A stretch of DNA of 64,000 nt from an uncultured Gammaproteobacteria bacterium (GCA_964424775.1 CAYRJZ010000001.1:204748-268747); one strand, 5' to 3'; counted from the stretch's first letter, positions 1-64,000 are shown. A program made the numbers and translations. The notes: a model not told the origin generated them from the letters alone.

Positions 1-936
1 TCCGTCACCGAGAACCGTTCTTCCATTTTGAATGACATATGCTTGTCTATATCCTGTACTGGTAGAAATATCACCAATAGTTTTATTAAATGAGAAAACG
101 TCACCTGGTTTAACGAGAACACCGTTTAATTTTGAAGCTGCAAGAGTTAAATTATAAATTCTATTTGGTATCGACCCAGTAAAGAATGATGATCCCACGC
201 CAATTAATTCTTTAATACCCATATTGTTTACTTCTTCTGTCGTTATATCTGGTTGGGAAGTCTTAATTGGGACTTGAAGAGATAATGATCGTGGGCTTCT
301 GAGTAGCTGAGGAGTAACTTCATTTTTTATTTGTTTTTCTATCTCATCAATAGCAACTTTTTTTCCGTCTTTACTAAATTGAAAATCAGTTACTCTCCCA
401 TCCTCAAAAGTAAAGCTTGCATTAACAGGCTCAACATCAATTTTCTCCTGAAGTGGTTTAATAAGTTCCTTTAGTGTTTTATCTGAATAGGTATATGAAG
501 GTGAAAGTCTCACTCCATCAATATATGATTCAAATATAAGGGAAAGATCTGAGAAAAAATTACCACTTCTTCCGACACTATATGCCTGAGATGAAAGAAG
601 ATTGCTGTCATATCCGAGTCCCAACGCTTTTGCTGATGATGTTGCTGCAAGGTCAGAAGTCTCAAATGTAATAGTATTATTTTCAATTTTTTTATTTTTC
701 TGAACAAAATAATTCTTAACTTCTTCTTCAGTCTTTCCACCAAAGTTAGTATTTTCAATAAAGACTCCTGGGTATACTTTATCTTGATAAGATTGTTTGT
801 AGTAAATATAAACAAAGCTAGAGAAGAAAAAAAGGCCAATACATGCACCTAGCAAAAACCAAAAAGATGAGAGTATAAGCGTTTTTACTTTTTTATGTTT
901 ATTAAACTGAAAATGAATTGGGAGGTGAAAATTCAT
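1..936 (-). CDS. VanW-family protein, C-terminal part cut by window edge
   Basis: Hand translation of minus strand from ATG at 936: MNFHLPIHFQFNKHKKVKTLILSSFWFLLGACIGLFFF (N-terminal TM anchor) ... GDVFSFNKTIGDISTSTGYRQAYVIQNGRTVLGDG at the edge, typical of the VanW domain core. Frame is open to position 1 with no stops. Not in the supplied ORF track because it runs off the edge. The listed 510..848(-) ORF is an out-of-frame shadow of this gene. Confidence 0.6.
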   Translation of the reverse strand, partial: MNFHLPIHFQFNKHKKVKTLILSSFWFLLGACIGLFFFSSFVYIYYKQSYQDKVYPGVFIENTNFGGKTEEEVKNYFVQKNKKIENNTITFETSDLAATSSAKALGLGYDSNLLSSQAYSVGRSGNFFSDLSLIFESYIDGVRLSPSYTYSDKTLKELIKPLQEKIDVEPVNASFTFEDGRVTDFQFSKDGKKVAIDEIEKQIKNEVTPQLLRSPRSLSLQVPIKTSQPDITTEEVNNMGIKELIGVGSSFFTGSIPNRIYNLTLAASKLNGVLVKPGDVFSFNKTIGDISTSTGYRQAYVIQNGRTVLGDG

Positions 937-990
937 GTATAAATTGCTAGTAGCACGTATAAGGTATTATACTATAATTACGCATTTATT

Positions 991-2436
991 ATGGATGAAA
1001 ATGTTATCTTCAATACTGATAAGGAACAACAGAAGTCTTCATCTGATCAGACACCTTCAATCCCTGAAGCACAGACTGTCAGTCCAAGTCAGATACCAGT
1101 AGCACCCACCACTTCGCCTAGTGCTCCTTTGCCTAAGCCTCCAGCTCCTTCTTTTTTGCCAAAAATTGCGAAAATAATTGGAGTTATATTAGCCCTCGTA
1201 ATCGTTTTGTTTCTTATTGTACGATTTGTTTTCCCACTTTTTGGAAAAAAAGAGCCAGAGAAAGTAACTCTCACGTACTGGGGATTATGGGAGGACAGAA
1301 ATACAGTTCAGGGAATAATAGAGGATTTCCAAAGAGAAAATCCTCATATTACGATTGAGTATACAAAAAAGGATATAAAGCAGTACCGACAAAGTCTGAC
1401 AACTCAGTTGAGTGAAGGGTCAGGTCCTGATATTTTCCGTTTTCACAATAGTTGGGTAGGAATGATGCAATCATACCTATCCCCTTTAACGAGTGATGTT
1501 ATTTCACCTGATGTTTATAAAAAAACGTATTTCCCTGTCGTCTCTCGAGATCTTATACGTAATGGAGGAATTTATGGAGTGCCTCTTGGATTTGATTCTC
1601 TTGCACTTTTTGTTAATACCGATATATTTGAAGGAGCTGGTTCATCTGTCCCCAAAACATGGGATGATTTTATTATTGTTGCAAAGGAGCTCACAGTGAA
1701 AGATGGTGCTGCTTCTATTCAGACGGCAGGCGCAGCACTTGGAACTTATGACAATATTACTCATGCTCCAGACATTATTGCACTTCTTATGGCACAAAAT
1801 GGAACAGATTTTGCTAATTTTAAAAAAACACAAACCAATGTTTCTCAAGCTCTTGAATTTTATCGCGCATTTGCATCTGGTGAAGGGAGTGTCTGGAATA
1901 ACACTCTGGATCCATCAGTGATAGCTTTTGCGAAAGGGAATTTAGCAATGTATTTTGGTTATTCCTGGGATATTTTTACCCTTAATGAGCTGAATAAAGA
2001 ATTAAAATATAGTGTTCACCCCGTCCCAAGCCTGCCTGGAAGATCAATGACAGTTGCTAGTTACTGGGTCGAGGGTGTATCAAATAAAAGTAAGTATCAA
2101 AAAGAAGCAATGCTATTTATGCAGTACTTAACAAAGAGAGAAACAGTGGAGAAATTCTATACAGAAGTTTCAAAGACTCGGCTTTTTGGAGAACTCTATC
2201 CTCGGCCTGATTTGGCACAAACACTTCAGTCAAATCCTAAGATCTATCCCTTTGTTTCTCAGGGAAATACTGCAGTTTCCACTTACTTTGTAAGTGATAC
2301 ATATGATGAAGGAATTAATGGTCAAATGAATGCCTATTTAGGAAACGCAGTTAGAGGAACTAATTCAAGCCAGACCTCTGTAGAAACACTTGCCCAAGGA
2401 GTAGAACAGGTACTCTCCAAATACGGGCGATGGTAA
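991..2436 (+). CDS. extracellular solute-binding protein of an ABC transporter (family 1, sugar-type)
   Basis: N-terminal low-complexity P/S-rich segment plus TM helix (IIGVILALVIVLFLIV). Then TLTYWGLWEDRNTVQGIIEDFQRENPHITIEYTKKDIKQYRQSLTTQLSEGSGPDIFRFHNSW and later AMYFGYSWDIFTLNE, classic SBP_bac_1 architecture. Confidence 0.7.
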   Translation: MDENVIFNTDKEQQKSSSDQTPSIPEAQTVSPSQIPVAPTTSPSAPLPKPPAPSFLPKIAKIIGVILALVIVLFLIVRFVFPLFGKKEPEKVTLTYWGLWEDRNTVQGIIEDFQRENPHITIEYTKKDIKQYRQSLTTQLSEGSGPDIFRFHNSWVGMMQSYLSPLTSDVISPDVYKKTYFPVVSRDLIRNGGIYGVPLGFDSLALFVNTDIFEGAGSSVPKTWDDFIIVAKELTVKDGAASIQTAGAALGTYDNITHAPDIIALLMAQNGTDFANFKKTQTNVSQALEFYRAFASGEGSVWNNTLDPSVIAFAKGNLAMYFGYSWDIFTLNELNKELKYSVHPVPSLPGRSMTVASYWVEGVSNKSKYQKEAMLFMQYLTKRETVEKFYTEVSKTRLFGELYPRPDLAQTLQSNPKIYPFVSQGNTAVSTYFVSDTYDEGINGQMNAYLGNAVRGTNSSQTSVETLAQGVEQVLSKYGRW

Positions 2437-3287
2437 AAAAAGCTATTCTCAAAACTCTTCATTACAGTGATATTTTCTCTTTTCCATTAACGGAGCAGGA
2501 ACTTTATTATTTCCTCCAATCTGAAACAAAGGTTCCCATTTTAGAATTCAAAAATCAGTTAGAGACAATAAGGGAGATAGCTTTTATGAATGGATATTAC
2601 TGTCTCAAGGGAAAGGAAAAAGTTATTCAGAAGAGAATTCGTCATAAAGGATCGAATGAAGCCAAAATACACGATGCGAAAAGAGTAGCGTCACTTCTCA
2701 GTTTTATTCCGTCAATTCTTTTTATTGGGTTGAGTGGAGGTGTTGCTGCTGGAAGTGGGAGAAATGATGAAGATATTGATTTATTTATTATTACTCAAAA
2801 GAATACGCTTTATGCGACACGTTTTTTTAGTATATTGTTAACAGTTATTCTTGGACGAAAAAGAAAACGGGGAGTACTTCATTCACCAGATAGTATATGT
2901 CTTAATATTTTTTTGAGCGAAGATAACCTTTTATTTCCTCCGATGAGACAAGATCTCTATACAGCCCGTGAAATAGCTCAGCTATACCCTCTTATGGATA
3001 GAGATAATATATATAAAAAATTTCTCACTGAGAATACATGGCGACTACTATTTCTTCCACATACGCGTAATGGGAGAGATATTCCTTACATAAAAAAAGA
3101 AAGAAGAAACTGCCGTGTTATTTCATTAATGGAAAAGCCATTATTTTTTCTTCAGTTATTGTTTATTCAGCGGCATAAAACGACAGAAACTATCTCGAAA
3201 GATGTCGTATTTTTTCACCCGAGGGATAAAAGAAAACAGGTTTTAGATGTTTTCTATAAGAAAATTCAGCAACAAAAATTATTATAA
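2430..3287 (+). CDS. hypothetical protein with putative pol-beta-type nucleotidyltransferase motif
   Basis: Start overlaps the SBP stop by 7 nt. Segment IGLSGGVAAGSGRNDEDIDLFIIT fits the [GS]-x(9-13)-DxD minimal nucleotidyltransferase motif. No further family recognised. Confidence 0.4.
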   Translation: MVKKAILKTLHYSDIFSFPLTEQELYYFLQSETKVPILEFKNQLETIREIAFMNGYYCLKGKEKVIQKRIRHKGSNEAKIHDAKRVASLLSFIPSILFIGLSGGVAAGSGRNDEDIDLFIITQKNTLYATRFFSILLTVILGRKRKRGVLHSPDSICLNIFLSEDNLLFPPMRQDLYTAREIAQLYPLMDRDNIYKKFLTENTWRLLFLPHTRNGRDIPYIKKERRNCRVISLMEKPLFFLQLLFIQRHKTTETISKDVVFFHPRDKRKQVLDVFYKKIQQQKLL

Positions 3288-3347
3288 CTATAGCATTTAT
3301 GTATTATAGAGATGATACCTACTTTTATAGGCTTATTTAGCTTCATA

Positions 3348-3376
3348 TTGACAAAAAAAATATATTTCTTTATACT
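3348..3376 (+). promoter_or_regulatory. candidate sigma-70 promoter for greA (TTGACA-17-TATACT)
   Basis: TTGACA at 3348-3353, 17-nt A/T-rich spacer, TATACT at 3371-3376, upstream of the greA start. Confidence 0.4.
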
Positions 3377-3439
3377 CGTCTAGAATTAAAACAAATGCCA
3401 TTTCTCTCCTCCAAAAAGGGAGAGATTTTCTTTATAAAT

Positions 3440-3907
3440 ATGGACTCTAAAAAAATATACTTAACAAAAGACGGACTCGAAGAACTCAAAAAAGAGTATG
3501 ATGAGTTAACGAAGGTAAAACGACCTGAAGTTGTTAATCGTGTCTCTGATGCGCGTAATCAAGGCGATCTCTCTGAAAATGCTGAGTATTCTGCAGCACG
3601 AGAGGAACTCGCTTTTATTGATGGAAGAATTGATGAACTGGATGAGATGCTCAAACAGGTTCAGTTAATTGAAGAAAATGCAGATGGACACCCAACAGTA
3701 TCACTGGGAGCGGAAGTTACCATTAACGTGAACGGAACTGAGGAAGTGTATAAGGTCGTTGGTGAATGGGAAGCTGATCCAGCACAGAAAAAAATCTCTC
3801 ATGAATCTCCACTCGGAAAAGCACTTCTGGATAAAAAAGTCGGCGAAACGGTAGAAGTTGAAGCTCCAGCAGGAAAAGTACTCTATACGATAGTCTCCGT
3901 TAAGTAA
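3440..3907 (+). CDS. greA: transcription elongation factor GreA
   Basis: MDSKKIYLTKDGLEELKKEYDELTKVKRPEVVNRVSDARNQGDLSENAEYSAAREELAFIDGRIDELDEML... coiled-coil then FKBP-like C-domain. The ORF track starts at 3395, but the Met at 3440 gives the canonical GreA N-terminus. Confidence 0.85.
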   Translation: MDSKKIYLTKDGLEELKKEYDELTKVKRPEVVNRVSDARNQGDLSENAEYSAAREELAFIDGRIDELDEMLKQVQLIEENADGHPTVSLGAEVTINVNGTEEVYKVVGEWEADPAQKKISHESPLGKALLDKKVGETVEVEAPAGKVLYTIVSVK

Positions 3908-3930
3908 TATTTTGACTTAACGATCCTTTC

Positions 3931-4899
3931 ATGAAAGTTCATCAGAATTTACCTCTCTCTTCTCTTACGTATTATCATATCGGTGGAATTGCAAAATATG
4001 TCCTAGAAGTATCGTCAACAGCTGATTTGGATGAAGCATTATATTTTTTAAAAAAAGAAAAAATTGAAAAGGTGCAAATACTTGGATTTGGTGCCAACAT
4101 TTTGCTGCCTGATGAAGATTTCGATGGTGCAGTTTTATGGCTTCATGGTAAAGGTTCATCTATAGAGCTAATTGAGGAGACAGAGGTGAAAGTTTTTGCA
4201 GGAGAGACTATGAACTCACTTATTCTTTTTACATTTAGCCAAGGGCTTGTAGGACTCGAATGGGCAGGAGGCCTTCCAAGTAGTGTTGGAGGAGCAGTGA
4301 GGGGGAATGCAGGCGCTTTTGGATCTGAAATAAAAGATACGGTCAGTAAAGTTGAGGCAGTAAACTACAAACAACAGGGTGTTGACTTCAAAGCTTTTAC
4401 AAATGAAGAGTGTCACTTCTCTTATAGAAATAGTTACTTTAAGGAAAATCAGTCTCTTCTCATTGCATCAGTTACTTTCAGATTGAGAAAAGGAACTGCA
4501 GAAGAGATAGAAGAAGCAAGAAAAGTGTATGAAAAGAACATAATTTATAGAAAGACTCATCACCCTATGGAATATCCATCATGTGGTTCAGTTTTTATGA
4601 ATGTGGTAAAACCAGATGAAGTTGAGAAAATTCTTTCTATCTGGCCAGATGTAAGGGAGTTGAGCGAGAGTAAATGGCACAAAAAAGTATCCATGGGTTA
4701 TGTGATACACAGGCTTGGTTTTACAGGAAAAAGAGTTGGCGATGCACAGGTATCACCAAAGCACTCGAATTATATTGTAAATCTTGGAGACGCAAAGGCT
4801 CAGGATGTAGAGGATCTCATTGAAGAAATAAAAAAGAAGTTCTATGACACATTTGGATTTTATCCTACTCCAGAAGTAATGATTTCCCAAAATACTTGA
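3931..4899 (+). CDS. murB: UDP-N-acetylenolpyruvoylglucosamine reductase MurB
   Basis: LTYYHIGGIAKYV..QILGFGANILLPDEDFDGAVL FAD-binding region. GLEWAGGLPSSVGGAVRGNAGAFGSEI and C-terminal MurB domain. Confidence 0.85.
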   Translation: MKVHQNLPLSSLTYYHIGGIAKYVLEVSSTADLDEALYFLKKEKIEKVQILGFGANILLPDEDFDGAVLWLHGKGSSIELIEETEVKVFAGETMNSLILFTFSQGLVGLEWAGGLPSSVGGAVRGNAGAFGSEIKDTVSKVEAVNYKQQGVDFKAFTNEECHFSYRNSYFKENQSLLIASVTFRLRKGTAEEIEEARKVYEKNIIYRKTHHPMEYPSCGSVFMNVVKPDEVEKILSIWPDVRELSESKWHKKVSMGYVIHRLGFTGKRVGDAQVSPKHSNYIVNLGDAKAQDVEDLIEEIKKKFYDTFGFYPTPEVMISQNT

Positions 4900-4971
4900 C
4901 AAAGCTCAAGAGTTATTTATAATAGGTACTCTTATGCAAACACGAATGACAATTGTTGCAAACAAGAAGAA

Positions 4972-5031
4972 CCTCTCGTAACGAGGGGTCTTTTTCGTGT
5001 AAACGTTAACCCCTCTCAGGAGGGGTTTTTT
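4972..5031 (+). terminator. tandem rho-independent terminators after murB
   Basis: Hairpin cctctcg-taa-cgagggg followed by tcttttt (4972-4996). Perfect 8-bp stem aacccctc/gaggggtt with 4-nt loop followed by tttt (5008-5031). Confidence 0.6.
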
Positions 5032-5055
5032 AGTGTTTGAAAGGAGGTGAATATT

Positions 5056-6090
5056 ATGATTCAAGAAACAGAACAAATTTTTTCAAGTACAGGAAGTGCA
5101 GGTATTTCTAGACGACCTTATGATCGACTTTATGGAAATGCTACTCGTTTCTCTTCGAGTTTTGATGAGGTGAGTAGAAACGTAAGCAGGGTGCAAGAAA
5201 TTGTTGATCAACATCCACGGATCTCACGTGGTGTTTTGCGCGGAATAGTCAGTGATGAAGTAATGCAAGCTATTGAAGGTACAGGGTATGAGAGACTTCT
5301 TGAAGTTGCGCTTCCCTTATCTGAATTCTTACATGACGAGTCACATCTAGTGTATTTTGCACATAATTCAAGTGGAAGAAATCAGATTATCCCTACTCAA
5401 GAAATGATCGAGGCTACTGGAGAAGATGTGATGAGAAGATCACCTGTCGAGAGAGTACATGAAGTTCTGAGATCTGGTCTAAGGTTTACTGATACTTTTC
5501 AAGATGATCAAATTGATCAGCTCCATGAATTATGGGGACCTACCTTTGGGTGGGAACGACACGAAGTTGACGCACTCAGAAGGAGACTTGAAAGTGCTCA
5601 ATACACAGATCCATCAGAACGCGATGTCTGGTTTAGTGCAATAAGAGATAACGGTACAATCATTAGTGCTGCAATGGCTGAACGATTAAGCATTCCAGGA
5701 CGAGATAGAGATCTTCATCTTGTTGAAAATACAGAATGGAGGACAAGGGATGAATATGCAGGACGTGGTCTTATGACATCGACTCTTGCTATGCTAAATG
5801 GACGCATTCTGTCAGACTTTAGGCGAGGTGGAAATGGACTACCACTCATTTATGCTGAATGCAATTTTCAGTCACGATCAGATCGAGCGGGGGGTGGAGC
5901 TGGGTTTGTTATTCCAGATAGGCAAAGCGCGCCCCAAATTATTGTCCAAAATGTACTCGTCAATGATGGACAAGACGTACCAGAAGGAAGTCTTCGTGAC
6001 TTTACCTTTATGTACTTACCACGGGAAGTAATAGAAAGTTATTATGATCCCGTACAAGTAGATACTATGCTTCAGCTCGCTGGAAAATAG
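5056..6090 (+). CDS. hypothetical protein with C-terminal GNAT-like (acetyltransferase) fold
   Basis: Strong SD AAGGAGGTG at 5041-5049, then ATG at 5056 (MIQETEQ). The track uses GTG at 5047. C-terminal region DEYAGRGLMTSTLAMLNGRIL...LPLIYAECNFQSRSDRAGGGAGF resembles GNAT motifs A (R-G-x-G) and B (N...A...GF). N-terminal ~190 aa not recognised. GC content slightly above neighbours. Confidence 0.4.
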   Translation: MIQETEQIFSSTGSAGISRRPYDRLYGNATRFSSSFDEVSRNVSRVQEIVDQHPRISRGVLRGIVSDEVMQAIEGTGYERLLEVALPLSEFLHDESHLVYFAHNSSGRNQIIPTQEMIEATGEDVMRRSPVERVHEVLRSGLRFTDTFQDDQIDQLHELWGPTFGWERHEVDALRRRLESAQYTDPSERDVWFSAIRDNGTIISAAMAERLSIPGRDRDLHLVENTEWRTRDEYAGRGLMTSTLAMLNGRILSDFRRGGNGLPLIYAECNFQSRSDRAGGGAGFVIPDRQSAPQIIVQNVLVNDGQDVPEGSLRDFTFMYLPREVIESYYDPVQVDTMLQLAGK

Positions 6091-6100
6091 TATCATATAT

Positions 6101-6127
6101 CTGTCAGTCGAGGAGACTGACAGGAGG
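6101..6127 (+). promoter_or_regulatory. perfect 9-bp-stem hairpin overlapping the Shine-Dalgarno of the downstream HDAC-family gene
   Basis: ctgtcagtc-gagga-gactgacag (6101-6123) read directly. The 3' arm overlaps the GGAGG SD, 6 nt upstream of ATG at 6134. No T-run follows. Confidence 0.4.
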
Positions 6128-6133
6128 AATATT

Positions 6134-7099
6134 ATGAATATACCAATTATTTATACAAAAAAACATGAAGCGCATAATCCGCCATATGAAATATATGACG
6201 GAGTAAAAGAGCCTTACGCTGAGAAAGCAGATAGGTTGAGGTCTATTGTGGATGAATTACAGAAAAATAATTTTACGCAATTTCAATCTCCTCGTCACTT
6301 TTCTAAAAACCATATTGAGGCATTACATAAAAAAATATATATGGATTTTTTAAGAAAAAAATCTCAGAGTCTAAAACTAGATGAAGTATTATTTCCTTCC
6401 TATTTTATGACAGATACTTACGCCCCAATAACGAGCGGGACATATGAGGCAGCGTACAGGTCGACTTACGTAGCATTAACAGGTGCAGATCTTATTCGAA
6501 ATAATAATAGATTAGTATATTCACTTTGTCGGCCACCTGGTCATCATGCTGATCAAAAATCAATGGGAGGTTATTGTTATTTTAATAATGCAGCAATTGC
6601 AGCTCATTATCTCTCTCAATATGGAAAAGTTGCGATTCTCGATATAGATTTTCATCATGGAAACGGAACACAAAATCTCTTTTATGATCGATCGGATGTT
6701 CTCTATGTTTCACTTCATGCAGATCCTCGGGTGAAATATCCCTATATTTCTGGATTTATTGATGAAGAAGGGATAGGAGAAGGGAAAGGATACACTATTA
6801 ATTATCCTCTTCCATTAGGTATTACTCCTCGAAGATATCGACCGGTATTGAGAAAAGCTATTCAAAATGTTAAAAAATTTAATCCACAGTATCTTTTAAT
6901 TTCACTTGGATTTGATACATATATTCATGATCCAATTGGAGGTTTTGCATTAACTATTCCTTTTTACCAGCAAATGGCAGAAGATATTTCAGCGATAAGT
7001 ATTCCGACTCTTATTATTCAGGAAGGAGGGTATAATGTAAGTGATCTAGGGAAAATGGCTGTCTCGTTTTTAAGAGGATTTGAAAAACTTTCGAAATGA
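6134..7099 (+). CDS. histone-deacetylase-family (arginase/deacetylase fold) protein, AcuC / acetylpolyamine amidohydrolase-like
   Basis: LCRPPGHHADQKSMGGYCYFNNAAIAAHYL...VAILDIDFHHGNGTQNLFYD...YVSLH: the PPGHHA, GFCxxN and DxDxHHGNG metal-binding signature of PF00850. Confidence 0.8.
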   Translation: MNIPIIYTKKHEAHNPPYEIYDGVKEPYAEKADRLRSIVDELQKNNFTQFQSPRHFSKNHIEALHKKIYMDFLRKKSQSLKLDEVLFPSYFMTDTYAPITSGTYEAAYRSTYVALTGADLIRNNNRLVYSLCRPPGHHADQKSMGGYCYFNNAAIAAHYLSQYGKVAILDIDFHHGNGTQNLFYDRSDVLYVSLHADPRVKYPYISGFIDEEGIGEGKGYTINYPLPLGITPRRYRPVLRKAIQNVKKFNPQYLLISLGFDTYIHDPIGGFALTIPFYQQMAEDISAISIPTLIIQEGGYNVSDLGKMAVSFLRGFEKLSK

Positions 7100-7124
7100 T
7101 GAGATTTCACTTATAATAAAGCAC

Positions 7125-9386
7125 ATGTTTTGGGCAGATGAAGTTGCACAACAATTAAAGAAAAGAAATTTTCCCCTCGAATGGGTAGATGATATGAAAA
7201 CTCCATCAGGAAGAGTTCACGTTGGCTCACTTCTGGGAGTTGTCTTCCATGATTTAGTTTTTAAAGCGTTGAAAGATGCCGGAGTAAATACAAAATATAC
7301 CTATGTTTTTGAAAACCATGACCCGATGGATGATATTCCGTCCTATCTTCCACGTGAAGAGTTTGAGAAATATTTAGGGATGCCACTTTATAAAATTCCT
7401 TCTCCAGTTGAAGGCTATAAAGACTTTGCAGAGTATTATGCAATGGAATTTAAAAACGCATTTAATGCGATTGGGTGTCATCCTGAGATTCTTTGGACAA
7501 AAGATCTCTATACAAGTGGCAAGATGAATGAAGGAATTAGAGTAGTTCTTAATAATGCACAGCAAGTAAGAGATATCTACAAGGAAATGTATAAAAAAGA
7601 ACTGTCAAAAGATTGGTATCCATTTCAAGTATATTGTGAAAATTGCGGCAAAGTCTCTACAACAAGAGTATTTGATTGGGATGGTGAAAATGTCTCGTAT
7701 AGATGTCCCGTTGATGCAACTGAATGGACAAAAGGATGTGGTTTTGAAGGGAAAACATCTCCATTTAGCGATGAAAGCGGCATGAAAGGAAAACTTCCTT
7801 GGAAAATTGAGTGGCCAGCAAAATGGCAGGCAATTGGGGTAACAGTTGAAGGAGCAGGAAAAGATCATATGAGTGCTGGAGGATCGCATGACATGGCAAA
7901 GTTATTCTGTGAGAGAATTCTTCACTATCCTGTCCCATACCCAGTGAGTTATGAGTTTATGTTGATAGGTGGACGTAAAATGTCATCTTCCAAAGGTCGG
8001 GGTTTTGCAGCTGCTGATATGGTGACAATTCTTCCTCCTGAACTCATTCGATTTCTCATAGTCAAAATGGATATTCGAAAACAAACTAATTTTGATCCAT
8101 CAGAACCAGACGTGATCCCAAAATTATTTGATGAGTACCAGCGCTTTGCCAAAGCGTATGCAGAGAAATCTGATCCAGAAATGGCTAGGGTATTTGAACT
8201 TTCGCAAATAGGTGACAAGGTTTCAATGCCTCCTGAAGTTCGATTTTCTTCCCTTGCACAGTGGGTGCAGATGCCTAATATGCAGCAGCATATAAAAAAT
8301 GAAGGACTTGAAGAGTGGGCGAAATATGCAAGAATCTGGATAGATCGATTTGCAGCTGATTCAGATAAATTTACCATCCAACAAGATCTTCCAGAAAATG
8401 CGAAAAATCTCTCATTTGAACAAAAAGAATTTTTAAAAGAAGTAGCAGCCCTCCTTGATGAAGAGTGGGAAGCTGAAAGTCTTCAAAAAACAATATATGA
8501 GAAAGCAAAAGAGAAGGGGGTATCTTCAAAAGATGCATTCGGCGCACTTTATATGTCACTTCTTGGAAAATCACATGGTCCCAAAGCTGGATGGCTCATT
8601 CTTTCACTAGATAAAAAATTTGTACAAGAGAGATTTAAGGAAGCATCTGCAATAACAGTTCAAAAAACAGAAATGAAACTTCCAGCTCTCAATCGTCCTG
8701 ATCTTTTCTCTTTTAGTTCTGAGGTAAAAGAGTCATACCCGTCAATAAGTGTTGGTGTAGCAATAATAAGAGGAGTAGAAATACATCAGATAGATGAAGA
8801 GTTAGAAAACGAGAAAAAACAAGTTCTTTCATCCCTTTCAGGACTAACAACAAAGGACATTAATACTTTTAAGGAAGTGCAAAGTTATCGAAAGCTCTAT
8901 AAAGAAATGGGTGTGGACTGGCATTCTCGCCGTCCATCACCGGAGGCTCTTCTTCGAAGGCTGGCAACAGGAAAAGGGTTGTATACCGTAAACACGTGTG
9001 TTGATGCCTATAACTTAACTGTATTACAGAATAAGGTATCTGTGGGAGCATTTGATCTCGACAAAATTTCTTTCCCGACAGTTCTGCGTTTTGCTAAAGA
9101 AGGGGAGAAAATCTCACTCTTAGGAGATGAAGATGAGACACTTTATAAAACATCGGAGATTGCTTATTTTGATCAAGTTGGTGGCTATAATTTAGACTTT
9201 AATTACCGGGACAGTAAAAGGACTGCGGTGAGTCTTGAGACGAAGAATCTCTATATCAATGTCGATGGAGTCTATGATATTACACCTCAAGAAGTCGAGA
9301 GGACATTACGTGATGCTTGTGAGATAATTATAAAATACTGTGGTGGTACACTTGAGGTTTTTGGCATTACTAATGCTACTTCGTAA
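7125..9386 (+). CDS. lysK: class I lysyl-tRNA synthetase with C-terminal B3/4 (PheT-type) domain extension
   Basis: MFWADEVAQQL N-terminus as in archaeal-type LysRS-I. HIGH-like KTPSGRVHVGSL and KMSSSKG (KMSKS) motifs. C-terminal ~230 aa contains LYTVNTCVDAYNLTVLQNKVSVGAFDLDKI, matching the PheRS-beta B3/4 core ([26 protein letters not shown]). The track start is TTG at 7080, overlapping the upstream gene. ATG at 7125 is preferred. Confidence 0.8.
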   Translation: MFWADEVAQQLKKRNFPLEWVDDMKTPSGRVHVGSLLGVVFHDLVFKALKDAGVNTKYTYVFENHDPMDDIPSYLPREEFEKYLGMPLYKIPSPVEGYKDFAEYYAMEFKNAFNAIGCHPEILWTKDLYTSGKMNEGIRVVLNNAQQVRDIYKEMYKKELSKDWYPFQVYCENCGKVSTTRVFDWDGENVSYRCPVDATEWTKGCGFEGKTSPFSDESGMKGKLPWKIEWPAKWQAIGVTVEGAGKDHMSAGGSHDMAKLFCERILHYPVPYPVSYEFMLIGGRKMSSSKGRGFAAADMVTILPPELIRFLIVKMDIRKQTNFDPSEPDVIPKLFDEYQRFAKAYAEKSDPEMARVFELSQIGDKVSMPPEVRFSSLAQWVQMPNMQQHIKNEGLEEWAKYARIWIDRFAADSDKFTIQQDLPENAKNLSFEQKEFLKEVAALLDEEWEAESLQKTIYEKAKEKGVSSKDAFGALYMSLLGKSHGPKAGWLILSLDKKFVQERFKEASAITVQKTEMKLPALNRPDLFSFSSEVKESYPSISVGVAIIRGVEIHQIDEELENEKKQVLSSLSGLTTKDINTFKEVQSYRKLYKEMGVDWHSRRPSPEALLRRLATGKGLYTVNTCVDAYNLTVLQNKVSVGAFDLDKISFPTVLRFAKEGEKISLLGDEDETLYKTSEIAYFDQVGGYNLDFNYRDSKRTAVSLETKNLYINVDGVYDITPQEVERTLRDACEIIIKYCGGTLEVFGITNATS

Positions 9387-9430
9387 TATTTACGATATCA
9401 CACCCTCCATGGTATAGTACAAGTCGCTCT

Positions 9431-10291
9431 ATGAAGAAAGCAATATTTGTTCTTATACCCTCCTTTATTTTTGCATCAATTGTATTTCTTTTGGTTCAGT
9501 CATTTATTTTAAGAGGAAATGAGAAGGGAGCACTTCAGGTAACATCATCTCCTCAAAGTGAAGTTTTTGTAAATGGAAAATCTATAGGAAAGACTCCTCT
9601 TTGTAAATGTGATCCCAAAGATATGCTGAGAACGGGTGAGTATACGGTGAGAGTTGTTCCACTTTCTGGTGGATATCCAGAGTTTCAGGAAAAGATAATT
9701 ATTACGAAATCTGTCCTCACCGTTGTGGATCGGAAATTTGGTAAAGGGGCAACAGGAGAAGGGAGTGTTATTACTCTTGAGCAGTTAAAGGATAGTAGTA
9801 AAAGGGAACTGTTAGTTGTCTCTATTCCAGATAAATCAGAAGTTCTTTTAGATAATACCCCATCTGGCTTTACTCCTGTCCTATTAAAAGATGTAACAGA
9901 ATCTGATCATGAGTTACTGATTAAAAAAACCGGATATAATGAAAAAAGGGTTCGTATTCGTACTCCAAGTGGATATAAACTTGTTGCAACTGTCTATTTA
10001 GGAGTAGATGAGGATGGAATTATTACAACACCAACACCCACTCCAACTCAAATAGCGTCTCCCTCTGCTACACCAACACCTAAAGCAGCAACGGTAACAA
10101 TCCTTCAAACACCAAATGGATTTTTGAGAGTCAGAGCAGCTGCTTCCACTACATCAAGTGAGGTAGCGCGAGTAACTCCTGGGGAAGAATTTGCAATTGA
10201 TGAGGAGACTACTGGTTGGTATAAGATAACACTTCCCACAGGTGAATCAGGATGGATCAGTAGTCAGTATGCACGTAAAGAAAGTAATTAA
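9431..10291 (+). CDS. membrane-anchored surface protein with two PEGA domains and a C-terminal SH3b domain
   Basis: N-terminal TM, LQVTSSPQSEVFVNGKSIGKTPL...GEYTVRVV and LLVVSIPDKSEVLLDNTPSGFTPVLL (PEGA pattern), TPTPTPT linker, C-terminal GFLRVRAAASTTSSEVARVTPGEEFAIDEETTGWYKITLPTGESGWISSQY (SH3 type 3). Confidence 0.6.
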   Translation: MKKAIFVLIPSFIFASIVFLLVQSFILRGNEKGALQVTSSPQSEVFVNGKSIGKTPLCKCDPKDMLRTGEYTVRVVPLSGGYPEFQEKIIITKSVLTVVDRKFGKGATGEGSVITLEQLKDSSKRELLVVSIPDKSEVLLDNTPSGFTPVLLKDVTESDHELLIKKTGYNEKRVRIRTPSGYKLVATVYLGVDEDGIITTPTPTPTQIASPSATPTPKAATVTILQTPNGFLRVRAAASTTSSEVARVTPGEEFAIDEETTGWYKITLPTGESGWISSQYARKESN

Positions 10292-11232
10292 GCCTGAATA
10301 ATATAGATAATGATGATTACCATCATGATCCAGGTAATTACTGTTGCAAGAAGTGGTTTGTCTGAGAGTAATACTTTATCTGGGCTCTCACCTTCATGTT
10401 TTTCATAAATATCTTGTAAATACCGCATTAATCCATAGACAACAGGGATAATCGTCAACATAAGCCATTTTCTTTGAAGGTATCCAGGTAAAAAGTCTGG
10501 TAGAAAGAAATCATTTGTGATGGAGAAACGTCGTGAGTTTTCAAGAAACGTAAAAAGGGAATAAGAGATAAATGTGGATGTAGCAAAAATTGAAGCGTAA
10601 ACGTCAAGAAGTCTTTCTGAGTAATGGGACAAGGATTTACGCATCGCTGCTATGTGAGAACTTGATAGTTGGGAAACAAGCGTTAATTCTGATCGTCTTT
10701 TTCCAATAGCAAGAAAGAGAGAAAGAGAGATTGCAGTTAATAAGAGCCAGACAGATATATGAAATCCACTCAAAAACTCTCCTGCCCAAACACGAAGGAT
10801 ATATCCTCCAGCCAGAGCCAAGATATCAATAATGGCAATATTTTTTAGAATTAACGAGTATGACAACTGGAGAATAAGGTAAACTAAGGTAATCAAAAAG
10901 AATGCCTCAGAAATAAAGAAACTTGCAAAGAGTGATCCTGCGCCCAGAATGACTGCGATAAGAAGAGCTATAGGCAAGGGAATATCCCCATGTGCAAGAG
11001 GTCTAAATCTCTTAAATGGGTGAAGTCTATCTTTTTCAATATCGAAAATATCGTTGATAATATAAATCGCACTTGAGGTTGCACAAAAAACAATAAAACC
11101 AGCAAAAACTGCTTCTAATGTTTGAATATTAAATAATTGTCCGTTAAAAGTTATGGCAGCGAAAACAGCAAGATTTTTAATCCATTGGCGAGGACGGAGT
11201 AATTTAAGGTAACTACGAAGCGTCTTTTTCAT
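10288..11232 (-). CDS. UbiA-family prenyltransferase, decaprenyl-phosphate phosphoribosyltransferase (DPPR synthase)-like
   Basis: MKKTLRSYLKLLRPRQWIKNLAVF...YIINDIFDIEKDRLHPFKRFRPLAHGDI: the NDxxDxxxD motif plus the DR-HP-KR-RP-A-G block I associate with Rv3806c-type DPPR synthases. Polytopic membrane protein. Confidence 0.65.
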   Translation of the reverse strand: MKKTLRSYLKLLRPRQWIKNLAVFAAITFNGQLFNIQTLEAVFAGFIVFCATSSAIYIINDIFDIEKDRLHPFKRFRPLAHGDIPLPIALLIAVILGAGSLFASFFISEAFFLITLVYLILQLSYSLILKNIAIIDILALAGGYILRVWAGEFLSGFHISVWLLLTAISLSLFLAIGKRRSELTLVSQLSSSHIAAMRKSLSHYSERLLDVYASIFATSTFISYSLFTFLENSRRFSITNDFFLPDFLPGYLQRKWLMLTIIPVVYGLMRYLQDIYEKHEGESPDKVLLSDKPLLATVITWIMMVIIIIYIIQA

Positions 11233-12283
11233 GATTTAAGCGTAACATAAAGTGTAAGAAAAGTAATCCTCCTGTCACAATAACAACAAGCATTACAAGA
11301 GCATAGAGCTTACTTCTGCTCTCAAGTGTGAGCGCAACTGTTCCAAGTAGCGCAGAAAAACTCCAGTACGCAAAGGACACCTGGCGCTGTGTATATCCTA
11401 GTCTGAGAAAAATATGATGAAGATGTCTTTTATCACCTTGGAACGGAGATTTTTTATTTAATAGTCTTCTGAGAATAGTAAAGACTGCATCAATAATTGG
11501 TACACCCATTACAAGGATAGCTGTTGCCAATTTAGCTCCGGAGAGAATTGAGACAACAGCAAGTAGCATGTACACACTTGTTGCGCCATATCCAGGAAAG
11601 ATTTTGGCTGGGTAAAAATTGAAAATAAGAAAGCCGATTGCACTCCCAGCGATAATGAATGATAATTTTGCATCAACTAATCCTGCTCCCCCGTCTGCAA
11701 AACGAAGACTTAGAATACCAATGACAAGTGCTGAAATTGCCACAACTCCAGGCATTTGCCCGTCAACCCCTTTACTCCAGTTAAGCATGTTCATTACCCA
11801 AATAATCCAAAGACCTGCAACAATATCTCCAACTGGTCGTCCAATAAAAGGGATGAAGAATGTGTTGAGATCAAGTATTCCACCAAGTGGATTGGTAATA
11901 AAGGAAATACTCACTCCACTCCCAACAACAATAACAGCACAGAGAATATTTACTAAAAAACGGAGATACGGGCTGACGTCTTTTGAGAGTGCGTTAAATT
12001 TGTCATCTATGACGCCAACAATAAGTGCTAAAAGTCCGGCAATAAAAATTGAGATGAGTTGTGGTGAAAATGGAAGGAGAAAAAGCGACACAAGTAATAT
12101 TCCTCCAAAAAAAGGTATTCCTCCTCCACGAGGTGTTGGTTTGGTGTGAATTATTCCCGGATGAATGTGTTTTTTAGGATCATCAATGAGTCCAGCTCTT
12201 TTAATAAGTGGAAGAGTTATGAATGTGAGAACAACTGTGGCAAACAGTCCAAGAATAAAAGGAAGAAGAGTTAATTCAATCAT
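11213..12283 (-). CDS. glycosyltransferase family 4 polyprenyl-phosphate sugar-1-phosphate transferase (MraY/WecA family)
   Basis: IDDPKKHIHPGIIHTKPTPRGGGIPFF and NMLNWSKGVDGQMPG (NxxNxxDGxDG) motifs. ~10 TM helices. Confidence 0.7.
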   Translation of the reverse strand: MIELTLLPFILGLFATVVLTFITLPLIKRAGLIDDPKKHIHPGIIHTKPTPRGGGIPFFGGILLVSLFLLPFSPQLISIFIAGLLALIVGVIDDKFNALSKDVSPYLRFLVNILCAVIVVGSGVSISFITNPLGGILDLNTFFIPFIGRPVGDIVAGLWIIWVMNMLNWSKGVDGQMPGVVAISALVIGILSLRFADGGAGLVDAKLSFIIAGSAIGFLIFNFYPAKIFPGYGATSVYMLLAVVSILSGAKLATAILVMGVPIIDAVFTILRRLLNKKSPFQGDKRHLHHIFLRLGYTQRQVSFAYWSFSALLGTVALTLESRSKLYALVMLVVIVTGGLLFLHFMLRLNHEKDAS

Positions 12284-12284
12284 A

Positions 12285-12647
12285 TTAAATTATTAAACGT
12301 ATAGTTCTGAATACAAAAATGATAGTAAATAAGCTAACAAGAAACCCTGTTGTATGAAGCATACGTGCTATGAGGGGCATTTTTTCATAAATATATCTCG
12401 TCATTATAATATTCATGAAAATAATGAAGAGACTTGTGAGAACAGGAAGAAAAAACATCCATGTTGGTGCTAATCTTCTCTCACCCCAGGGAAGTTGATT
12501 AAATAGTGGCATGAGTGGAGGTAGTGTAGAAAAAAATATAATAATTAATGCAATTGATAAAATTAGGAAAATTCCGGAAATGATTACTGTCCAGCGAATT
12601 ATTTTATCATTGACAATTGGTTTAATAAATTCGTTCATAAATTTCAA
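12285..12647 (-). CDS. small integral membrane protein, hypothetical
   Basis: 120 aa, 3-4 predicted TM helices. Overlaps the upstream gene start by 26 nt. No family recognised. Confidence 0.4.
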   Translation of the reverse strand: MKFMNEFIKPIVNDKIIRWTVIISGIFLILSIALIIIFFSTLPPLMPLFNQLPWGERRLAPTWMFFLPVLTSLFIIFMNIIMTRYIYEKMPLIARMLHTTGFLVSLFTIIFVFRTIRLII

Positions 12648-14124
12648 CTCCTTGGAGCGTTACCCTATGCGCATAATTATACATGGGATAGGGGAATGTT
12701 CCCATATCAGGAAGTATGACAATAAAATGAGGTTTTTCTCTTTCAAGATCTTTTTGCGTCTCTTTTAGTGTTTGGGTATTGAGGAGTGAATGATAGGCGA
12801 CGGTATATCTTCCAGGAGGAAGTTTACCACTCAGGACATACATTTGTGCAGAGTTTCCCCAATAAAAGACAGAGGCATTTTTAGGAAGATGATTTTTAAC
12901 ATAAAGAGCTGCTCCAGTATCTTGCGGAACTCTTTTATCAAAAAATTGCTGGTATTCATCGACCGTTTTGTTATTTATTAAAAAGGAGAGAAAATTTCCA
13001 TAGTATTCTGTTGTTTTCAGAGGATTCCAGTAATTAAATGAACGGAGTGAGAAAAAAATAATGAGGAAGAATAAAAAAAGAAAAAGTATCCTTAATCTCT
13101 TCTTTTCTTCAAGAATAAGTCCTAAGAGGAGACAAAAGCTTGGCAAAAGAACAAGAAGGTAGTGAGTATATGGTCTTTGAGAAAAGAAACTATTGAAGAG
13201 GGAGAATCCTACCCAAAGTAAAATAAAAAGGAAGTGAGTATTTATTTTTTTTCTGAATTTGAATAATGCAGAAACATAAACAAGTAATAAAATGAGTTTT
13301 GTAATAAGAAGACCTTGAGGAATGATAAAGGTGTTATTCAATCCAACATACCCAACGGTGCTTAAAAAAATAGACTCAAAATATGTTAGAAAAGCTCCAT
13401 GGAAAAGAAAGTAGACTGCTGAAATGAGAAAAGGAATGACAAAACCTATTACGTAGTGAGTGAGTATAGTAAAATGCAGCTTTGCGAATTCTATGATAGT
13501 TTTGAGAGATAATTTTTTGTTGAAGTGCACCATAAAATAGAAAAAAGTGAATGCAGCAAAGTCAAAGAGTGCAACTGTTTTAAATAAAAATGCAATTCCC
13601 AGGAGAATTCCTGCAAAAAATAATAATTTTTTTTCGTCTAGGGAACGTCTTTGTCCTTTATATAATGTTGACACCGTAATAATGTAGGCTGCACCCATTA
13701 TAGGAAGAAGCATAAAGTTTTCTGCATTTGCAATATTTCCTTCAAACGTTGGGAGACCAAAGAGAATCAGGAAGAAGACTGTAACAATAACACTCGTTTT
13801 TATTTTATTGAAAAGTATTTTTGAAAGATAATAAAAGGAGATAAGGACACCAATACCAGTAAGGAGAGAAAACAGTCGAATATTGAATTGATTGGAATTG
13901 AAAAAAGCATATATAACATACAAAAGTGGAGGTTTATTATCCCAAATTTCCGTGTAAAGAATTCGTCCATCAAGTATTGCTTTTCCTAGGGTTTGATAAA
14001 TTCCTTCGTCACCATACCAATAGGGTTCAATAAGTGAGGGAAGCCTGAGAAGGAAGAAAAGTGTACTGAAGAGAAGAATACCCCAAAATTCTTTGCTTTT
14101 TTCAAGTCTTGCTAATTGTCTCAT
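12622..14124 (-). CDS. GT-C fold glycosyltransferase (ArnT / PMT, GT39/GT83-like)
   Basis: N-terminal LRLPSLIEPYWYGDEGIYQTLGKAILDGRILYTEIWDNKPPLLYVIYAFF, the DE-containing first loop typical of ArnT/PMT family. More than 10 TM helices, soluble C-terminal domain. Confidence 0.65.
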   Translation of the reverse strand: MRQLARLEKSKEFWGILLFSTLFFLLRLPSLIEPYWYGDEGIYQTLGKAILDGRILYTEIWDNKPPLLYVIYAFFNSNQFNIRLFSLLTGIGVLISFYYLSKILFNKIKTSVIVTVFFLILFGLPTFEGNIANAENFMLLPIMGAAYIITVSTLYKGQRRSLDEKKLLFFAGILLGIAFLFKTVALFDFAAFTFFYFMVHFNKKLSLKTIIEFAKLHFTILTHYVIGFVIPFLISAVYFLFHGAFLTYFESIFLSTVGYVGLNNTFIIPQGLLITKLILLLVYVSALFKFRKKINTHFLFILLWVGFSLFNSFFSQRPYTHYLLVLLPSFCLLLGLILEEKKRLRILFLFLFFLIIFFSLRSFNYWNPLKTTEYYGNFLSFLINNKTVDEYQQFFDKRVPQDTGAALYVKNHLPKNASVFYWGNSAQMYVLSGKLPPGRYTVAYHSLLNTQTLKETQKDLEREKPHFIVILPDMGTFPYPMYNYAHRVTLQGVEIYERIY

Positions 14125-15614
14125 GCTTTTTCAGTGACTTTATACTCCATACGCTTTCCGAGCATTAATTGTGTATGTGAGATAAGTGCTGGCAACGCTG
14201 AGAGAAAGAATCCAACTATTGGCATAAGGATAAACTCAAGAGGAAAAAATATTTTTCTTCTGAGTGGCAACTGTATATTTTCAGGTCTATTTTTATAGTC
14301 AAGAAACATCATTGCGAATATTGCAGCAATACATGCTGTTAAGATAAATCCTGCAAGGCTAGGAAGAGTATAACCAAGGGATGTACGAGAGAATGCAGGA
14401 TTGATAAATGGCATGACATTTGCAGCAACTGTGATGATGAACCAGTTCACTGGCCAGAGGAAGTGATCAAGGACAACATGATACACCATGACCGTTTTTC
14501 TGATAAATGGAACATTTGGAACAGTAAACCACCACTTAATAAAGAGGGGATCATCAGAAACTCCCCATGACCAACGTCTCTCCTGATGGTATTTATTTCT
14601 CAAACTATTGATGTATCCATGGGAGAAAGCTGCATCCATGGAAGTTTTGAGAAAGATTGGTTCGACCCATACCTGCCCTTTGAGTTTAAAAAAGGCTTTA
14701 AAGAAAATACGGTAATCTTCAGGAATAACATCTGCATCCCAAAAGCCAATGTCACGAAGCATCTTGAAGGAGAGTGAATATGTTGATTGGGTAATGAGGC
14801 GGTCTCCTTGAACAAGAAGTGATATTCTCCACAAACTTCCGAAAAAAGAGATAATTCGAATAGGTGCGGGTACTTTCCAGATATTGTTATAGAAAACAGT
14901 CGCTGTTTGCCAAAATTTACTATATCTATTTGGATCGTTAAGGAATTTATAGGAAAGATAGGCGAAAAATTCTTTATGGAAAATTGAGTCGACATCGACT
15001 GAGGAAATTGTTGCGTATTCTATATCAAGTTTGCCATTCTCATAGAGAATTTCATGTGCGGCTTTTCCCGCAAATGCTTCGTTCGATGACTTTCCTTTAA
15101 TTTCACCTGGCTTATCAATGTGGTAGGTGGCAAAGAAGTCACCAAAAAATGGTTTAAATTCTTTTATGAGAACTGCAGCTTTTTCTTTCGCTTCTTTTTC
15201 ACGCTCTTCCATAGCGAGAACAACATACAGTTTTTTTGGTGAAAGAGACTGGTGGGTTAAATTCTCAAGCGTTGTTCTCATTTTTTCAATACTTTCCTTA
15301 TATGAAGTCATAATGAGAACGTGATGAATTTTATCAAAATTTGGAAGTGTTTCAGCTTTCTTTACCCAATTTTCTTTCTCTGCTTTTTTAATTTTTTGAC
15401 TTGCACGGTAAGCATTAATCACAAGTGAGTAGGATTTATAAAACCAATAAATATCAAAAAAGAGAATAAAGTAAGCAAGAAACGCTGGAATGAGAAGCGA
15501 ACCCCAGACTGGAGAGAGGATAATACTCCATGAAGCGAATCCAATTGCAATTTCTAGTGCCCTTTTCGTTTTAATAGGGTATCTGGTAAAGATTTTGTCA
15601 AAAAATGAGGTCAT
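14121..15614 (-). CDS. membrane-integrated processive family-2 glycosyltransferase (cellulose/chitin/hyaluronan-synthase-like)
   Basis: 2 N-terminal TM, cytoplasmic GT-A domain with SVDVDS (DxD) and YHQERRWSWG (QxxRW), 4 C-terminal TM helices. Confidence 0.6.
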   Translation of the reverse strand: MTSFFDKIFTRYPIKTKRALEIAIGFASWSIILSPVWGSLLIPAFLAYFILFFDIYWFYKSYSLVINAYRASQKIKKAEKENWVKKAETLPNFDKIHHVLIMTSYKESIEKMRTTLENLTHQSLSPKKLYVVLAMEEREKEAKEKAAVLIKEFKPFFGDFFATYHIDKPGEIKGKSSNEAFAGKAAHEILYENGKLDIEYATISSVDVDSIFHKEFFAYLSYKFLNDPNRYSKFWQTATVFYNNIWKVPAPIRIISFFGSLWRISLLVQGDRLITQSTYSLSFKMLRDIGFWDADVIPEDYRIFFKAFFKLKGQVWVEPIFLKTSMDAAFSHGYINSLRNKYHQERRWSWGVSDDPLFIKWWFTVPNVPFIRKTVMVYHVVLDHFLWPVNWFIITVAANVMPFINPAFSRTSLGYTLPSLAGFILTACIAAIFAMMFLDYKNRPENIQLPLRRKIFFPLEFILMPIVGFFLSALPALISHTQLMLGKRMEYKVTEKA

Positions 15615-15617
15615 ATA

Positions 15618-16424
15618 TTATTGCAGACGACTAAATATAGTATAAGCATTCTTTGTAGTCTGTTCTACCACATGTTCAAAGGGAATTTGCTTAAGCGAAG
15701 CTATGTGTTCTCCAACAAGTATAACATAGGATGGTTCATTTCGCTGTCCCCGGTGTGGATGAGGGGTGAGAAATGGACTATCAGTCTCGGCAACAATTCT
15801 ATCAAGTGGTGTATACTTAATTTGTTCAGATAATTCAACAGTCTCTCCTGGTGCAAGGCCTTTATAGGTGCTATTGCCATCAAAGCCAATAAAAAATCCA
15901 AGATCAAGCGCATCTTTAAGAACTTCCATTTTTCCTGCAAAGCAGTGAAACATACCAGGGACAGATCGTAGCAAATGTTTTCTCTCCTTAAGCATGGCAA
16001 TAACATCTTCTCCTGCGTGTCTGTTATGAATTTGCAGTGGTAAATCGAGGGTATGTGCTAGTTCAACTTGAGCGGCAAATACTTCTTTCTGGAGTTTGGG
16101 ATCGACAATGCCATTGGTTTTATAAGAAAAATAATCAAGTCCGATCTCACCTATACCAATGACCTTATCCATTCTTGCGATTGTTTCTAACTGTTCAAGC
16201 CAATTTGATGCTAATTCAAATTTATCTGAATGGTGAGGATGAATACCCACAATTGCGTACAAATCATTATATTTTTGTGCAAGGTCTACCGCCCATTTAC
16301 TTGAGTCAATTTGTGTCCCCGTATTAATAATTCTGGTAACACCTGATTCACGCGCCCTTTTAATAACTTCGTCATAATCTTCTTTAAATGAATGGAAATT
16401 CAAGTGACAATGAACGTCTATCAT
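15618..16424 (-). CDS. tatD: TatD-family metal-dependent hydrolase (DNase)
   Basis: MIDVHCHLNFHSF...GVTRIINTGT...AIVGIHPHH...GEIGLD. Confidence 0.85.
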   Translation of the reverse strand: MIDVHCHLNFHSFKEDYDEVIKRARESGVTRIINTGTQIDSSKWAVDLAQKYNDLYAIVGIHPHHSDKFELASNWLEQLETIARMDKVIGIGEIGLDYFSYKTNGIVDPKLQKEVFAAQVELAHTLDLPLQIHNRHAGEDVIAMLKERKHLLRSVPGMFHCFAGKMEVLKDALDLGFFIGFDGNSTYKGLAPGETVELSEQIKYTPLDRIVAETDSPFLTPHPHRGQRNEPSYVILVGEHIASLKQIPFEHVVEQTTKNAYTIFSRLQ

Positions 16425-16428
16425 ATAT

Positions 16429-17898
16429 TTATGAGGTTAATCTTGGAAATAGAGGTGACGAACTTGTTATTTTTCCAGAAAACTGTTTTAGAATTTTTTC
16501 TGAAGTTGATGGGAGAAACGGCTGAAGAGCGTATGCAATTATTCTCAGTTCTTGAATGAGCTCGAGTAATATACTTGTTGCTTCCTCTTGTGAGAGTGAC
16601 CATGGCTTCGTTTCATTTAATTTTTTATCGAGTTTGGCAATGTGTTGCCATATTGACTCAAGAGCATTATGAAACATAAATTGATCAAGGTTATTTTTCA
16701 CCTCGGCTGAGAGAGAAATTTCACTTGTTTCAATTGTTAGTTGATTATTTTCAGCAAGTTTGGCAAGTCTAGAAACAAGATTGCCAAGTCCATTTGCGAG
16801 GTCAGATGTATAGGCTTCGAGAAGTTTTTCTTCAGAAAAGTCTCCGTCTTGAAATGGTGAGATCTTTGCAAGACAGTAGTACCTCAATGCATCTGTTCCA
16901 TACTTTTCGACCATATCAAGTGGATTAATGACATTTCCAAGAGTTTTGGACATCTTCTGACCGTTAACCGTAAAGTATTCATGCACAAAAAGTTTTTTGG
17001 GAAGCTGGAGTCCAGCAGAAATGAGAATAGCAGGCCAATACACTGCATGAAAACGAATAATTCCTTTTCCGATGACATGGAGGTCTGCCGGCCACCACAA
17101 ATTATATTTTTCTTCATCCCAGCCAAATCCTATTCCTGACTGGTAAATGTTAAGCGCATCAAACCACACATAAATTCTCTGAGTTGGATCGTTTGGAACT
17201 GGCACTCCCCAATTTTTTGCTCTGGTGCTACTTCGTGAAATACTGAAATCTTGCAATCCAGACTTTATAAAGGAGAGAATTTCGTTTTTTCTGAACTCAG
17301 GAACAATTTGATACGTGTTACTTTCAAAAAGTTCTAGAAGTTGATCCTGATAACGACTCAGTTTGAAAAAATAATTTTCTTCTTCAATTTCTTCAAGTGG
17401 TTTGCCTGGATGTTCAGGGCATTCTGCATTTTCATTTAGTTCAGAGGTGGCCTTAAATTCCTCACATCCTACACAGTATAATCCTTTATACGCTTTTTTA
17501 TAAATATCGCCATTTTTATCACACAGTTCCCAGAGTTTTTGACTCGATAAAAAATGCTTCTCCTGATCTGATCCTTTTTGAAATATATCAAAGTTGACTG
17601 AGAGACGATTTGCTAACACTTCAAATTTTTTTGCATTTTCATCAATAAATACTTGAATATCCTGCCCGGCTTTTTCAGCTGCCTGAACATTTTTCACAGC
17701 ATTTTCATCAGAGCCGCAAAGATACAGGACATCCTTTCTTAGTAACTTCTGAAATCGTGCGATAGTATCTGCCTGAATAAACTCAAGTGCATGTCCAATA
17801 TGAGGAGCAGCATTGACATAAGGAATAGCGCTCGTAATATAGTATTTGTTCATAAGTTCGTTCATTCTACCAGAGTATTTAGCCTCAAACAAGCTCAC
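16429..17898 (-). CDS. metG: methionyl-tRNA synthetase (short form, no C-terminal tRNA-binding domain)
   Basis: YITSAIPYVNAAPHIGHALEFIQADTIARF, zinc knuckle CVGCEEF...CPEHPGK, KMSKTLGNVINP. Confidence 0.9.
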   Translation of the reverse strand: MSLFEAKYSGRMNELMNKYYITSAIPYVNAAPHIGHALEFIQADTIARFQKLLRKDVLYLCGSDENAVKNVQAAEKAGQDIQVFIDENAKKFEVLANRLSVNFDIFQKGSDQEKHFLSSQKLWELCDKNGDIYKKAYKGLYCVGCEEFKATSELNENAECPEHPGKPLEEIEEENYFFKLSRYQDQLLELFESNTYQIVPEFRKNEILSFIKSGLQDFSISRSSTRAKNWGVPVPNDPTQRIYVWFDALNIYQSGIGFGWDEEKYNLWWPADLHVIGKGIIRFHAVYWPAILISAGLQLPKKLFVHEYFTVNGQKMSKTLGNVINPLDMVEKYGTDALRYYCLAKISPFQDGDFSEEKLLEAYTSDLANGLGNLVSRLAKLAENNQLTIETSEISLSAEVKNNLDQFMFHNALESIWQHIAKLDKKLNETKPWSLSQEEATSILLELIQELRIIAYALQPFLPSTSEKILKQFSGKITSSSPLFPRLTS

Positions 17899-18236
17899 TG
17901 ATGATTTTTACTCGTAAAGAGAAGTTCAAGGGTTAGGAAAAGCGCTAATAAAAGTAGAAAAAAGAAAGGATGGGTAAGTCCCCACAATCGAAAAAGGAGA
18001 TAGAGACCAACAAAGAAAGCTAAGAGTACTCCATGTTTTTTGCTTTTAAGAAAAAAAGTGGTGACTGAATACAGGAGAGTGATAATGAGAATGAAGAAGA
18101 AAGGAATGATTCTAAGTCGAATACCAAAAAAATCATATGTATAAGAAGGTGGGAAGAAGAAAATGAGAAGAGATAATACAACAAAGGAAAAAATACTTAT
18201 GAAGAGATAGAGAAAATTCCGTTGCTTTTTCCGCAT
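17895..18236 (-). CDS. small integral membrane protein, hypothetical
   Basis: 113 aa, 3 TM helices. 4-nt overlap with metG start. No family recognised. Confidence 0.35.
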   Translation of the reverse strand: MRKKQRNFLYLFISIFSFVVLSLLIFFFPPSYTYDFFGIRLRIIPFFFILIITLLYSVTTFFLKSKKHGVLLAFFVGLYLLFRLWGLTHPFFFLLLLALFLTLELLFTSKNHQ

Positions 18237-18285
18237 ACTATTATTGTAATCACAAAAAATCTTCCTGTCTTCTTACAAAATATTA

Positions 18286-18322
18286 TTGACAAAAAATAGC
18301 ACTCCTGTTATTATAGTGCTAA
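18286..18322 (+). promoter_or_regulatory. sigma-70 promoter (TTGACA-17-TATTAT) overlapping a CIRCE operator (HrcA binding site)
   Basis: TTGACA 18286-18291, TATTAT 18309-18314. Inverted repeat TAGCACTC-ctgttatta-TAGTGCTAA at 18297-18322, matching the CIRCE consensus TTAGCACTC-N9-GAGTGCTAA in 16/18 positions. Directly upstream of hrcA. Confidence 0.75.
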
Positions 18323-18337
18323 CATCTGGTACTGACT

Positions 18338-19075
18338 ATGCATAACTTAACACAAAGACAAATTCAGATTCTCAAAGCAATTATTGAAGAGTATATTAAT
18401 ACTGCTGATGCTGTTGGATCTGAAACACTTGAGAAAAAATACAACTTAAGTGCGTCACCAGCGACTATTCGTAACGAAATGGTTCGTCTTTCAGAATTAG
18501 GATATTTGAAAAAACCCCATTCTTCAGCTGGACGAGTACCGACACCTGCAGGGATGAAATTCTATGTGCGAGAGCTCATGAAAGAAAAAGAGCTTTCAAC
18601 AGTAGAAGAAGTTGCGTTAAAGGAAGGTATCTGGGATTATCGAGAGCAAATGCAGCGCTTCCTCAAAGAGGCAACAAAGTCTCTTGCACAAAAAACGGGA
18701 GCACTTGCTATTGCTACGACAAATTCAGGTGATGTTCTCGCTTCCGGATATGCAAATATTCTTGAGATGCCAGAGTTTTTTGATATTGATATTACCAAAG
18801 CGCTTCTCTCAACACTTGATGAGTATGACTATTTCCATGATCTTTGCCAAAAATCATATACATCAATGGGAGAGGACATATACATTTTGATGGGAGATGA
18901 ACTGGGTCAGCAACTCACCGGACCATATAGCTTTGTCTTTACTCATTACGAGACACCACAACATGGTTCAGGAGAGATAGGAGTAATTGGTCCAGTAAGA
19001 CTTAATTATACGACGGTTGTTCCAACGGTCAGATATTTTGGAAATTTAATTGAATCGATTGCAAAAGGATGGTAA
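18338..19075 (+). CDS. hrcA: heat-inducible transcription repressor HrcA (short form)
   Basis: MHNLTQRQIQILKAIIEEYINTADAVGSETLEKKYNLSASPATIRNEMVRLSELGYL winged-helix N-terminus. Position upstream of grpE-dnaK. CIRCE upstream. Confidence 0.8.
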   Translation: MHNLTQRQIQILKAIIEEYINTADAVGSETLEKKYNLSASPATIRNEMVRLSELGYLKKPHSSAGRVPTPAGMKFYVRELMKEKELSTVEEVALKEGIWDYREQMQRFLKEATKSLAQKTGALAIATTNSGDVLASGYANILEMPEFFDIDITKALLSTLDEYDYFHDLCQKSYTSMGEDIYILMGDELGQQLTGPYSFVFTHYETPQHGSGEIGVIGPVRLNYTTVVPTVRYFGNLIESIAKGW

Positions 19076-19578
19076 TGATGAGAGACGACGCAGTATCACA
19101 AAATGACATTCAAGAAAAGGAACAAGTAATGGCGAATGAAAGCGTTGAACCGGAAGAAATTCAGATAAATGAGTGGCAGAATAAATATAAAAGAGCGTTA
19201 GCAGATTATCAGAACCTTGAAAAGCGTGTGCGAGAAGAGAGAGGTGACCTTATTAGGTCGGCAAATAGAGATATTCTCTTGCGATTTTTGCCAATTTTGG
19301 ATACATTACTTATGGCAGAAGCTCATACAAAAGACCAGACACTATCTGTCTGTGTCCAGCAATTTCTCGATACGCTTAAGTCAGAGAATGTGACGAGAAT
19401 AAAAACAGTCGGTGAACAATTTAATCCTGAGATAATGGAAGTTATTACGACAGGACCAGGAAAGGAAGGAGTTGTTATGTCAGAGGTACGATCAGGATTC
19501 CTCTTACATGATAAACTCTTACGACCTGCACAAGTGATTGTGGGGAATGGAGAAAAAGAAATAAAGGAGAAAAATTAA
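19069..19578 (+). CDS. grpE: nucleotide exchange factor GrpE
   Basis: [45 protein letters not shown]. Operon position. Confidence 0.85.
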
Positions 19579-19580
19579 TT

Positions 19581-21470
19581 ATGGGAAAGATTATAGGTAT
19601 TGATTTAGGTACAACAAATTCAGCAATGGCTGTAATGGAGGGAGGATCTCCCAAAGTTATCCATTCTGCAGAAGGACGAAATGTCATTCCATCAGTTGTT
19701 GATCCAAAGACACATGTGGTAGGAGATGTTGCAAAGCGACAGATGGTGTTAAAGCCGAAAGAGACTCTTTTTTCAGTAAAGCGTTTGATGGGTAAGAAAT
19801 TTTCAGATCCATCTGTTCAGCAGGACATGAAATTGCTTCCATACACAGTAAAAGCAGGACGCGATGATATGGCAGTCGTTGAGGTTGATGGCAAAACATA
19901 CACACCTCAAGAAATATCAGCAATGATACTTCAGAAAATTAAAGCTGATGCTGAAGCATATTTAGGTGAAAAAGTGACAGAAGCAGTTATTACTGTTCCT
20001 GCATACTTTGACGATAGTCAGCGTCAGGCTACCAAACAAGCAGGTGAAATTGCAGGTCTTGATGTAAAGCGTATTATTAATGAACCGACAGCAGCAGCTC
20101 TTGCTTACGGACTTGATAAAAAAGATGCTCACACTATTGCTGTGTATGATCTTGGAGGAGGAACATTTGATATTTCTATTCTTGAACTAGGAGAAGGGGT
20201 AACAGAGGTTAAGTCTACGAATGGAGATACGCATCTCGGAGGAGATGATTTTGACCAGGTAATTATTGATTTTATTGCGGATGAATTTAAAAAAGAAAAT
20301 AGTATTGATCTTCGTAAAGACCCTCAGGCTCTTCAGAGATTGAAGGAGTCTGCTGAAAAAGCGAAAATTGAACTTTCAACTTCTCAAGAAGCACAAATTA
20401 ATCAGCCATTTATTACTCAGGGAGAGTCAGGACCACTTCATCTGACCATGAGTCTTTCTCGAGCAAAACTTGAGAGTCTTGTTGATGATCTTATTCAAAA
20501 AACACTTCAACCAGTGGAGAAAGCCTTGAAGGATGCGAATATGAAGGCATCAGATGTTGATGAGGTAGTTCTCGTTGGTGGAATGACACGTATGCCAAAG
20601 ATAGTTGAGACTGTCTCAAAGTTCTTTGGAAAGGAGCCAAATAAATCAGTTAATCCTGATGAAGTAGTTGCAATAGGGGCTGCTGTACAAGGTGGTGTTC
20701 TTTCAGGAGACGTGAAAGATGTCCTACTTTTAGACGTCACGCCTCTTACTCTTGGAATTGAGACTTTGGGTGGCGTCTCAACACCTCTTATCCCACGAAA
20801 TACAACTATTCCTACATCAAAATCTCAGGTGTTCTCAACTGCTTCAGATAATCAAACCCAGGTAGAAATTAATATCTTACAAGGAGAAAGACCAATGGCG
20901 CAGGATAATAAATCGCTTGGGAGATTTATTTTGGATGGAATTCCTCCAGCTCCACGAGGTATGCCACAAGTTGAGGTAACATTTGATATTGATGCGAGTG
21001 GTATCCTTCACGTTAAGGCACAAGATAAAGCGTCAGGAAAAGAGCAGAGTATTAAAATAACTGGAAGTACCGGTCTTTCAAAAGAGGAAGTAGAGCGAAT
21101 GACAAAAGAAGCAGAAATGCATGCAAAAGAAGATGAAGAGAAAAAAGAACAGATTGAAGCGAAAAATCAGGCAGATGCCCTTATTTTTACTGCTGAGAAG
21201 TCCTTAAAGGATGCTGGAGATAAAGTAAGTGATGATGTGAAGAAAGAAGTGGAGGAGAAGATTTCTGCACTGAAGAGTATTCTCGATACTGGTTCAAAAG
21301 AAGAATTACAATCAAAAACTCAAGAACTCTCTGAGAGTCTTCAAAAAGTTGGTCAAGCGATGTATCAGCAAAATACACAGCAAGAAACACCAGCAAAAGA
21401 AGATACCTCTTCCGAGGCAAAATCATCAGATGAGCCAGTTGAAGGGGAGGTAGTCGATGACGGAAAATAA
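19581..21470 (+). CDS. dnaK: chaperone DnaK (Hsp70)
   Basis: [37 protein letters not shown] and C-terminal lid. Unmistakable. Confidence 0.97.
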
Positions 21471-21801
21471 GTTTTCTCCTGAAGAATATAGTCAAGCTCC
21501 TTTAACTTTTTCAGACACGAATGAAGAGTCCATACCTCATCAAAGTGGAAATCCACCTATTCCAGTACAGCCTCGAACAGAGGAAGAGCGCGCTTTAGAC
21601 CTCTATGATGATCAAGGAATTAGAACAAAGTCTCTTCCAGCGTCACGATTGGCTGGACCAGTGAAGTCTGGGGTAAATAGTCTTCCTGATTCATTTTCCC
21701 CTCTTCCTATTCCCGACCCACGAAATAGAAGAACTGAACGTGCACCATGGTGGAGAGGTCCTCGTAAAAAGTCAGTGAAGGGAGTAAGAAATGGCAAGTA
21801 A
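21457..21801 (+). CDS. hypothetical small disordered protein between dnaK and dnaJ
   Basis: 114-aa ORF filling the 320-nt dnaK-dnaJ gap, overlapping both ends. P/S-rich with a basic C-terminal tail. No family. Coding status uncertain. Confidence 0.25.
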
Positions 21802-22678
21802 TGACTATTATCAGATATTAGGTGTTTCTAAATCTGCAACTCAGGATGAAATAAAAAAATCATATCGAAAACTCGCCCTGCAGTATCATCCTGATCGAAA
21901 TAAGACAAAAGAAGGAGAAGAGAAATTTAAAGAAATCACAAAAGCGTATGAAGTTCTGTCCGATCCTCAGAAAAGACAAACGTATGACCAGTTCGGAGCG
22001 AGTGCTTTTGAAGGTGGAGCAGGCACAGGAGCAGGAGGCCCCTTTGGAGGATTTGGCGGACAATCTGGGCGTTATGGACCGTTTTCATATACCTATTCAA
22101 CTGGTGGAGATGGACAGGGGTTTGATTTTGGAGGGTTCTCAGATCCATTTGAAATTTTTGAACAATTTTTCGGAGGTGCATCGCCATTTGGTTCACGTGC
22201 GCGTCGACCCGTCTATTCATTATCGCTTAGCTTTAAAGAAGCTGTTACTGGTGTAGAAAAGGAAGTAAATATTGATGGGAAAAAACAAAAAATAAAAATT
22301 CCCGCTGGAGTGGATACAGGTACTCGTATGAGATTTGGGGAGTTTGATCTCGTTTTTGACGTTGCCAGTGATCCAAAGTACCAGCGTGAAGGCTCAGACG
22401 TTATTACCATTGAAGAAATTACTTTTCCTCAGGCAGTCCTTGGAGACACAATTGAGGTAGAAACAGTAGAAGAAAAAGTATCGATAAAAGTACCGCCTGG
22501 TACGCAGCCTGAAACCCTTATTAGACTCAGAGGAAAAGGTATCCAAAGACTTCAAAGTACGAGTAAAGGTGACCATTATGTTCGAATAAAGGTTGTTATT
22601 CCAAAGACTGTTACGAAAAAACAAAAAGAATTACTTGAGCAATTTGAGAAAGATAACGGTAAAAAAGGCTGGTTCTAA
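21791..22678 (+). CDS. dnaJ: DnaJ-family co-chaperone, class B (CbpA-like, no zinc-finger domain)
   Basis: J domain [36 protein letters not shown]-rich linker and C-terminal substrate-binding domains. No CxxCxGxG repeats anywhere in the 295 aa. Confidence 0.85.
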
Positions 22679-22730
22679 ATAGGAGAAAATTGTTTTTTCC
22701 CCCTAATCCACGTATACTTTTCTTAGCAGT

Positions 22731-22750
22731 ACCGTCTGAAAACGGTTTTT
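22731..22750 (+). terminator. rho-independent terminator after dnaJ
   Basis: accgt-ctgaaa-acggt followed by ttttt. Confidence 0.5.
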
Positions 22751-22762
22751 CTGCTATGAAGC

Positions 22763-23056
22763 ATGTGCGGACCGAATGAAACCTTGACTCAGCTTGGATG
22801 CTTACCAAATGATCCTGTTCAGTTTATCGGTGAGTTTTATACTATTGGGCTAGGAATAATTGGAGGAGTAGCCCTTCTTTTTATTATTTTTGGGGGTTAC
22901 ATTATTCTTACCTCACGAGGAAATCCGCACCAACTCAATACAGGGAAAAGTTATATTTACTACTCGATTTTTGGACTCTTACTGGCAATATTCGGATATC
23001 TCTTTATAGAGGTGGTTCTTGTCGATATTTTGCGTATTCCTGGTATATCTCGATAA
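22763..23056 (+). CDS. small two-TM hairpin membrane protein, hypothetical
   Basis: 97 aa. Helices IGLGIIGGVALLFIIFGGYIIL and IYYSIFGLLLAIFGYLFIEVVLVDIL, separated by a short polar loop. Ends 3 nt before the giant downstream ORF. Confidence 0.5.
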   Translation: MCGPNETLTQLGCLPNDPVQFIGEFYTIGLGIIGGVALLFIIFGGYIILTSRGNPHQLNTGKSYIYYSIFGLLLAIFGYLFIEVVLVDILRIPGISR

Positions 23057-23059
23057 TAT

Positions 23060-26000
23060 ATGAAAAAGTTTCTGCCCAAACTGCTCCTTTTTGTTGTTAT
23101 TCTTACTTGTTTTGTAGCAGTTCCAAGACCGACTCAAGCACAGAATCTAGATACTCAACTTCCCCAAGTAGGATCATGGATACGTGACCCTGAGGTTACA
23201 CGTGTTGGTAAAAATGCATCTCGCTCTGGAATGCTTTTAGACTGGACACTGAAAGAATATCGTTGGACCGCTCAGTCATATGATGGCACCAATAATCCTC
23301 TCGTTCCCTTCTGGCAAATCGTACAAAGAATAGTCTATGCACTCTTTCTGGTCGTCATTATGATAACCGCATTTATTTTAATAGTTACGCGTGGAAAGAG
23401 TCTCTCAGCAAAGAGATTCCTGCCTCGCTTCTTTCTTGTCATCTTACTTGTGACATTTTCTTTTTCACTTGTTCAATTTCTCTATCAAATTACTGATATT
23501 TTTCAAGGATTTTTCCTTCGCAATCCCCAAGGAGCGATTATCTCCTCAAAAGATTTGTTATTTATAGGTTTTGATTATAGGACATTTGAAGGACTGAGAC
23601 GTTTTGGCCCTGATTTTGACGAGACAGCTTTTACTTCATTACTCTTTGTTAAGCTAACAGCCTTTACCTACTATGCAATGTCTATTCTGCTGATTATTCG
23701 AAAAATTATATTATGGTTTTTTGTTGTTATTTCACCTGTTTTTCCTCTGCTAATTCTCTTTTACCCAGTTCGAAATACCGCAAAAATTTGGATAGGGGAA
23801 TTCTTTAGATGGCTGTTATACGCTCCTCTTTTTGCAATATTTCTTTCAGGCCTTGTTCGTCTTTGGCAGTCAAATTTACCATTGCTTTTCAGTAATGAAG
23901 GAGTTGGTGATCCTTCAAAAATAATCTATCCAACTGCAATTAATATTCTTCTCGGTGGTCCGCAACAGCAAGTAGGAATAAATAACAGTATCAACCTTCC
24001 CGATACCTTTGCACTTTATCTTGTTGCAATTATTATGCTCTGGGTAGTTATAATACTGCCTTTTATTTTGCTTCAAATATTTTTAGATTATATGATGGCA
24101 TTTAATTATCGAGAGAATCCAGCAGTAAAGCAGATGATGGGGATTATAAATAATAGACTGGCTCCTCCTTCAAATCCCAAAACGCCAGTTATTCCTGTCG
24201 GACCTGCGACAACAGGAATGGCACGTAATTTGCCTTTCACCAGAAAGTACACAGCTCCAACTTCAACGGGGCTTGCTCGAGAGATTCCACAGGCAAGGAC
24301 TATTTCCCAGAGAACCCGTATTGATCGAACGACACCAGTTTTGAGAAGTAAAACAGCTGAGATCTCACGTCTTACTAACTTATCAATTCCAACAATGAGA
24401 GACATTGCCCGGTATGAGCGTGAGAAACTAGCAAATAGTGTCTTAATGCAGAAAGAATCGGTAAGGACTCAGGAGATATTAAGAAATATTGCCAATCCTG
24501 CATCAATCTCTACAGTAACTGAGCGTGATAGATTTCGACAAATTCGGGAGAAGTTGGTAAATGAAAGTACAAAAGGAGACCAGATTTCTTCATCTGTCTT
24601 AAATGCCGCTTCATTATTCAATTCATATGTAACTTCCACATCTACTCAGTCTGCATCAAGTACGCTTCAAACAATTATTCAGCAGTTAACAAATCCTTCA
24701 GTTATTACAAATACTACTGATCGAGAGAAAATTACTGAGATAAGAGAGAAGCTTAATTCAGTAAAAGATTCTGGAAAAGAGTATGTTTCCTCTATCCTAA
24801 AATCGATCTCAGTTCAGGATAAGAGTCAAATGAAGGAAACATCATTGCAAAGTGTTCTCCAAAAATTGTCTCAGACTAATTCGATAACTGATCAAAAAGA
24901 GAAATTACAGTATCAGTCGCTTCGTGAGAAGATAACTGATGCAAGTCGTTCAGGAAATCAGTTGGCAACATTAGTAAGAGAATCGCTTGAAAAATCGACC
25001 TCAACTGAGCAAGTAAAACATATTCAGCAAGAGCTTATCCGCGCGAAAGAACAAGGTAATCCCCTTGCAGGTGAGATTCTTAAACAAGCCCAAAATGAAA
25101 GTAAGAAAGAAGTTGATTCCCAAACTCTCATCACTCAATTAGAAGAAGCTAAGAAGCAAGGTGATCCGTTAGCAACCCTTCTTCTCCAATTGATTACTCA
25201 AAAGAAATCACAGACACAGAAAGCACCTGTTCCAGCAAATGCAAAAACAAAGACTGGATCCTTCCCTGTAGTAAATAGAATTCAACAGGTAAGCCTTGAT
25301 GATTATGAAGCAGTAAAGAAAATGTGGAGTGAGAACTATCGCGACCTTGAAGTCCCTCAAAGTATTTCAGGTACTCAATCACGAAAGCAGTGGATTAGTA
25401 GTGATATTTTGGATATTGAACAGACTATTAGTCTATTGACATCACAAAATAGTGCAGATGTTGAAGATGGTATGAAACAGGTGGCTGATATCTTGCCATT
25501 CCTTCTCATTGGTGGATTTAGTCAGACAGAGATAGTTGCATATTTAAAAGCAAAACTTGAAGCTGGTAAATCAGTTCTTGAAGAAGTTGAGAAACAAGTT
25601 GAGGAGGAGGATACACTTCTTGAGACAAAGAGGCGAACAACTGAAAATGAGAAACATCTTGCAGCGTCTCAAGAAATTAATGAGACGAACTATTCACAAA
25701 ATAATGCACAAAGTATTACGAATAATTTTAATACGACAAACATAAGTAATGAAAATATTGAAACAACAGACGTTCAGTCAGGCGTAAGTACCCCTTCAAA
25801 TACATTACTTCAGCTTACTCATTTGTCACTTCCAACCATAAAAGATATTGTGAGATTTGAACAAAGCAAAATAGCAGAGAGGAAAGAGATGCTATCAGAA
25901 TCCGAAAGAATTTTAACGTATTTAGCACATCCTGAAAGGTTAAACCCAGAGGAAAGAGTAAAGTATCAGGAACTTCATGATCAACTCCTGTCAGAAAGTG

Positions 26001-27319
26001 AAAGAGGCAATACGATTGCACAGGCTATACTTGCTGCCACAACATCAGATTCAGAGTCAAGCGAAATAACAGATGAGAATATGAGTGAATTTATTGACAA
26101 CCTTCAATCTTCTCTTTCAATAATAAGTAATCAATCAGACGTAAAGCCTGAAGATGTAAAAAAAGTTCTTCTCTCGCTTAGTAACGTCGAAAAAGTAAAT
26201 GATGAAAAAGATAAAGAGTTATATACACAATTAAAACAAGAAATACTCATGAACTCATCGAGCTCGCTTGCTCAACAGCTGAGGGAGGTGCTGAATAATC
26301 CTTCAAATGCTGTTTCACTTGACAAATTATCATCAGATATTCAATTAGCTAAAGCAAATGGGGATAAAATAGCTGAAGATCTTACACTGCTTATCCCCTC
26401 ACAGGCAAAATTGGGAGTTTTACAGCAAAATTCTCTTGTAACAAAAATACAAAATACTCTTCAGACAGTACAGGGCTATCAAGCACAAAACATGATGCGT
26501 TTTCTTGAGAAATTAGGAAATCCTGAGCAGATTAGTGTTGCAACTGAGAGAACGAACTTCACCAAACTTGTTGAGCGTTTAAGTCAGGAACAGGACATGA
26601 ATAATCTTGCAGCAACACTTCTAAAAGTAGCCAAAGATGAAAACAAAGAATTACGGGTTTCTGAAGTGTACAGTGTGCTTAAAAATGAAGTACAAAAAGG
26701 TGATCCATTAGCTCTTTATATAACTCAATCCCTCCTTATTCCTTCAAAAGAAATGGGTTCGTCTGTTAAAGAGATTTATAAAGAAATTGTGCGAGAAAAG
26801 GAAAAAGGAAATAAAGTGGCTGAGGAAATTCTTGATAGTTTAGCAAAACCTCAAGTAAAAACAAGAAAATTTGGATCATTTGCATTACCTCGGCAAAATA
26901 GAGTCCAGCAGGTAACTCTTGATGATTATGAAGCAGTTAAAAAATTATGGTACGAGATATACTTGCAGTCAGATGTACCAAAAAATGGGGAGGCAGTACA
27001 GACACGTGAAGAATGGATTAAGAGCGATCAAAAAGCAATACAGCGTGTCATTAATCTGCTTTCATCAGAGATTGAAGAAGAAAATGCATTAGGAATGGAG
27101 ATGGTAAAGGATATCTTGCCTTTCCTCTTTATCGGAGGGTTTAGTAACGACGAAGTGATAGGGTATTTGAAAGCAAAGTTAGAAGCAGGTAGTATGGCAC
27201 TTGAGACTCTTAAAGCCAGAAATGAGGGGGAAGACACGAAAATTTTGGTAGATAATTTAAATGAACAATCTCAAAACCAGAATGTTCAAGAAATATCGCT
27301 TGAGAAAAAGCAAGGCTAA
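23060..27319 (+). CDS. giant secreted polytopic membrane protein with tandemly duplicated C-terminal helical-repeat module (hypothetical)
   Basis: 1419 aa. Signal peptide MKKFLPKLLLFVVILTCFVAVPRPTQAQ. ~70-aa extracytoplasmic segment. 5-6 TM helices within aa 90-350. Then ~1000 aa hydrophilic, built of two diverged copies of a ~480-540-aa unit, each made of ~35-aa helical repeats of the form ..REKL....G..LA..LL.. Open frame with no stops. Confidence 0.6.
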   Translation: MKKFLPKLLLFVVILTCFVAVPRPTQAQNLDTQLPQVGSWIRDPEVTRVGKNASRSGMLLDWTLKEYRWTAQSYDGTNNPLVPFWQIVQRIVYALFLVVIMITAFILIVTRGKSLSAKRFLPRFFLVILLVTFSFSLVQFLYQITDIFQGFFLRNPQGAIISSKDLLFIGFDYRTFEGLRRFGPDFDETAFTSLLFVKLTAFTYYAMSILLIIRKIILWFFVVISPVFPLLILFYPVRNTAKIWIGEFFRWLLYAPLFAIFLSGLVRLWQSNLPLLFSNEGVGDPSKIIYPTAINILLGGPQQQVGINNSINLPDTFALYLVAIIMLWVVIILPFILLQIFLDYMMAFNYRENPAVKQMMGIINNRLAPPSNPKTPVIPVGPATTGMARNLPFTRKYTAPTSTGLAREIPQARTISQRTRIDRTTPVLRSKTAEISRLTNLSIPTMRDIARYEREKLANSVLMQKESVRTQEILRNIANPASISTVTERDRFRQIREKLVNESTKGDQISSSVLNAASLFNSYVTSTSTQSASSTLQTIIQQLTNPSVITNTTDREKITEIREKLNSVKDSGKEYVSSILKSISVQDKSQMKETSLQSVLQKLSQTNSITDQKEKLQYQSLREKITDASRSGNQLATLVRESLEKSTSTEQVKHIQQELIRAKEQGNPLAGEILKQAQNESKKEVDSQTLITQLEEAKKQGDPLATLLLQLITQKKSQTQKAPVPANAKTKTGSFPVVNRIQQVSLDDYEAVKKMWSENYRDLEVPQSISGTQSRKQWISSDILDIEQTISLLTSQNSADVEDGMKQVADILPFLLIGGFSQTEIVAYLKAKLEAGKSVLEEVEKQVEEEDTLLETKRRTTENEKHLAASQEINETNYSQNNAQSITNNFNTTNISNENIETTDVQSGVSTPSNTLLQLTHLSLPTIKDIVRFEQSKIAERKEMLSESERILTYLAHPERLNPEERVKYQELHDQLLSESERGNTIAQAILAATTSDSESSEITDENMSEFIDNLQSSLSIISNQSDVKPEDVKKVLLSLSNVEKVNDEKDKELYTQLKQEILMNSSSSLAQQLREVLNNPSNAVSLDKLSSDIQLAKANGDKIAEDLTLLIPSQAKLGVLQQNSLVTKIQNTLQTVQGYQAQNMMRFLEKLGNPEQISVATERTNFTKLVERLSQEQDMNNLAATLLKVAKDENKELRVSEVYSVLKNEVQKGDPLALYITQSLLIPSKEMGSSVKEIYKEIVREKEKGNKVAEEILDSLAKPQVKTRKFGSFALPRQNRVQQVTLDDYEAVKKLWYEIYLQSDVPKNGEAVQTREEWIKSDQKAIQRVINLLSSEIEEENALGMEMVKDILPFLFIGGFSNDEVIGYLKAKLEAGSMALETLKARNEGEDTKILVDNLNEQSQNQNVQEISLEKKQG
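24380..27300 (+). repeat. intragenic tandem duplication (two ~1.45-1.6 kb units) inside the giant ORF
   Basis: Protein blocks LSIPTMRDIARYEREK / LSLPTIKDIVRFEQSK (nt ~24381 and ~25826). FPVVNRIQQVSLDDYEAVKKMW / FALPRQNRVQQVTLDDYEAVKKLW (nt ~25261 and ~26881). VADILPFLLIGGFSQTEIVAYLKAKLEAGKSVLEEVEKQVEEEDTLLE / VKDILPFLFIGGFSNDEVIGYLKAKLEAGSMALETLKARNEGEDTKIL (nt ~25488 and ~27111). Short stretches are near-identical at DNA level (gatgattatgaagcagt, gatatcttgcc). Confidence 0.7.
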
Positions 27320-27358
27320 GTACTTGCTCTTTCCTGTCTATTAGTATTTAATTAATGT

Positions 27359-30031
27359 ATGCTTGGTAACCTGTTCAACCAACATAAAGAAGAGAAGTTA
27401 GATGCAGCTCCTCAGTCAAATGGAGATGCAACACAGACTGATCCTCAGCAACCACAAGAGCCATCTTCAAGTCCAACTGTAGGATCACGCATGGATCCAA
27501 GTTTTCGACAGAATTTATCAGCCTTATCTCATTTAGACTCTCGTACTACTCAAGTCCTCCATCATGCTCAAGATGAAACGAAGAGAATTAGACAACCTCT
27601 CATTGAACCTGAACAAATATTAATTGGTCTTTTATATGACGAGTCAGTTTTTAAATTGCTAGAACAATTTGATGTAGATGTAGCAAAGCTTGCACAAGAG
27701 CTCCAGACAAAGGAGCAACTCGGAACATTTTCTGGACAGCCAACATTAAGTAATGATACGACATCACTTTTTGAACAAGCATACAGAGAGGCAAAAGGAA
27801 GAGATGCAAGTTTTGTAACTCCTGAAGATGTCTTACTCATTCTATGTAATAGTAATATGGAAGCTGCAAAAAAATTGCAAGAAAAGGGGATATCCAAACA
27901 GGCTGTCTCTGAGAAAATCACGAAAAGTGCTAATTTTTCAAAAGGTGGAAAAAAATCTGTATTAGAACAGTTTGCAATTGATCTTACTGAGGAAGCGCGT
28001 GCAGGCAAACTCGATCCAATTGCTGGTCGAGATAAAGAAACAGAACGACTCATTCATATTCTTCTTAGACGAACAAAAAATAATCCTATCATTATCGGAG
28101 AAGCTGGTGTTGGTAAGACAGCAATAGTGGAAGGTCTCGCATTAAAAATTGTTTCTTCACAAGTGCCTAAAGAGTTAAGTGGACGGAAGATTTTTCAACT
28201 CGATCTGGCTTCTCTTGTTGCAGGCGCGAGTCATAGAGGAGAGTTTGAAGAAAGACTCAAAGGAGTAATTAATGAGGCGATAGCATCTCAGGGTCAGATA
28301 ATTCTATTTATAGATGAGATCCATACCCTTATTGGTGCTGGAGACACTGATGGAGCATTGGATGCGTCAAATATTATTAAACCTCATCTGGCTCGTGGTC
28401 ATATGCAGATAATTGGGACCACAACGACTACAGAGTATCGAAAGCATTTTGAGAAGGATAAAGCTTTTGAGAGAAGATTTCAGCCAATAATAGCTGAAGA
28501 GCCAACTGAAGAAGTTGCTGTCGAAATGTTAAAAGTACTTAAAACTAAGTACGAAAAATTCCATAATGTTACTCTTCCTGATGACACCTTAACAGCAGCT
28601 GTTAAGTTGTCCAAAAAGTATATTGGTGAGCGGTACCTTCCTGATAAGGCAGTTGACCTTCTCGATGAAGCAGCAGCTGAGGTAAAACTTGAGAGTGGCG
28701 GAGGTAAACGACAGGATACACAGGTCGTGAAGAAAGATATTGAAAAGGTTGTTTCTGATTGGACAGGAATTCCAATTACTAAATTAACAGAAGATGAGAG
28801 TCAAAAACTTCTTAATCTTGAAAAGAAAATTCATGACCGACTTATAGATCAAGTAGAGGCAGTGACAGCGGTTGCTGAAGCTGTAAGGAGAGGTCGAATA
28901 GGTCTTGCACCTGCAAATAGACCAATTGCTTCATTTATTTTTCTTGGTCCAACCGGAGTAGGAAAGACAGAACTTGCCAAAACATTAGCAGAAATTTTAT
29001 TTGGCCGTGACGATGCATTAGTTCGACTTGATATGAGTGAGTATATGGAAAAGCATGAAGTGGCTAAATTAATTGGTGCACCTCCTGGGTATGTCGGATA
29101 TGAAGAAGGAGGACAACTTACTGAAGCAGTCCGGGCAAAACCATACTCTATTGTCCTTCTTGATGAAGTTGAAAAGGCCCATCCAGATGTCTTTAATATT
29201 CTCCTTCAGCTTTTGGAAGACGGTCGTCTAACTGATAATAAAGGAAATACAATCTCGTTTAAAAATACGATTGTGATATGTACTTCTAATATAGGAAGCG
29301 CACTTATTCAGCAACAACTGACTGAAAAGGATGATGTTACTCTAACTCAAACAGATGAACAACAAGCGCAGCTCTTTGCAGAACTAACCTCAACTGTTAA
29401 TGGTGAGCTTCGAAAATTCTTCAGACCTGAATTATTAAATAGATTTGATGACGTGGTAATATTTAAGCCTTTAAGACGACAAGACATGTCACAAATTGCA
29501 AAGCTTGGCATTGCTAAAACTGGTAAACTTCTTGAGGAACAAGGATATCATATTCAGACAAGTGACAAAGCACTTGCTCAACTTGCAAAAGAAGGATATG
29601 AACCTGCAAATGGTGCTAGACCATTACGAAGACTTATACAGTCTTCTATTGAAAATCAAATTGCACTTCTTCTTATTAATAAAACGTTCGCACCTGGAGA
29701 TACAATAGTAATCGATTATGATGAGAGTAAGTCTGAATTTGTCTTCAACAAAGGAACAGCACAAGTTGTATCACCTACAGCGGATAATGTATCAGAAAAG
29801 ACAGATTCTTCTCCAGATTCAATGCCTGTTGCAACAAATACACAAGAAGTTACACAACAGCCCTCACAACCGCAAGTCGTATCTGGAGACATGCAAGCAA
29901 ATTCAGCAGTCAATCAGCCACAGACTCAGTTTGCCCCACCGAATTTTAACCCTCCTTTTCTGAAAAAAGAGGATAATAATTCACAAACAACGCCAAATGG
30001 CGTCATCCAAGCCTCAGCTGCTGTCAATTAA
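27359..30031 (+). CDS. clpC: ClpC-type AAA+ chaperone ATPase (two NBDs, Clp N-domain repeats, short linker, Q/P-rich C-terminal tail)
   Basis: Clp_N repeats in aa 60-200. NBD1 Walker [16 protein letters not shown] and Walker [12 protein letters not shown]2 [49 protein letters not shown]. No long ClpB-type middle coiled coil. C-terminal ~90 aa low-complexity. Confidence 0.85.
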
Positions 30032-30404
30032 CTTGTTCTTTCAGGTTAAAGATCCTATACTTTTATATGTAGGAATGTCTGCCTTAATTTCTCTGCCAGT
30101 TTATTTTTTGCGATTTTGGTACTTAGAAGTACCTTCTCGCATGCTTGATTATTTCCTTACTCTCAATCAGGCATTCTTTCAATTATTCTCATTGCCACTT
30201 TTTGTCAGGACATTTTTCCTCCCTCTTAAAAATGAATATAGGAAAGGTCTTGTTGGATTTTCTTTAGGTATGGGAATTGCAGTCAAACTTCTTCTCATAA
30301 TTGTAGATGTCTTATTATTTCTTCTCTTATTACTGCTTGAACTTGTTCTAATTGCAGGATTTATGCTTTTTCCTATACTTACTTTACTTATACTTATATG
30401 GTAG
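29997..30404 (+). CDS. small integral membrane protein, hypothetical
   Basis: 135 aa, 3-4 TM helices. Starts inside the clpC 3' end. Its stop overlaps the next start in an ATGGTAG arrangement. Confidence 0.35.
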   Translation: MASSKPQLLSINLFFQVKDPILLYVGMSALISLPVYFLRFWYLEVPSRMLDYFLTLNQAFFQLFSLPLFVRTFFLPLKNEYRKGLVGFSLGMGIAVKLLLIIVDVLLFLLLLLLELVLIAGFMLFPILTLLILIW

Positions 30405-32803
30405 CTTCACAGAAACAACTTATTTCAATCTACGCAATATACCGTTCTGCGCTCATTCGAACGATACGCTTTTTTCTTTTCATATCTCTGTTATTACTTC
30501 TTGTGTTTACTACAACTCAAGGCGGGGATATACGTATCCCATTATTCTTTTTTAACATTTTCCTTATGACGGAGATCTTTTATCGATATAAAATTTCTCG
30601 TCTCAGACCTGCGAGAAAAGTCTCGGAAATATCTGAGGATGAAGCAGTTGCAGCTTGTACACAGCTCGTTTTATATGCACTCTATTCTGCAAGTTCAGCA
30701 GAAGAGCTCGTCAGACATCTTTTTTCTACTCACCAAGCAAAATTTATGCTAGAGAGATGCGGGCTTTCTCCAGAAGAGCTTCCTCACAGTCAGATTGATG
30801 CAGGAACGCTTCTTCGTTATGCACACAAGCTTGTGAAGAGTGTTGAAGGTGAGTACATAACTACTGCTGACATATTAGCTGCCTACATTATGTATGTTGA
30901 GCCTGAAGCACACTTACTCCTTTCAAAGAAACTTCGTGAAGATGAATTTATGGACATATTAAAGTGGACTCGTTGGAGGTTTCAGCAAGAAGAAAAACCG
31001 CAGAAATTAGAAGTTCATTTTAGCGGAAGCGGTATAGGAGATGGTCTCATCACAGGTTGGACACTTGAAACGAAGAAATACACGCGTGATTTTAGTCTGG
31101 ATGCTCTTCAAAAAAATACGTCAATCTTTGGAAGAGAAAAAGAGTATGATCTTGTTCAGGAAACATTGGCAAAAGCACAAAATAACAATATTCTTCTCAT
31201 AGGGGAACAAGGAGCAGGAAAAGAAGGTCTCATTCGGAAGTTTGCTATTGAAAGTTATATGGGGAAGAGTACTCCACATACGAGACACAAGAAAATTCTT
31301 GAAATTCTTGTAGGGCCACTTATTGCTGGTGCAACAAGTAGAGGAGATCTGGAAACACGACTTCAAGCAATAATAGAAGAAGTTTCTCATTCTGGAAATG
31401 TCATTCTCTATATTCCTGAACTTCAGGATATACTAGGAAGTTCATCTTTTTCGATGGATTTATCAGGTGCTCTTTATCCATATCTTCAGAGTGGTAAATT
31501 CCCAATCATCGCGTCATTGACACCTGGCAACTTTAAAACGTACTTGGAAGGAAAGCCACTTGCTCAATTATTTACGCAGATTTCTTTAACAGAGCCTAAA
31601 GAGGAGTCTGCCCTTCGTATGTTAATGGAAGTAAGTCGAGACATTGAGCAGGAGTCTCATGTAGCCATAACATATCGTGCAATCTCCAGTGCTGTATCAC
31701 TTGGAAATAGATATATGCAGGATATGCAACTTCCAGGAAGCGCAGTGCGCCTTCTCCAAGATACTGTAGTAAGGGTGCAACAAACACCTGCGGCGCAACA
31801 AACCTATACTAGAAAACGAATAGTAACTGAAGAAGCGGTTGTTAAGACTGTAGAGGATAAAACTCATATTGCTCTTTCTGAGCCGAATGATGAGGAAAAA
31901 CAGTTGTTATTGCATCTTGAAGACACGCTTCATAAAAAAATTATTGGACAGGATGAGGCTATTAAAGTATTAGCTCAAGCGCTTCGAAGACTGAGGTCAG
32001 GGATGGTTGAAAAAACACGTCCTACGTCATTTCTCTTTTTGGGGCCAACTGGAGTTGGAAAAACAGAAACTGCTAAGACACTCTCTGAGATATATTTTGG
32101 TGGTGAACGGGCAATGATCCGACTCGACATGAGTGAATATGCTGATAGTACTGGTGAGAAAAGATTGCTCGGAGCTCCTCCGGGAGAAGGAGAAGAGCGA
32201 GGAGAATTAACGGAGAAAGTTCGGGACAATCCTTATTCTCTTATTCTTCTCGATGAATTTGAAAAAGCTCATCCGCGCATACTGGATCTCTTCCTACAGG
32301 TTTTTGATGACGGAAGACTGACGGATAATAAAGGACGTACTGTTTCTTTTGTAAATACGATAATTATTGCGACATCGAATGCAGGATCATCTTATATAAG
32401 TGAAGAAGTAAGACAGGGGAGACCTCTGGACAGTAAAAAACTTATTGAGTATCTCCAGTCTCAACACCTCTTTAAACCGGAACTCCTTAATAGATTTGAT
32501 GATGTTGTTACCTTTAGGCCGCTTTCTCAAGTTGAAATACAGAAAATCTCAAAATTACTTCTAGAAGAGATGAAAGAGCGGATGAAAGAACGGGATATCC
32601 ATCTGTCGTTTACGGAAGCAGTTATTCAAAAGATAGGAAAAGATGGATTTGATCCTCAGTTTGGTGCTCGTCCAATTAGACGATACATTCAGGATTCAAT
32701 TGAAGATCTTTTGTCACGAAAAATATTAGCAAACGAAATTCAACGAGGAAATACTCTTCATATTGATGTGAAGGAGAATGTATTTGATGTCACAGTTTCT
32801 TAA
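30398..32803 (+). CDS. membrane-anchored Clp/Hsp100-family ATPase paralog with degenerate NBD1 and intact NBD2
   Basis: Two N-terminal TM helices (FFLFISLLLLLVFTT, IPLFFFNIFLMTEIF). NBD1 Walker A GEQGAGKEG (K followed by E, not S/T) and Walker B position ILYIPEL (Asp replaced). NBD2 intact: [45 protein letters not shown], sensor SNAGS, GARPIRR. Confidence 0.7.
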   Translation: MVASQKQLISIYAIYRSALIRTIRFFLFISLLLLLVFTTTQGGDIRIPLFFFNIFLMTEIFYRYKISRLRPARKVSEISEDEAVAACTQLVLYALYSASSAEELVRHLFSTHQAKFMLERCGLSPEELPHSQIDAGTLLRYAHKLVKSVEGEYITTADILAAYIMYVEPEAHLLLSKKLREDEFMDILKWTRWRFQQEEKPQKLEVHFSGSGIGDGLITGWTLETKKYTRDFSLDALQKNTSIFGREKEYDLVQETLAKAQNNNILLIGEQGAGKEGLIRKFAIESYMGKSTPHTRHKKILEILVGPLIAGATSRGDLETRLQAIIEEVSHSGNVILYIPELQDILGSSSFSMDLSGALYPYLQSGKFPIIASLTPGNFKTYLEGKPLAQLFTQISLTEPKEESALRMLMEVSRDIEQESHVAITYRAISSAVSLGNRYMQDMQLPGSAVRLLQDTVVRVQQTPAAQQTYTRKRIVTEEAVVKTVEDKTHIALSEPNDEEKQLLLHLEDTLHKKIIGQDEAIKVLAQALRRLRSGMVEKTRPTSFLFLGPTGVGKTETAKTLSEIYFGGERAMIRLDMSEYADSTGEKRLLGAPPGEGEERGELTEKVRDNPYSLILLDEFEKAHPRILDLFLQVFDDGRLTDNKGRTVSFVNTIIIATSNAGSSYISEEVRQGRPLDSKKLIEYLQSQHLFKPELLNRFDDVVTFRPLSQVEIQKISKLLLEEMKERMKERDIHLSFTEAVIQKIGKDGFDPQFGARPIRRYIQDSIEDLLSRKILANEIQRGNTLHIDVKENVFDVTVS

Positions 32804-32821
32804 TTGATGTAGAGTAAATAT

Positions 32822-33892
32822 ATGATGAGTAAACTACTAAAATATAATCTCCAAAAAGCTCTTTATTCAAAGTTTAAAGGGAATGGCAGCATGTATGTAC
32901 TTTTTATTTTAGGTACTGCAATGGCTGGTGCTTTCGCATTGACTGGTGGTCTTACTCCTCAACTTAATCCCACCCCTAAAGCTTCAGACCAGGTATTAAT
33001 TGATGAAGAGTCAGCGAACAGAAGTTCAGAGAAGTCTCTTCAATTAGTAGATATTCGTATAAAACCTTCTCCTACTCCCACTTTTACACCGACTCCAACT
33101 CGAACACCGACAGTTACCCCAACACCAGTTGCTTGCCTTAACAGGACTGCAATTTTCGTTCTCGCTGATCTTTCTGCATCCATGCAATTTGACAATAAAA
33201 TGGTTGAATTAAGAAGAGCATTACGACTTCTTCGTGACAAGTTACAGCCAGAAACAGGAATTGGACTTTACGCATTTGGATCATATACAGACTTCTCGTA
33301 TGCGAGTAAACGTGGAGTAAGAGAAATTGTCGCGCTTAATAAATATAGAGATAATAAAGATACGTTTGATCCTGCTGTGAACGGGTTAAGTGAAGGCGGT
33401 CTTGGGGGAACGTATATGAGACCTGGTTTTGAGGTGGCAATAGATAGGCTTAATCGAGCTCAGGAAAGAACGTCATACTTTAGGGATTATCAGTACGTTA
33501 CTATTGTATTCTCCGATGGTGTCCCGGAGAGATCAGGAGCGGATAATCTGGCTGATCGTAACCTTGGAGCATGTGCTCCAGGACGTCAAACAACGTCCGG
33601 GTATTATCAAAAATGTTTTGCACAAGAGCTTGATCCACGGACAGATCTCACGACTCAATTGAAGAGTGAAGGAAAAGTTTATTCTGTCGTAGTCTATGAT
33701 ACTCGAGCGGGTGAAGACGACAGTTACTTTGTTTCACCGGTTGATTCAAATGATAGGCTAAGAACACTTATGAAAGCTGTGGCAACTCAACCTTCAGGTT
33801 CATCGAGTACATATTACGATGTTGAAGTACGAGGAGTAAGTAGACTTGCAAATATTTTTGATAGCATTGTTCAAGGTATCTGTACAAATTAA
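32822..33892 (+). CDS. membrane-anchored extracytoplasmic von Willebrand factor A (vWA) domain protein
   Basis: N-terminal TM (MYVLFILGTAMAGAFALTGGL), TPTFTPTPTRTPTVTPTP linker, complete MIDAS (DLSASM = DxSxS, GGTYMRPG Thr, FSDGVPE Asp). Confidence 0.7.
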   Translation: MMSKLLKYNLQKALYSKFKGNGSMYVLFILGTAMAGAFALTGGLTPQLNPTPKASDQVLIDEESANRSSEKSLQLVDIRIKPSPTPTFTPTPTRTPTVTPTPVACLNRTAIFVLADLSASMQFDNKMVELRRALRLLRDKLQPETGIGLYAFGSYTDFSYASKRGVREIVALNKYRDNKDTFDPAVNGLSEGGLGGTYMRPGFEVAIDRLNRAQERTSYFRDYQYVTIVFSDGVPERSGADNLADRNLGACAPGRQTTSGYYQKCFAQELDPRTDLTTQLKSEGKVYSVVVYDTRAGEDDSYFVSPVDSNDRLRTLMKAVATQPSGSSSTYYDVEVRGVSRLANIFDSIVQGICTN

Positions 33893-33939
33893 ACTCTTAG
33901 GTTGAAGCTATTCCTCTTATCTGGTATACTTAACAGACT

Positions 33940-35061
33940 ATGCCAGCAATACAAAGAAGCGAATTTGCATTAGCACTCAATCAAGTAGCCACAGAGCGTG
34001 GCGTTGACGTCCAAGTTGTACTCGAGACAGTTCAAAACGCTATTCTTGCTGCATACCGAAAAGATCATCCAGATATTGTTGTTGAAGAATTTGCGGCAGA
34101 ACTCAATCCTAATACAGGTGAAGCAAAGATTCTTCACAACGGTGATGATGTTACCCCTCCTGGCTTTGGACGTATTGCAGCTCAGACTGCAAAGCAAGTG
34201 ATTCTTCAAAAGATTCGGGAGAAAGAAAAAGAAGCAATCATTTCTGATTTTCGAGTAAAGATCGGAACTATCGTGAATGGTACTGTTCTTCGTTTTGCAG
34301 GTCCAAATATTATTGTCGATATTGGGAAAACTGAGGCACTTATGCCTGTCTCTGAACAAATTCAGTCAGAAAAGTACCATCAAAATCAACGACTTGTTGT
34401 CTATCTTAAGGAAATTAGGGAAGGTCTCAAAGGAGAGGAAGTTATTGTTTCACGTGCTGATAATGGCCTTTTGGAAGGACTCTTTAAAAGGGAAGTTCCA
34501 GAAGTTGCTCAGGGAAGTGTTGAGATACGGGCAATTGTGAGAGAGCCTGGTAACAGGTCAAAGATTGCCGTGTACTCAGGTCAGCCAGGAATTGATCCAG
34601 TTGGGAGTTGTGTAGGACAAAAAGGAGTTCGTGTTCAAGCAATTATTCAAGAATTTAATGGCCTCGAAAAGATAGATATTATTCAGTGGCAAGAAAATAT
34701 AGCAGCCTATGTTGCAGCAGCTCTCTCTCCTGCAAAACAAGTAAGAGTTGAGTTAAATGAAGAGGAAAAGGTGGCTAAAGTATTTGTACCACAGGAAGAA
34801 CTTTCTCTTGCAATTGGAAAAGAAGGACAAAATGTTCGTCTTGCATCCAAGCTCACAGGTTATAGAATTGAGATAGAAGGAAATGAATCTCCTGTAGAAT
34901 CAACTACTTCAGATGAACAGCCATTAGATGAAGTAGCAGAAGTCTCAGAAGAAACAAGCACGAAAGAAGAAGCATCTGAGGAAGTTGGAGTAGCAGCACC
35001 AGAAGAAACACCAGCAGCCGAAGAATCAACAAAAGAACCAGTAAGCGATGAACAGAAGTAG
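33940..35061 (+). CDS. nusA: transcription termination/antitermination factor NusA (with acidic C-terminal tail)
   Basis: N-terminal NusA domain, S1 and two KH domains (VGSCVGQKGVRVQAI..., AIGKEGQNVRLASKLTGYRIEI). E/S/T-rich tail. Confidence 0.9.
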   Translation: MPAIQRSEFALALNQVATERGVDVQVVLETVQNAILAAYRKDHPDIVVEEFAAELNPNTGEAKILHNGDDVTPPGFGRIAAQTAKQVILQKIREKEKEAIISDFRVKIGTIVNGTVLRFAGPNIIVDIGKTEALMPVSEQIQSEKYHQNQRLVVYLKEIREGLKGEEVIVSRADNGLLEGLFKREVPEVAQGSVEIRAIVREPGNRSKIAVYSGQPGIDPVGSCVGQKGVRVQAIIQEFNGLEKIDIIQWQENIAAYVAAALSPAKQVRVELNEEEKVAKVFVPQEELSLAIGKEGQNVRLASKLTGYRIEIEGNESPVESTTSDEQPLDEVAEVSEETSTKEEASEEVGVAAPEETPAAEESTKEPVSDEQK

Positions 35062-35097
35062 TACTATGAATCAGGCTTACACACATTATCAATTTAT

Positions 35098-36558
35098 ATG
35101 TCAGACAGTAATACAACAGCATTCTATCCTCCAGTCGTAGCCGTTCTCGGTCATGTTGACCATGGTAAAACAACTCTTCTTGATGCCATTCGTAAATCAT
35201 CTATTGCTGAGCGCGAACATGGTGGCATTACGCAGAAAATTGGAGCATCCTCTGTTGAAGTTCTCCATGATGGAGTAAAGAAAAAAATTACGTTTATTGA
35301 TACCCCTGGTCACGAGGCATTTACAAAGATGCGATCCAGAGGTGCACAGGCTGCAGATATTTGTCTCCTTATTATCTCAGCTGTGGATGGAATTATGCCT
35401 CAGACTCGTGAAAGTATCAATCTTTTAAAAGAATCGAAGTTACCTTTTATTGTCGTATTGACCATGTCTGACCTTCCTACTAAAAATCCCGAAAAGGCAA
35501 AACAGCAGCTTCTGAGCGAAAGTATTCTCCTTGAGGGAATGGGTGGAGATACTCCAGTAATTGAAGTGTCCGCAAAGACCAATCACAACATTAAAGAGCT
35601 TCTTGATCTTATTCTTTTGGTAAGAGAAGTTTCTTTAACTGATCATCCTTTAACAGCTTCACCAGATGGAGAGTTGAATGCCATTGTTATTGAATCAAAG
35701 CTAGACTCAAAGAGTGGTCCTCGTGCAACAGCAATTGTGAAAAACGGTACATTAAAGGTTCGAGAGGAAGTTTTTAGCGAAAATGGTGCATTTAAGGTTC
35801 GATCACTTGTGACAGATGATGGCAAACAAGTTCAGGAAGTTACTGTTGGGGACGCTGTTGAGATTACTGGTTTTTCAAAAGTTCCAAGCGTAGGTAGTCT
35901 TATCACTAGAACTCAACAGATTGCAGAGCAAAGTACTCAAAAAGCACCAGCAGCGTTTACGCTTGAGTCAGCATTTGCAGCTCGCAAGATGGGGGATGAG
36001 TTAGCAATGATTCTTGTTACCGATACAGAAGGCTCACTTGAGGCTATTACCCAAGCTCTTCCTGAGAAAGCTCAGATAATCACCAAAAAAACAGGAGAAA
36101 TAGCTGAAGCTGATGTTTTGATGGCAAAATCAACTGGTGCACTTGTGATTGGGTTTAATACGAAAATTAGACCAGAAGTAGCTAAGTTGGCTCGGACAGA
36201 GAAGGTATTAATGAAAAACTATACCATTATTTATGAACTATTGGATGAAATTAGTGAAGTACTTGAAGGAAAGGCACTTGCTTTAGTTGAGCAAATTTTT
36301 GGTACAGCGAGAATTCTCGCAAAATTCCCATTTGAAAAGACTTTTGCGTTGGGAATTTCAGTGATTGATGGCCGAATTGCACGAGGAGATAAGGCACGAA
36401 TAATGCGTGGAGAAGAGATAATCGGAGAAACCCAGATAAATTCTCTCCGTGTTGGAAAGAACCCTACTTCTAAGGTTGAAAAAGGGAATGAAGCAGGTAT
36501 AGTTATTACACCTATGCTTGACTTTCAGGTCGGAGATGTGCTAATATCCCATGAATAA
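35098..36558 (+). CDS. infB: translation initiation factor IF-2, short form starting at the G domain
   Basis: VVAVLGHVDHGKTTLLDAIRKS...DTPGHEAF...; only 486 aa, no N-terminal domains. Confidence 0.85.
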   Translation: MSDSNTTAFYPPVVAVLGHVDHGKTTLLDAIRKSSIAEREHGGITQKIGASSVEVLHDGVKKKITFIDTPGHEAFTKMRSRGAQAADICLLIISAVDGIMPQTRESINLLKESKLPFIVVLTMSDLPTKNPEKAKQQLLSESILLEGMGGDTPVIEVSAKTNHNIKELLDLILLVREVSLTDHPLTASPDGELNAIVIESKLDSKSGPRATAIVKNGTLKVREEVFSENGAFKVRSLVTDDGKQVQEVTVGDAVEITGFSKVPSVGSLITRTQQIAEQSTQKAPAAFTLESAFAARKMGDELAMILVTDTEGSLEAITQALPEKAQIITKKTGEIAEADVLMAKSTGALVIGFNTKIRPEVAKLARTEKVLMKNYTIIYELLDEISEVLEGKALALVEQIFGTARILAKFPFEKTFALGISVIDGRIARGDKARIMRGEEIIGETQINSLRVGKNPTSKVEKGNEAGIVITPMLDFQVGDVLISHE

Positions 36559-36569
36559 TATAGGATATT

Positions 36570-37478
36570 ATGGATAACACATCACTTCAGAGAATTAAAG
36601 AGACAATTTCACGAAGTACGAACGTTGCAATCGTCGTATCTGCAAATCCAGCTATTGATCAAATGGCTGCGGCACTCTCTTTCTATTTAACCCTTTCTGC
36701 TCTTGATAAAAGAGTTTCTGTGCTTTCTCCAACAGAGCCTATTGTTGAACTTTCATCTCTTGTTGGTATTGATAAGGTAAAAGGATCAACTGAGGGATCA
36801 AGTGGTGATCTCGTGGTCTCATTCCCATATCGAGAAGGTGAAATTGAGAAAGTCTCATATACGATTGAAGGCGGATTTCTCAATATTGTTGTTAAAGCTG
36901 GAGAACAAGGCCTCACATTCGCTGAAGATCAGGTTCAGTTTAAGCGTGGATCCGATAAAGCAGATCTTGTTATTGCGATAGGTGCACAAACAATGAATGA
37001 CGTGAATGTCCTTCTTTCTGAAGAGTCCCTCAAAGAAGCAACAATAATAAATATTGATAATTCAGATAGAAATGAAGGATATGGAAATATTGTTCTTGTT
37101 TCACCTAAATTCTCATCTCTCTCAGAACAAGTTGCTGACCTTATGCTCAATCTTGAAATGGATATGGACATAGATACTGCACAGAATTTGTTAGCTGGTA
37201 TAACAAGTGCGACTGCTAATTTCCAAAGTCCAAATACATCGTACCTGGCATTTGAGATTGCAGCTATACTTATGAAACGTGGTGCAGTAAGAGCACAACA
37301 GGTTGTTATGCCTAGTCGGGAAGAATCACGACGTGAACAGCCACGAGAACAGCGTTCACAACGCCCACAGCAGCAAAATCAGCCAAGACAGGAACAAAAA
37401 ACAGAAAATCGTGGTGGTCAAAAACCTCCATCTGATTGGTTAACACCGAAAGTATATAAGGGATCAACTTCTGTTTAA
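36570..37478 (+). CDS. DHH/DHHA1-family (NrnA-like) protein with substituted catalytic motifs, Q/R-rich C-terminal tail
   Basis: NVAIVVSANPAIDQMAAALSFYLTL (NrnA motif I position but AID instead of DGD). DLVIAIGAQ instead of the DHH motif. LLAGITSATANFQSPNTSYLAFEIAAILMKRGA resembles the NrnA DHHA1-linker region. Sits where rbfA/truB/nrnA usually lie between infB and rpsO. Confidence 0.4.
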   Translation: MDNTSLQRIKETISRSTNVAIVVSANPAIDQMAAALSFYLTLSALDKRVSVLSPTEPIVELSSLVGIDKVKGSTEGSSGDLVVSFPYREGEIEKVSYTIEGGFLNIVVKAGEQGLTFAEDQVQFKRGSDKADLVIAIGAQTMNDVNVLLSEESLKEATIINIDNSDRNEGYGNIVLVSPKFSSLSEQVADLMLNLEMDMDIDTAQNLLAGITSATANFQSPNTSYLAFEIAAILMKRGAVRAQQVVMPSREESRREQPREQRSQRPQQQNQPRQEQKTENRGGQKPPSDWLTPKVYKGSTSV

Positions 37479-37488
37479 GAGATAGTGG

Positions 37489-37518
37489 TTGCGATTCTCC
37501 TCTTCTTTCTGGTATAAT
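37489..37518 (+). promoter_or_regulatory. candidate promoter for rpsO (TTGCGA-18-TGgTATAAT extended -10)
   Basis: TTGCGA 37489-37494, TG at 37510-11, TATAAT 37513-37518. Confidence 0.4.
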
Positions 37519-37526
37519 ACAAGCCT

Positions 37527-37796
37527 ATGCCGCTTTCAACTACGCAAAAACAAGACATAATAAAGTCATTTCAGACAGCAGACGGAGATACAGGAAGTCC
37601 AGAAGTTCAAATTGCACTTCTTACTCATCGTATTACTCGACTTGCTGAGCATCTCAAAGATCATGCTCATGATGTACATAGTCGACGTGGACTTCTCTCA
37701 ATGATTGCAAAAAGACGTCGACTTCTTAACTTTTTAGTTAAAGTTGATAAGACACGATCCTCAGAGATCAAGAAGAAGATAGGATTGAAAGATTAA
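37527..37796 (+). CDS. rpsO: 30S ribosomal protein S15
   Basis: MPLSTTQKQDIIKSFQTADGDTGSPEVQIALLTHRITRLAEHLKDHAHDVHSRRGLLSMIAKRRRLLNFL. Confidence 0.95.
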   Translation: MPLSTTQKQDIIKSFQTADGDTGSPEVQIALLTHRITRLAEHLKDHAHDVHSRRGLLSMIAKRRRLLNFLVKVDKTRSSEIKKKIGLKD

Positions 37797-40138
37797 TGGA
37801 AAAAACCTCTATATCGGTTGATTTTGCTGGAAAAACAGTTACATTTGAAACAGGCCAATTAGCACCTCAAGCTACGACCTCTATTCTTGCGCGAACTGGT
37901 GACACTATGGTGCTTGTTACTGTTGTTCAAGGACAGGACCGCGAGGATCTTGGCTATTTCCCACTCTCCATTGAATACGTTGAAAGATTGTATGCTGGAG
38001 GGCGAATTAAGGGTTCACGTTGGGTAAAGCGTGAAGGACGCCCGACTGATGAAGCAATTCTCATAGGTCGCCTTATTGATCGATCAGTAAGACCACTCTT
38101 TCCAAAGGAATATAAGAGAGAAGTACAGGTCATGGTTACCGTACTCTCAGTAGATGGCGAGAACGCTCCAGATATTCTCGCTCTTAATGCAGTTTCAGCA
38201 GCACTTACTGCATCCCCAATCCCATGGAATGGTCCTGTTAGTGCAGTTCGAATGGGTTATGTTAAAAATCCAGAGAATGGCTCAGGTGAGTTCATTGCGA
38301 ATCCGACAACAGCTCAAGGAGATACTTCAGAACTAGATATCGTCGTTACTCAATCTCAAGATCTTACTCTCATGATTGAAGCTGGAGCAAATCAGGTTTC
38401 AGAGGAAATTCTTGCTGAGTCAATTAAAAGAGCACATGAGGACACCCGCAAGATGATTGCCGCTATTAATGAATTTGCTGCAAAGGTTGGTCAGCCAAAA
38501 GTTGATGTCCCAAGTAACTCAGCAATGCTTGATATGGCAAAGAAAATTGAGAAAGCTTTTTCAACTGAAATTGCTGAGCTTGCAAAAGCAATGGCAAATA
38601 AAGAGTCAGGTGGAGGAGTTATGGGTGCACTCATTGATAAGGTAGTTGAGAACGAAAAAATGAGTGAAAAGAGTGAAGAAGTTGATAAGAAAGTAGTTGC
38701 AAAAGCTGTTGAGTATGTTCTTTATAAGCACATTCGTCATGCAGCAGTTGCAAAAAAGGAAAGACAAGATGGGCGAAAAGTAGATGAACTTAGGCCTCTT
38801 GGAGCTCGGGTTGGCGTTGTCCCACGTGTTCATGGATCAGCGATTTTTGAAAGAGGTATTACACAGTCATTAACAGTCGCTACTCTTGGATCACCTCGGA
38901 TGGAGCAGCTTATTGAATCTGCAGAAGGTGAAGAATCAAAAAGATACATTCATCACTACTCCATGCCGCCTTATTCAGTTGGAGAAGCAGGACGAGTAGG
39001 TACACCATCACGACGAGAAATTGGACATGGTGCACTTGCTGAACGAGCACTTGAGCCAGTCATTCCGTCTCAAGATAAATTCCCTTATACCATCAGAATG
39101 GTTTCTGAAATTCTTTCATCTAATGGTTCTACCTCAATGGCTGCAACGTGTGCATCAACTCTTGCTCTTATGGATGCTGGAGTTCCAATTTTAAAGCCAG
39201 TCGCTGGAATCTCAATTGGACGAATGTCTGAGGGAGAAAATTCAATTCTTTTAACTGACATTATTGGACTTGAGGATTTTTCAGGAGACATGGACTTTAA
39301 AGTGGCAGGTACTGAAGATGGGGTCACTGCAATTCAACTCGATGTGAAGATCCCGGGACTGAAAGATGAAGAAATTGTTGAAATTTTTGAACGTGCTAAG
39401 ACAGCACGGGCTAAGATCTTGGAAGTTATGCTCTCAGCAATTCCAGAGTCTCGAACACAGGTATCAGAGTATGCACCAAAGATTGAGCAGGTAACTATAC
39501 CTGTTGAAAAAATTGGTGAAGTAATTGGTCCTGGTGGACGAGTTATCAAAAATATCATTGCTACAACTGGTGCAACAGTTGATGTTGAAGATGATGGTAC
39601 AGTCACTATCTCAGGTACAACAGAAGAGTCAGTACAACAAGCTGTGGATTGGGTCAAAGGCCTTACACGGGAAGTGTTAGCTGGAGAGCTTTTTGAAGGA
39701 CCTGTTAAAAGAATTCTTCCATTCGGAGCTTTTGTTGAGATTTTACCTGGAAAAGAAGGAATGGTCCATGTTTCAAAGATGGGACAGGGATTTGTAAATA
39801 GTCCAGAAGATGTTGTTGCAATTGGTGACATTGTGAAAGTAAAAGTAAGTGAGATTGATGATCAGGGTCGAATTAACTTAACAATGAAGCTTGATGATAG
39901 TGGAGAAGATACAAATTCAGGACCGAGAGATGACTCAGGACCACGCAGAGGTGGAAATGAAGGATTTAGACGTGAGCCACGCGGTGAACGACGAGATTTT
40001 CGACCACGAGGAAATGATCGGGGAAATGATCGGGATCGAGGAATCGCTCCACGAAGCAAACACCCACTCGCACAGCAATTTGAAAGAGAACGTCGAAGTA
40101 CTGATCGAAATAATCCAAGAAGAAAGACTCACTATTAA
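37796..40138 (+). CDS. pnp: polyribonucleotide nucleotidyltransferase (PNPase) with RG/RD-rich C-terminal extension
   Basis: Two RNase PH domains, KH and S1 (GELFEGPVKRILPFGAFVEILPGKEGMVHVSKM). ~80-aa tail GPRRGGNEGFRREPRGERRDFRPRGNDRGNDRDRG... Confidence 0.95.
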   Translation: MEKTSISVDFAGKTVTFETGQLAPQATTSILARTGDTMVLVTVVQGQDREDLGYFPLSIEYVERLYAGGRIKGSRWVKREGRPTDEAILIGRLIDRSVRPLFPKEYKREVQVMVTVLSVDGENAPDILALNAVSAALTASPIPWNGPVSAVRMGYVKNPENGSGEFIANPTTAQGDTSELDIVVTQSQDLTLMIEAGANQVSEEILAESIKRAHEDTRKMIAAINEFAAKVGQPKVDVPSNSAMLDMAKKIEKAFSTEIAELAKAMANKESGGGVMGALIDKVVENEKMSEKSEEVDKKVVAKAVEYVLYKHIRHAAVAKKERQDGRKVDELRPLGARVGVVPRVHGSAIFERGITQSLTVATLGSPRMEQLIESAEGEESKRYIHHYSMPPYSVGEAGRVGTPSRREIGHGALAERALEPVIPSQDKFPYTIRMVSEILSSNGSTSMAATCASTLALMDAGVPILKPVAGISIGRMSEGENSILLTDIIGLEDFSGDMDFKVAGTEDGVTAIQLDVKIPGLKDEEIVEIFERAKTARAKILEVMLSAIPESRTQVSEYAPKIEQVTIPVEKIGEVIGPGGRVIKNIIATTGATVDVEDDGTVTISGTTEESVQQAVDWVKGLTREVLAGELFEGPVKRILPFGAFVEILPGKEGMVHVSKMGQGFVNSPEDVVAIGDIVKVKVSEIDDQGRINLTMKLDDSGEDTNSGPRDDSGPRRGGNEGFRREPRGERRDFRPRGNDRGNDRDRGIAPRSKHPLAQQFERERRSTDRNNPRRKTHY

Positions 40139-40184
40139 ATTCGCTTCTCTTTTGCTTTTCTCAAAAAGTTAGTATGATTAAATA

Positions 40185-41339
40185 ATGGTTGACGCTGCCC
40201 TCCCTACTACTCCTCCAGTGAATGGAAAAGGAGCTCAAACTCCTTCTTCTCCTTCCTTTATGACACCAACAGGAAAAGGAGAATCAAATGATCAGATCAG
40301 AAAATTGGGAGAAAGAATAGAAAAAGCTGAACTCCCTGATGTTCTTAAACAAAATCTTCTTGAACGTGTTTCACGCCTTGCACTTCTTCGAGCAAGTTCC
40401 GGGTTTATGAGCGCAAATTATATTCTTGAGTATGAGAACACATCGAATTATATCAATTGGGTAGTTGGACTTCCTTGGCATATGAACACCCAGGATGTGC
40501 TTGATTTAGTAAAAGCGAAGGAAATAATGGACAAACATCATTATGGGCTCGATGTTATAAAGAATAGAATTCTTGATTATCTAGCAACAATTATTTTAAA
40601 TATGAAACAACAACGACATGATTTAGTTACACGAGCTCCTATTTTATGCCTTGTAGGTCTGGCTGGAACTGGTAAAACGACGCTTGCTTCATCTATTGCT
40701 GAAGCACTGGGGAAAAAATTTGAACGTATACCATTTGGAGGAATGGCAGATTCGCGTGCTCTGCGTGGACAATCAAAAGCATTTCCAGATGCAGAGCCTG
40801 GATTTGTTGCTAAAAAATTATTTCATGCAAAATCAAATAACCCGGTTATTCTGCTTGACGAGTTAGATCGTGTCACAGAGTCTGCTCGAGCTGATATTAT
40901 GGGAGTTCTCGTTGAGCTTTTGGATCCTGAGCAGAACTTTGCGTTTACTGATCACTATATTGATTATCCTTTCAATTTATCTAATGTTCTGTTTATTGCT
41001 ACTGCAAATAACACAAGCAGCATCTCAACTGCTGTTCTCGATCGTCTTGAGATCATTCAGATGCCATCTTATACCGATGAGGAGAAAATTGTCATTGCTA
41101 AGCAATATTTGTTCAATCAAATCAGATCAGAAGCAGGGTTAAGTGATCAAAATTTAATTATAGATGAAGCAGTTTGGCCTGGAGTCATTCGACCCTTGGG
41201 CTTTGATTCAGGGATTCGATCACTTGAACGAACGATTCAGGGTATTTGTCGAAAGGTTGCTAGACAAATAGTTGAAGGAAAAGTCACAGCTGTGCGCATT
41301 ACAGATACTAATCTTAAGGAGTATCTCCCACAGTGGTAA
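40185..41339 (+). CDS. Lon-like AAA+ ATPase module lacking N-domain and S16 peptidase domain
   Basis: Colinear with the Lon region from the helical bundle through the AAA+ alpha-subdomain: YINWVVGLPWHMNTQDVLDLVKAKEIMDKHHYGLDVIKNRILDYLA; ILCLVGLAGTGKTTLASSIAEALGKKFERIPFGGMADSRALRGQSKAFPDAEPGF; VILLDELDRV; VLVELLDPEQNFAFTDHYIDYPFNLSNVLFIATAN; LDRLEIIQMPSYTDEEK. Stops at TAA 41337-9 exactly where the protease domain would begin. RNase J begins 57 nt later. Confidence 0.8.
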   Translation: MVDAALPTTPPVNGKGAQTPSSPSFMTPTGKGESNDQIRKLGERIEKAELPDVLKQNLLERVSRLALLRASSGFMSANYILEYENTSNYINWVVGLPWHMNTQDVLDLVKAKEIMDKHHYGLDVIKNRILDYLATIILNMKQQRHDLVTRAPILCLVGLAGTGKTTLASSIAEALGKKFERIPFGGMADSRALRGQSKAFPDAEPGFVAKKLFHAKSNNPVILLDELDRVTESARADIMGVLVELLDPEQNFAFTDHYIDYPFNLSNVLFIATANNTSSISTAVLDRLEIIQMPSYTDEEKIVIAKQYLFNQIRSEAGLSDQNLIIDEAVWPGVIRPLGFDSGIRSLERTIQGICRKVARQIVEGKVTAVRITDTNLKEYLPQW

Positions 41340-41396
41340 ATGTAATCTATTAGATTGAATTAACAAGATGAATCCCTTATACTGAACAAACAATTT

Positions 41397-43097
41397 ATGG
41401 AAGAGAAAAAGATAAAAAATCCCCCACATAGAAATCCACATATGCCATCACTTTCACTTATACCTTTAGGTGGAATGGAAGATGTCACCAAGAACATGTA
41501 TGTCTATGAGTATAAAGATGAAATACTCATCGTTGATTGTGGCATCGGATTTGCTGATGCTTCAATGCTTGGGGTAGATCTTTTACTTCCTGATATTACG
41601 TATCTGTTGCAGACTAAGAAAAAAATTGTAGGAATGATTCTTAGTCATGGCCATGAAGATCATATTGGAGCAGTTCCTTATATTCTTCCTCAACTCCCAC
41701 CTCAATTACCTGTCTATGCTTCCCCTTTTACTGCAGCGTTAACGAACGAAAAACTCAAGGAGTTTAAGATGCCTGCCAGTGTAAAGACTTTCTCATTTGG
41801 TGATCGTCCACTTACACTTGGACATTTTACGGTTAACTTACTTCGCATAACTCATTCAGTTCCAGATAGCGCAAATATTGTCATTAAGACTCCGGCAGGT
41901 GTCTTTTATCATGGAAGTGATTTCAAAATTGATTTAACTCCACATGACAAAGAGCGTATGGACTTTCAAGGTATTGTGAAAGTAGGAAATGAAGGAGTAT
42001 TAGCTATGTTGACTGATTCGTTAGGATCAGACAGGCCAGGTCATACTCCCTCAGAAGATGGGTTGCAACAGGCGTTTGAGAATGTGTTACAGCATTGTAA
42101 AGGAAAATTAATTATCACAACGTACTCATCAAATGTTGCTCGTATTAACCAAGTCATTGCTGCAGCAGAACGCTTTAAGCGAAGAGTATGTTTTGTTGGT
42201 CGCTCTCTTATAAAAGTTGCAGATGTAGCAAAGAGAGCAGGGTATTTAGAAGTACAAGATGGGACAATTATTGAGCTTGAACATGTTTCTAATCTTCCAG
42301 ATAACCAAGTTGTGATGATAGTAGCGGGAAGTCAAGGGCAAGAAAATTCGGCCTTGACTCGTATAGCAGAAGGAGAACATCGAGAAGTTCATTTGACACC
42401 AGATGACATTGTCATATTTTCAGCAGATCCGATTCCGGGCAATGAAGAGCCTGTCAATCAATTAATCGATACAATTGCTAAAACTGGCGCAAGCGTTATT
42501 ACGTCAGGTCATGGAACTTTATATCATGTGTCAGGACATGGATCTCAACAGGATCATTTGATGATGATGTCTCTTATCAAACCTCGCTTTATTACTCCAA
42601 TTAGTGGAAATTATAAGCACCTTCTGGGATATCAGAAGCTTGCTATTAAGATGGGTTATAAAGCAAAAGATGTTCTTCTCCTTGAAAATGGTCAAGAAGT
42701 TATCTTCAGCAAAGATGGTGTGACTTTTGGGAGGAAGATTCCCACCAAGAACGTGTATGTGGATCAAGTTTCCGGTGAAGAAGTAGAAGGATTTGTATTG
42801 AGAGATAGAGAGAAGTTAGCAAAAGACGGAATAGTTATTTTAATGATTGAAATAAATGCATCTGATGGTCAGCTTACAGGTAAGCCAGATATTATAGAAA
42901 GAGGGTTTCTCCCTAAAGAAGGGGAAGTACTCGAAGGAACACTCATGAAGGAAATAAAAGGTGTTTTATCTACTAAGAAAGGGAGAGTAACGAACTGGGT
43001 ACATCTTCGTAAACAACTTGAGGCTGTAGCTAGTAAGCATATCTTTAAAAAGTTCAGACGTCGCCCACTTGTTCTTCCTGTTATTATAGAAGTATAA
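41397..43097 (+). CDS. rnj: ribonuclease J (metallo-beta-lactamase / beta-CASP family)
   Basis: ILSHGHEDHIGAVPYI HxHxDH motif. beta-CASP region and C-terminal domain. 566 aa. Confidence 0.85.
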   Translation: MEEKKIKNPPHRNPHMPSLSLIPLGGMEDVTKNMYVYEYKDEILIVDCGIGFADASMLGVDLLLPDITYLLQTKKKIVGMILSHGHEDHIGAVPYILPQLPPQLPVYASPFTAALTNEKLKEFKMPASVKTFSFGDRPLTLGHFTVNLLRITHSVPDSANIVIKTPAGVFYHGSDFKIDLTPHDKERMDFQGIVKVGNEGVLAMLTDSLGSDRPGHTPSEDGLQQAFENVLQHCKGKLIITTYSSNVARINQVIAAAERFKRRVCFVGRSLIKVADVAKRAGYLEVQDGTIIELEHVSNLPDNQVVMIVAGSQGQENSALTRIAEGEHREVHLTPDDIVIFSADPIPGNEEPVNQLIDTIAKTGASVITSGHGTLYHVSGHGSQQDHLMMMSLIKPRFITPISGNYKHLLGYQKLAIKMGYKAKDVLLLENGQEVIFSKDGVTFGRKIPTKNVYVDQVSGEEVEGFVLRDREKLAKDGIVILMIEINASDGQLTGKPDIIERGFLPKEGEVLEGTLMKEIKGVLSTKKGRVTNWVHLRKQLEAVASKHIFKKFRRRPLVLPVIIEV

Positions 43098-43143
43098 AGG
43101 TGCATACTGAGGCTACATGTGCTATGATGATTAAACTTCTCAG

Positions 43144-45300
43144 TTGTATATGAAAGCAAAACGCCGCCCAACTCGAAGACGTGCCGGTCGAGTTAAGTTG
43201 AAGAAAAATACAATATACACCCTCTTTGCTGTAGGACTTTTTCTAGCATCTGCCTTGCTCCTTCTTTCCTTTACGAAAAGTGGATCATCAGCTATCGCTT
43301 TAAATTCGATGCTTACTGATAAATTTGGAGGAACAGCATTTTTAGTGCCTTTTGTTCTTTTCTTCTTTGCTTTTTTTGTCCTTCATCTCAAGAAATTTTT
43401 TCTTTCCCAGGCAAATGTAGCATTCGGATTTTTAGTATTCTTTGTTTCTCTTCTCGGACTCACAAAGAGTGGAACAATTGGAAGCGGAATGTTTCAGATC
43501 TTAGAAGAAATTCTTACGACTGTGGGTGCAGATCTTGTTTTTATTGCAGGACTTATTGTCGGAAATATCGTCTTTTTTGATACGTCAGTTGATGAGATTT
43601 TTCAATTCCTTCGGACGATTGGAAATAATATGCATCGGCTTGTTCCCCTAAGTTTATTCAGTAGAGGGGATAAGGAGGCAAAGCCATCTATTCTTGACCG
43701 AAGTAAGCCAATGGCGATAAAAGGTGGACAAAAGATAGAGAGCGCTCCAAATCCGGCGAAGATTGCACCTGCTCCGGTTATAAATAAAAAAGAGCCAGAA
43801 GAATTGATTTCTGCAAAATTAGTGACGAATGTTCTTGCAGATACAGGAAATGGTATCTGGGAGTACCCTCCTCTCTCTCTCCTCAATGAAAATCCAGGGG
43901 CAAAAGCTGATAGAGGTGATATTAATAAAATTGCGAAGAAAATTGAAGATACACTGCAAAGCTTTGGTGTTGATGCTCGTGTAGCTGAAGTCAATTTGGG
44001 TCCAGCTGTCACACAATACGCTCTTGAGATTGCGCTTGGAACAAAAGTATCAAAAATCACTGCACTTGCAAATGACTTGGCGCTTGCAACTGAAGCACCA
44101 ACAGGACAGATTCGTATTGAAGCTCCTATTCCAGGAAGGAATCTGGTGGGTATCGAAATTCCAAATCGTTCACTTGAAGTCGTTACACTTCGAACGATGT
44201 TAAGTTCTGCAACAATGCAGAAGATGAAGAATAAGCTGGCTGTTTCTATGGGACTTGATGTATCAGGAAGTCCACTCGTTGCTGATATTGCCAAAATGCC
44301 ACACGTATTAGTTGCAGGTACAACGGGATCAGGAAAGTCTGTTCTTGTGAATTCATTTATTTGTTCACTTCTCTTTAGAGCATCACCACAAGAAGTAAAA
44401 TTAATTCTCGTTGACCCTAAGAGAGTTGAGTTCACTGCCTATAATGGCATCCCTCACCTGCTCACTCCTGTTATTGTTGAAGTTGAAAAAATTCTTTCAG
44501 CTCTGAAGTGGAGTATGGGTGAAATGGACAGAAGGTACAAATTATTTGCTGAACGAGGAGTTCGAAATATTGAAGGATATAATGAACTCTCAGGATTTCA
44601 GGCATTACCATATATAGTCATTGTTGTTGACGAACTTGCTGATCTTATGATGTTTGCTCCTGTTGAGGTTGAAGATGCTATTGCTCGCCTTGCACAGATG
44701 GCACGTGCAACAGGTATTCATCTGGTTATAGCAACACAGAGGCCGTCTGTAAATGTCATTACAGGACTTATTAAGGCAAATATTCCTTGTCGAATTGCCT
44801 TTAATGTATCTTCCATGATTGATTCACGTGTCATCATTGATGGTCCAGGAGCTGAAAAATTGCTTGGAAGAGGAGACATGCTATACGTACCACCAGAGTC
44901 TTCAAAACCAACTCGTATTCAGGGCGCTTTTGTATCAGAGAAAGAAGTAAAGAAGTTAGTAGAGTTCCTCAAGAGTAGCAATTTTCCTGTTGAATATACT
45001 GAAGAAGTACTCACACAGCCTGTCGGTGGGGGTAAAGGGAAAATGGGAATGGGTGATGGATCGGGAGACGGTAAGGATGCAATGTTTGAGGATGCAGTTA
45101 GAATCGTATGTCAGTTTGATACGGCGTCAGCTTCCTTCTTACAGCGAAAAATGTCTATTGGTTATTCTCGTGCTGCTCGAATTATTGATCAATTAGAAGA
45201 AGCAGGTATAATAGGTCCAGGAGCTGGATCAAAACCACGCGATGTACTCGTGCGTAACGCAGACGAATATCTCACCAATCTCCAGCAACAGCAATCATAA
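43144..45300 (+). CDS. ftsK: DNA translocase FtsK/SpoIIIE
   Basis: 4 N-terminal TM helices, linker, motor domain HVLVAGTTGSGKSVLVNSFICSLL, ...VVDELADLMM, C-terminal gamma winged-helix FLQRKMSIGYSRAARIIDQLEEAGIIG. Confidence 0.9.
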   Translation: MYMKAKRRPTRRRAGRVKLKKNTIYTLFAVGLFLASALLLLSFTKSGSSAIALNSMLTDKFGGTAFLVPFVLFFFAFFVLHLKKFFLSQANVAFGFLVFFVSLLGLTKSGTIGSGMFQILEEILTTVGADLVFIAGLIVGNIVFFDTSVDEIFQFLRTIGNNMHRLVPLSLFSRGDKEAKPSILDRSKPMAIKGGQKIESAPNPAKIAPAPVINKKEPEELISAKLVTNVLADTGNGIWEYPPLSLLNENPGAKADRGDINKIAKKIEDTLQSFGVDARVAEVNLGPAVTQYALEIALGTKVSKITALANDLALATEAPTGQIRIEAPIPGRNLVGIEIPNRSLEVVTLRTMLSSATMQKMKNKLAVSMGLDVSGSPLVADIAKMPHVLVAGTTGSGKSVLVNSFICSLLFRASPQEVKLILVDPKRVEFTAYNGIPHLLTPVIVEVEKILSALKWSMGEMDRRYKLFAERGVRNIEGYNELSGFQALPYIVIVVDELADLMMFAPVEVEDAIARLAQMARATGIHLVIATQRPSVNVITGLIKANIPCRIAFNVSSMIDSRVIIDGPGAEKLLGRGDMLYVPPESSKPTRIQGAFVSEKEVKKLVEFLKSSNFPVEYTEEVLTQPVGGGKGKMGMGDGSGDGKDAMFEDAVRIVCQFDTASASFLQRKMSIGYSRAARIIDQLEEAGIIGPGAGSKPRDVLVRNADEYLTNLQQQQS

Positions 45301-45335
45301 GAGAATCGCTGTAACAATTTTCTTAAGTTTTTTTT

Positions 45336-45974
45336 ATGATACGTGTAGGACAACGGTTAAAGGAAGTAAGACTTGCGAAACATCTCTCGCTTGAGGATGT
45401 TGCGAAACACACGAAGATTCGTGCATCTTTTCTATCAGCAATAGAAAGAGGAGAATACCATAAATTACCTTCAAGTTCTTATGCCCAAGGATTTGTAAGA
45501 AATTATGCTGAATATCTCGGCCTGCCTGTTAATGAGATTATGGCACTGTTTCGTCGAGAGTTTGATGAGGAAAAAAGTTTTCGAGTCATTCCGGAAGGAT
45601 TTGTAAAAGAAGATGGACTTCCAGTACGGAAAATTAAGTTTCATCAGTCGATTTTGCTGGTGATCGCAGCTCTCGTATTACTAGGAGGATTTCTTTTATT
45701 TCAATACAGGGCTGCTTTTATAGATCCAAAATTAATCGTTGAATCGCCAAAAGAAAATGATATTACCTCAACTGATGTGAAAGTTACGGGTGAATCAGAT
45801 CCGAATGCTACAGTGACAGTTAATAATACTCCTGTTATTTTAACCAAACAGGGTAAGTTCACAAAACAAATTGCTGTATTTCCTGGAAAAGCAACAGTTG
45901 TTATTCGAGCAGTGAATACATTTGGAAGAGAAAGTATTATTGAGCGAACAATTGAGGTCAGAACGACTCCTTGA
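45336..45974 (+). CDS. RodZ-like HTH (XRE-family) membrane protein
   Basis: LKEVRLAKHLSLEDVAKHTKIRASFLSAIERGEYHKLPSSSYAQGFVRNYAEYLGL HTH, single TM, C-terminal beta-rich domain. Confidence 0.6.
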   Translation: MIRVGQRLKEVRLAKHLSLEDVAKHTKIRASFLSAIERGEYHKLPSSSYAQGFVRNYAEYLGLPVNEIMALFRREFDEEKSFRVIPEGFVKEDGLPVRKIKFHQSILLVIAALVLLGGFLLFQYRAAFIDPKLIVESPKENDITSTDVKVTGESDPNATVTVNNTPVILTKQGKFTKQIAVFPGKATVVIRAVNTFGRESIIERTIEVRTTP

Positions 45975-46006
45975 CACCTCAGTGTGGGTAGAGTAAGCTA
46001 AATAAT

Positions 46007-46297
46007 ATGGTTGATACAGTTCAGCTAGTTCTTTTTTTCGTCATTATTGTGCTCACGATTCTTCTTGTCGTACTTGGAATACAAGTTTACTATATTTTGA
46101 AAGAAGTACGAAAAACTATTGAAAAAACGAATAAAGTTCTCGATGATACAGGGACGATCACAGAAAGTATTTCCAAACCTGTCTCCTCTCTCTCAACTGT
46201 TACCATGGGCTTGAAAGCTAGTTCAGTGCTGACGGTTGCAAAGGTTATTAAAAGTCTCCTAAGTCGTGATGATGACGACAAGCGTAGAAAGGAATAA
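46007..46297 (+). CDS. DUF948 (YtxG-like) small membrane protein
   Basis: N-terminal TM LVLFFVIIVLTILLVVLGIQVYYIL followed by helical region KEVRKTIEKTNKVLDD. Paired with the YtxH-like gene as in the Bacillus ytxG-ytxH pair. Confidence 0.45.
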   Translation: MVDTVQLVLFFVIIVLTILLVVLGIQVYYILKEVRKTIEKTNKVLDDTGTITESISKPVSSLSTVTMGLKASSVLTVAKVIKSLLSRDDDDKRRKE

Positions 46298-46299
46298 AG

Positions 46300-46698
46300 A
46301 TGGATTCTAAAAGACACGGGGGAAATCTCAATCTATTTGTTTTTGGTGTTCTTGTAGGTGTGGCTGCAACTCTTCTCTTAACGACAAAAAAAGGTCGAAA
46401 ACTTCTCAAAGCACTCACCGATGAAGGTGTAGATAAATTATCTCAACTTGAGAATATGGTCAAAGAGATTGAAATTGAAGAAGAGGAAGATGAATACGAC
46501 GCAGATGAAGAAGGTCCAGTTGGCGAGTCTGAAGTCAGTGATTATGTTGAAGAACCCGAGAGACGGGGAGAGAAGAAGATAGAGCGAATTGAAGTTAAAT
46601 CTCGACCTAAAATAGGTGAAATGAATGAAAAAGAAGAGAGTTCCAAATCTCGAAAAAGACTATTTAGAGGTATTCGTAAAAAAACTGCTAAAACTTAA
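46300..46698 (+). CDS. YtxH-like protein
   Basis: FVFGVLVGVAATLLLTTKKGRKLL matches the YtxH G-x3-G-x3-G...APKSG-type N-terminal helix. Acidic middle, basic C-terminus. Confidence 0.5.
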   Translation: MDSKRHGGNLNLFVFGVLVGVAATLLLTTKKGRKLLKALTDEGVDKLSQLENMVKEIEIEEEEDEYDADEEGPVGESEVSDYVEEPERRGEKKIERIEVKSRPKIGEMNEKEESSKSRKRLFRGIRKKTAKT

Positions 46699-47657
46699 GA
46701 ACTCAATCCGTACCTTTGTATATTCTCCTGATGCTGTTCACCTGTTCGAGCGTACCTGTTGATGCCATTTTTATCGGTAATGTAGTATAAGTATTCTGTA
46801 TTAGCAGGATTGGCAGCTGCTTCGAGTGCTTTAATCCCTGGATTTGAGATAGGGCCTGGTGGAAGACCTGGTTGAAGATATGTATTATATGGTGATTTAA
46901 CAGATTGGTACTCAGCTAGTGTAACTGGTGTCCACCAATTTCCATTAATATTCCCTTTTGCGTACTGGATAGTTGCATCAATTTGGAGTGCCATATTTAT
47001 TTCAAGTCGGTTATACATAACTGATGCGATAAGTGGTCGATCTTCATCATGTCTTGCTTCACGTTCTATCATCGAGGCTAAGATGACAAGTTGTTCTTTA
47101 GGAAGTGCCCGAGTACTTTTTGAGATGCTCTTATATCTTTCCTCAAATGTACCTGTTAAGAGGTTGATAATTGTCTCAATTGTTGCATCACGCGGAATGA
47201 GGTAGGTGTCAGGGAAAAGATACCCTTCTTGAGCTATAAGACTTTCTCTCCATGATGGCTCAAAGGTTGGAATTTTTTCTTCAAGTATTTGAGCAACCTC
47301 TTCAGCTCTCTTCCCCTCAGGAATAGTTACCCAAATATCAAGACTTCCTTTCGTCATTGCTTCAGCAATTTGTTCAGCAGTCATAGAAGGCGAGAGTCGA
47401 AAATCTCCTGCTTGAATCTTTTTGTCATATCCCTTTTGACGCACCATGAGGAAAAAGACAATTGAGTCTTTTATAAGACCTTGTTCTTTCAAATTATTTG
47501 AAATCGCTCGTATTCCAGTCCCTGGTTCAATAACAAACATTTTTTGTGATTTGTCACGAGCATTCAAGGGGCTTAGACCATTGTTCCACCAGAGAAGACC
47601 AATGAACCCTATCAATACAAATATACCTAATAATATAAATAATTTTCTCATGAGCAC
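46695..47657 (-). CDS. mltG: endolytic murein transglycosylase MltG (YceG family)
   Basis: N-terminal TM, FVIEPGTGIRAISNNLKEQGLIKD...QAGDFRLSPSMTAEQI..., YceG-like domain. Classical linkage to alaS on the same strand. Confidence 0.8.
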   Translation of the reverse strand: MLMRKLFILLGIFVLIGFIGLLWWNNGLSPLNARDKSQKMFVIEPGTGIRAISNNLKEQGLIKDSIVFFLMVRQKGYDKKIQAGDFRLSPSMTAEQIAEAMTKGSLDIWVTIPEGKRAEEVAQILEEKIPTFEPSWRESLIAQEGYLFPDTYLIPRDATIETIINLLTGTFEERYKSISKSTRALPKEQLVILASMIEREARHDEDRPLIASVMYNRLEINMALQIDATIQYAKGNINGNWWTPVTLAEYQSVKSPYNTYLQPGLPPGPISNPGIKALEAAANPANTEYLYYITDKNGINRYARTGEQHQENIQRYGLSS

Positions 47658-48931
47658 TAATTATACAAGAAAAGTGGGAAATGATGAACTGAATCTTTTG
47701 CCTCACGTAAATTATAAATTGAGTTACTATAAAGCGTATAGAGTACTTCTCCCTTTCTTACTTTTTGCCCAATTTTTTTATTAAGATAAATTCCCGCTTT
47801 TTTTTCATCAGGAGCACCGAGTATTTTTGCCAATACTGTTGCATTTTTACTATGAATTTTTTTTACAGTACCATTCGTTTTTGCAATAATTTCGTGAGAA
47901 TATCTCCCAGGTTTCAAACGTTCACTTGAGACTTTTGGGTCTCCTCCTTGGGCTTTAATTATTTCCTTCATTTTTCCCCAAGCTTTTCCAGAAGAGAGAA
48001 GATGCCTTGCCCATTCATGTCCGCTACCGAAGTCTTTTTTTATTTTTTCCTGGAGCGTTTTTGATGCATCATCAAGGCAAAGGTCAAGAAGGGCTCCAGC
48101 TAAGTTAAGTGCGCGTTCTTCAAGATCATATGGTCTATATTCTTGTTGTTCAAGGACGAGAATTGATTCTCGGGTTTCAAGTATTGGACCGATTCCTCTT
48201 CCTGCTGGTTCATCTGTTTTATGGATGAGAACACGGATTTTAATATCAAATTTTTTTGCTAATTTTTCAAACTTTCCTTTGAGTATCTCGGCATCTCTTA
48301 GTCTATGCACCTTTACCATCTCACCATATGGGAGATCTATGACAACATGTGTTGATCCAAAAGCAATTTTCTTTGCCATGATAGAAACAAGAATCTTATC
48401 AAAGCTTTCAAAGAGAAGTGGCTCTTCAACTTTTATAATGACATCATCAGCTGGGGCAATGTTGAAACTTCCTCCCCAGACAATACATCCATTTGTTTTT
48501 TCAACTATCTTATATATCTCTTTCTCATCAAAATCCACTTTTGATAAAACTTCCATATCATCAGCAGTACCACCTGGAGTTGTAATTGCGCGGCTTGAGC
48601 TTTTGGGAATCTTAAAACCCGCAGCTGCAATAATGGGGACGACGATAAGTGTTGTACGCGTACCAGGTACACCTCCAATGGAGTGCTTGTCTGCAACAAT
48701 TCCCTTAAAGTGCAATTTTTGACCCGTTTCTACCATTGCTTTAGTGAGGTAGTAAATTTCTTGATCAGTAAATCCTTCAGAATATCCTGATGCTGCGAAA
48801 TATGTTGTCAGTACATCACCCAGTCGTTCATTTGCGATTTCATCCATGATCGCGTAGATTTCAGCATAGTTGAGTTTTTTCCCAACTAACTTTTTTTGTA
48901 TTGCTTTGAGAGCAAGGTTTTGTTTATCCAT
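47657..48931 (-). CDS. AMP/thymidine (pyrimidine-nucleoside) phosphorylase family protein (glycosyl transferase family 3 fold)
   Basis: ADKHSIGGVPGTRTTLIVVPIIAAAGFKIPKSSSRAITTPGGTADDMEVL and C-terminal PYNP domain. 424 aa. Confidence 0.75.
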   Translation of the reverse strand: MDKQNLALKAIQKKLVGKKLNYAEIYAIMDEIANERLGDVLTTYFAASGYSEGFTDQEIYYLTKAMVETGQKLHFKGIVADKHSIGGVPGTRTTLIVVPIIAAAGFKIPKSSSRAITTPGGTADDMEVLSKVDFDEKEIYKIVEKTNGCIVWGGSFNIAPADDVIIKVEEPLLFESFDKILVSIMAKKIAFGSTHVVIDLPYGEMVKVHRLRDAEILKGKFEKLAKKFDIKIRVLIHKTDEPAGRGIGPILETRESILVLEQQEYRPYDLEERALNLAGALLDLCLDDASKTLQEKIKKDFGSGHEWARHLLSSGKAWGKMKEIIKAQGGDPKVSSERLKPGRYSHEIIAKTNGTVKKIHSKNATVLAKILGAPDEKKAGIYLNKKIGQKVRKGEVLYTLYSNSIYNLREAKDSVHHFPLFLYN

Positions 48932-49072
48932 TAATATGACCCCCCACCTTTAATTTGTTGCTTAGCGATAGCAATTCCTGCTCGGATAAGACGATAGAGA
49001 AAAAAAAGAAAGCCGTTTATTATTCGATAAATAGTTGGCCAGATTTGTTTTAAGTATGCGATAAGTTGTTCT

Positions 49073-49801
49073 TTATTCATTTGATACCATTCGTGTTTTT
49101 AAGATAAGTCTTTTCCATGTTGTCCCCGGCGGAGTACAGGTAACAATAGTTAAATAATTATCATCATAGTTTTGAGCGAAAAATGATGTGTCTGATGGAT
49201 CTGTAATTGATATTTCAAAAATTTTATATGTATACCGTACTCCCTCTACAGTTAATTCAATAGTATCATTGATTTGTAAGGTATGGAGGTTGGCAAATAT
49301 CGTTTTGTAATCATTTGCTTTATAGAGTTGCGGTAGTGTTGAGTGACCAAAAACAACTGCATTTCCTTTATTCGGAGGGACAGCTGTTCCTCCATAATGA
49401 ACAAGATGAGAAGATAAATTATTGTCTGTCGTCGAAACAATTGCATTTGTTATAGATAGTTTTGGAATACTCAGTTGGTATGCTGTAACGGCTGGTGTTG
49501 CTTTTGCCTGCTGGAAAGATGGGAACCAATTTTGCGCATTTGAATAATCGATTCCACTTAATGAGTGGGTAGCTTGTTGAATTAAACTCTTTATCGAAAC
49601 TTCATTCAGAACAGTTGAGTGTGGAATAGGAGCAGTGACATCATCAGCTGCAAAAGCAGGTCTGAGGTAGAGTTGAAATGAGATAAGTGGAAATGAAAAA
49701 TATGTCACTGCCAAGAGTCCACCTGCAAAGAGAAACAAGCCCAGTGCTTTTACTGAACGTCTTTTAAATTGTGTATTACTCTTTGTATAAACTTTTTTCA
49801 T
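49073..49801 (-). CDS. sortase-family transpeptidase
   Basis: N-terminal TM. AVVFGHSTLPQL and catalytic TIVTCTPPG (TLxTC Cys motif). Conserved Arg region near C-terminus. Confidence 0.7.
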   Translation of the reverse strand: MKKVYTKSNTQFKRRSVKALGLFLFAGGLLAVTYFSFPLISFQLYLRPAFAADDVTAPIPHSTVLNEVSIKSLIQQATHSLSGIDYSNAQNWFPSFQQAKATPAVTAYQLSIPKLSITNAIVSTTDNNLSSHLVHYGGTAVPPNKGNAVVFGHSTLPQLYKANDYKTIFANLHTLQINDTIELTVEGVRYTYKIFEISITDPSDTSFFAQNYDDNYLTIVTCTPPGTTWKRLILKTRMVSNE

Positions 49802-52146
49802 TATGTATTAAGTGTTACCGTTATATTCTTTTTTATTCGTGGGAGAAATTTAGGCAGAAGAGGTATGTTTGGTGATAATTGAATTTCTGATGTTTTAACT
49901 TGCGGTAGTGAATTTAAGTATTCAGTTGCATTCACTTCAGATTTACCTGTTATTTCTGAAATAATGTCATCATTTTGAATCTTTGGAAGAAGACCTCCTT
50001 TCATACTAAGAGTAGCTGTAGCCTCATCTTTTTCGACTTCAATATCTCTCAACTCTGTTTGAGTATCTTTGTCAGAAAGAGATAAGTCATCAGTTGATTC
50101 TTCCTTGAGAAGAGTTTGTGCGAGGTCTTTTACATCTTTTGTACTATACGCAAGTGTGGTAAAGAGTACTGTTGCTTTCAATGTAACTTGTTTTGCCTCC
50201 TCATTGATATCTTTATCAAAATTTTTCTTTGTTAATGTAATATCAATAAATTCACTAAGCGCTTCTTCATCACTTCCAAGTTTTTCCCTGAGCGCTTCTT
50301 TTGCTTTTTCTTCAAGAGATTCTGGTAAATCCTCAGATAATGCATCGGCATCTTTTTTAGAAAAAACGGTGACTTCTTTCTTAGATCCTCCAGAAAAAGC
50401 AGATTCGTTTCGTGCAGCAACTCCTGACAGACCATTAAAATCGAATTCTGTTTTGGAAGGGAGGTTGTATTCATTTCCAATTTGTTTAGCTGTAACTGCA
50501 ACTTGAGCTGTCCCAGACTTAATGCCAGAGAAGATATCTCCAGAAGCAGATGCAATAGCCACTTCTTTATCTGTTATAAATTCTCGATTATTTTTTGAAG
50601 TAAGTGTTGATCCTGCTGGGATGACTTTTCGTGCGGAGGACTGATTATAAACAGTTACAGTCCCTTTCGCCTTTTCTCCAATTTCTTTTTTTCCAGTAAC
50701 ATTTATGGTCGCACTTCCTTCAAGTTGAACTTCAACTTCTTTTGCTCCCAGAATTCGTTCACTAAAATTGTTTCCTGAGTTAAGTGCAAGAGTAATTGTC
50801 TCTTCTCTTTCAATATCTTTTGGTTCAAGTGTCAAGACGACATTCGCTTTGACATTGAGTACATAGAGAAGAATGAGAGCTATGAGTCCGATAAGGACAG
50901 CGGGAATGAAAAGTGTTAACTTTCCTTTTGGAAGAGGAAGGGTACTAAACGACATTCCTTTTGGTATAAAACGGCTAAGTGATGAGAAAGCCCCAAGGAG
51001 TGCGTTCAAAGGAGAAGATTTTCCAGCTTGTTCTTCATCATCATTATGATTTCGATTGTTGGAATGGGATGTAAAATCAGGAGCTGTGAGATTGTCTGAT
51101 TGAGCTGCATTAATAGTAAAAGATGGAGGTTCTTCATTTGTGTGAACATAAGGAGGGGTTTTGACAGTGGTTACATCTTTCCCTAGAACAAATCCAAAAT
51201 CATCCGCTTCAGTTTCTTCAACTTTTGATTCTTTTTTCTTATCTTCTTCTTGTGTCTCATCACTTATTTTTTCTTCAATTGCATCCTCTTCATTGTTATG
51301 TACTTCTTTTTTATGATGGGATCCTTTTTCATGAGCTTTTTCTTCCTGATGATCAAGGTCAGTAATTTTCAAATCGTCAAAGATATGAGTTGCGCTCAGC
51401 CCCATTTGATCTGCTGCCCCATATACCATGGCTTTTCCATCAAATCCGTTTGGTAAGACCGAAATCTGCGGTACATGAAGAAAAGGGATGCTTTTACTAA
51501 AGTGATGCGCTATAAACTCTTGTGCCAGATTTTCATTAGGTGTGTCATTAAGAAGGACGATTCGAGAGGGTAAGACATCAACGGTAAAGTGATGGAGGAG
51601 TTTATCAACCATTTGAGTGACAGAGCCTGTGATTTCAGAAGAATTACTCTCAAGTATTTTACCCGCTCTAAAAAGTGAGAGTGAAACATGTGTCGGTGTT
51701 ATATCTGCGAGTACTGCGGAAAGTGGGGCGCCTTCTTCTTTTTGAATTAGGTGAGAGATTGCCTCAGATATGACCATAAATCCAATTGGCTTGAGAGACA
51801 ATTCATCACAAATTCTTTTTAATTTAGATAAGTATTCTTTTTTTATTTTTTTATCTTCAACCCATGATTCTTTAACCCCAAATACGGTACTTTCTGTCTC
51901 AACTGAAGGGGGAAGTGTCTCTTCTGCGCGACTTATCGTTTTATCAAGAACAGTAAGTAATTCCTCATAGGCGAAATCTTCGAGAGGGGAGGTCAGAGCT
52001 TCTTCGTGTCGTCCAATTACTTTAATAGCTCCTTGTACTTCTTCTATAATAATTGCAACAGCTTTTTCGTCACGAAGAAGAAGCGCTAAATAATGCACTG
52101 AAGAACTATTCTTTTTCTGTAGGAGGCTAGGGATAGGCAGTTTCAT
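49801..52146 (-). CDS. bitopic protein: cytoplasmic FtsA/PilM/GspL-like actin-fold domain (no ATP-binding motifs) + acidic linker + TM + ~370-aa extracytoplasmic domain
   Basis: N-terminal LALLLRDEKAVAIIIEEVQGAIKVIGRHEE aligns by eye with the FtsA/PilM N-terminus (LVVGLEIGTAKVAALVGEV...) but without the DxG phosphate motifs. His/Glu/Lys-rich linker. Single TM LFIPAVLIGLIALILLYVL. Unrecognised beta-rich ectodomain. Confidence 0.45.
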   Translation of the reverse strand: MKLPIPSLLQKKNSSSVHYLALLLRDEKAVAIIIEEVQGAIKVIGRHEEALTSPLEDFAYEELLTVLDKTISRAEETLPPSVETESTVFGVKESWVEDKKIKKEYLSKLKRICDELSLKPIGFMVISEAISHLIQKEEGAPLSAVLADITPTHVSLSLFRAGKILESNSSEITGSVTQMVDKLLHHFTVDVLPSRIVLLNDTPNENLAQEFIAHHFSKSIPFLHVPQISVLPNGFDGKAMVYGAADQMGLSATHIFDDLKITDLDHQEEKAHEKGSHHKKEVHNNEEDAIEEKISDETQEEDKKKESKVEETEADDFGFVLGKDVTTVKTPPYVHTNEEPPSFTINAAQSDNLTAPDFTSHSNNRNHNDDEEQAGKSSPLNALLGAFSSLSRFIPKGMSFSTLPLPKGKLTLFIPAVLIGLIALILLYVLNVKANVVLTLEPKDIEREETITLALNSGNNFSERILGAKEVEVQLEGSATINVTGKKEIGEKAKGTVTVYNQSSARKVIPAGSTLTSKNNREFITDKEVAIASASGDIFSGIKSGTAQVAVTAKQIGNEYNLPSKTEFDFNGLSGVAARNESAFSGGSKKEVTVFSKKDADALSEDLPESLEEKAKEALREKLGSDEEALSEFIDITLTKKNFDKDINEEAKQVTLKATVLFTTLAYSTKDVKDLAQTLLKEESTDDLSLSDKDTQTELRDIEVEKDEATATLSMKGGLLPKIQNDDIISEITGKSEVNATEYLNSLPQVKTSEIQLSPNIPLLPKFLPRIKKNITVTLNT

Positions 52147-52161
52147 AATTTCATCGATATT

Positions 52162-54060
52162 CTAATCCGAATCGACAAGGGCATATACTCTTTTTTGATT
52201 ATTACCTAAGTTCTCTTGCTTTATTATCTTAAATGATTTTAATTGTCCTGTAAAATCAACATGAGGTCCCCCGCAAAATTCAATTGAATATGCATCTTTA
52301 TATGACTTGCTAGTATCACCAATAAAGTAAATTTTTGATTTCTCGCCATACGTGTCCATAAAAAGCCCGATCGCCCCCATCTTGTGTGCTTCATCTGTTG
52401 AAATAAGTTCAAAGTGAACAGGAAGATTCTCGCGAATTTTTTCATTGACAATGGATTCGACTCTGTTCAACTCATCATCAGTTAATTTTTGATCAAAGTT
52501 GAAGTCAAATCGGACACGCTCTGTTGTAATATTTGATCCTGTTTGGTGAACATGGTTACCAAGTACATCCCGAAGAGCTTGATGGAGAAGATGAGTAGCT
52601 GTATGCCCCATGATTGTCCTTTCTTGATGATCTGCAAGTCCACCTCTGAACTTTCCAGCTGATTGAGTACGTGAAAGATCACGATGTTTTTGAAGTGCCT
52701 CATCAAATTTGTCTTTATTTACGCTTTTACCTTTCTCATGAGCTAGCTCAGCAATAATTTCAAAAGGAAAACCATGTGTCTGGAAAAGGTCAAATGCTAC
52801 ATCATCTAGCGTATTTATATTTTTTTCCATCTCTTTCATTCCTTTTCCAAGAGTTTTTATGAATTTGTTGAGTTCTTCTTCAATAACTGAGTAAATTTCA
52901 TCAGTATTATTTTCATCAAAGTTATTATCATTAATACCTTTTTCGCTTACAAGAACAGCCTGACAGATTGATTTGAAAGAAGAAACATTAATAACTCCAT
53001 TCTGGAGAAGATACATCTTCACAGCTGCTCTTCTGAGGAGTCGTCGCAGGACATATCCCTGTTCTTTATTTGAAGGAGTCACTCCATCTCTAATTAAAAA
53101 GACTGCAGCTTTCATGTGATCAGCAATAACTCTCATTGAGGCAGTTGCGTTTGGGTCCTGGTAACTCTTTTGGGTAGATGTCTCAATTTCAGAAATTATT
53201 TTATTGTAGAGATCTGAGGTAAAAACATCAGAATTGTTATTAACAGCTGCGGCAAAGCGTTCAAATCCACCACCGAAGTCAACATTTTTTTGTGGAAGTT
53301 CCTTAAAAGTTCCATCATCTTGCTTTTGATATTGCATAAAGACAGAATTGCCAATTTCCATAAACCGTCCACAGTCACAGTTGGGATGACAGTTTTCTCC
53401 AAATTTTTTATCATGCGGAGTTCCAAAGTCATAAAATACTTCTGAATCAGGTCCACCTGGCTCACCACTCGGCATGTTATCAGGAACACCAGCACGACTC
53501 CACCAGTTCTTCTTCACGTCGTAATAGAAAATACGACCATCCTGCATTCCAAGTTGCGCACCTTGTTCTTCATTGAGGAGTTCTACTTCTTTTGCTTCAA
53601 TTCCCTTATTATGAAAAAGTTCTTTCCAAATTGCTGCAGACTCAGTATCTTTTGGAATTGCATTTTTCTCATCCCCTGCAAAAACAGTGACATATAATTT
53701 ATGTGGATCAAGGCCAAGGCCTTTCTCTTTACTTGTCAAAAACTCGAAAAACCAAGGTAACTGTTCTTTTTTGAAATAGTCACCCAGACTCCAGTTTCCC
53801 ACCATTCTAAAAAACGTTGTGTGCCTATTGTCTCCGACTTCTTCAATATCCTGCGTTCGGATACAGTTCTGTGCATTTACCAGTCTCCTCCCATCAGGAT
53901 GGACTTCACCTAGAAGATAAGGGATAAGAGCTTGCATGCCACTTGAAGTAAAGAGAGTTGTGGGGTCGTTTTGCAGAACGAGGGGAGCGTTAACAATACG
54001 CTTATGGCCATTTTCTGTAAAGAAAGATATGTATCTTTGAAGTATCTCAGCTGATGTCAT
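52162..54060 (-). CDS. alaS: alanyl-tRNA synthetase (catalytic + tRNA-binding + editing domains; no C-Ala domain)
   Basis: FTSSGMQ, RHTTFFRMVGNWSLGDYFK, editing HxxxH...CGGPH motifs. 632 aa. Confidence 0.9.
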   Translation of the reverse strand: MTSAEILQRYISFFTENGHKRIVNAPLVLQNDPTTLFTSSGMQALIPYLLGEVHPDGRRLVNAQNCIRTQDIEEVGDNRHTTFFRMVGNWSLGDYFKKEQLPWFFEFLTSKEKGLGLDPHKLYVTVFAGDEKNAIPKDTESAAIWKELFHNKGIEAKEVELLNEEQGAQLGMQDGRIFYYDVKKNWWSRAGVPDNMPSGEPGGPDSEVFYDFGTPHDKKFGENCHPNCDCGRFMEIGNSVFMQYQKQDDGTFKELPQKNVDFGGGFERFAAAVNNNSDVFTSDLYNKIISEIETSTQKSYQDPNATASMRVIADHMKAAVFLIRDGVTPSNKEQGYVLRRLLRRAAVKMYLLQNGVINVSSFKSICQAVLVSEKGINDNNFDENNTDEIYSVIEEELNKFIKTLGKGMKEMEKNINTLDDVAFDLFQTHGFPFEIIAELAHEKGKSVNKDKFDEALQKHRDLSRTQSAGKFRGGLADHQERTIMGHTATHLLHQALRDVLGNHVHQTGSNITTERVRFDFNFDQKLTDDELNRVESIVNEKIRENLPVHFELISTDEAHKMGAIGLFMDTYGEKSKIYFIGDTSKSYKDAYSIEFCGGPHVDFTGQLKSFKIIKQENLGNNQKRVYALVDSD

Positions 54061-54244
54061 CGTGCGATCTATTATAACAGGTGAATCTATTCGAGGCTAG
54101 TCCATGATGGAAAGAAATAATACCTCTTGACAGGCCCGATTTAGCTATGATATATATAGAGCAATAAATCCCGAAAGATGCAGGGGAATGCCTCCTGCGT
54201 CTTACTGTCGTTTTATTTAGAAAGACCTGCCACCCAAAACAAGC

Positions 54245-57200
54245 ATGCCAAAATCCAGTAACGATAATAAGTCAACAATAATCCGCCATAACTGGGGGAA
54301 ACAATATTCTTCTCTTCCACAGCTTGATCTTCTTGCTGTTCAAAAAGCTTCATATCAAAACTTCCTCGATGAACAAATCGGACAAGTACTCCAAGAAATT
54401 TCACCAATTGATGATTTTACCGGAAAGAACTGGAGTCTCTCTTTCAAAGAGTATAGATTAGGTCAACCAACTCTTACTCCTGATATCGCACTCGTTAAAG
54501 GTCTTACCTACGATGCGCCACTCTATGTAAAAGTAACCCTCACCAATCTTAAAACAAATACTACTCATGATGCTGAAGTTTTCTTAGGAGATATTCCTCA
54601 AATGACACAACAAGGAACATTTGTCGTCAATGGAATCGAAAGAGCTGTCGTAAGTCAGATTGTTCGAAGTCCTGGAGTTTTCTTTACAGCTACTCATGAT
54701 CCAGCTACTGGCCGTACTCTCTACTCAGCAGAAATAAGACCAACTCATGGATCATGGCTTGAGTTCTCAACAACTCGATATGGAACTATCACAGTGAAGA
54801 TTGATCGACGTAGAAAGTTCTTGGCCACAACATTTCTCAGAGCAATTGGAGTTTCAGCTAACGAATCTATTCTTGAAAAATTTGCTGATGTTGAAGAAGG
54901 AGAAAATGAGTCATTTATCCAAGCAACACTTCAAAAAGATGAAACAGGATCTGAGACAGAAGCTGTCATTGAGATTTTTAAGAAAATGCATCCTGGAGAG
55001 CCAATTGTTTATGACAAGGTTAAAGAAAACTTTGTCAATCTTTTCTTTAATAACAGACGATATGATCTTGGTGAAGTTGGTCGTTACAAATTAAATAAAA
55101 AATTAGCAGAAGTTCCAAATTTTTCAGGAACAGAAGAAAGAGTACTTACTCTTGATGACATTATTGGCACAATTAAATATCTTATCCTCCTTACTCAGGG
55201 GAAAGGAATGGTCGATGATATTGATTCTCTTGCAAACCGACGTATTCGAAGTGTTGGAGAACTCGTTTCTACAAACGCATTCCGTGTCGGTTGTCTTCGA
55301 CTTGAGAGATCTATTAAAGAGCGTATGAGTCTTATGCAGCCAGATATGCCTGTTGCAGTTGCTAACCTTATTAATGCTCGACCAATTATGGCTTCAATTA
55401 ATGAATTCTTCCGAACATCTCAGCTTTCAACTATTCTTGATCAAACCAACCCACTTTCTGAAATTGATAACTTAAATCGTCTTACTGTGATGGGAGCAGG
55501 TGGAATTTCACGTGAGCGTGCAGCCTTCTCTATTCGTGATATCAATGCGTCACAGTATGGTCGTATTGATCCTATCCGTTCTCCTGAAGGACCAAATATT
55601 GGACTTGTTACCTACATGGCGCTTTATTCTAGAGTAAACGATTATGGCTTTCTTGAAGCTCCATACCGGAAAGTTGTAAAAGAGCAAAAGGGTGGAAAGA
55701 CAGTTGTTCGACTCACTGATGAGATTGAATACATGTCAGCTGATGATGAGAGAGTGAAGTATATTACTCACGCTGGAATTAATATTGATGAAAATGGGGT
55801 TATTCTTGATGATCGTATTCCTGCACGATACAAGGGTGACTTTATTGAAGTTGACTCTGAGAGAATTGAATATATAGATGTCGTTCCACGACAGGTAGTT
55901 GGAACGAGTGCTTCACTTATTCCATTTGTTGCTCATGATGAAGCAAATCGTGCTCTCATGGGAACTCACATGCAATGTCAGGCAGTTCCACTTGTCAAAC
56001 CAGATAGTCCAACGGTTGGAACAGGCATGGAAGCTGCAGTTGCTGAAGTTATGGGGAGAGTTGTGAAAGCACCTTTTGACGGAACTGTAACTTTCGTTGA
56101 CGCAAATAAAGTTGTCCTTGAAGGAGAAAAGGGTGAGAAAGGATCATTTGCTATTACTTCATTCATGAGAACTTCACAGGCAACATCTTACACACAGCGG
56201 GCAGTAGTTGCTGAAGGACAAAAAGTAAAGAAAGGTGATCTTCTTATTGATGGCCCAGCTGCACAAAATGGAGAGCTCGCACTTGGACAAAATCTTCTTA
56301 TTGCATATGCGTCACTTGAAGGACTTGGGTATGAGGATGCTATCGTTATCTCAGATAGACTTGTAAAAGAGGACGTTCTTTCAAGTATCCACATTGAAAA
56401 GCATGAAGCAGCAGTTGTCGAAACAAAGCTGGGACCTGAAGAAATTACACCTGATATTCCAAATGTCAGTGAAGAGGAATTAGCTCATCTTGATCCTGAA
56501 GGAATAATCGTTGTTGGATCTGAAGTAGGACCAGGCGATATTCTAGTCGGAAAGATTGCACCAAAAGGCGAAACAGAATTAACAGCAGAAGAAAGACTTC
56601 TCCGCGCTATCTTTGGAGAACAGGCTCGAGAGGTTCGAGATACTTCACTTCGTATGCCTCATGGAGAGCGTGGAACTGTTATTAGTGTTCAGATTCTTGA
56701 TCGTAAGAAAGGTGATGAACTTGAACCAGGAACATTGAAGAAGATAATTGTAGAAGTTGCGCAGTTCCGACATGTTGTTGTAGGAGACAAACTCGCAGGA
56801 CGTCATGGTAACAAAGGAATTATTTCACGAATTCTCCCAGCAGCAGATATGCCTTACCTTGAGGATGGAACACCGGTTGATATTATCATCTCACCAATGT
56901 CTATTCTTGCTCGTATGAATCTCGGACAGATTCTTGAAGCTCATCTTGGATTTGCAGCTCAAAAGCTCGATATGAAGATCGGTGCTCCAGTATTTGAACA
57001 TATCCCAGAAGAAAAGATTACCTCACTTCTTCAAGAAGCAGGACTTCCAGTTAATGGAAAAGTTCGTCTTTATGATGGAAAAACAGGAAATGCATTTGAA
57101 AATAATGTAGTTGTCGGAATTGAGTACATGATGAAACTTATTCACATGGTTGAGGATAAGACTCATGCTCGATCAACTGGACCATACTCTCTTGTTACCC

Positions 57201-57661
57201 AGCAACCTCTTGGAGGAAAAGCTCAAATGGGAGGTCAGAGACTTGGAGAAATGGAAGTGTGGGCACTAGAAGCACATCGAGCACGACATATTCTTCAGGA
57301 AATGTTAACAATTAAAGCTGACGATGTTATCGGACGTGCAAAAGCATTTGAGGCAATTGTGAAGGGAACTGATATCCCAACACCAAAAGTTCCTGAATCA
57401 TTCAAAGTTCTTATTAAAGAACTTCAATCTCTTGGACTTAATGTTGTTCCAGTTGGAGCTACAGTGTATAATGAAGTTTCCGAGAATAAAGATGAGTTTG
57501 TTTCTGAAGATGTCAAACAGGAAGTTGAAGCATTAAAAGAGACACTTGAGGCAACTGAGGTTGCTGAGGAAGCACCAGAAGTTGGAGTAGAAGTCGCTGA
57601 AGCTGGAGCAGAAGTCGAGCCAAGTGATGCAATGCTTGCGGAGGGAGCAGAAAATGAATAA
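54245..57661 (+). CDS. rpoB: DNA-directed RNA polymerase subunit beta
   Basis: 1138 aa with canonical rpoB blocks (GTFVVNGIERAVVSQ, NRLTVMGAGGIS, HGNKGIISRILP...). Confidence 0.97.
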   Translation: MPKSSNDNKSTIIRHNWGKQYSSLPQLDLLAVQKASYQNFLDEQIGQVLQEISPIDDFTGKNWSLSFKEYRLGQPTLTPDIALVKGLTYDAPLYVKVTLTNLKTNTTHDAEVFLGDIPQMTQQGTFVVNGIERAVVSQIVRSPGVFFTATHDPATGRTLYSAEIRPTHGSWLEFSTTRYGTITVKIDRRRKFLATTFLRAIGVSANESILEKFADVEEGENESFIQATLQKDETGSETEAVIEIFKKMHPGEPIVYDKVKENFVNLFFNNRRYDLGEVGRYKLNKKLAEVPNFSGTEERVLTLDDIIGTIKYLILLTQGKGMVDDIDSLANRRIRSVGELVSTNAFRVGCLRLERSIKERMSLMQPDMPVAVANLINARPIMASINEFFRTSQLSTILDQTNPLSEIDNLNRLTVMGAGGISRERAAFSIRDINASQYGRIDPIRSPEGPNIGLVTYMALYSRVNDYGFLEAPYRKVVKEQKGGKTVVRLTDEIEYMSADDERVKYITHAGINIDENGVILDDRIPARYKGDFIEVDSERIEYIDVVPRQVVGTSASLIPFVAHDEANRALMGTHMQCQAVPLVKPDSPTVGTGMEAAVAEVMGRVVKAPFDGTVTFVDANKVVLEGEKGEKGSFAITSFMRTSQATSYTQRAVVAEGQKVKKGDLLIDGPAAQNGELALGQNLLIAYASLEGLGYEDAIVISDRLVKEDVLSSIHIEKHEAAVVETKLGPEEITPDIPNVSEEELAHLDPEGIIVVGSEVGPGDILVGKIAPKGETELTAEERLLRAIFGEQAREVRDTSLRMPHGERGTVISVQILDRKKGDELEPGTLKKIIVEVAQFRHVVVGDKLAGRHGNKGIISRILPAADMPYLEDGTPVDIIISPMSILARMNLGQILEAHLGFAAQKLDMKIGAPVFEHIPEEKITSLLQEAGLPVNGKVRLYDGKTGNAFENNVVVGIEYMMKLIHMVEDKTHARSTGPYSLVTQQPLGGKAQMGGQRLGEMEVWALEAHRARHILQEMLTIKADDVIGRAKAFEAIVKGTDIPTPKVPESFKVLIKELQSLGLNVVPVGATVYNEVSENKDEFVSEDVKQEVEALKETLEATEVAEEAPEVGVEVAEAGAEVEPSDAMLAEGAENE

Positions 57662-60600
57662 TAACGGCAAAAAAGCAGTAAAAGATTTAACAATTTTAGA
57701 TTTCAAATCATTAAAGATTCTTCTTGCGAATAATGAAGATATTGCAAATTGGTCTTATGGAGAAGTAACAAAACCTGAGACTATCAATTATCGTACACTT
57801 CGACCAGAAAAAGATGGACTTTTTGATGAAAGAATTTTTGGTCCTACAAAAGACTGGGAATGTTATTGTGGTAAATATAAGAGAATTCGATATCGAGGAA
57901 TTATTTGTGATAAATGTGGTGTTGAAGTAACTCTTTCCCGAGTTCGCCGTGAGAGACTTGGTCATATTACGCTTTCTGCACCAGTTGCACACGTTTGGTA
58001 TTTTAAAGGAGCATCATCTGCACTTGCATCACTTCTTGATATTCCTCAAAAGAACTTAGAGTCTGTTATTTATTACGCATCATACCTCGTCACAGAAGTT
58101 GATGAGCAAAAGAAGAAAGAAGCAATTGATGCTCTTATGCAAAATATTGAGAATCGAAAGCAGGCACTTAAAGACAAGATGCAGGATGAAGAATCAAAGA
58201 TTACAGACGATGCAAAAGACAAGAAGGATGAAACAAAAACAGCAAAAGGTGAGCAAAAAGAGCTTATCTCACAAGAATTAGAGCTCGCAAAGAGACAGCG
58301 ATTAACACGTCTTCATGAAACATTTGAGAATGAATCAAAGAAGATTGATGAAATCGCTGATACCCTCGCACGACTTCTGAAGAGTCTTCGAGTGGGAAGT
58401 GTGCTTTCTGAAGATGAATATTACAAGATTCTTGAGTATGAAATCCCAGTTTTCTTCACGATGAAGACTGGATCTGAAGCCCTCTTGCAGCTTATTAAAG
58501 GTCTTGATCTTTCTAAAGTTATTGCAGAACTTCGAACAGAAGCTGAGAAATCAACTGGTCAACGGTATCTTAAAGTTGTGAAGAGACTTCGACTTATTGA
58601 GAACATGCGAAAAGCTGGTGCGACACCAACAGCTATGATCATGACAACTCTTCCTGTTATCCCACCAGATCTTCGACCTATGGTACAGCTTGCCGGTGGA
58701 AGATTTGCAACATCAGATCTTAATGATCTTTATCGACGTGTTATTAACCGAAATAATCGTTTGAAGCACCTTATTGCTCTAGGAGCGCCAGAAATTATCT
58801 TGAGAAATGAGAAGAGAATGCTTCAGGAATCAGTTGACTCTCTTATTGATGCATCACAGAGAGGAAGTCAGGCTATCGCATCTCCTCTTCGCTCACTTTC
58901 AGACATGCTTCGAGGTAAGCAGGGACGATTTAGACAGAATCTTCTTGGAAAACGTGTTGATTACTCAGGACGATCAGTTATCGTTGTTGGACCAGATCTT
59001 AAGTTAACACAGTGTGGACTTCCAAAAGAAATGGCACTTGAGATGTTTAAGCCATTTGTTCTTCGTGAAGTAATTGTTCGTGGACTTGCTACTAACATTA
59101 AGTCAGCAAAGAGATATATTGAAAAAAGACCACCAGAAGTATTTGATATTCTTGAAGAAATTACAAAGAATCATCCAGTTCTTCTTAATCGTGCTCCTAC
59201 ACTTCATAAGTTAGGTATTCAGGCTTTCTATCCTGTTCTTATTGAAGGTTCAGCTATTCAACTCCATCCTTGTGTATGTGCAGGTTATAACGCTGACTTT
59301 GACGGAGATCAGATGGCTGTTCACATCCCACTTTCACAAAAAGCTCAGGAAGAAGCAGTTAGTCTTATGATGCCAAGTCGAAATCTCTTAAAACCAGCTG
59401 ATGGATCTCCAATTACACTTCCAAATAAAGAAATGGCGCTTGGAATCTTCTTCTTAACTTCAGTTAATGAAGATTTGAGAAAGAGTGAAGAAGAGATGTC
59501 ATACTTCGAAAACGAAGTTGCTGCAATCATGGCATATGATATGGGTAAAGTCGCTCTTCGAGAACCAATTAAAGTTCGTGTTGGTGCAACAGGTGATCGA
59601 GAGCTCATGGAGACAACTGTAGGGAGAATTCGATTTAATGAACTTCTTCCAGGTGTCTTTGGATATATTAATGAATCAGTAAACGCTGCAGGAATCAAAA
59701 AGCTTATTACTACAGCTATGAAACTCATCTCTCAAGATGAGGTGACAGCACTTATTGACAGTATTAAGAGTCTTGGATTTCACGGCGCAACAATTTCTGG
59801 TCTTTCAGTTGGTGTATTTGATAACTACATGCATCCAGACAAAGATAAGATGATTGCTGAAGCAGAGAAGAAAGTTGCGGCAATTGATGATGAGTATCAA
59901 AGAGGACTTATCACTCTTGATGAGAAAAAGAGACTTTCAAATGATGTCTGGCTTAAAGCTACAGATGAAATTGCAAAACTGACATGGAATAACTTAAAGC
60001 CTTCAAATCCTATTAAAATCACCATTGATTCAGGAGGATCACGTGCTGGAGTAGAACAGCTTAAGCAGCTTTCAGCTATCCGAGGACTTATTGTTGATCC
60101 ACTTGGAAAGATCGTTGAACTTCCAGTTAAGTCTAACTTCCGAGAAGGTCTTTCAATCTTTGAATACGTTGCATCCGCTCGAGGATCACGAAAAGGACTT
60201 ACAGACTCAGCGCTTAAGACTGCAAACGCTGGATACCTGACACGACGTCTCGTTGACGTATCACACGAAGTGATTGTTATGGTCGATGATTGTGGAACAA
60301 CAGAGGGTCTTACTATTAGTGTTGATGATCCAGAAAGAACAGCACCATTTGCAGATCGCATCTTAGGACGAATTCTCCTCTCAGATGCAGTTACAAAGTC
60401 TCGAAAAGCTATCTTGAAAGCAGGAGAAGAATTGAGTGAAGAAAATGTGAAGCTTCTTGTTGATAATGAGGTTACTGAAGTTGATGTTCGATCACCGATG
60501 GGCTGCAAACTCGCATACGGAATTTGTGCGAACTGTTATGGTTGGGACTTTTCAACGAAAAAGAAAGTATCTCTTGGTGTCCCAGTTGGAGTTATCGCTG

Positions 60601-61481
60601 CACAAAGTATTGGAGAGCCAGGAACTCAGCTTACAATGCGTGTTCGCCACTTCGGTGGAGTTGTTATGAGTGACGTGACACAGGGTCTCCCTCGTGTTGA
60701 AGAACTCTTTGAGATGAGAACACCAAAGAACTTAGCTCCAATTTCTGAAATTGCTGGAAAAGTAAAAATTGAGACAACAGATGAAGGATATAGAGTCCAA
60801 GTTCGAAATACACGAATCAAACCAATTGAAGTTCAGGAATACTTTGTTCCACTTGCTGCAACACTTGCAGTGAAAGATGGAGATGATATCTCAGCAGGAA
60901 CACCACTTGCTCAGGGTTATCTTGATCCAAAAGAGGTTTTGAAGATCGGTGGAATTGGACGTGCACAAAATTACCTTATCACTGAGGTTCAGAAAGTATA
61001 CGAATCTCAAGGTATTGCAATTAACGACAAGCACTTTGAAGTAATTGCACGCAAGATGTCAGATAAGATCATCGTTGAGACTGTTGGTGATACCCCACTT
61101 ATTCCAGGCGACTTTGTAACAAGAGCACGATTTGAAGAAATGAATGCTGAAATCCTCTCAGAAGGCGGAGTCCCAGCAACTGGTCGACAAGTGATCCTTG
61201 GAATTACCAAAGCAGCTCTTTTCTCAGATAGTTGGCTCTCAGCAGCATCATTCCAAGAGACAACAAAAGTTCTGACAGAAGCTGCGCTTGAAGGTCGAGA
61301 AGACAAGCTTATCGGACTTAAGGAGAATGTTATTATCGGACGACTTATTCCTGTTGAAGGAAAAGAACTTGCAGATGCACGTGAGGCTTCTCAGGATATA
61401 ACTGAGGCAGCTGATGCAGAAGGAGTTGCTGAGACTATTATACCTGCTGATTCAGCTGAGGTTTCTGAAGTTACTGCCTAA
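57654..61481 (+). CDS. rpoC: DNA-directed RNA polymerase subunit beta'
   Basis: MNNNGKK start at 57654 overlaps the rpoB stop by 8 nt. Zinc-binding CYCGKYKRIRYRGIICDKCGVEV, NADFDGDQMAVH catalytic motif. 1275 aa from this start. Confidence 0.97.
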   Translation: MNNNGKKAVKDLTILDFKSLKILLANNEDIANWSYGEVTKPETINYRTLRPEKDGLFDERIFGPTKDWECYCGKYKRIRYRGIICDKCGVEVTLSRVRRERLGHITLSAPVAHVWYFKGASSALASLLDIPQKNLESVIYYASYLVTEVDEQKKKEAIDALMQNIENRKQALKDKMQDEESKITDDAKDKKDETKTAKGEQKELISQELELAKRQRLTRLHETFENESKKIDEIADTLARLLKSLRVGSVLSEDEYYKILEYEIPVFFTMKTGSEALLQLIKGLDLSKVIAELRTEAEKSTGQRYLKVVKRLRLIENMRKAGATPTAMIMTTLPVIPPDLRPMVQLAGGRFATSDLNDLYRRVINRNNRLKHLIALGAPEIILRNEKRMLQESVDSLIDASQRGSQAIASPLRSLSDMLRGKQGRFRQNLLGKRVDYSGRSVIVVGPDLKLTQCGLPKEMALEMFKPFVLREVIVRGLATNIKSAKRYIEKRPPEVFDILEEITKNHPVLLNRAPTLHKLGIQAFYPVLIEGSAIQLHPCVCAGYNADFDGDQMAVHIPLSQKAQEEAVSLMMPSRNLLKPADGSPITLPNKEMALGIFFLTSVNEDLRKSEEEMSYFENEVAAIMAYDMGKVALREPIKVRVGATGDRELMETTVGRIRFNELLPGVFGYINESVNAAGIKKLITTAMKLISQDEVTALIDSIKSLGFHGATISGLSVGVFDNYMHPDKDKMIAEAEKKVAAIDDEYQRGLITLDEKKRLSNDVWLKATDEIAKLTWNNLKPSNPIKITIDSGGSRAGVEQLKQLSAIRGLIVDPLGKIVELPVKSNFREGLSIFEYVASARGSRKGLTDSALKTANAGYLTRRLVDVSHEVIVMVDDCGTTEGLTISVDDPERTAPFADRILGRILLSDAVTKSRKAILKAGEELSEENVKLLVDNEVTEVDVRSPMGCKLAYGICANCYGWDFSTKKKVSLGVPVGVIAAQSIGEPGTQLTMRVRHFGGVVMSDVTQGLPRVEELFEMRTPKNLAPISEIAGKVKIETTDEGYRVQVRNTRIKPIEVQEYFVPLAATLAVKDGDDISAGTPLAQGYLDPKEVLKIGGIGRAQNYLITEVQKVYESQGIAINDKHFEVIARKMSDKIIVETVGDTPLIPGDFVTRARFEEMNAEILSEGGVPATGRQVILGITKAALFSDSWLSAASFQETTKVLTEAALEGREDKLIGLKENVIIGRLIPVEGKELADAREASQDITEAADAEGVAETIIPADSAEVSEVTA

Positions 61482-61557
61482 TTACTTCAATTTTTTACCC
61501 TCAAGGTATTTCCCTCCTGAAGTGTGTATGCTATAATAGCCAGAGGAAAATTTACGT

Positions 61558-61974
61558 ATGCCAACATTATCACAACTTGCACGAAAAGGACGATCATTTA
61601 AAACGAAAAAGGTTAAAGCAACCGGTCTTCGTCGATTTTTTAATGCAAAAGATCGTGAATATAAGGAGTTAGCAGCACCTCAAAAAAGAGGCGTTGTTAC
61701 CTTAGTCAAGACAATGACTCCTAAAAAGCCTAATTCAGCTCTTCGAAAGGTCGCTCGTGTGAAGTTATCAAATAAAGTTGAAGTGACAGCATATATTCAA
61801 GGAGTCGGTCATTCTCTCTCAGAACACGGAATCGTTCTTGTTCGAGGAGGTCGTGTAAAAGATTTACCAGGAGTTAAGTATCATATCGTTCGCGGTAAAT
61901 TTGATCTTCAGGGAGTTGAAGGACGAAAGACTTCACGAAGTAAGTATGGGGCTAAAATGCCACAAGCTAAGTAA
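61558..61974 (+). CDS. rpsL: 30S ribosomal protein S12
   Basis: [12 protein letters not shown]...[18 protein letters not shown]... Confidence 0.97.
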
Positions 61975-61979
61975 ATAAT

Positions 61980-62453
61980 ATGAGACACGCTAAAATCCAA
62001 AAAAGACAAACATCACCTGATAAACTCCATAACAACGTTATGGTAGCAAAGCTTATTAACTACATCATGCAAGATGGTAAAAAGACCATTGCTGAGAAGT
62101 GTGTATACGGCTCATTTGACGTTCTTAAAAATAACAATCAGGAGCCACTTGATATCTTCGAGAGAGCTATCCAAAATGTTGGACCAAAAGTTGAAGTAAA
62201 AGCACGACGTATCGGAGGAGCTAATTTCCAAGTCCCTACAGAAGTTCGACATGACAGACGTATGTCACTTGCTCTCAGATGGATAGTTGAAGCAGCTCGA
62301 AAGAGATCAAATAAAGAGTATCATTCATTTGCAGAAAAGCTCGCTGCAGAATTTAATGCTGCTGCAAATAATGAAGGTGAAGCAATCAGAAAACGTGACG
62401 TCACTCTCAAACAAGCTGAAGCTAACAAAGCTTTTGCACATTTCCGCTGGTAA
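61980..62453 (+). CDS. rpsG: 30S ribosomal protein S7
   Basis: Canonical S7. Follows rpsL by 5 nt. Confidence 0.95.
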   Translation: MRHAKIQKRQTSPDKLHNNVMVAKLINYIMQDGKKTIAEKCVYGSFDVLKNNNQEPLDIFERAIQNVGPKVEVKARRIGGANFQVPTEVRHDRRMSLALRWIVEAARKRSNKEYHSFAEKLAAEFNAAANNEGEAIRKRDVTLKQAEANKAFAHFRW

Positions 62454-62519
62454 ACCCTCTTCTTCTCATCTTATAGTTTTCAAATTTATCTCAAATAGTG
62501 TAAAATACTGGTTCTCCAA

Positions 62520-63075
62520 AGCTTGAGCGGATTTCGTTCGAGTCAGGGGGATTTTTGGGGTCAGATGGTGACTCCTGTCGTTTTACGCAAGGAGAATCCT
62601 GCGTGGCATCTCAGAGAACGCTCGTGATCGTCAAGCCGGACGCGTTTTCACACTTTCGGAGAATCAGGTACCTGCTCTGTGAAGATGGATTCAAGGTCAT
62701 CAAGTACAACGTCGCCCGGTTGTCGAGAGAACAGGCCGAGGCGCTGTACGCCGAGCATAAGGGGAAGGACTTCTTTGAAGGCATGATTGCCTTCATGATG
62801 GAAGGTCCTGTCTTCCTGATGGTTCTGGAGGGCGAGGAGGCCATCCGCAAGACCCGCGAGCGAATCGGGAACACGTATCCTGAGAAGGCGGCGGAGGGGA
62901 CGATCCGTAAACTGTTCGGTACGCCGAACAGCCAACCGACCCGCAATGCGGTTCATGCCTCAGACAGCGAGGTTTCGGCACTGCGTGAGATCGCGATCTT
63001 CTACCCAGAGCTCGTCTAGGGCTCATCTGACCTTGCTCCTCCTCCCTGCCACATGGTAGGGGGGAGGACAGTCAC
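62520..63075. other. high-GC (~58%) island in a ~37% GC genome
   Basis: Abrupt compositional shift visible by eye (gcggatttcgttcgagtcaggggg ... ggtaggggggaggacag). Many long shadow ORFs on the opposite strand typical of GC-rich DNA. Returns to AT-rich flanks on both sides. Confidence 0.8.
62603..63019 (+). CDS. ndk: nucleoside diphosphate kinase, encoded within the GC-rich island
   Basis: SD AAGGAG at 62589-94, then GTG at 62603 (the track uses TTG at 62555 in the same frame). (M)ASQRTLVIVKPDAF...YAEHKGKDFFEGMIAFMMEGPVFLMVLEGEEAIRKTRERIGNTYP...NAVHASDSEVSALREIAIFF, an NDK fold with the catalytic His in the HxSDS motif. Confidence 0.75.
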   Translation: MASQRTLVIVKPDAFSHFRRIRYLLCEDGFKVIKYNVARLSREQAEALYAEHKGKDFFEGMIAFMMEGPVFLMVLEGEEAIRKTRERIGNTYPEKAAEGTIRKLFGTPNSQPTRNAVHASDSEVSALREIAIFYPELV

Positions 63076-63084
63076 ACGAAAGAT

Positions 63085-63744
63085 TTATTCGATAATAACA
63101 CTCAGGATCGTATCTCCAATTTCTATTTTTTCAACAACGTCCATTCCCTCAGTAACAATACCGAAATTAGTGTATTGATTGTTCAGGTGAGAAGATTCTT
63201 CTTTCGTAATAAAGAATTGTGAGTCATTTGAGATTTGGATATTACCACCTCGAGCTACACCAAGTGAGCCTTTTACAAACGGTTTATCATTTATCTCTGT
63301 TTGGATGTTTCCTCCTCCTGTGCCATTTCCTTCTGGATCTCCTCCTTGTATGACCCATCCTTCCACCCGATGAAAGGTTAAGTTGTTATAAAATTCTTCT
63401 TTTGATTTTTTAATAAAGTTAGCGACTGTATACGGAGCATCATCACCAAAAAGCTGTAAGACTATTTTGCCTTTATTTGTTTCAATAGTCGCAGTTGCTG
63501 AGGCTGTTTTAAATTTTTCTAAAGTAGATCTATTGACAACTTGAACTGACTGTTCCTGTTGTTGTCCTTGGCTTTGTCCACGAGTTGGGACGAATGTAAT
63601 TTGATCAGGGATTTGAGATATTGAGACTTGTCCTTTTGGAGCAGTATTAAGACCGAGGGTTCCTGCCTGGGTTATATAGAAAAGGACACCAAAGATAAGG
63701 ATGATAACAAGAAAGATGGTGATCTGGAGCTTATTCATATCCAC
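63085..63744 (-). CDS. cyclophilin-type peptidyl-prolyl cis-trans isomerase with N-terminal membrane anchor
   Basis: KGKIVLQLFGDDAPYTVANFIKKSKEEFYNNLTFHRVEGWVIQGGDPEGNGTGGG. Confidence 0.85.
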   Translation of the reverse strand: MDMNKLQITIFLVIILIFGVLFYITQAGTLGLNTAPKGQVSISQIPDQITFVPTRGQSQGQQQEQSVQVVNRSTLEKFKTASATATIETNKGKIVLQLFGDDAPYTVANFIKKSKEEFYNNLTFHRVEGWVIQGGDPEGNGTGGGNIQTEINDKPFVKGSLGVARGGNIQISNDSQFFITKEESSHLNNQYTNFGIVTEGMDVVEKIEIGDTILSVIIE

Positions 63745-63831
63745 TATTGTAACAATTTTTCTTGATTTAACAAGATAAAAATAGAGTAATTTTTTGCCTT
63801 AGGAGTCCCAATCAGGTACAATACGGAGGCT

Positions 63832-64000
63832 ATGAATCAATCCCACATCAGAAATTTTGCCATTATTGCACATATCGATCACGGGAAATCAACGTTATCA
63901 GATAGACTTTTAGAAATAACGCATACGATTTCTAAGGAAAAGCTTCAAGAACAGTTCTTGGATCAGAATCCTATTAGTCGTGAGCGTGGCATTACGATCA
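63832..64000 (+). CDS. lepA: elongation factor 4 (LepA), N-terminal part, continues past the window
   Basis: [56 protein letters not shown]. Preceded by TTGCCT-17-TACAAT and a GGAGG SD. Confidence 0.85.

Follow-up and report, generated by a model that had tools for sequence, protein, structure and literature searches.

The 64-kb window, the whole stretch of DNA analysed here, contains in order rpsL, rpsG, ndk, a convergent cyclophilin gene, and the start of a gene for a lepA-like GTPase. The part of this locus that concerns us extends from rpsG to the cyclophilin gene.

61980-62453, + strand: rpsG (ribosomal protein S7), the upstream flank (Pfam Ribosomal_S7, 178 bits; GC3 0.28)
62454-62512, + strand: AT-rich spacer with a sigma-70-like promoter candidate (promoter scan; 29% GC)
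62513-62602, + strand: putative 5' leader, GC 51%, with three predicted hairpins (fold energy -39.3 kcal/mol, z = -3.3)
62603-63019, + strand: ndk, nucleoside diphosphate kinase (Pfam NDK), 138 aa, GTG start, GC 0.57, GC3 0.74
63037-63068, + strand: 14-bp GC-rich hairpin 3' of ndk, arms 63037-63051 and 63054-63068 (-29.9 kcal/mol, z = -4.6)
63085-63744, - strand: cyclophilin-type peptidyl-prolyl isomerase gene ("ppiB"), N-terminal membrane anchor (Pfam Pro_isomerase, 129 bits; GC3 0.29)

The ndk gene is intact. Its frame runs from the GTG at 62603 to a stop at 63017-63019, and an AAGGAG Shine-Dalgarno sequence (62589-62594) lies 8 nt 5' of the GTG, just as the initial annotation had described. 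The encoded nucleoside diphosphate kinase (NDK) matches Pfam PF00334 over residues 4-136 of 138 (138.6 bits, E = 1.6e-40, cut-off 27) and solved NDK structures over its full length (E = 1e-25 to 1e-31). All residues of the active-site set are present (K11, Y49, R85, T91, R102, N115, H118, S120, E129), with catalytic His118 within NAVHASD, and the expected spacing is kept save for one 3-residue insertion. We take the roles of these residues from structural work on NDKs, in which they presumably correspond to K16, Y56, R92, T98, R109, N119, H122, S124, and E133 of the Dictyostelium numbering. All are invariant across four aligned orthologues except E129, which is Asp in one of them (L089). The insertion, GTPNxQP, sits just ahead of the catalytic-His motif and occurs, among 146 NDKs, only in those of the window and of the related loci L081, L082/L083, and L089/P0001. 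As an enzyme, the ndk product is unremarkable: it adds a new, fast-evolving member to a well-known family. A literature search on NDK in candidate-phylum bacteria returned nothing relevant.

The composition of this segment sets it apart from the remainder of the window. A maximal-segment calculation places the GC-rich stretch at 62521-63078 (GC 0.568, against a window mean of 0.385), in close agreement with the high-GC island of about 560 bp that had been reported at 62520-63075. GC content in 200-nt windows is 0.50-0.61 over 62500-63099 and 0.35-0.46 in the flanks. For 300-nt windows across the whole 64 kb, the mean is 0.385 (sd 0.033 outside the GC-rich segment), and all windows exceeding the mean by more than 3 sd are located at 62501-62851, with a peak of 0.587 (z = 6.2 relative to the rest of the window). 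The ndk segment is the sole GC outlier within the 64 kb, and these values confirm that it is real and far beyond chance. The anomaly of the gene itself is confined to third codon positions: GC1 (0.58) and GC2 (0.39) are host-like, whereas GC3 is 0.74, against 0.19-0.33 in the window's other real genes. Among Leu codons, CTG has a share of 60% in ndk against 5% in host genes, and among Ala codons GCC and GCG together reach 86% against 12%, so the claim of a GC-rich codon usage unlike that of the host holds. The gene draws on the rarest codons of its host. An overlapping antisense gene was considered as a source of the high GC3 and rejected, as stops interrupt all antisense frames of all orthologues (6-11 in L089).

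The boundaries of the GC-rich zone are as sharp as first described, but the zone does not adjoin rpsG. It begins approximately 67 nt past the rpsG stop, and the 59 nt between (62454-62512) are 29% GC and contain the promoter-like site. GC content is 0.29 in this promoter spacer, 0.51 in the leader, 0.57 in the coding sequence, and 0.63 in the 3' untranslated region; the GC-rich zone thereby matches the presumed ndk transcript from its predicted start as far as the 3' hairpin, together with its non-coding parts. GC is not raised at the ends of the flanking rpsG and cyclophilin genes.

The promoter candidate consists of TTCAAA (62479-84) and TAAAAT (62501-06) separated by a 16-nt spacer. The motif TAGTGTAAAATACTG at 62496-62510 includes the -10 candidate, occurs once in the window, and is conserved over the orthologous loci. 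Its core, TAGTGTAAAAT, is common to the window, L081, L082, and L083, with one mismatch in L081, and L002 has a recognisable variant, TAGTATAATAC. We consider the motif in 62454-62512 to be a putative ndk promoter. In the leader, hairpins are predicted at approximately 62511-62552, 62557-62575, and 62576-62608, the last enclosing the Shine-Dalgarno sequence; the orthologous leader of L081 also folds more stably than expected (z = -4.2). The hairpin at 62557-62575 is kept in L081 and L083 via G-U and A-U changes, and an alignment of the window, L081, L083, and L082 conserves both the hairpin GGGGTCA...TGACTCC and the Shine-Dalgarno sequence.

The GC-rich stem-loop that had been noted beside ppiB (63041-63067) has slightly longer arms in our analysis and ends 16 nt short of the stop codon of that convergent gene. 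It folds at -29.9 kcal/mol when read from the + strand, against -20.9 for the - strand, and all GC-rich versions of the hairpin are 3-10 kcal/mol stabler on the ndk strand than on the opposite one; it would therefore be part of the ndk transcript. The 5' arm, CCTCCTCCCTGCCA, is identical in L081-L086 and unique in the window, and pairing in L083 and L002 is kept through G-U/A-U and C-G/U-A changes, both one- and two-sided. No T-run follows the hairpin in the window and a terminator consensus scan gave no call there, while the orthologous hairpin of L089 has a T-run. The hairpin is a putative terminator or mRNA-stabilising element of the ndk transcript. Rfam searches of the leader and hairpin gave only chance-level matches, far under the gathering scores.

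Host clade and orthologous units

The nearest public relatives of the flanking S7 and cyclophilin proteins belong to metagenome-assembled genomes labelled Levyibacteriota or Levybacteria. Some third-party assemblies of these relatives are labelled "Gammaproteobacteria", a label that the S12+S7 tree contradicts. The host is an AT-rich Levyibacteria-like bacterium of the Candidate Phyla Radiation. Exact searches with the NDK, S7, and cyclophilin sequences of the window matched no indexed contig.

The initial annotation placed ndk where fusA normally stands and took the str operon to be broken at this point. The absence of fusA behind rpsG is correct, and it extends to every clade relative with readable sequence downstream of rpsG: no fusA follows rpsG in the window or in any of L001-L009, L081-L086, L164, and L165. 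In the outgroup candidate-phylum loci L016 and L010, by contrast, EF-G follows rpsG. The clade relatives usually have the convergent cyclophilin gene after rpsG, then lepA and greA, and the cyclophilin gene lies next to lepA in all relatives examined. Where ndk is missing, the spacer between rpsG and the cyclophilin gene measures 15 bp (L001) or 43 bp (L006). Because the whole clade lacks fusA after rpsG, whether or not ndk is present, the str operon was broken ancestrally and not by ndk. A scan of the ten largest other ORFs in the window revealed neither EF-G nor EF-Tu (fusA, tuf).

The interval between rpsG and the cyclophilin gene is variable in content. In relatives it is empty or holds ndk, glnA, argG-argH, a GNAT-like ORF (a similarity noted from sequence only), toxin-antitoxin-like genes, or an unknown 253-aa ORF. 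In two further loci, for which rpsG lies beyond the sequence compared, the cargo adjoining the cyclophilin gene comprises phage-like and HigB genes (L087) or a nucleoside hydrolase gene (L088). Cargo genes other than ndk (glnA, argG-argH, nucleoside hydrolase, phage-like, and toxin genes, and the 253-aa ORF) are host-like in composition.

Signs of mobility were sought around the unit. No mobility genes lie beside ndk, whose neighbours are rpoC, rpsL, rpsG, the cyclophilin gene, and lepA, and no tRNA genes are present in 55000-64000. The only flanking direct repeat, a 19-nt pair of 79% identity (62426/62517), is not kept in L083; a target-site duplication was rejected on these grounds. A repeated genomic element was rejected as well, as the hairpin arm and promoter motif are each single-copy in the window. 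An integron cassette, in which a single gene is followed by an imperfect inverted repeat, was discarded in view of the unit's own promoter-like site, its core-gene neighbours, and the lack of an integrase; inspection of the sequence at the unit boundaries revealed no GTTRRRY core sites.

An ndk unit is found between rpsG and the convergent cyclophilin gene in at least four other related, independently assembled lineages, in each case with the promoter-like motif, a Shine-Dalgarno sequence and GTG start, and a 3' hairpin. The closest relative found, L081 (Logan SRR27712898), has a cyclophilin 91%, an S7 98%, an S12 100%, and an NDK 83% identical to those of the window. L082-L086, a lineage known from five assemblies of different samples and with a protein cluster of 17 members, share 72-73% identity in cyclophilin, 85-86% in S7, and 61% in NDK. 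L089 (ENA ERZ15186127) contains rpsG, ndk, the hairpin, and the cyclophilin gene, with an NDK 46-48% identical, depending on the alignment. L002 encodes a very divergent NDK (28-37% identity) within a matching frame of promoter-like motif and hairpin; this NDK may be a replacement and not an orthologue. Orthologous units with matching junctions extend to relatives with as little as 57% cyclophilin identity, and the NDK proteins of related loci differ by 17-72%. L001 and L006 are the only relatives in which ndk is absent. Comparison of L089 with L001, whose cyclophilins are 87% identical, shows 576 nt, the ndk unit, cleanly replaced by 29 nt, and loss of ndk in L001 is the most economical reading of this difference.

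In total, at least seven independent assemblies from different samples carry the unit (Logan SRR27712898, SRR12404947, and SRR5165162; ENA ERZ27275103, ERZ27275233, and ERZ15186127; JGI 3300007469; GenBank CAZHKZ010000004).

Divergence and persistence of high GC3

The ndk gene is under purifying selection. Between the window and L081, ndk has pS 0.47, pN 0.10, and dN/dS 0.14, a ratio that supports the predicted function of its product in phosphotransfer between NTP and NDP. Such an enzyme would move the gamma-phosphate of ATP to nucleoside diphosphates via phospho-His118, and would let a nucleoside-salvaging organism make all NTPs and dNTPs. In the same comparison, pS is 0.24 for rpsL, 0.28 for rpoC (1,099 codons), 0.33 for rpsG, and 0.58 for the cyclophilin gene. 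The value for ndk falls inside the range of its flanking genes, and ndk has thus diverged together with them. The NDK tree joins the window and L081 with L083, then L089 and L002, and agrees with the S12+S7 and cyclophilin trees.

Two pairs of loci inform on synonymous change. Between the window and L081, ndk changes at synonymous sites 1.7x faster than rpoC, rpsL, and rpsG and more slowly than the cyclophilin gene, with synonymous GC/AT changes of 34/38. This rate and this balance of changes fit an ongoing decay from a GC3 of approximately 0.85 at the split, not constraint. Between L082 and L083, ndk differs at 3 of 105 synonymous sites, against 275 of 1870 in eight host genes (pS 0.147), a 5x slower rate (P = 6e-5). 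The whole L082/L083 unit is similar, with 2.9% divergence at synonymous sites, approximately 2% in the leader, and 0.9% at nonsynonymous sites, and the low silent divergence reflects either constraint or recent recombination of the whole unit. Polarised substitutions in ndk number 10 from GC to AT and 7 from AT to GC, counts of little power given a saturated outgroup.

High GC3 is not uniform among the orthologues, being 0.74 in the window, 0.68 in L081, 0.50 in L083, 0.62 in L002, and 0.28 in L089. Flanking host genes at these loci have GC3 of 0.13-0.31, the hosts as a whole are at approximately 0.25-0.30, and sampled clade hosts have 36-46% GC. The long persistence of the GC excess and its spread from lineage to lineage are the sole unusual aspect of ndk.

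We made a back-of-envelope estimate of neutral decay from rpoC synonymous third positions. Per lineage since the window/L081 split, host change amounts to approximately 0.14 from GC to AT and 0.05 from AT to GC, which by this rough estimate shrinks a GC excess approximately 0.8-fold. The split from L083 is 3x older by rpoC dS (1.00 vs 0.35) and 11x older by dN (0.052 vs 0.0046). Even under lenient neutral decay, the window's GC3 of 0.74 would, on this rough reckoning, require an ancestral GC3 greater than 1. Because the excess outlasts neutral decay, some force would slow or oppose decay across the whole transcript, and we infer constraint on ndk composition. The high GC3 may be caused by constraint slowing decay, by local GC-biased conversion, or by repeated allele replacement from an unsampled GC-rich source. 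Long-term active maintenance of the GC-richness of the entire unit, untranslated parts included, in these otherwise AT-rich, reduced genomes, by RNA selection (on structure, stability, or rare codons) or by GC-biased conversion at a recombination-prone slot, is a tentative proposal that we regard as rather unlikely. If true, it would offer a natural example of one protein gene, vertically inherited, that is kept far from the compositional equilibrium of its genome.

Origin of the ndk unit

The initial annotation proposed a high-GC donor clade, and we found none. In an exhaustive HMMER search of 1.84 billion cluster representatives, nothing outside the clade exceeded 53% identity (the L084 orthologue is 62% identical), and a word-indexed search of 5.8 billion proteins likewise gave no donor above 53%; the best match outside the clade, across approximately 15 billion proteins in all, has 53% identity. 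In 5.8 billion proteins, a profile search recovered only two clusters of this NDK subfamily (254 and 231 bits), with the next match at 151 bits. Named matches at 44-50% identity are scattered over Brevinematia, Selenomonadaceae, Desulfurobacteriaceae, and others, and a metagenome contig scan with the NDK alignment reached 48% at most. A phage carrier was considered and rejected, as viral contigs contained neither an NDK relative nor a copy of the hairpin. The nearest relatives of the NDK are instead positional orthologues in AT-rich Levyibacteria-like genomes, the very clustering with low-GC relatives that the annotation had named as speaking against its own reading.

As no donor can be named, the case for a foreign origin draws on composition, narrow distribution, and a trend in Pfam scores. 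The NDK profile scores 138.6 bits for the window, 131 for L081, 122.8 for L083, 106 for L089, and 98 for L002. Resemblance to the family consensus is highest in the copies richest in GC, and the AT-rich copy of L089 has departed further from it. This trend points to an ancestral gene that was GC-rich, or at least not AT-adapted, and that later decayed, suggesting both an old foreign origin of ndk and a direction of change from GC-rich to AT-rich. A GC-rich ancestor with later decay is the expected signature of an old transfer.

In our judgement, the locus probably holds a functional, self-contained ndk unit that came by an old transfer from a GC-richer source, has been inherited essentially vertically since, and has been lost in some lineages. 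The proposed unit would combine the promoter-like site, structured leader, Shine-Dalgarno sequence and GTG start, NDK with complete active site, and strong 3' hairpin, and would, in a subclade of Levyibacteria-like bacteria, fill the variable slot that separates rpsG from the cyclophilin gene. It would have predated the separation of the window, L081, L082-86, and L089 lineages, and probably that of L002, most likely having arrived from the GC-richer source before then. Essentially vertical inheritance under purifying selection would have followed, with loss in lineages such as L001. The GC-richness would be a legacy, gone in L089 (GC3 0.28) and lasting in the others (0.50-0.74) beyond what neutral decay allows.

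The persistence of the GC excess could also mean that ndk is native or very old, and that its GC-richness was generated or maintained in place by transcript selection or GC-biased conversion and is not a donor's legacy. This reading accommodates a GC-rich zone that spans predicted transcription start to 3' hairpin beside a promoter spacer at 0.29, the rough estimate that rejects neutral decay from a pre-L083 ancestor, L082/L083 synonymous and leader sites approximately 5x less diverged than host synonymous sites, a slot that is a hotspot of gene turnover, and the fast evolution of the NDK protein, whose pN between the window and L081 is 22x that of rpoC, rpsL, and rpsG. We nonetheless think it unlikely. 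The AT-rich L089 copy is further from the NDK consensus, which argues that the GC-rich state is older; neither the adjacent ends of rpsG and the cyclophilin gene nor the other slot cargo share the elevated GC; and window-L081 synonymous sites are unconstrained relative to rpoC. To our knowledge, the reported effects of gene conversion on bacterial GC3 are far below a rise from 0.25 to 0.74. Repeated replacement of a resident ndk by homologous recombination with GC-rich alleles of an unsampled donor or relative would leave lineages at different stages of decay. Conserved elements coincide with the boundaries of the GC-rich tract and are possible recombination anchors, divergence of the L082/L083 unit is below that of its flanks in all site classes, as fits recent exchange, the window/L081 data fit decay from a GC3 of approximately 0.85 at their split, and the very divergent L002 NDK sits inside the same promoter and hairpin frame. 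However, the required donor is missing from 15 billion proteins, the scanned metagenome contigs, and the viral contigs, sampled clade hosts are at most 46% GC, and the NDK and host trees agree. We consider such replacement quite improbable.

The two readings offered initially fare worse, since the presence of the unit in independently assembled relatives excludes both a chimera and a recent acquisition as working explanations. A recent horizontal acquisition from a high-GC donor, inserted at the former place of fusA, was suggested by the strong compositional contrast, the sharply defined edges, and the presence of just one gene equipped with its own signals. The foreign look of the gene is borne out; its recency is not, given that the unit occurs in L081, L082-L086, and L089 and, positionally, in L002, with the same junctions down to a cyclophilin identity of 57%. 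Moreover, ndk synonymous divergence from L081 is as large as that of host genes, the donor search was negative, fusA is absent from all clade members including those without ndk, and mobility genes, tRNA, and convincing flanking repeats are lacking. We regard this acquisition as very improbable. Mis-joining of DNA from some GC-rich organism into the contig, for which the abrupt GC change is the sole indication, is a negligible prospect: the two junctions fall within an intergenic slot that is syntenic, the inserted stretch corresponds precisely to one whole transcription unit, and the same arrangement recurs in Logan, ENA, JGI, and GenBank assemblies.

These results highlight that a conspicuous island of high GC in the genome of a candidate-phylum bacterium cannot on its own be taken as evidence of contamination or of a recent transfer; here, the first reading was reversed once relatives were compared. 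The locus also bears on annotation. The gene caller of the Logan assembly missed the GC-rich ndk in L081, and the window's NDK is absent from the 5.8-billion-protein collection, in which the neighbouring cyclophilin is present. Metabolic reconstructions may therefore wrongly score ndk as missing, with consequences for claims about nucleotide metabolism in candidate-phylum bacteria. Finally, orthologues with GC3 from 0.28 to 0.74 in similar hosts constitute a small, clean natural experiment, which could test how fast a foreign composition decays and whether synonymous-site selection or biased conversion can hold one gene off the genomic equilibrium.

Comparison with known systems

The window's NDK resembles known NDKs, including those of Myxococcus xanthus (1NHK/2NCK) and E. 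coli (2HUR), in being a single domain of approximately 140 aa with an NxxH[GA]SD motif. It differs from NDKs outside its own small clade in sharing at most 53% identity with them, in the GTPNxQP insertion found only in this NDK and its positional orthologues, and in its fast evolution, with 83% identity to L081 where S7 and S12 retain 98% and 100%. The surrounding gene order follows the str operon (rpsL-rpsG-fusA-tuf) in that rpsL-rpsG come after rpoB-rpoC, as in most bacteria, and departs from it behind rpsG, where the clade has the variable slot, the convergent cyclophilin gene, and then lepA. Like other variable slots between conserved genes, this one houses different accessory genes in related genomes; unlike them, it is not associated with an integrase or recombinase, and its cargo other than ndk is host-like in composition.

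A further parallel is with acquired genes undergoing amelioration. Lawrence and Ochman reportedly introduced this concept, whereby acquired atypical genes decay toward the composition of their host. Amelioration has been treated more recently elsewhere (PMC8461475). Like such genes, ndk has a GC3 and codon usage far from those of the host, sharp boundaries, and a patchy distribution, and a host-like copy exists in one lineage (L089), as expected after full decay. It differs from them in lacking mobility genes, tRNA, repeats, and a known donor, in not being absent from close relatives, and in a GC excess that, by our rough estimate, survives a divergence large enough for neutral decay to have removed it.

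Gene turnover between rpsG and the cyclophilin gene

The interval from rpsG to the convergent cyclophilin gene, in which ndk lies in the window, is a hotspot of gene turnover. Its cargo differs among nearly all relatives compared (L003-L009, L087, L088, L164, L165, and the contig that carries P0123, a protein from the database matches; for L087 and L088, rpsG lies beyond the sequence retrieved), and no recombinase was seen. By Pfam, the cargo consists of glnA, argG-argH, an inosine-uridine nucleoside hydrolase with a hydrolase, and P4-cII/M78-peptidase/HigB genes. NUDIX-like, GIY-YIG-like, GNAT-like, and HicB-like ORFs were recognized by sequence inspection alone, and ORFs of unknown kind are also present.

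The closest relative of the window, L081 (Logan SRR27712898), carries additional DNA beside ndk.

L081:774-1740, extra sequence separating the cyclophilin gene from the ndk hairpin
L081:1867-2280, minus strand, ndk

This extra sequence holds an additional 253-aa ORF of host-like GC content, for which no Pfam match was found, and a 93-nt tRNA-Trp(CCA) call. One copy of a 16-nt direct repeat, TCTTATCTACAGACAA, lies within this tRNA and the other ~90 nt downstream. The window lacks all three: the ORF, the tRNA, and the repeat. L081:774-1740 has the appearance of either a small integrated element or an unusual insertion of a tRNA.

Detection of the GC-rich ndk and its possible salvage context

The ndk of L081 was left uncalled in the Logan assembly. 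The window NDK (62603-63019) is absent from a collection of 5.8 billion proteins, in which the adjoining cyclophilin (P0121) is present. GC-rich genes of this kind may be systematically missed by callers trained on an AT-rich genome. In the second ndk-bearing lineage (L082-L086), the called length of the orthologue varies from 149 to 198 aa depending on the assembly, and its true start is uncertain because ~75 nt are inserted past the position of the window start codon.

47657-48931, minus strand, pyrimidine-nucleoside phosphorylase homologue with three Pfam domains

This homologue, also encoded in the window, fits a nucleoside-salvage lifestyle in which NDK helps.

Leaders and noncoding elements

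62426-62444 and 62517-62535, imperfect 19-nt direct repeat (79% identity)
62511-62608, ndk leader
L002:10590-10835, 81-aa ORF
L165:6805-7250, minus strand, noncoding stretch of ~450 nt between rpsG and argH

The first copy of the repeat falls within rpsG, at its 3' end; the second sits on the left border of the GC-rich zone. The repeat is kept in L081 and absent from L083; given this lack of conservation, it probably arose by chance. The window leader contains three predicted hairpins (z = -3.3; L081 leader, z = -4.2), the third surrounding the Shine-Dalgarno sequence, and could be regulatory; a search for an Rfam match returned none. The leader of the AT-rich ndk copy, L089, is itself AT-rich and unstructured (z = +0.6).

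In L002, which encodes a very divergent NDK, the 81-aa ORF lies between a promoter-like motif and the divergent ndk and has no Pfam match. In the L165 stretch, a promoter-like TTGACA...TATGAT occurs together with a hairpin that resembles a terminator and has a T-run after it. The stretch might therefore represent a T-box-type leader or a riboswitch.
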